Part shown: positions 1 through 28,697 of the stretch, piece after piece
How positions within the stretch are numbered: position 1 is the first letter of the stretch
Layout of the letters: each line of letters begins with the position of its first letter
DNA from: Octopus sinensis
Lineage: Eukaryota
DNA: 28,697 nt
Direction: 5' to 3'
Assembly (NCBI RefSeq): GCF_006345805.1
Contig: NW_021827496.1
Location: 1 to 28,697 of the forward strand
Made by a program: the position numbers and the translations under genes
Notes under the pieces: generated by a model
What the model saw: only the letters and a program-made list of their open reading frames with translations
Database searches by the model: none
Told to the model about the DNA's origin: nothing

Positions 1-103
1 CTTAAAGTAAAAATAAAACTTAGTAATTGATAAAAAAAAAACCGACGTATCGATCCAAGAATCTGGTAGTAAAGAGAATAAAATAGGAAATAAATTTTTA
101 TTT

Positions 104-274
104 ATTTATTGCCCCCAAGGGGCTAAACATAGAGGGGACAAACAAGGACAAAAGGTATTAAGTCGATTACATCGACTCCAATGCGTAAGTAGTAGTTATT
201 TAAAAGACCCCGAAACGATGAAAGGCAAAGTCGATCTCGGCGGAATTTGAACTCAGAACGTAGCGGCAGACGAA
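104..274 (-). mobile_element. SINE family A, headless ~170-bp unit
   Basis: Matches other copies in the window (3541-3761, 16791-17552): B-box GAGTTCAAATTCC, core GTCGACTTTGCCTTTCATCCTTTCGGGGTC and the pyrimidine-rich 3' segment, all on the minus strand. Confidence 0.85.
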
Positions 275-343
275 TTATGGGAAATAAATATTGAAAACAA
301 AAGTTACGAAACAAAACATAGAAAAAATTTGAACCTCTACTAG

Positions 344-347
344 AAAA
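344..347 (-). terminator. Pol III terminator (TTTT) of tRNA-Ala copy 1
   Basis: T4 run on the minus strand 8 nt past the discriminator base; the same run is conserved at 5364-5367 for copy 2. Confidence 0.7.
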
Positions 348-355
348 CGGGAGGT

Positions 356-428
356 TGGAGAATCCGGGCATCGATCCCGGTACCTCTCGCATGCTAAGCG
401 AGCGCTCTACCATCTGAGCTAATTCCCC
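356..428 (-). tRNA. tRNA-Ala-AGC: tRNA-Ala(AGC), copy 1 (C40)
   Basis: 73 nt, GGGGAATTAGCTCAGATGGTAGAGCGCTCGCTTAGCATGCGAGAGGTACCGGGATCGATGCCCGGATTCTCCA. Full cloverleaf, G3:U70 alanine identity pair, AGC anticodon, eukaryotic Ala-type A54 T-loop, and a TATA-like element at about -28 to -35. Confidence 0.97.
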
Positions 429-1200
429 ACAACAACAAAATATGCTTATCTAACCAATATATAGTTTGTGCACGTAAGGTTCTTTCATATAGTTCATTTA
501 TTTTTATTTTTATCTACTTGTTGTATGTTTAACACTCGTAATTATATCTTGAATAACTAATTGTCATTGCTATTAATATACTTCTTACATTTGTAATCGT
601 TTCCCTATTAACACCAAATTCGTTATCATAAAATATATAATATTGCGCCAAATTTCATCCACGTGACAGCATGCTTTAGCTTCCAACAAGCTTCTTCTGT
701 CTGTCTATCATGCGGCGATTTTCTACTGCATAACTCACTAATTTCTAAATACGTGATTTTTGTCAGAATATCCGGTGGATATTTACTATTAAATACATTA
801 CTGACGAATAGATTCTGTTGAATAATTTTTAGTAAATGTATTAAATTTCCTTATTTCTTTAAACACGATTTAATTCTTGTGTTGCGATGTAATTGAATAT
901 TATTCGATAAGCTATAAAGAGTTACCTCCCTTTAAATTTTTTTTCTCATGTTCGTCTTATTTGATGTCAACAAATTTGAAGCTTTGTAAAACTGAGCAGT
1001 GTTAAACGATTACCTGTTTAGTTTAGTATATACATATACACCCTGACATAATCATTAGTATTTAAGCACAACATATACAATAACATCCACGTATCACACA
1101 TGTAAGCATAGATTCATATGCATGCATACATACATGCATGCACGCGTACATGCACCATACATACGTACATACAGGTATATACACATACATACACACAGGA

Positions 1201-1239
<39 letters not shown>

Positions 1240-1244
1240 ATATA

Positions 1245-1640
1245 TGGTAGCTTGTTACCAACTACATGGTTGTGGGTTTAGTCCCACGGCGTGGCACCTC
1301 GGGCAAGTGCCTTCAACTATTGCCCCGAGCCGACCAAAGCCTTGTGAGTGGATTTGGTAAACGGAAACTGAAAGAAGCTCATCATATATATGTATATATA
1401 TATATATATATGTATGTGTGTATATATGTTTGTGTGTCTGTGTTTGTGTTTGTCCCCCCAACATCGCTTGACAACCGACGCTGGTGTGTTTACATCCCCG
1501 TAATCTAGCGGTTCGGCAAAAAAGACCGATAGAATAAGTACTAGGCTTACAAAGAATAAGTCCTTGGGATCGACTTGCTCGACTAAAGGCTGTGCTCCAG
1601 CATGGCCACAGTCAAATGACTGAAACAAGTAAAAAAGTAA
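1245..1640 (+). mobile_element. SINE family B (tRNA head, internal TA/TG microsatellite, GAGTAAAA-type tail)
   Basis: Colinear with the fuller copy at 18576-18992; slightly 5'-truncated; follows (TA)n. Confidence 0.85.
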
Positions 1641-2493
1641 TATATACATGCATACATATATCTATGAATACATAAATGTATGCTACATGCATACACACAT
1701 ACATACATGCATACATACTTATACATATTTACATACATAGGCTCAGCAACACAGACAAGCACACACACAGACACATGTGCACGCACGCACTTATGCATAT
1801 ACATATGTATACGCTCACATATTTCTACACTTACTTGTATGCTTACGCACGTCCAAGTACATACAGCAGCCCCTCTTTGTCTCACTCCCTCTACTTCTGT
1901 TTTCTCCTCTCTATCTATCTATCTATCTCCCTCTCCCCCGGCTCCAAACTGCCAGTCACACACATTCTTTCACTGTTGTAGTCTTTGTCTGTCTGTCTGT
2001 CTGTCTGTCTATCTCTTTCTTAGTATCTCCCCCCCTCTCTCTCTATTTACTGGCACTTTCGGTTCCTTCTGTTTCTTTACGCTCTCTATCTGTCTACCTC
2101 CCTTCCATCTTTTCTTTGTACCCCACGCACGCACACACAGACACGCACGCACACACACATGCTTGCGCGCGGTGCATAGATCTTGTCTTAGTATTTAGTA
2201 ATTAAAAGTTACATTGGGTATCTACCTAAATACCTACCTAATTTAATACATACGGACATGCGTACGCGCAACCATCCAAACGTTCATCCACTTAACCACC
2301 TGTCCATCTATGTATCCATCCATAAGTACATACGTATATACCTACCAACTTATAAACCTAGCAACCAACCAACCAACACCAACCAACCAACCAACCAACC
2401 AACCAACCAACCAACCAACCAACCTACCTACCTACCTACCTACCTACATACATACATACAACATACATACCTGCCTGCCTGCCAACCTACCTA

Positions 2494-3013
2494 GTACCAG
2501 GCAGTGGCTCTCATGGTTTCTGATCTTAACTGACTGGAAGTGTCATCATGTACATCGGTTTGTCTTGGTATAAAAGATGAGCTACAGCAAATATTCTGCT
2601 CAATACCACAGATTTGCTTGTCAGTTGCTTGACCTTAACCAGTTGAGCATGTCCCTAAGTGGCTGACTATATTTGCATCTCTGATCACGAGCATAAGTAG
2701 TGGGGGAGCATCATAACCATGTGTTGAGAGGAATCCTTTGGGGTTTGGATAATTCACCTTTGGAAACATGGGTGTTTTGTTCAACATACTCAAACAACCC
2801 TTATTCAAAGACCTTTTGGGCGGGATGGGCTACTCGACCAGAAGAAAATTCTAACTGGGGCCCCACCTGCAAGGTCATGCACTGTTTATCTTGATTTGAG
2901 ATCATCATGTCGCGCACATATGGTTGTGATGCATGTGCCTGGTGTACCCTTATCAGACGGGTAGTCATGATGGGTATACTGGGCTTCGTATACTGGGCCA
3001 TTGTGCCTCCACT
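2494..3013 (-). mobile_element. Repeat family E (~500 bp, non-LTR 3'-end-like)
   Basis: Reverse complement aligns over nearly its whole length with 26092-26604, which ends in an (ATT)n tail. Confidence 0.8.
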
Positions 3014-3019
3014 CTCTCA

Positions 3020-3109
3020 AGGCTATAGCAGAAGACACTTGCCCAAGATGCCACGCAGAGGGACTGAACCCGGAACCATGTGGTTGGTTAGCAAGCTACT
3101 TACCACACA
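3020..3109 (-). mobile_element. SINE family B head fragment
   Basis: Reverse complement matches the head of 18576-18992 (TGTGTGGTAAGTAGCTTGCTAACCAACCACATGGTTCCGGGTTCAGTCCC). Confidence 0.85.
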
Positions 3110-3540
3110 TCCACTCCTGCGACTATACAACACATTGTACAGATGTTAAAAATCAAGTGATGCTTACGTCTAAAGCTTTTAAAAATGAAAACAGAAAAGA
3201 GAAAGGCCTCGCACGTGGCTAATGCTACTCTCTAAGCAACGTAGATAATTATTCAACTATGCAACCATCCATTCACCCATTCATCCATACATGCAAGAAT
3301 ACCTACATACGATTCACTTGACCGACCCACCTATGTATCTACTTACTTTCTGTCAAGGCACCTTATCATTTTATCTCCCAATTTACCGAACGCTTTACCC
3401 GTTCAGATATATTTTTCGCCTACATACATGCTGACTTACCTACCTCCTTCTCTCCCCCTCCATCCCTCACCCCTCCCTCCCTCCCTCCTTACCTACCTAC
3501 CTATATCTCTACCTGTCTACGGATCTGGATCTAAATACCA

Positions 3541-3761
3541 ATTTCTTTACTACCCACAAGGGGCTAAACACAGAAGGGACAGACAAACGGATTAAGTCGA
3601 TTATATCGCCCCCAGTGCGTAACTGGTACTTAATTTAGCGACCCCGAAAGGATGAAAGGCAAAGTCGACCTCGGCGGAATTTGAACTCAGAACGTAACGG
3701 CAGACGAAATACGGCTACGCATTTCGCCCGGCGTGCTAACGTTTCTGCCAGCTCGCCGCCT
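3541..3761 (-). mobile_element. SINE family A, complete monomer
   Basis: Head AGGCGGCGAGCTGGCAGAAACGTTAG (A-box-like), B-box GAGTTCAAATTCC, core GCCTTTCATCCTTTCGGGGTCG, ends GTAGTAAAGAAAT. The core resembles my recollection of the Meta/MESC SINE domain (unverified). Confidence 0.9.
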
Positions 3762-3879
3762 ACCTACTAACCAATATACCTACCCAACAACTTACATGCT
3801 TACCTATCAACCAGTCTGCTTACTTCTTCTAAGTTGATATAGTTATGACACAGTCGATTCTAGTAGTTTAAGAAATCTC

Positions 3880-4230
3880 GCATGACATCGTAGATATTAT
3901 AATAATGTTCAATAAAAGCATTCGATCTGAAGAGTATTCACTTGTCGGGGCTGCAGAATTCTGAGACGCTACTGCTGGTGTCTTACAAGGAGACGTACTT
4001 GAACCTTTGTTATTCATATTTTGTCTTGAATTTGCTCTCAAAAAGCTAGAAGTTCTAAGCACCCAAAGTTTACAGTAGCAGATGCAGATTATGCTGATGT
4101 CAGCCCCAAAGTCAGATATCATTGCAGGAACCACTAACCCAATTCACAGACTTGAAGATACGGCGAGAGATATTAGGCCTCCATGCTACCGCCAGAAACC
4201 GGAATTTGTCATACAAAACTTGCAGTGTAC
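3880..4230 (+). pseudogene. Decayed RTE-like LINE reverse transcriptase fragment
   Basis: Ordered RT motifs across frameshifts: KAFD (~3915), AGVLQGDVLEPLLFIFCLEFALKKL (~3974-4050), DADYAD (4081-4098), then LEDTARDI..LH..K.EF. Contains internal deletions and stops. Confidence 0.8.
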
Positions 4231-4334
4231 CATCACTCAATTGTCTGGAAGCTCAGCAAAACCAAGTATCTCAGAGATAGTTGCAAGCTACGTATCAACA
4301 AAGCCTGGAAAGCACAAGGAAATATCTAAGTAGT

Positions 4335-4830
4335 CATATTTGCTTCTCTTCTCATGCTACCGATGTTATCCAAGGGAAAGGCAAAGGTCAATACAGCTTG
4401 GCACCAGTGATTCCGCAACTCATTTTGCCAGTGAATGAACTGCAGCAACGCGAAAATAAAATGTCTTGCTCAATAACACACAGTCTAGGCATATAAAAAT
4501 TCCCCTCTGGTCATGAATGGCCATGGGATTGCGCATAGAAAGTGCCTCTCCGAGGCACAAATCCAGGCAAAGTTGTTTATGGAAGACCAACAGACGCCCA
4601 TGTATACTATCCTCCCTTCGCCACACCATTGGTATTATCCAATCGAAAGGCAAAGATCGATACAGCTTGGCACTAAGGACGTCGCAACTCATTTCTACAG
4701 ATGAATGAACTGAGACAACGTGTAATAAAGTGACTTACTCAAGAACACAACACACAGCTCGGTCCGGGAATCGAACTCACTACCTCACGATTCTGAGCCC
4801 GACGCTCTCACCGCTGTGCCACGCACCTTC
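4335..4830 (-). mobile_element. SINE family C (tRNA head + CORE-like domain): one copy 4630-4830 plus a duplicated body fragment 4335-4490
   Basis: Minus-strand head GAAGGTGCGTGGCACAGCGGTGAGAGC...GAGTTCGATTCCC followed by TTCTTGAGTAAGTCACTTTAT...TGTAGAAATGAG; the 3' body is repeated at 4335-4490. Confidence 0.75.
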
Positions 4831-4834
4831 CTGC

Positions 4835-5125
4835 GTGAAGGCGGGTGGCTTGGTGATTAGGGTATTCGGCTCACGATCGCAATTTTCTGTCCTTGAGCAC
4901 GTCGTGTCCTTAAGCAAGGCACTTAACCTCATGTTGCTGCAGTTCACTTAGCTGCCAAAGCTAAGTTGTACCTACATTTCAAAAGGGCCAGTCTTGGCAC
5001 CCTGAATGTCTTTATGAACTATGTTAAACATACGCGTGTCTGCGGCGTACGCAGCCACTTACATGTTAATTTCATGAACAAGCTGTTCCGTTGGTTGGAT
5101 CAACTGGAACACTCATCGTAACCGA
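4835..5125 (+). mobile_element. SINE family C copy
   Basis: Colinear with 8764-9066 (head GTGAAGGCG.GTGGCTT, CORE-like CCTTAAGCAAGGCACTTAACCTC, 3' TCATCGTAACCGACGGA). Confidence 0.75.
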
Positions 5126-5201
5126 CGGAATGCCAGATATATATACACATATATATACACACGTGTGTGTGTGCATGCATGTAAGGCTTCTTTCAGTTTC
5201 C

Positions 5202-5599
5202 TATTTCTTTATTGCCCACAAGGGGCTAAACACAGAGGGGACAAACAAGGACAGGCAAACGCAGTAAGTCGATTGCATTGACCCAGTGTGTAACTAGTAC
5301 ATAATTTATCGAAAAACAAATGTTATGAAACAAAATATATAAAAAAAAAAAAACTTCTAACAGAAAACGGGAGGTTGGAGAATCCGGGCATCGATCCCGG
5401 TACCTCTCACATGCTAAGCGAGCGCTCTACCATCTGAGCTAATTCCCCACGACAGCAATATTCGCTTATCTAACCAATATAGTTTATGCACGTAATGGCA
5501 AAGTCGACCTCGGCGGAATTTGAACTCAGAACGTGAGCTCAGACGAAATAGCGCTATGCATTTCGTCCGGCGTTCTAGCGTATCTACCAGCTTGCCGCC
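5202..5599 (-). mobile_element. SINE family A with 11-bp TSD, interrupted by a tRNA cassette
   Basis: TSD TTTCAGTTTCC at 5191-5201 and 5600-5610. The SINE halves 5202-5312 and 5497-5599 are colinear with the monomer, lacking ~16 nt at the break. Confidence 0.85.
5376..5448 (-). tRNA. tRNA-Ala-AGC: tRNA-Ala(AGC), copy 2 (U40 variant)
   Basis: Identical to 356-428 except C40>U (G30:U40 wobble). Retains the T4 terminator and the upstream TATATT. Confidence 0.93.
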
Positions 5600-6414
5600 T
5601 TTCAGTTTCCGTCGTCACCAAGGGTTTGGTAGGACCGAGGCTATTGTAGAAAACACTTGTCCAAGGTGTAAGGTTGAACTCTGAATCATGTGGTTGGAAA
5701 GCAAACTTCTTCTTACCACACAGCTACGCCTGAATCCGGGTCAGTGAATAGATCGAATAGAATAAAAGCAAATAAACATCTCATCATTGCTGGCCTAGAA
5801 AATGTGAAATTAATAAGATCACACACGTCCTGTATTTTTATGTATGTCGCAGACACAGATATCATAAATGGCAATAAAATATAAATTAGAATAACGATTG
5901 ACCTTGTAAATGAAACTGATTGTAAAAGAGAAAGACAAGCAAAAACACTGTCATGTGTGTTCAAGAAACACAGGATATTGATATTTTACAGTAGACAGAG
6001 AGTTGTGATAATTTATTGTATTGTCAAGAGCATTTAGCAACACAAGTTAAGTAGTTTATGAATCATAAATGATATCTCGGTTTGTCGGAAATTAGCAGTG
6101 ATGCTTAGTACATATAAACCTATTATTAAAGAGCCTTTAGATTAGTCTCGACATGTCTGTTGCAGTCATCGTGGTCAGAGCTGTACATCATCAGCATAAC
6201 TCGTGTAATTCATAATGGATAAAGTCGGGAAGTATACTGTCGTTTAGCTCCAGATCAGTGAATGATTTGAGGTCAGTTTCGTTGTTAATTTGAAGTGGTC
6301 GAGGTACCTCGTAAATCGCTGTTGTTGGTTCGTGTTTGTGAGTCATTTACCAAGAAGTGTGTATTCACCATTACTTCTTACACAACAGTATGCAAACAAA
6401 TTTTACAGCATCTA

Positions 6415-6495
6415 TTTATCTATATATCTATCCTTTATCTATCTATCTATCTAGTCTATCTATCTATCTATCTATCTATCTATTCGATCTATCTA

Positions 6496-6534
<39 letters not shown>

Positions 6535-6579
6535 CTAATCTATCTCTATCTATTCTATCTATAATCTATCTATCTATAT

Positions 6580-6613
<34 letters not shown>

Positions 6614-6749
6614 AATCTATCTATCAATCTATCTATCTATCTATCTAATCTATCTATATATAATATCTATCTATCTATCCGTCCGTCCGTCTGTCTATCT
6701 ATCTATCTATCTATCATCTTATCTATCTATCTCTTTCTCTCTATCTCTC

Positions 6750-6794
<45 letters not shown>

Positions 6795-6795
6795 A

Positions 6796-6839
<44 letters not shown>

Positions 6840-6905
6840 GCTCTTGATCTATCTATCTATATCTATATACTATCTATCTATTATCTATCTATATCTATCT
6901 ATCTA
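6415..6905 (+). repeat. Imperfect (TCTA)n microsatellite with (TC)n inserts
   Basis: Direct reading. Confidence 0.97.
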
Positions 6906-7404
6906 TCAGTCAGTCAGTCTGACTGTCTTTCTCAGAATCTCTCTCTCCCCCTCTCTCTTTCTCCCTCTCACTATGTATACTAATATATAAGTATATAATA
7001 TAATTATATTAAAAGGTGCAAGAAAATCCCACCAACACGCTAGAAATAGACGTCAAATATCTCTAAAAACCACATCTACACTCCATTAGCACAGATTGTA
7101 AGCCTGTAAGCCGGTAGATGAATAAATGAATCATTAAAATGCTTTATACCTAATTATATATATGATGTGTGGGTGTTATGTAATATATATATATGATCTT
7201 AAAATGAATTTATATAATATTATAATAAAAAAAGTATATGTATATTTATAAATATTATATATATATATAATATTTATTAGATAAAAAAAATAAAATAGTT
7301 CGGGGAGGAGAAAAAATATATTATATATATATTATAATAAAAATTAGAATATAATACATAATATGGGCGAATATATATTATATATATAGGCAGTTAATAC
7401 AGCG

Positions 7405-7530
7405 AAGGTCACGATTGGTCAGAATGTGATCGACGTCCCGTTCTGACCTTGATAAGCACCTAACGAAACGATTGGTCAAACGTTGATGACGTCACGCTAG
7501 CTGGACTGACCATTAACAGGTGTTATAAAA
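7405..7530 (+). promoter_or_regulatory. Pol II proximal/core promoter
   Basis: AAGGTCA 7405-7411; two identical CGATTGGTCA inverted CCAAT boxes (ATTGG at 7414 and 7471); TGACCTTGA (reverse complement TCAAGGTCA, ERR/FTZ-F1 type) 7444-7452; palindromic CRE TGACGTCA 7487-7494; TATAAAA 7524-7530. Confidence 0.8.
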
Positions 7531-7554
7531 CCCGAACAATTCACAAGATTCGCC

Positions 7555-7602
7555 AGAATCACATCCAGGACACCCACCACTTAGTCATCACAGTTGATCA
7601 AG
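7555..7602 (+). other. Putative non-coding first exon
   Basis: Begins ~30 nt after the TATA box (TSS position estimated), contains no ATG, and ends at donor AAG|GTAAAT. Confidence 0.6.
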
Positions 7603-7722
7603 GTAAATGAATTCCTCGCCTTTCAGGAACATCAATTTTTTATATTGACTGCATTCCGCCCACTTTGATCTATTTATGATATCACCACACGGAACCCTGC
7701 ATCATACACTTTAAACTATAGC

Positions 7723-7756
7723 ATGGAACGAACTCACTTCAAACTATATATGAACT
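7723..7756 (+). CDS. Candidate coding exon 2 (MERTHFKLYMN + 1 nt), unknown protein
   Basis: Acceptor TTTAAACTATAG at 7721. Splicing to exon 1 gives AAGC-ATG-G (A at -3, G at +4). Donor GTATGA at 7757, phase 1. Confidence 0.5.
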
Positions 7757-7976
7757 GTATGATGTCTGACTCATGGTGTATTATAAATGAATTTCTATAT
7801 ATTGATAGCATGAACTCTCTTTTTTATATATAACTTTTTTTGATAAGGCTCATTTCAGGAACTGAACATGTTTATAATGTATATATAAAAATTAAAAATG
7901 TTATAATATAGCAGCATTCGTCGAACTTCATTTTTACAAAATATACCTACTCGTATAGAGCTAATCTATTATAAAA

Positions 7977-8018
<42 letters not shown>

Positions 8019-8085
8019 TTATATATATATGTACATATATTAAGAGAGAGGATAGAGACTATATATATATATATTAATATATAGA

Positions 8086-8136
<51 letters not shown>

Positions 8137-8195
8137 TTTGTATGCATGTATATATATATTTGAGAAACATGAACAAGCGTAATTTCATATTATAG

Positions 8196-8338
8196 TTCCT
8201 ACGCGCGTTTCCCAATTATGGCTGCTTGGAGACGGGCAATTGGTGTTCCAAGTGCTTTCAGATGCTCAATCACAACAAATCATCGGGGGACACTTTATTA
8301 CCCATTACGTAACAGATAACAATGTCTATAATATGAAC
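8196..8338 (+). CDS. Candidate coding exon 3 ((F)PTRVSQLWLLGDGQLVFQVLSDAQSQQIIGGHFITHYVTDNNVYNMN)
   Basis: Acceptor TTTCATATTATAG at 8195; phase-1 entry matches exon 2; high-complexity island amid (TA)n; donor GTAAAC at 8339, phase 0. An alternative donor exists at 8309. Confidence 0.5.
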
Positions 8339-8413
8339 GTAAACTTGTGCTTATCCTTATTGCTCTTTCATTTACGCTCCGTAGCTCATATCTAATAATA
8401 CTACTCGTTATAG

Positions 8414-8491
8414 AATTTACTTAACAACTGTCCTGGAAGTATAGTGGACTACGATAATCCACGTGGAGCTCTGGACATAACAGTAGCAGTC
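8414..8491 (+). CDS. Candidate coding exon 4 (NLLNNCPGSIVDYDNPRGALDITVAV)
   Basis: Acceptor CTCGTTATAG after a 75-nt intron; open frame in phase 0. The donor GTACAT is weak and the 3' boundary is uncertain. Confidence 0.4.
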
Positions 8492-8518
8492 GTACATATA
8501 TATATTTGTGCATTTTTT

Positions 8519-8519
8519 C

Positions 8520-8614
<95 letters not shown>

Positions 8615-8684
8615 GTCTGTCTGTCTGTCTATATGTATGTATGTATGGATGCATATACATATACACACACATTATATATACCTC

Positions 8685-8743
<59 letters not shown>

Positions 8744-8763
8744 GTGTGAGTGTGTGTGTGTGT
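8519..8763 (+). repeat. Compound (TCTA)n / (TA)n / (TG)n microsatellite
   Basis: Direct reading. Confidence 0.95.
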
Positions 8764-9066
8764 GTGAAAGCGCGTGGCTTACTGCTAAGGGTATTCGGCT
8801 CACAACCGCTAGGTCATGAGTTCGATTCCCGGCAGTGCGCTATGTCCTTGAGCAAGACACTTTATTTCACGTTGGTCCAGTCTATTCAGCTGGTAAAAAT
8901 GAGTTGTACCTGTATTTCAAAGGGCCAGTCATGTCACATTTTGTCTTACGCTAAATCTAAGGAAACGCGTGTGTGTGGAGTACGCAGCCACACGTTAATA
9001 TCACGAGCTGGCTGTTCCTTTGATCGGATCGACTGGAACCCTCATCGTCATAACCGTCGGAGTGCG
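8764..9066 (+). mobile_element. SINE family C copy
   Basis: Head GTGAAAGCGCGTGGCTT...GAGTTCGATTCCC, CORE-like CCTTGAGCAAGACACTTTATTTCAC; begins directly after (TG)n. Confidence 0.85.
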
Positions 9067-9849
9067 GCCCAAAAAATATGGTATATATATATCGTAAAGA
9101 ATTCCAATTTGTTTTTGCTATTCATGTTGTTTTATCCCAATAAAACTTTAATCAAGTGACCTATGTTCAAAACCTATGTAACCGTAACTATCATATCGCT
9201 TGGCATATCTAGGAATATATTCCCAAGTGTGACGGAGATTCAGCTATTTGCTGCAGTATATTTGCTTAGTCATTCGTTCATTAATACTTTGATAAATGTC
9301 GTGTTATTAAATATTTTTTAATGTACAAGTGTTGTCTTGTTTGTAGTCTTATAAATATTCTATTTCCCCCAACCACATAAAAGTGGCTTTCTAAATATTT
9401 GGGTGTATATGTATATATATATATATATATATATGTATTTGTTTCAGAAAAATTGCAACGTTTTACATACATTGACATTTACGTATATTTGAGTTAGTTG
9501 TTATATATAGAAACCTATGTAGTAGAAATATATACATAGCGAATTTAACATTTTCTCTGCGGATAAAAAATAAATAATGAAAAGCTTTATCGAGTTTTCG
9601 GACCTTATTGAATTCTCATCAGAGGTGTTTAAATCATTTGAAACATCTCAGAGAAACAAGTAGGCAATCTGTTTATGTGCAAAACAAATCCAATAGCTGC
9701 ACAAAATTGGGGCGGCTAATTTGCGTACTATAAGTATTTAACAGTATAAGCGTATAAGCATCTTGTCAACGAGGATCTCTGTCCATAGAATATCAAGGTC
9801 CCCTGTCACGTTCTGACTTGATCACTTTCAGGGTAATTTTTCAGTACTT

Positions 9850-10611
9850 ACAGTAATTTCAGGTGAGGGGTAAATCGATTACAACAACCCCATTGTTTAA
9901 CTGGTACTTATTTTATCAACCCCGAAAGTATGACAGGCAAAGTCGACTAGGGCAGAATAATTTGAACTTGTAACATAAAGACGGATGAAATGCAGCGAAG
10001 CAGTTTGCTCGGCGTGCTAACGGTTCTTATTTCTTTATTGCCCACAAGGGGCTAAACATACAGAAATCAAACAAGGACAGACAAAGGGATTAAGTGGATT
10101 ACATCGACCCCAGTGCGTAACTGGCTGTTAATTTATCGACCCTGAAAGGATGAAAGGCAAAGTCGACATCGGCAGAATTTGAACTCAGAACGTAACGGCA
10201 GACGAAATACCTATTTCTTTACTACCCACAAGGGGCTAAACACAGAGAGGACAAACAAGGACAGACTTACGGATTAAGTCGATTATATCGACCCCAGTGC
10301 GTAACTGGTACTTATTTAATCGACCCCGAAAGGATGAAAGGCAAAGTCGACCTCGGCGGAATTTGAACTCAGAACGTAGCTGCAGACGAAATACCGCTAA
10401 GCGCTTAGCCTGGCGTGCTAACGTTTCTTATTTCTTTATTGCTCACAAGGGGCTAAACATAGAGGGGACAAACAAGGACAGACAAAGAGATTGAGTCGAT
10501 TACATCGACACCAGTGCGTAACTGGTACTTATTTAATTGACTCCGAAAGGATGAAAGGCAAAGTCGACCTCGGTGGAATTTGAACTCAGAACGCAGCGGC
10601 GGGCGAAATAC
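9850..10611 (-). mobile_element. SINE family A tandem array, 4 units
   Basis: Units at about 10428-10611, 10211-10427, 10027-10210 and an older 3'-terminal unit at 9850-10026 with the alternative 3' end. Confidence 0.9.
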
Positions 10612-10797
10612 CTGCTCACTGTCTTAAAAAGAGAAATAAAGATTACACTTTATATTACAAGGGATATAACTAATTTACATAAAGTTATATATCTGAGACG
10701 TTTACATGTGGTTATTGATCATGTGACAATTGAGTAATTGCGTTTATGTAAGCGTTTCGTTATCAAATGTGTTAAGATGATGCTTTCTACCTCGCAG

Positions 10798-10853
10798 TTT
10801 GGAGCTTCTCAGAATTGTCTTTCCTTCAAGCGATTGGTTTTTGTTCGACAATC
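10798..10853 (+). CDS. Candidate coding exon 5 (FGASQNCLSFKRLVFVRQ + 2 nt)
   Basis: Acceptor TTCTACCTCGCAG and donor GTAATT; phase 0 to 2 links exon 4 to the terminal exon. All three frames are open, so frame assignment is weak. Confidence 0.3.
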
Positions 10854-11610
10854 GTAATTATAAAAGACAATGAAAAATCCAATTTGCCATTAGAGATAAA
10901 CAAAATAATGAAAAAAAGAGAAGCAGATCACGTTTATCACAAGTTTAGTTACCTAGGAGAGTTACAGATTAACGGCGATAATTCACGAATGAAAAACTCA
11001 TTAATTGATGAAAGAAATAATTCGATTCATTCTTTAGTTGAAATTCTCCATTTTCATGCCACCCGCTGCAAGTTTAAAGTTTTTAGTTACGACTTTTTGC
11101 AAACCCAGCCTCGAATATAAATTATACGTTGAAGGCATTTTTAATTCGAATACGACTCTCAGAGGGATAGATTTACAAGTCTGATGTTTAGATCTTTTTT
11201 GTTTTTAAGCAAGCTGAAAAGGTTTCCCGTTTCGTATTGTAGACCTTGACAAGCAAATTTATTAATTTGAAATTCCCCATTACGCAAAAATTGCACAATT
11301 ATTACCTTGATCTCTGTTGTGCATAAATTGCCGTTACTGACACGAACATTGAATGCTCTCTTTTATTTTAAGATTACTTTTTCCTCTAGCATTTGGGTAG
11401 TGATTATATCTTTACACACAAATGGAATGATTCTGGCTCCTGTAAATGAACGAATGAGTAAGTTGTATAAATCGTATTATAAAGGCATTTCCTGTTAACA
11501 CAAATCTGGCATTCACTACACAGATTAAGGGTATGTTATACGACCTAGGTTATTCAACGCAGTGAACGTATAGTATAGCTACCTTCTGTTTTAATGATTT
11601 TTCTTCATAG

Positions 11611-11686
11611 AAGGGACCGAGTGAAGGGGACTGGAGGTCTACTGCAACAAGCAAAGCAAAAAGGATTAGCCGAGTACACCAAATAA
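11611..11686 (+). CDS. Candidate terminal coding exon (RDRVKGTGGLLQQAKQKGLAEYTK-stop)
   Basis: Strong acceptor TTAATGATTTTTCTTCATAG with branch-like TTAAT; phase-2 frame; AATAAA at 11682-11687 overlapping the stop; U/GU-rich tract at ~11713-11730. Confidence 0.45.
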
Positions 11687-12002
11687 ATATATTCGACAAC
11701 ACGTATTGAGAGGTTTTTCATTTGTTTGTCATGAAAATGTGCATATCTGTGCGTCAGTGTGTGCGTGGAGATGCATATTCGATTACTCATACGTCTATAC
11801 GCGCACACAAATATGAAGCATATAAGTTATACTAGTATAACGGAGATGAGATGTTGTGGCATTCAACGATATAGATGACGTCAAGTGAACTGCTCTATAT
11901 TTGAGACAAGGCAAGATCGCAGTCCGAAGTTACTCCAGGAGCAATCCTACATACCAACTATCCCATATTGGGCGTACAATGCATAACATATACACATATA
12001 AG

Positions 12003-12100
12003 TACATACATACATACATACATACATACATACATACATACATACATACATACATACATACATACATACATACATACATACATACATACATACATACATA
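12003..12100 (+). repeat. (TACA)n microsatellite
   Basis: Direct reading; nearly perfect array. Confidence 0.97.
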
Positions 12101-12117
12101 CGTACATATGTGTATGT

Positions 12118-12424
12118 GTGAAAGCGCTTGGCTTAGTGTTTAAGGTGTTGCTCACACGATTGCGTGATCGTGAGTTCGATCCCCAGCCCGGGCGTTGTTC
12201 TGTATGTCCTTGAGCAAAGGACTTCATTTCATGTTTCTCTGCGATCATTTCATCATGTGACGTGTGGTACCGAGTTGCACCTGTACAGCTAATGCTGATT
12301 TGATGGAGGGAGTGTGCCTATATGTACACAAACATTTGACCACTTTAAACAAACCAATTGTGTAGGTGTTCGACAAGAAATTGACGAACCCTCGTACATC
12401 GTCTAACAACGAGGGAGTCCATAA
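12118..12424 (+). mobile_element. SINE, family C-type head with a different 3' body
   Basis: GTGAAAGCGCTTGGCTTAGTG...GAGTTCGATCCC followed by GTCCTTGAGCAAAGGACTTCATTTCA. Confidence 0.7.
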
Positions 12425-12787
12425 TACGTGCACACAGACACACACACACACACTCACGCACACACACACACACAGACACACATTCTCCCAATGGTCTAAC
12501 CGCGCGATCGGGTATTCAGTCCGATTATTTCTATGTCCCTACGCATGATACATCCTTAAGACATTTATTGGATGGCCGTTGACTCTCAAGAGTTCCTCTG
12601 CCCTTTGACAGGTTTTGTTTTTCATCCCGCAGGGTGTCCAATAAACACCCTCCTCACCAAGCAAGCTTTGTGGGTTTGCCGGTTTAGTCGCCGACGACCC
12701 GACCATACAACAGGTTGTTCTGGGTTACATGTTACCAGTAGCACTCGAAATTGACCTGACATATATATACATACATACATACATACA

Positions 12788-12823
<36 letters not shown>

Positions 12824-12939
12824 TATGAACCGATAAAAAGGTTTTTTCAAATATTTTATGTATAAGTCTGTGTGTGTATATATATGTGTTGGCATAAATA
12901 TCAACACACAAAAATATTTTTTCTTCTCCACTTCCTCCC

Positions 12940-13015
12940 TTATTTTTATTTTTATTTTTATTTTTTTATTTTTATTTTTATTTTTATTTTTATTTTTTTA
13001 TTTTTTTATTTTTAA

Positions 13016-13080
<65 letters not shown>

Positions 13081-13142
13081 TTTATTTTCCCTTTTCTCTT
13101 TTTGTCTCTCTCCCCTTCTCCAAACATACAGACACACACACA

Positions 13143-13187
<45 letters not shown>

Positions 13188-13230
13188 CACACACGGACAC
13201 ACAGAGACACACACACACACACACACACAC
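12940..13230 (+). repeat. (TTTTTA)n grading into (TAT)n, then (CA)n
   Basis: Direct reading. Confidence 0.95.
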
Positions 13231-13635
13231 CTCCACAGAATGATCATAGAAAGTGTGACCCCAAATGACATTTGCCAGGCCAACCTACGCACAACACACA
13301 CTCAGTGACATCGAAATGGACGGCCAAAGTTCTTATAAAACCACAGGAGGTCACTCTCAGATATAAACGCGCACACACACTTACACACACACGCACACAC
13401 ACATATATACACACACACACATACACATACACACATTTTTTCTGTCTCACTTCCTCCTCACCCACTACTACGAAACTATAAAATGTTCAAACTCCCCACA
13501 ACTGATTTGATTTGAAAAGCCCACTAGAATGGGAGCAAGCGCTAATCCGAATTATATGATATGATATATATGTAAAAAATGTAATATATAAATAAATATC
13601 TACAAATATGAACCATCTGATCTGATTACCTCATT

Positions 13636-13714
<79 letters not shown>

Positions 13715-14124
13715 TATATACATATATACATACCTACATACCCACATGGGCACATGGGCACAGACAGAGAAACACGTACATATATACACATATATACAAT
13801 GGATGCACATATAATAGACACATGGAGATGTATCAAGTACGTATATACAGAAAGGTAATGAAAATGCTAATTAACGCACGCAAGAACAGAAACGACGTAT
13901 ACATATTCTTGTACATAGAGACACATGATACAGACACAAGAACACAAATACACAGATATACACGGGGTATACACGCGTAGACATATAAACAACACACATA
14001 ACGCATACCCATTCTGAAAACACATCCAAAACCACAATATATACACACAAATGCATAGACAGAAGACACAAATACATACATGCATAAAAAACACACACAT
14101 ATATATATATTCACACATATATAT

Positions 14125-14237
14125 ATACATACATACATACATACGTACATACATACGTACATACATACATACATACATACATACATACATACATACATAC
14201 ATACATACATACATACATACATACATACATACATACA
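14125..14237 (+). repeat. (TACA)n, 5' flank of the REL-element insertion
   Basis: Direct reading. Confidence 0.97.
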
Positions 14238-14518
14238 GCTGCCCTGTAGATATAAATATCTCTTTGAAAATCAAAGAAAAAGAGGATATCTATGAACAAC
14301 TGGTTCGAAACTTCCAGATTCTATATCCATACTATGAATTCAAATCCATACCAATAATAATTGGAACACTAGGTTTTGTTGGTAAATGCTTAAAGAAGAA
14401 TCTGGATCAACTGGGGTTTTCAGAAAGAGAAATCGACCGGCTGATTCGGTCATTACAAGTGCAATCTGTGAGTGGAACTGTAAAAATATGCAAGACTTTT
14501 CTCAAGTTCCAAATGTGA
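14237..14518 (+). pseudogene. Uninterrupted 93-codon C-terminal frame of an REL endonuclease ORF
   Basis: SCPVDINISLKIKEKEDIYEQL...IPIIIGTLGFV..CLKKNLDQLGF.....IRSLQVQSVSGTVKICKTFL fits the R4/Dong-type (IEV)SCP.D.NI..K..EK..(K)Y..L...P.iiGaLG...L..LG...LQ...GT..I...L signature. The PD and D/E catalytic motifs lie upstream of the truncation point. Confidence 0.85.
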
Positions 14519-14595
14519 ATTTGTCTGTGTTAACTACATCCCAAAGTTGGAGCCTTGTATCTTCAGTGGAAGATTTATAATTAAAAAATAGAACA
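14238..14595 (+). mobile_element. 5'-truncated non-LTR retrotransposon, R2 superfamily (R4/Dong-like): REL endonuclease C-terminus plus ~75-nt 3' UTR
   Basis: Non-repetitive 358-bp insert bounded on both sides by (TACA)n; the encoded peptide matches the REL C-terminal pattern. Confidence 0.85.
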
Positions 14596-14609
14596 CATAC
14601 ATACATACA

Positions 14610-14643
<34 letters not shown>

Positions 14644-14744
14644 CGTACATACGTACATACATACAAACATAATACATACATACATGCATACATACATACA
14701 TACATACATACATACATACATGCATACATACATACATACATACC

Positions 14745-14778
<34 letters not shown>

Positions 14779-14950
14779 CATACATACATACATACGTACA
14801 TACATGTATATATACATACACATAAGCATACATACATACATGCATACATACATACATACATATAATCATACATACATACATACGTACATGCGTATATACA
14901 TATATACATACATATAAGCATGTATGCATACATACATACATAAATACATA
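14596..14950 (+). repeat. (TACA)n, perfect then degenerate; 3' flank/tail of the REL element
   Basis: Direct reading. Confidence 0.95.
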
Positions 14951-15619
14951 CATACTTATAATCACAATATATACACATATATGCATAGACAGAAGACACA
15001 AAATATACATCCATAAAGACATGCACATTTAAATACATACAGAGAAACATACTTCATTTATACATACATACATGCAGGCATACATACATTCACAGAGTGT
15101 TAACCGCAGGTGGGTGATTGAAAAAAATTTGATTCGATATTCCTGATAAAGATATTGAACATCTGATTAGTAAGAAATGTGAAGTAAGAAGGAAAAGTAT
15201 GTGGAGATAACACAAATGAATCATTTGGAAAGTTAACAGTCTAATGAAACGAGTTCTATATATTACGGGTATTATTTAGATTAGCAAGTACTGAAGGATG
15301 GAAGTCAAGAGAAACTGGGTGAGATTCGAAATAAAGCTCGATTTGACAAAAGAAGGAAAAAGAATTCCAAGAATATATCACAATATATTTATATATTGGT
15401 AAGTAGCTTACCAGTAAAAGAGTAAAAGAGTAAAGAGTATATGTAAACTTACATACGTAACATCTATAAATATCTACACACATATTGGCTTGTTGACTTT
15501 GCAATAATTTAAAGGCTCGGCAAACGAGACAGTCAGAATAAGTACCAGGATTAAATGTAAGTATCGGGTTGATTTGCTACTCTAAACACTTCGAAACGAT
15601 GCTCAATCCAAACGATGCT

Positions 15620-15654
15620 CAATACATGCATGCATACATACATACATACATACA

Positions 15655-15687
<33 letters not shown>

Positions 15688-16015
15688 GCATGCATGCATA
15701 CATACATACATGCATGCATACATACGTACATACATACATAATACACACATACATACATACACACATACATACATACACACATACACATATACATATATAC
15801 ATGCATACATACATACATTATACACACATACGTACATACATACATACATAAATGCATACGTACATACATACATACATACATGCATACATACATACATATA
15901 TACATACATACATTCGTACATACATACATACATACATACATACATACATACATACATACATACATACATACATACATACATACATACATGCATGCATACA
16001 TGCATACATATACAC
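15620..16015 (+). repeat. Degenerate (TACA)n array
   Basis: Direct reading. Confidence 0.95.
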
Positions 16016-16378
16016 ACACATATAATAAGGATAAGATCGTTATTTAAACTACCGATCATATCAAGTGGCCAGCATAGGAATAAGACCCTTATTGGTAATA
16101 ATTATTATTAAAATTATAATCAAGGGTATCTAAATGATACCACCATGCTAGAGACAGCAGTAAAAACTTGACTCTAAAACCACATCAGGCATTCATACGG
16201 AACCAGGTGTTATTTTGTTTTTTGTTAGTTTATTTTGTCTATTTGTCTTTTCACCTGGTGCTCTATGAATACTTGATGTAGTGTTAGAGTCAAGTTTTGC
16301 CTGCTATCTCTAGCATCGAGTACGTGGAACAAGTATAGTGTTATTGAACGCTCAGGAAAGGAGAGAAAGAAGGAGGAT

Positions 16379-16413
16379 GTAACGTTTCGAGCGGAGCTCT
16401 TCGTCAGAAACAT
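16379..16413 (-). ncRNA. Minimal type-I hammerhead ribozyme-like motif
   Basis: Minus strand ATGTTT-CTGACGA-A-GAGC-TCC-GCTC-GAAAC-GTTAC: both core boxes, a 4-bp stem II and a palindromic AACGTT stem III. Stem I is imperfect. Confidence 0.55.
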
Positions 16414-16574
16414 AGGAAAAGGAAAGATCCAAGGAAGGGAAGATGGAGGAAAAAATCGCCAACGATACACACTTGGTTACATATGCATATATGTATATAT
16501 ATATATACATACATACATACATACATACATACATACACAAACACTCACACACACGTGTGCACTCATTGTTTTAG

Positions 16575-16720
16575 GGGAAGATTGTAATCAATAAAATCGA
16601 CTGGTGTAGTCGTTTGGTAATTAATTTTATTGACTGGAATATATATTGGCAAGCAAAGTCATCTTCGGCTAGATTTGAATTCACAAGTTAGAAAGACCTC
16701 AGTAAATACTACGGTGCATT
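16575..16720 (-). mobile_element. Old, diverged SINE family A copy
   Basis: Degenerate AATCGACTGG...GGCAAGCAAAGTCATCTTCGGCTAGATTTGAATTCAC pattern matching minus-strand family A. Confidence 0.55.
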
Positions 16721-16790
16721 AACATCATCCCATTCGAGGAGTATGATGCGTCACAAAGATTGGTCTAACGATAATAATAATCATAACTGT

Positions 16791-17554
16791 AAGGCGGCGT
16801 GCTGGCAGAAACGTTAGCACGCCGGGCGAAATGCGTAGCCGTATTTCGTCTGCCGCTACGTTCCGAGTTCAACTTCCGTCGAGGTCGACTTTGCCTTTCA
16901 TCCTTTCGGGGTCGATAAATTAAGTACCAGTTACGCACTGAGGTCAATATAATCGACTTAATCCGTTTGTCTGTCCTTGTTTGTCCTCTCTGAGTTTAGC
17001 CCCTTGTGGGTAGTAAAGAAATAGGTATTTCGTCTGCCGCTACGTTCTGAGTTTAAATTCCGCCGTGGTCGACTTTGCCTTTAATCCTTTCGGGGTGGAT
17101 AAATTAAGTACCAGTTACGCACGAGGTCGATATAATCGACTTAATCCGTTTGTCTGTCGTTGTTTGTCCTCTCTGAGTTTAGCCCCTTGTGGGTAGTAAA
17201 GAAATAGGTATTTCCTCAGCAGCTACGTTCTGAGTTCAAATTCCGCCGTGGTCGACTTTGCCTTTCATCCTTTCGGGGTCGATAAATTAAGTACCAGTTA
17301 CGCACTGAGGTCGATATAATCGACTTAATCCGTTTGTCTGTCCTTGTTTGTCCCCTCTGTGTTTGGCCCCTTGTGGGTAGTAAAGAAATAGGTGTTTCGT
17401 CTGTCTTTACCTTCTGAGTTTAAATCCTGCCAAGGTCGACATTACCTTTAATCGTTTCGAAATCGATAAATTAAGTACCAGCTGCGTACTGAGGTCAATC
17501 TATCGACTGGCACCCTCTCCCAAAATTTCGAGCCTTGTGCCTAAAGTAGAAACA

Positions 17555-17596
<42 letters not shown>

Positions 17597-17612
17597 GCTA
17601 TTATTATTATTA
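16791..17612 (+). mobile_element. SINE family A tandem array, 4 units plus (ATT)n tail
   Basis: Headed unit 16791-17024; headless units 17025-17207 and 17208-17391; terminal unit 17392-17554 with the alternative 3' end (CCCTCTCCCAAAATTTCGAGCCTTGTGCCTAAAGTAGAAAC), then (ATT)n. Confidence 0.92.
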
Positions 17613-17974
17613 GATGTATGCGTGTCTTCCTACTCGTGAGTTTTATCATTTTAGTTTCTGTCTCCAAAAGATGTTAATTGTTTTATTTTGTTACAAAACA
17701 TTTGTCGAAACCACCGACATTTCATAGGTCTGGTTGGTGTAATTGTTTATGCCCCGTTGGCGACTCAAATCCGAAAGAAGATATTTCATCTTGTTTGGAA
17801 AAATAAATGAATTTTAAAGACAAACATGACGTCATCCGCTCTGTTAAATGGCAAGGAGGTGGAAGTAAGAGGTAGCTCTGGCAGTGAGTTTCAAGACACG
17901 TCTGAGTCCCCCACCAACTACCCGAGAATAAAGGGGATGGAAGTTCAAAGTACAGTGGACCACACAACTGCTAT

Positions 17975-18510
17975 GACGACAAGCACCGGCAGCAGCAGCA
18001 ACAACAACAACAACAACAACAACACAACACAGGAGTTTAATTTCCCATAACAAATGAGACAATAACAGACTTCAACCAACAACACCCAGACTAGAAGCAC
18101 GGCCACTACCTCCTCCTCCTCCTCCTCCTCTTGTTGTTGTTGTTGTTGTTGCTGTTGTTGTTGTTGTTCTTCTTCTCCTCTTCTTGTTCTTCTTCTCCTC
18201 TTCTTGTTCTTGTTCTTGTTCTTCTTCTCCTTCTCCTCCTCCCTTCCTCCTCTCCCTTCTTCTCCTCCTCTTCTCCTCCTCCCCCTACTCATCCTCCGCC
18301 ACCTCCGCCTCCTCATCGTCTTCCACTACTGCCGCCGCCACCACCACTACTACCACCATCACCACCCTCAATGCATCTACAAAAATCACGATAGAGGAAA
18401 AAAACACAAAAAACAAAAACAACAGTAGCATCAACAACTTAAAACGGCAACAATATTTCCGATGTGAACAACAACGACAGCATCAACAACAATAACTACA
18501 ACAATACATT
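17975..18510 (+). repeat. Compound trinucleotide repeat block (AGC/AAC/CCT/TGT/TCT/CCA/AAC)
   Basis: Direct reading. Confidence 0.9.
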
Positions 18511-18575
18511 CGTAGCTACGGTTGCGAAAAGTACAGAGGTATACAGGATGGATATGCTACAGAAAACATATATAT

Positions 18576-18992
18576 GCGCCGGAGTGGCTGTGTGGTAAGT
18601 AGCTTGCTAACCAACCACATGGTTCCGGGTTCAGTCCCACTGCGTGGCACCTTGGGCAAGTGTCTTCTGCTATAGCCTCGGGCCGACCAATGCCTTGTGA
18701 GTGGATTTGGTAGACGGAAACTGAAAGAAGCCTGTCGTATATATGTGTATATATATATATATGTGTGTGTATGTGTGTGTGTGTGTTTGTGTGTCCCCCT
18801 AGCATTGCTTGACAACCGATGCTGGTGTGTTTACGTCCTCGTCACTAGCGGTTCGGCAAAATAGACCGATAGAATAAGTACTGGGCTTACAAAGAATAAG
18901 TCCCGGGGTCGATTTGCTCGACTAAAAGGCGGTGCTCCAGCATGGCCGCAGTCAAATGACTGAAACAAGTAAAAGAGTAAAAGAGTAAGAGT
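18576..18992 (+). mobile_element. SINE family B, full-length
   Basis: tRNA-like head GCGCCGGAGTGGCTGTGTGGTAAG...GGTTCAGTCCC, CCTTGGGCAAGTGTC, internal TA/TG repeat, tail AAGTAAAAGAGTAAAAGAGTAAGAG. Confidence 0.9.
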
Positions 18993-20805
18993 ATGCCTGG
19001 CCCAAACGGCCAAACTGATAAGGTTGGAAAAAGCGCGGGAGGACATTGTCATCCTTTCACGAGATGTCGTCAGAAACACGCACAAAAAACTCATAAATTA
19101 TAAATATGTTTCCATACACACAAGGAGCCAGGAGTCGGCTTGTCAGGGAGATGTGGAAGGTGTGCTGAAAGCGATAATGCCCAACATTCAGCATATCTCG
19201 AGAGCCAGGCAGTTTGCTGGTATTTCAGTGCAATGGCCTCCAAGCACTCCGTGGTTCCCTGTCGGAGAGACAAGTATGTGTTCCATCCATAGCATTTAGG
19301 AAGCAGGACGGCGAGAATATAGATCTCAGGAATTCCACCTGAGGTAAATTAATGGTTGGTTTTAGCGTGTATCGTTTTGGAAGTGAATAACAAACCCCTG
19401 GAGGTGAAGCGGAGAGGAGATAGGAGAAGGGGGTATAAAAGCCTCAGACACCTGCTCATCCATTTCCAATTGGCTGACAGGTACCAACTTGACTTTCTGA
19501 AAGTGTTAAAATGGACAAGAGCAAACAGCATCGGGTCTTCCAGATCTTATCTAGATAGAGTAATTTATAGGCCCGTAAGCAAAAGTATCATAAGTTATCC
19601 ACAATTCAAACTCGTTAGCTACACAGACCACAAATTTGTGTTCTATACGTTCGATCTAGATAGAATCCATCTCAGGGCCCCAAATACTGAAAGCTGAATG
19701 CGTCCTTTCCGGCACGTCAAGCTTTCAGAGACCGAGTTAGTAAGTTCGTCTCTCGGAGGATGCCGGGTGCAGTCATTAACAACCGATAGTAGATAGCGCT
19801 GAAAAGGACTATTAGAGTAGGGGCTTTAAGGCTTAGTAAAGAAATAGCGTTAGAGGAATCTAGAATAAAGGGTGACTTAGAAAACTAGAAGAGGTGCTTT
19901 GAGGCGGCATAGCGACCGACGTGGTGGTGGCGTGATCGGCTCTTGTTCAATTCTTCAATGCCAAGTACGAAGTCTGCGTTGTCAAAGCTAGGGGGCTAAG
20001 ACATGAGGGATTGAAAGTCGTTCGATGGACCCGGGTGAGGAGGCTCATCGTGTAAAACAAAGATGCAATTTGGTCCTTGAAGGGTCGGGGCGGGCTATTG
20101 TTATTTCAATCCAAACAGATGTATGCGCAATTTCAGTGGTACTTTGCCAAACTGTGCGGAGAGCACGGGGATGGGGGTGATTTTACCTCCTACGTCGAAT
20201 GTATATAGAGCCTTTAGGTCAGAGATGCCGATAATAGTCAAAGTGTCGATAATAGTCGAAGACATACTAGACGCGATGACTGGCTGCACAAAGAAGTCTC
20301 CGGGGCTGGATGGTCTGCCCTTCGAGCTTTATCTTCATATAACAGACTTGCTCGGGGATCTTTTGACGTATGTCTACGACAAATGGCAGCGGAACAGGAG
20401 AATTCCCAGTGATGGGAGCCGTGGAGAAGTGGTGCCGCTGAGAAAGGACATGATTGAGGGGGGCCCAATAATTTGAGGCCCATAACTGTGTTGAACACAG
20501 ATTTTGGTCAAAGTGTTAGTGAAGAGATTGGTTCTTGTCACCGAGAAACTGGTCGGTGACTCGCAGACATGCACTATCCAAACAGATCCATCCACAACAA
20601 TCTCCACTGCACGCGCTGCATCATAGGGAGGGTAGGTAAAGAACTTGGCATGGATGGGGCCCTGATCAATTTCGACCGATCGAAAAAGGGTCAACCACTT
20701 GGAGGCTGTCCTAACAGCGATCGGTTTGCATCCCGTTTTCAGAGCCTGGATTGCTGCAATGTACAGCGGCATCTATTCGGTGGTTAAAAGTAGATGGACA
20801 CCTAT
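18993..20805 (+). mobile_element. Decayed L1/Tx1-clade LINE ORF2 (APE endonuclease + RT N-terminus), 3'-truncated
   Basis: WTRANSIGSSRSYLDRV and SYTDHKFV (APE C-terminal motifs, ~19510-19640); GPKY*KLNAS; KKSPGLDGLPFELY (~20290-20335); RPITVLN; RSIHNNLH; GALINFD; FRAWIAAMYSG. Many frameshifts and stops; ends before the QG/YADD motifs. Confidence 0.88.
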
Positions 20806-21274
20806 CAGCATCGATTACAGTTTTGTAATTAGATCGACAACTTTAGTATCAAACGGATTGAATAGCAAAATTGAAACCTAGATAGATGATAAATAATGAA
20901 TGAGCCAAGGCAATAAACGAATAAACTGTTGTAAAACAAGATGCACTATAGTAAATTATGATGCGATTACACAAAAGACAAGTAATGGCACGATGCACTT
21001 TGTTCCTGTTACTGAATTGGCCAATGAGAAAGGGAAAAGATATGTAAGATATCAAAAAGAAAAGAAAAAAGATAACTTTTGCAAAACTGTGTCTGAAACG
21101 ATATAGATAAAACCGCTAACAAATTAATGAATGGAAAATCGATAGATAAGGCCATATTAAAACTACGTGAGAAATCGCCTAATGAAAATAGCCATAAAAT
21201 CAGCTTGAATGCCGAACGAAGGAAGTTCTCACTTGAAGATCGCATTTGCGTGAAACTCGAGTAGCAAGAAGAGT

Positions 21275-21280
21275 CTATCC

Positions 21281-21318
<38 letters not shown>

Positions 21319-21397
21319 ATCTATCTATCTATCTATATCTATCTATCTATCTACCTATCTATCTATCTATCTACCTATCTATCTATCTATCTATCTA

Positions 21398-21467
<70 letters not shown>

Positions 21468-21468
21468 C

Positions 21469-21508
<40 letters not shown>

Positions 21509-21530
21509 CTATCTATCTATCTATCTATCT
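21275..21530 (+). repeat. (TCTA)n/(TCTG)n microsatellite
   Basis: Direct reading. Confidence 0.97.
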
Positions 21531-21731
21531 GTGGATGTATACATGTACGCCCCTCCACACATACACACACATCTTGAGCGAAATGCATTGTGTGAACCTC
21601 CCTGTAGTTGTGATATCTATTGACATTTCACAAATAAATAAAATCTAAAACATATTCACTTTCGTCGTTTGCAATTCTAATCGGAAATTTTTCCTCACAC
21701 AGACACACACAAACACACACATATTACACAG

Positions 21732-21768
<37 letters not shown>

Positions 21769-22299
21769 CGTACACACATACAGACGTAGTCAGGTATACA
21801 GAAACAAACACACATACATACATACACACAGGCATACATATACATAGGTGTATATGTATGTATGTGTGCATACATACTCACACACACACACACGCACACG
21901 AACACAAATGCGTATGTATTGTGTCACATGAATGCTTATGAATATTTGTATGTAAATATGTGTGTATTAACTGTATGTGCGTTTTTGGTTGCTCGAATAT
22001 ATATGCATATATATACATATATATATTCATTTTTTCTTGTATATCTTATCTCCAATCTTTCTCCCCCTCCACCCTCCCTCTCTCTTTCTCATGTCTTTTG
22101 TCTTTATTCTTTTTGTTTTTTTTTTTGTCTATCCTGATATTTCAATCACTGAATATACCAACAACGTCGTAAACACCATTCAGTTCGATATTAACAGATC
22201 AATAATTTATTTCAAACAAATGTCGTTGAAGAAATACATTTATTTATTTATGTATTTATTCATTTTCCCCCCGTCTTTTAAAATGTTAGACCTTCACAT

Positions 22300-22382
<83 letters not shown>

Positions 22383-22881
22383 GTATCTCAATCTCTCACC
22401 CTCTCCATTCTTTTCCATTTGACTCAAAAACGTTGTATCGCTCTCCTCCAGTTCAGAACTCTTTCGTCATTAGATGCAATACTGTAAATGTATTACAAAT
22501 ATGATTACAAGTTCTATCATCTTCTACAGCTTGTCAGGTTGAAAGGCAAACAATAACAAAACAATTATCTATCGGCTTTTAAAAGAGCATGATTTTAGAG
22601 GTCGACAACGTCTGACAACTACTACTATCTGTTTGACATGAATTATCACAGATTATACATTCTATGATCACATGTACAACCAGTTGGTTTTAAGGTGTTA
22701 AGTAGAAATAGATTACTTTTCATGCCGTATTATTTATTTATGCGCTCATGTACTGTGTACTTTAGAAATTGCCAGGCTGAGTATATATGATTAATTTTTA
22801 TTCTTAACACCAAACAGGGTGGTTAATGAAACAGAACTGGTGGTGAAATGGACAAAATCCATTACAATAGCTAGTTATATG

Positions 22882-23245
22882 AAGGCGGTGAGCTTACAGA
22901 AACGTTCGCACGCCGGGTGAAATGCTTAGCGGTGTTTTCGTCTGTCTTTACGTTCTGAGTTCAAATTCCACCGAGGTCGACTTTGCCTTTCATCCTTTCG
23001 GGGTCGATTAAATAAGTACCAGTTACGCACTGGGGTCGATGTAATCGGCTTAATCCGTTTGTCTGTCCTTGTGTGTCCTCTCTGTGTTTAGCCCCTTGTG
23101 GGTAGTAAAGAAATAGGTGTTTCATCTGTCTTTACGTTCTGAGTTCAAATTCTGTCGAGGTCGACTTTGCCTTTCATCCTTTCGGGGTCGATTAAATAAA
23201 TACCAGTTACGCATTGGGGTCGATATCATCGACTTAATCCATTTT
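22882..23245 (+). mobile_element. SINE family A dimer
   Basis: Headed unit 22882-23116 joined by AAAGAAATAG|GTGTTTC to a second, 3'-truncated unit. Confidence 0.9.
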
Positions 23246-23387
23246 TTCGTTATTTTTCATTTGTCCTGCCCGCTTACATTCTTGGCGTGTTGAATTAATG
23301 CTTGAGAACAATTCTTTAGTGGTGGATTCCCCTTGCGGATCTATTTCTAGCGTTAAAGTGACCACATGTGGTCCCTCTCTTATTGCT

Positions 23388-23394
<7 letters not shown>

Positions 23395-23420
<26 letters not shown>

Positions 23421-23610
23421 CTGTGTATGTGTGTGTGCATATATATGTTTGTGTGTCTGTGTTTGTTCCCCTACCATAGCTTGACAACCGATGCTGGTGT
23501 GTTTACGTCCACATAACGTAGCGTTTCTGCTTACAAAGAATAAGTCCTGGAGTCGATTTGTTCGACTAAAGGCATTACCGCAGTGAAATGATTGAAGCAA
23601 ATAAAAGAAT
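23395..23610 (+). mobile_element. SINE family B 3' half, internally deleted
   Basis: TA/TG repeat, then GCTTGACAACCGATGCTGGTGTGTTTACGTCC...CTTACAAAGAATAAGTCCTGGAGTCGATTTGTTCGACTAAAGGC. Confidence 0.8.
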
Positions 23611-25142
23611 AGACGTATACTCAAAATGCGGCGAGCGAGGTAGCCAGTCTCACTCAGGAATCTCATGAAACAAAGCTATCTGTTAAAAGCTGGGGTAGAT
23701 CTAGTAAACATCTACATTAATTTGGTAGTGTGTTACCAGCTGGCTGCCATGCTATTCTGGTTAGATGAAAATGTCTACGCTATCGCATTTTTGTAGAAGA
23801 GATAAGGTGTCTTCGTCAGGGCGTTCACTTTTCCAGTTTACAACTAATGCACAAAGTGGTATCATGGAATGGTGACTGATGATGCGAAAGCATACACGGC
23901 GGCTTCAACATCACCAGTGATTCTGAAATAAGTAGGTGTGGTAGTCGGTATAAAGCAGATTTTTCATAGCCTGCTTTTCTAAATTATAAACAGATTAGCT
24001 ATTTTTACCCGTGATTCGCTCGGGTTTTGGTGCTGGTGTTGTCTTCTTTTCCCTTTCTTCTTTTGTTCCTCTTCTTTACCTGCTTCTTTTTCTTTTTCTT
24101 ATTTAAAAAAATTTTCTTCGTCTTTACCTTCTTTCTCTTCTTCCACTCTTTCTTTTCTCCTTCTCATCATCTCGCATAGCTGACCCCCCCCTCTTTCCCA
24201 AATCCCCCAAATGTTTACACCCACAATTAAAGATAACCGCCTCTATCCCCCTGCAGCAACACGAAAAGCCACCATTATTCAAACAGCGCAACCTGTCTAT
24301 CCCATAAAACTTAATTTTCCAATATTCCTCACCATGGCAACCAAACGGTAGCCCCGAGTGACTTGCAACGCCTATCACACCATTGCCCACCCCATTTTAC
24401 CCCCAGTGTAAATTTTGGCGCCAATCCAACTCCATCTACCGCCCCTTAAACCGTTTCCATCCCAAAATGAGATAAATAACCATGAAATCAAACAACTTTT
24501 TCGCATTTCCGCTTTGTAGATTGATTTAGATCGCGGGGAAGGGGAGATGATGGGCGTTTGCAATTTAGGGCACTGGTTGAGTAAAGGATTCAATAGAAAT
24601 GATTGCATTCAGTAAAGAATTCGAGAGATGATGATATGGGTACAATGGGGAAAAGTTGAGAATGTGTTTAACATCCTTTCCCGAAAAAACTTAGAACGGA
24701 GATTATACATTTGATCGCAAGATCATTCACTTGCTAATAATACAAGGATAAAAGAGCAATATTAGTTTGGCAAAACATTTCTAGAATATGAGAAAAAATA
24801 TTCATTCTCAGTTCAACCGTTTTAGTGAAGACAGGTCATTGATCTGCCGCGTTATGTCGAACAGCTGTTACTACGCGAAAGATCAATCTATCTATAAACC
24901 CGGATCATTGTGAAGATTTCCTCAGATTCTTTCATTGCGAAGAAAAGATAGATATTGTTATATCTGGGGATGGTGATCTCTTGCCAATTAAACACACGGA
25001 CAATTTATTTGATTTTCACTTTAGATTTATCACTATCTTTCGTTTTTGGATTTGGTTTGCAAGATTCTTTACATGAGTTCGTGTGTTGAAGCATATTCTC
25101 TCGTGTCTGGGGAGAATCATTTTCTCTTGTGCCCTATAATAT

Positions 25143-25289
25143 AACACACTCACCGGTAAAATTTCCACTTTTTTCTTATTTTTATTTTCCTAAAAGAGTC
25201 AAAACTATTGAAAAGGTTGCAAGACACAATGAAAAAGTTTAGGAAAATAAAAATAAGAAAAAAGTGGAAATTTTACCGGTGAGTGTGTT
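25143..25289. repeat. Perfect 52-bp inverted repeat with 43-nt spacer
   Basis: 25143-25194 is the exact reverse complement of 25238-25289 (checked base by base). Confidence 0.95.
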
Positions 25290-26045
25290 TTATCACCATC
25301 ATTATTAGTTTATTTGCCAGAGTTCTTTCGTCACACATTATGTGACCCCAGCAGCCATTTTTGTCCCAACGTGTCTTCTTTTGTCCGTTTATCTAAAAGA
25401 TGGACAGGATGGCGATAAGAAAATGCTAGTGTTGTGGACAAGCTTAACAGGGCTGCTGGCAGAGTTTATCCCTGTAGCAAGACTAAAACACGAAGTGATA
25501 TAATCATGTGGATATATTTTCTTGATAAATCAACTGAATAGTTACTCATAGGTAATTGCTGTAGGGCTCAAAGTCTTGTATCATTATGTATGGATTTGTA
25601 CCTGTCGTACCTTTGTCTTCATTTAATTAGCAGCCTTCAGCTTAATTAATCTCGACGTGTTGCAAGCGGAGATTGATGAACCGTAAAGATATCGAAATCG
25701 ATCGGTTTGACCCTCTAACTCAAATGGGGCCTTATTTAGCCTGCGTGGGTTTTACTTGAATTCGTATATGTGAGGCTGCGTTTAAATGTGTGTGTGAGAG
25801 AGAGAGAGAGAGGGCGGGAGGGAGAGAAAGAGAGAGAGAGAGAGAAATCACGCGTATATATGTGTATGCATATATTTCTGTATGCACGATATACTTTAAA
25901 TTTTATTTGATTATACATTCATACATACATGCATACATACATAGATACAGACATAGGTACAATCTAAAATATTTTGGTTCGTTCACTTGCGTATTTGAAA
26001 ATGTTTTTTTATCAATTTACCCCTGTGACAAATATTTGTGATTAA

Positions 26046-26091
<46 letters not shown>

Positions 26092-26604
26092 GAGTGGCAG
26101 AGCAGTGCATGTCATTAAAGTGACACTGGGGTAAAATATACGGAGCTCAGTATACCCATCATGACTACTCGTCATGTGCGCGACATGGTGATTTTATATC
26201 AAGATTAACAGCTCATGCCCTTGCAGGTGGAGCCCAGTTAGAATTTTCGAGTAGCCCATCCCGCTCAAAAGGTGCCTAAATAAGGATTGTTTAAGGATGT
26301 TGAACGAAACACCCATGTTTCTAGAGGTGAATTATTCAAACTCCAAAAGAATCCCTCTCAACACATGGCTATGATCCTCTCCCACTACTTCTGCTCGTGA
26401 TCAGAGATGCACATATCGTCAGACACTAAGGGACATGCTCAACTGGTTATGGTCAAACAACTGACAAGCAAGTCTGTGGTATTGAGCAGAATATTTGCTG
26501 TAGTCAATCTTTTATCCCTAGACAAAACAATGTACATGATAACACTTCCAATCAGTTCAGATCAGAAGCCATGAGAGCCACTGTCTGGTATTGCATCAAG
26601 GCAT
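26092..26604 (+). mobile_element. Repeat family E copy flanked on both sides by (TAT)n
   Basis: Homologous to the minus-strand copy at 2494-3013; (TAT)n at 26048-26091 and 26605-26700. Confidence 0.8.
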
Positions 26605-26666
26605 TTATTATTATTATTATTATTATATTATTATTATTATTATTATTATTACTATTATTATTACTA

Positions 26667-26697
<31 letters not shown>

Positions 26698-27130
26698 ATT
26701 TATTGATTTGTTTGTTTATTTATTTATTTATGTATTTTTATGCTGAATATTTTTGTTTTACTTCGTCTTAAAAGCAAAATTGTTAAAGTTAATGCCACTA
26801 ACAGACAGGCGTGATGGGTATGGTAGGCAGATTTGTTGACGGTAGTGGTGCTAGTTGTTGTGACGGCGTGTTGTAGTGGTATTAATTCAGAAGGAGGGAT
26901 TAACGTGTAAGAGGGTAGCAGAGGAGTTGGTGGTGGATGGTTCCGGTCGAAATCCATTTAAAATTATTGCTGATATATAAACAAAAGTATTATTGAAGCT
27001 GAAAAAACAATCTAACAACGAAATATTGCAATAAAGTATGTTAAATGTATGAAATAGTTTTGTGTCTGGCGAAACGTTTCCTTCTTTCTTTTGAAACGTA
27101 ACTCAGCAATTGTAGCAGCAGCAACATCAA

Positions 27131-27495
27131 GTGGAGGCGCAATGGCCAGTGGTTAGGGCAATGGAATCGCGGTCGGAGAACGCAGTTTCGATTCCCCGAC
27201 CGGGCGTTGTGTGTGTTTATTGAGCAAAAACACCTAAAGTTCCACGAAGCTCCTGCAGGGGGTGGTGGCGATCCCTGTTGCATTCTTTCGCTCCAACTTT
27301 CTCTCACTCTTTCTTCCTGTTTCTTGTCCCCGACTTCCTACGCAACCGCTGAGCTTGGATGCGCATTCATCCATCCGTCGATGCTCTCGGTGTCGGGGGT
27401 TGACCTGCTTTCTCTTCTGCGGGTCTTACGAATAGCAAAGGACCAAATTCGGACTTCTCCCACTGCGAGCTCTGGGACGTAGACCGCTTCACTCA
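27131..27495 (+). mobile_element. SINE family D (tRNA-like head GTGGAGGCGCAATGGCC), followed by (CAG)n
   Basis: A-box TGGCCAGTGG, B-box-like GTTTCGATTCC, body AAAACACCTAAAG..CCACG shared with two neighbouring copies. Confidence 0.8.
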
Positions 27496-27524
27496 ACAGC
27501 AACAGCAGCAGCACCAGCAGCAGG

Positions 27525-28000
27525 GTGAAAGCGCAATGGCCCAGTGGTTAGGGCAGCGGAATCGCGGTCGTAAGAATGCGGTTTCGATTTCCAGACTGGA
27601 CATTGTGAGTGCTTATTGAGCAAAAACACCTAAGCTCCACGAAGCTCCGGCGGGGGTGGGTGGCGAACCCCCCTGTACTTTTTCACCATGACTTTCTCTC
27701 ACTCTTTCTTCCTACTTCTGTCACAATGCAGAGGAGCCATGGTGTAACCCACTATGGTTTGGTAAACTTTCAGACCCTAGTCTAGATTCGAATCTTCTTT
27801 TCCAACCCATGATGGTTCAGCTCTCCACCCGTTAAAAGCCACCGTTTACGGAATGAGGATAACAACGTAGCTTTCGCGCCCTTGCAACCGCCTGTCTATC
27901 GCGTGTGGTAGGTGGATCTTCAAGTTGCCATACGCGTTCTTAGTAGCATAGAGTAGGCTTGAATTAGAGATTATTCTTTGTGGCTAATGGCGTGAGTCCT
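27525..28000 (+). mobile_element. SINE family D-headed element
   Basis: Head and first ~190 bp colinear with 27131-27320; the 3' part differs and its extent is uncertain. Confidence 0.65.
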
Positions 28001-28005
28001 AAGTG

Positions 28006-28086
28006 GAAGAAGAAGAAGAAGAAGAAGAAGAAGAAGAAGAAGAAGAAGAAGAAGAAGAAGAAGAAGAAGAAGAAGAAGAAGAAGAA
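28006..28086 (+). repeat. Perfect (GAA)27 followed by (GCA)n
   Basis: Direct reading. Confidence 0.97.
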
Positions 28087-28114
28087 GGAGAAGCAGCAGC
28101 AGCAGCAGCAGAAA

Positions 28115-28500
28115 TAATAGTGGTACAGTAATCCCTCGGCTATCGCGGGTGTTACGTTCCAACTCCCCACACGCGATAGGTGAAGGTCCGTGAAGTAGAA
28201 ACAGTGTTGTTGTTTGTTCCTTCTCGATCCATGCCTGGCTCATAAGGGCCGGTTTCCCAGTTTCATTGGCGTACAGGTTCCCCACGTCCGACGGGACTCC
28301 GGTCCGTCGCAGGTGAGATGCTAGATACAGGAGGAAAGAGTGAGAGAAAGTTGTGGTGAAAGAGTTAGCAAAAGTTCGCCATTAATTCCTGCCGGACCCG
28401 CGTGGAGCTTAGGTGTTTCGCTCATAAACACATACTTCGCTCGGTCTGAGATTCGAACCCGCGGTCCCTTTGCTCTAACCATTAGGCCATGTGCCTCCAC
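28115..28500 (-). mobile_element. SINE family D copy
   Basis: Minus-strand head GTGGAGGCACATGGCCTAATGGTTAGAGC...GGTTCGAATCTC, body GAAACACCTAAGCTCCACG. Confidence 0.8.
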
Positions 28501-28697
28501 AGAAACAGTACTATACTGTATATTTTTGTGTTATAATTTTTATAACTTGCATATATTTATTTTATCGTAAATACAAAACAACACCACAGAGGAATCGACG
28601 TGAACTTAAATAATAAACCGTGGTAAGTGAATCGCAATATGGCGAGGGACTACTGTAGTAGAAACAGCTGGAGTGGTGGTACTACTATCAGTATTAT

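What the first reader, a model, noticed from the sequence alone, without database searches (positions are those of the whole stretch)
14125..14640. Candidate (TACA)n-targeting REL-endonuclease retrotransposon (R4/Dong-like)
Seen: a 358-bp unique insert whose left junction (TACATACA|GCTGCCCT) and right junction (AATAGAA|CACATACATACA) both abut (TACA)n. It carries a stop-free 93-codon frame with the C-terminal REL signature and a short 3' UTR, whereas the other LINE remnants in the window are heavily frameshifted, so it looks young. Established: REL-encoding non-LTR elements are often sequence-specific, and Dong (R4 clade) inserts into (TAA)n microsatellites. Inference: this is a 5'-truncated copy of a lineage that targets the tetranucleotide (TACA)n/(ATGT)n. 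I know of no described element with that target. A site-specific TPRT enzyme with a new target could also be useful for genome writing.
Basis: partly seen in the sequence, partly recalled or inferred. Interest (0 to 1): 0.8.

Follow-up and report, generated by a model that had tools for sequence, protein, structure and literature searches.

The report
LINE fragment inserted in TACA microsatellite
A dead 356-bp tail end of a jumping gene (a LINE that carries a restriction-like endonuclease) sits inside a TACA microsatellite, and relatives elsewhere usually land in ACAT- or ACTT-type microsatellites; this is a known kind of element whose target I did not find described for this endonuclease class.

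Summary
Window 14238-14593 is a unique 356-bp insert between (TACA)n arrays. It has a 93-codon open frame, a 75-nt 3' UTR and no other copy in the window.

The peptide is the extreme C-terminus of ORFs that carry RT, a CCHC motif and a PD..E..K endonuclease (293 HMMER hits, best E 2e-23). A model of the closest intact relative superposes on the endonuclease domain of R2 proteins (TM 0.70). The window copy starts after the catalytic PD and E residues, so it is a dead 5'-truncated remnant.

Across 19 independent relatives with a readable 5' junction, 14 have the same microsatellite on the 5' side as at the 3' end, always in sense orientation. That is 8 of 8 full-length copies and 6 of 11 truncated ones. 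Subclades use (ACAT)n or (ACTT)n. Two young copies carry (TACA)n only at the 3' end, so the repeat is also a tail and targeting is a strong preference, not absolute.

"R4/Dong-like" fits the architecture (no N-terminal zinc fingers) but could not be tested by phylogeny. ACAY repeats are already a known LINE target (Waldo), and endonuclease-type microsatellite specialists are known (Dong, Togen, some HERO). This is a new member of a known kind, of moderate interest.

The parts
14072..14237 (+). Left (TACA)n/(ATAC)n array, the 5' flank of the insert. The last ~80 bp (14159-14237) are pure repeat.
   Evidence: TRF; sequence; perfect-array scan.
14238..14593 (+). 5'-truncated remnant of an RLE-type non-LTR retrotransposon (356 bp). 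It is the only copy in the window.
   Evidence: tblastn of full-length relatives hits only 14237-14515. blastn of the insert finds no other copy. DNA alignment with copies L001 and L002.
14237..14518 (+). Coding remnant of 93 codons plus TGA. It corresponds to the last 93 residues of the ORF, that is the C-terminal half of the PD-(D/E)xK endonuclease fold (K..EK helix, PIIIG strand, terminal helices). RT, CCHC, PD and E are missing.
   Evidence: ORF list. HMMER hits align residues 1-93 to the extreme C-termini of RT/RLE ORFs. Model of P0151 and its Foldseek match to R2 proteins.
14519..14593 (+). 3' UTR (75 nt) ending in the A-rich ...TTATAATTAAAAAATAGAA just before the repeat.
   Evidence: Sequence. 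The same 3' end is seen in L001 and L002.
14559..14574 (+). Small 3' UTR hairpin, ATCTTC-AGTG-GAAGAT. It is a candidate recognition element for the reverse transcriptase.
   Evidence: A hairpin at the equivalent position in 8 relatives has five different but complementary stem sequences: 97.9% of cells paired, 5 of 6 pairs with changes on both sides, 0 of 500 shuffles as good. The alignment was made by hand, which biases it towards the structure.
14594..15089 (+). Right (ACAT)n array. The first 45 bp (14595-14639) are pure and could be the element's own tail. The rest is a degenerate array, presumably the old target.
   Evidence: TRF; perfect-array scan.

Best explanation
Window 14238-14593 is a non-functional, 5'-truncated copy of a non-LTR retrotransposon of the restriction-like-endonuclease (RLE) group. 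It inserted by target-primed reverse transcription into an existing (TACA)n microsatellite.

The lineage has a single ORF of about 1150 aa. In order, it contains a conserved ~75-aa N-terminal domain without zinc fingers, the RT, a CCHC motif and a PD..E..K endonuclease.

Proposed mechanism, by analogy with R2 and Dong:
1. The protein binds the repeat and nicks the (TGTA)n strand.
2. The element RNA ends in a few UACA units, because transcripts run into the flanking repeat.
3. These units pair with the nicked strand and prime cDNA synthesis.
4. A small 3' UTR hairpin upstream of the tail is the likely RT-binding site.
5. Failure to complete cDNA synthesis gives 5'-truncated copies like this one.

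What is shown: the identity of the fragment, the domain architecture of relatives, the microsatellite on both flanks in most copies, the fixed orientation, the two target types (ACAT and ACTT) that follow the protein tree, and the covarying hairpin.

What is inferred: which strand is nicked, that the protein rather than RNA pairing sets the specificity, and that the hairpin binds the RT.
For: Identity of the fragment:
- 293 HMMER hits (best E 2e-23), all aligning to ORF C-termini.
- The long hits carry RVT_1, a CCHC motif and RPD..E..K.
- The AlphaFold model of the closest intact relative (pLDDT 84.6) matches the R2Tg and R2Bm endonuclease domain over all 174 columns (E 6.5e-7, TM 0.70).

Same-family copies: L001 and L002 share the 3' end and the TACA tail. 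They have different 5' truncation points, and both have an ACAT-type repeat on the 5' side.

Full-length relatives flanked on both sides:
- (ACAT)n: L017, L035/L038, L036.
- (CTTA)n: L013, L015, L016, L040, L010-B.

Tally of 5' junctions carrying the cognate repeat: 14 of 19 (8 of 8 full-length, 6 of 11 truncated). P = 5.6e-15 at a 5% background.

Orientation: the repeat is always ACAT or ACTT on the sense strand.

Distant relatives at 40-43% identity also end in (ACAT)n (L022) or (ACTT)n (L023).

ACAT-type and CTTA-type copies separate in a tree of the 96-aa tail, and the window copy falls with the ACAT type.

Other (ACAT)n arrays in the window are not preceded by element ends, so such arrays exist independently of the element.

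The hairpin covaries.
Against: - Five of 11 truncated relatives lack the cognate repeat on the 5' side. L034 and L037 have unique DNA, L010-C has a minisatellite, and L019 and the L024 group have (AAT)n. L034 and L037 still carry 46 and 116 bp of (TACA)n at the 3' end, so the repeat can travel as a tail.
- The host genome could not be searched. The window's own family is represented by only three copies.
- Many relatives come from short-read contigs that break at microsatellites, which limits what can be seen of the flanks.
- No empty-site allele was found.
- The tail tree rests on 96 residues and has no support values.
Confidence: 0.85

Rival explanations
1. Tail only. The element inserts more or less at random and merely carries or extends a (TACA)n 3' tail, as many LINEs carry simple-repeat tails. 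The (TACA)n on the 5' side of the window copy is then a coincidence in a microsatellite-rich region.
For: L034 and L037 (99% identical young copies) have unique 5' flanks and (TACA)n only at the 3' end. ACAT-type arrays cover 5.3% of the window and are nearly all on the + strand.
Against: 14 of 19 junctions, and 8 of 8 full-length copies, have the cognate repeat on the 5' side. Some of these arrays are 400-580 bp long with no upstream copy to supply them as a tail. Both target types show the same pattern.
Confidence: 0.08
2. RNA-guided preference. The endonuclease has little sequence specificity. Insertion into the cognate repeat arises because the repeat tail of the RNA must pair with the nicked DNA to prime reverse transcription, so the tail sets the target.
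For: Tail-only copies show that the repeat is part of the RNA or cDNA. The two target units differ by one base (ACAT versus ACTT), and both types recur among distant relatives, which a tail mutation could explain easily.
Against: Target type follows the protein tree, and there is a strongly conserved N-terminal domain that could bind DNA. In R2, protein domains position the nick (structures 8gh6 and 9dou, from the literature). None of this is decisive.
Confidence: 0.3
3. The open frame is a host exon or a domesticated gene fragment rather than a transposon remnant.
For: The frame is intact over 93 codons, whereas L001 and L002 are riddled with stops.
Against: The frame has no start codon of its own. 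Upstream it continues only through a translated microsatellite. Every homologue is the C-terminus of an RT/RLE ORF. The catalytic residues are absent. An open frame of this length arises in 1.4% of shuffles.
Confidence: 0.02

Closest known systems
Dong (R4 clade), an RLE-type LINE specific for (TAA)n microsatellites
   Same: Single ORF with RT followed by CCHC and a PD-(D/E)xK endonuclease. No N-terminal zinc fingers. The microsatellite is both target and tail. Present in molluscs (PMC7998251, PMC3812793).
   Different: The repeat is a tetranucleotide, (ACAT)n or (ACTT)n, not (TAA)n. Clade membership by RT phylogeny was not tested. Two CTTA-type copies do have (AAT)n on their 5' side; this is unexplained.
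Waldo (WaldoAg1/2, WaldoFs1; R1 clade)
   Same: Same target class: ACAY microsatellites (PMC3812793).
   Different: Waldo encodes an APE-type endonuclease N-terminal to the RT. The present lineage has a C-terminal RLE and no Exo_endo_phos domain. The shared target is convergent.
Togen (NeSL-related, (TG)n) and the microsatellite-specific HERO families of the leech
   Same: RLE-type LINEs that specialise on microsatellites (PMC4640811). HERO-type LINEs occur in octopus (PMC10294476).
   Different: The target repeat differs, or is unknown to me for the leech HERO families (Repbase Reports 14:311, not readable here). The phylogenetic relation was not tested.
R2 (28S rDNA-specific; structures 8gh6, 9dou, 9nl2)
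   Same: The RT core aligns (E 1e-21 to 1e-24). The C-terminal endonuclease fold superposes (TM 0.64-0.71). The presumed TPRT mechanism is the same.
   Different: No N-terminal C2H2 zinc fingers. No sequence-level match outside the RT. The target is a microsatellite, not rDNA.

Membership tests
RLE-type non-LTR retrotransposons (R2 group: CRE, NeSL, R2, HERO, R4) | Single ORF with the RT followed by a CCHC motif and a PD-(D/E)xK endonuclease | tested here: met
   Met in full-length relatives (L013, L015, L016, L017, L035): RVT_1, CRLC..H..C and (R/K)PD-x13-E-..K. The window copy keeps only the last 93 residues.
RLE-type non-LTR retrotransposons (R2 group: CRE, NeSL, R2, HERO, R4) | C-terminal domain adopts the restriction-endonuclease-like fold | tested here: met
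   Model of P0151 (70% identical to the window peptide): pLDDT 84.6. Top PDB matches are R2Tg, R2Pm and R2Bm (E 6.5e-7 to 4e-4, TM 0.64-0.71) over the whole 176 aa.
RLE-type non-LTR retrotransposons (R2 group: CRE, NeSL, R2, HERO, R4) | Copies share the 3' end and vary at the 5' end (TPRT hallmark) | tested here: met
   The window copy, L001 and L002 are truncated at different points. L034, L037 and L039 start at positions 3214, 3255 and 2220 of a 3957-bp element and share the same 3' end.
R4/Dong clade | RT domain groups with R4, Dong and Rex6 in a phylogeny | not testable with these tools
   No reference sequences of R4, Dong, Rex6, HERO or NeSL could be obtained. The only references available were the R2 proteins in the PDB.
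R4/Dong clade | No N-terminal zinc fingers (PMC7998251) | tested here: met
   No C2H2 pattern N-terminal to the RT in five full-length ORFs. No Pfam zinc-finger hit.
R4/Dong clade | Diverged SANT/Myb-like domain near the N-terminus (PMC7998251) | tested here: inconclusive
   A conserved ~75-aa domain is present (RNRDY..KWTYELN..GYMKRLK.LWD.IHPE). Pfam, a PDB profile search and hhalign against c-Myb gave nothing significant.
R4/Dong clade | Inserts into rDNA or a microsatellite | tested here: met
   Microsatellite on both flanks in 14 of 19 copies.
Dong sensu stricto | Target and tail are (TAA)n | tested here: not met
   All 3' ends are (ACAT)n or (ACTT)n. (AAT)n appears only on the 5' side of two truncated copies.
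HERO clade | RT domain groups with HERO-1_BF, HEROTn and similar references | not testable with these tools
   No reference sequences. Octopus has LINEs in both the HERO and the R4 clades according to the tree in PMC10294476.
R2 clade | N-terminal C2H2 zinc finger(s) plus Myb, and insertion into 28S rDNA | tested here: not met
   No zinc finger. The target is a microsatellite. Only the RT core aligns to R2 by sequence.
Waldo (R1 clade, APE-type) | APE endonuclease N-terminal to the RT | tested here: not met
   No Exo_endo_phos domain in the full-length ORFs at E up to 1. The endonuclease is a C-terminal RLE.
Waldo (R1 clade, APE-type) | ACAY microsatellite target | tested here: met
   (ACAT)n flanks in the window copy, L002, L017, L035, L036 and L039.

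The most novel reading that the evidence does not exclude
The window fragment is a marker for a widely distributed and so far undescribed lineage of RLE LINEs. It is seen in marine metagenome-derived animal contigs and in this genome. Its microsatellite specificity has switched between (ACAT)n and (ACTT)n, units that differ by one base. The switch would be set largely by the repeat tail of the element's own RNA pairing with the nicked target. That would make target choice naturally RNA-programmable in an RLE retrotransposon.
Probability: 0.2. Interest if true: 0.65.

Novelty: new member of a known kind. Interest (0 to 1): 0.35.

Why it matters
Site-specific RLE retrotransposons are the model for target-primed reverse transcription and are being engineered for DNA insertion. 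This is a clade with intact ORFs in L015 and L017 and near-identical young copies in L035 and L036. Its sister lineages prefer repeats that differ by one base, which gives a natural system for asking whether the protein or the RNA tail determines where such elements land.

For genome annotation, the lineage explains a class of unique islands inside ACAT/ACTT microsatellites. It may also contribute to the growth and strand bias of those arrays.

The window copy itself is an inert fragment. The element type (a microsatellite-specific RLE LINE) and the target (ACAY) are each already known, so the gain is incremental.

Tried and rejected
- Pfam on the 93-aa peptide gave nothing.
- The word-indexed protein search with the peptide alone gave one hit. 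The exhaustive HMMER search was needed.
- Pfam on ten other window ORFs gave nothing.
- I tried to find a paralogous empty site in the window. Only a ~45-bp motif is shared (14031-14080 and 14963-15012), which is not usable.
- MAFFT alignment of 3' UTRs across subgroups was poor, so the hairpin was aligned by hand. This biases the pair counts towards the structure.
- I tried to get reference sequences for an RT tree from paper supplements and older papers. None held sequences or were available.
- I tried to identify the species of the SRA runs that hold L001 and L002 through the literature. That failed.
- Cluster look-up gave no names or organisms.
- The N-terminal domain gave nothing significant with Pfam, a PDB profile search or hhalign against c-Myb.
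- The TARA loci L005-L009 and L024-L033 proved to be single loci sampled repeatedly, so each group counts once.
- My first tally wrongly credited L010 copy C with a cognate 5' repeat. This was corrected after reading the sequence.
- The exon/domestication reading was rejected (see rival explanations).

Full report
**What is in the window.** Positions 14072-14237 are an (ATAC)n/(TACA)n array and 14595-15089 an (ACAT)n array (TRF). Between them lies 356 bp of unique sequence, 14238-14593. The junctions are ...TACATACATACA|GCTGCCCTGTAG and ...AAAAAATAGAA|CACATACATACA. The frame starting at 14237 is open for 93 codons and ends at TGA 14516-14518, leaving a 75-nt 3' UTR. An open frame this long arises in 285 of 20000 composition-matched shuffles, so it is only mildly unusual on its own. 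No second copy, and no fragment of the 3' end, exists elsewhere in the window. ACAT-type arrays make up 1529 bp, or 5.3% of the window. Perfect arrays are almost all on the + strand, 789 bp against 41 bp.

**What the peptide is.** Pfam does not recognise it. An exhaustive HMMER search of 1.84 billion representative proteins gave 293 hits at E <= 1e-3, the best at 2e-23. In every case the match is to the extreme C-terminus of the subject. The long subjects (649-1085 aa) carry RVT_1, a weak zf-RVT match that corresponds to a CCHC motif, and the string NRPD..(13 aa)..IIEVSCP.D.N..K..EK. The window peptide begins at "SCPVDINISLKIKEKE". That is just after the catalytic PD and E residues, so it holds only the distal lysine helix and the C-terminal remainder of the domain.

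I modelled the C-terminal 176 aa of P0151, the closest intact relative (70% identical to the window peptide; its residues 84-176 correspond to it). The alignment had 44 sequences, mean pLDDT was 84.6 and pTM 0.80. Foldseek against the PDB put six R2 retrotransposon chains first: R2Tg 9dou_A at E 6.5e-7 and TM 0.70 over 174 columns, and R2Bm 8gh6_A at TM 0.64.

**Copies of the same family.** Only two were reachable, both in Logan assemblies of SRA runs of unknown species. L002 is 80% identical in DNA and L001 77%. Both are decayed.
- L002 runs from (ACAT)5 at the contig start, through about 880 bp of element, to ...AAAATAAGAGA|TGCATACATACATACATACATA.
- L001 starts after a degenerate ACAT-type stretch and ends ...TTAGAAGA|TACATACATATATATA followed by unique DNA.

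The three copies share the 3' end and have three different 5' truncation points.

**The wider clade.** A profile of the C-terminal region found 359 proteins and ten loci in metagenome contigs. Further loci came from look-ups of individual proteins. Full-length copies have one ORF of about 1150 aa. L017 and L015 are intact. All have CCHC and (R/K)PD-x13-E..K, and none has a C2H2 motif N-terminal to the RT. A strongly conserved ~75-aa domain sits at the N-terminus.

All eight full-length copies begin 240-310 bp upstream of the start codon, directly after a microsatellite, and where the 3' end is visible they finish in the same microsatellite:
- (ACAT)n: L017, L035/L038 and L036.
- (CTTA)n, which is the same repeat as (ACTT)n: L013, L015, L016, L040 and L010-B.

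In L035 and L036 the upstream arrays are 400-580 bp long, and no element lies beyond them.

Of eleven 5'-truncated copies, six have the cognate repeat on the 5' side: the window copy, L001, L002, L039, L014 and L010-A. Five do not:
- L034 and L037 have unique DNA.
- L010-C has a minisatellite.
- L019 and the L024 group have (AAT)n.

In total 14 of 19 junctions carry the cognate repeat. P = 5.6e-15 if the background is 5%, and 7e-7 even at 20%. The repeat is always ACAT or ACTT on the sense strand. Relatives at only 40-43% identity also end in (ACAT)n (L022) or (ACTT)n (L023). In a neighbour-joining tree of the 96-aa tail, the ACAT-type copies, including the window copy, separate from the CTTA-type copies. 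That tree is short and has no support values.

**The repeat is also a tail.** L034-L039 belong to a family whose copies are about 99% identical to a 3957-bp element. L035/L038 and L036 each have one private nonsense codon, so the family was active recently. L034 and L037 have unique 5' flanks yet carry 46 and 116 bp of (TACA)n at the 3' end, followed by unique DNA. The element RNA, or its cDNA, therefore brings the repeat along, and insertion outside the repeat happens. Full-length copies are 8 of 8 in the repeat and truncated copies 6 of 11. This pattern resembles R2, where truncated insertions often come with 5' target deletions (my knowledge, not tested here). It could also reflect off-target events.

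**A conserved 3' UTR hairpin.** A 6-bp stem with a loop of TTGTT or a close variant (AGTG in the window copy) lies 19-70 nt before the 3' end. The stem sequences found were:

| Copy | Stem (5' arm / 3' arm) |
|---|---|
| L003, L017 | GCTATA / TATAGC |
| L004 | GTTATA / TATAAC |
| L015, L019, L020 | GATTTC / GAAATC |
| L023 | GTTGTT / AACAAC |
| window (14559-14574) | ATCTTC / GAAGAT |

On a hand-made alignment, 97.9% of cells pair, 5 of 6 pairs change on both sides, and 0 of 500 shuffles do as well. I take it as the likely RT-binding element. This is inference.

**Mechanism proposed.**
1. The protein recognises the repeat and nicks the (TGTA)n strand.
2. UACA units at the RNA 3' end pair with the nicked strand and prime reverse transcription.
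3. Incomplete cDNA synthesis yields truncated copies such as the one in the window.

Whether the protein or the RNA tail sets the specificity is open. Target type follows the protein tree, and a conserved N-terminal domain exists, which favours the protein. The tail-only copies and the one-base difference between ACAT and ACTT keep the RNA-pairing alternative alive.

**Comparison with what is known.** Microsatellite-specific LINEs are established:

| Element | Target | Type |
|---|---|---|
| Dong | (TAA)n | R4 clade, RLE |
| Togen | (TG)n | NeSL-related, RLE |
| some HERO families | microsatellites | RLE |
| Waldo | (ACAY)n | APE |
| Mino | (AC)n | APE |
| Kibi | (TC)n | APE |
| Koshi | (TTC)n | APE |

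The statement that no element is known to target this repeat is therefore wrong. Waldo targets it, but with a different endonuclease.

R4/Dong elements are described as RT plus REL endonuclease, inserting in rDNA or microsatellites, lacking N-terminal zinc fingers and having a diverged SANT/Myb-like N-terminal domain (PMC7998251). The present clade matches the first three points. The Myb-like nature of its N-terminal domain could not be confirmed. R4-Dong and HERO LINEs are both reported in octopus genomes (PMC10294476). I could not build an RT tree for lack of reference sequences, so "R4/Dong-like" is plausible (my estimate about 0.55) but unproven. It is not an R2-clade element. I found no paper describing an RLE element specific for (ACAT)n or (ACTT)n. 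Repbase Reports could not be read, and the family may well be catalogued there.

**Verdict.** It is a dead fragment of a microsatellite-preferring RLE LINE, a new member of a known kind. Interest is moderate and lies in the clade rather than in the window copy.

Noticed in passing
window 353-429 (-) and 5373-5449 (-): Two tRNA-Ala(AGC) genes 5 kb apart on the same strand (Rfam 57.5 and 54.2 bits; ARAGORN agrees). They could be a local duplication or the heads of tRNA-derived repeats.
   Followed up: no
window 10028-10612 (+) and 16841-17508 (-): Tandem arrays of a 184/217-bp unit (88-90% matches). The two arrays are reverse complements of each other and lie on either side of the microsatellite-rich region that holds the insert. 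The units look SINE-like.
   Followed up: no
window, whole: Perfect (ACAT)n arrays show a strong strand bias: 789 bp on the + strand against 41 bp on the - strand. None of the other arrays is preceded by an end of this element.
   Followed up: partly
window 14031-14080 and 14963-15012: A ~45-bp motif (CACAATATATACACA..ATGCATAGACAGAAGACACAAA) occurs just before the left array and just after the right array. This suggests an older local duplication of motif plus array.
   Followed up: partly
L019 1-51; L024-L033 1-48: Two independent 5'-truncated CTTA-type copies have (ATA)n/(AAT)n on their 5' side. On the sense strand this is (TAA)n, the canonical Dong target. It could be chance or a trace of an ancestral specificity.
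   Followed up: no
L010 160-2900: Copies are chained head to tail through their repeats: (TTAC)n, truncated copy A, then (ACTG)n/(GCTG)n/(ACTT)n, then the 5' end of full-length copy B. The tail of copy A has drifted to ACTG/GCTG units. A similar drift to (TGAC)n/(GACG)n is seen at L021 3825-3885.
   Followed up: partly
L034-L039 (ENA ERZ25067561, ERZ25067570, ERZ25878469): A 3957-bp ACAT-type family with ~99% identical copies. L035/L038 and L036 each have one private nonsense codon, so the family was active recently and its source copy is probably intact.
   Followed up: partly
window 3971-4027: Weak RT-like tblastn match (E 0.2-0.4) to the region around the RT active site of the relatives. 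It may be a remnant of another LINE.
   Followed up: no
window 6410-6907, 8520-8632, 21274-21530: Long (ATCT)n/(TCTA)n tetranucleotide arrays, one of 498 bp. I did not check them for inserted element fragments.
   Followed up: no
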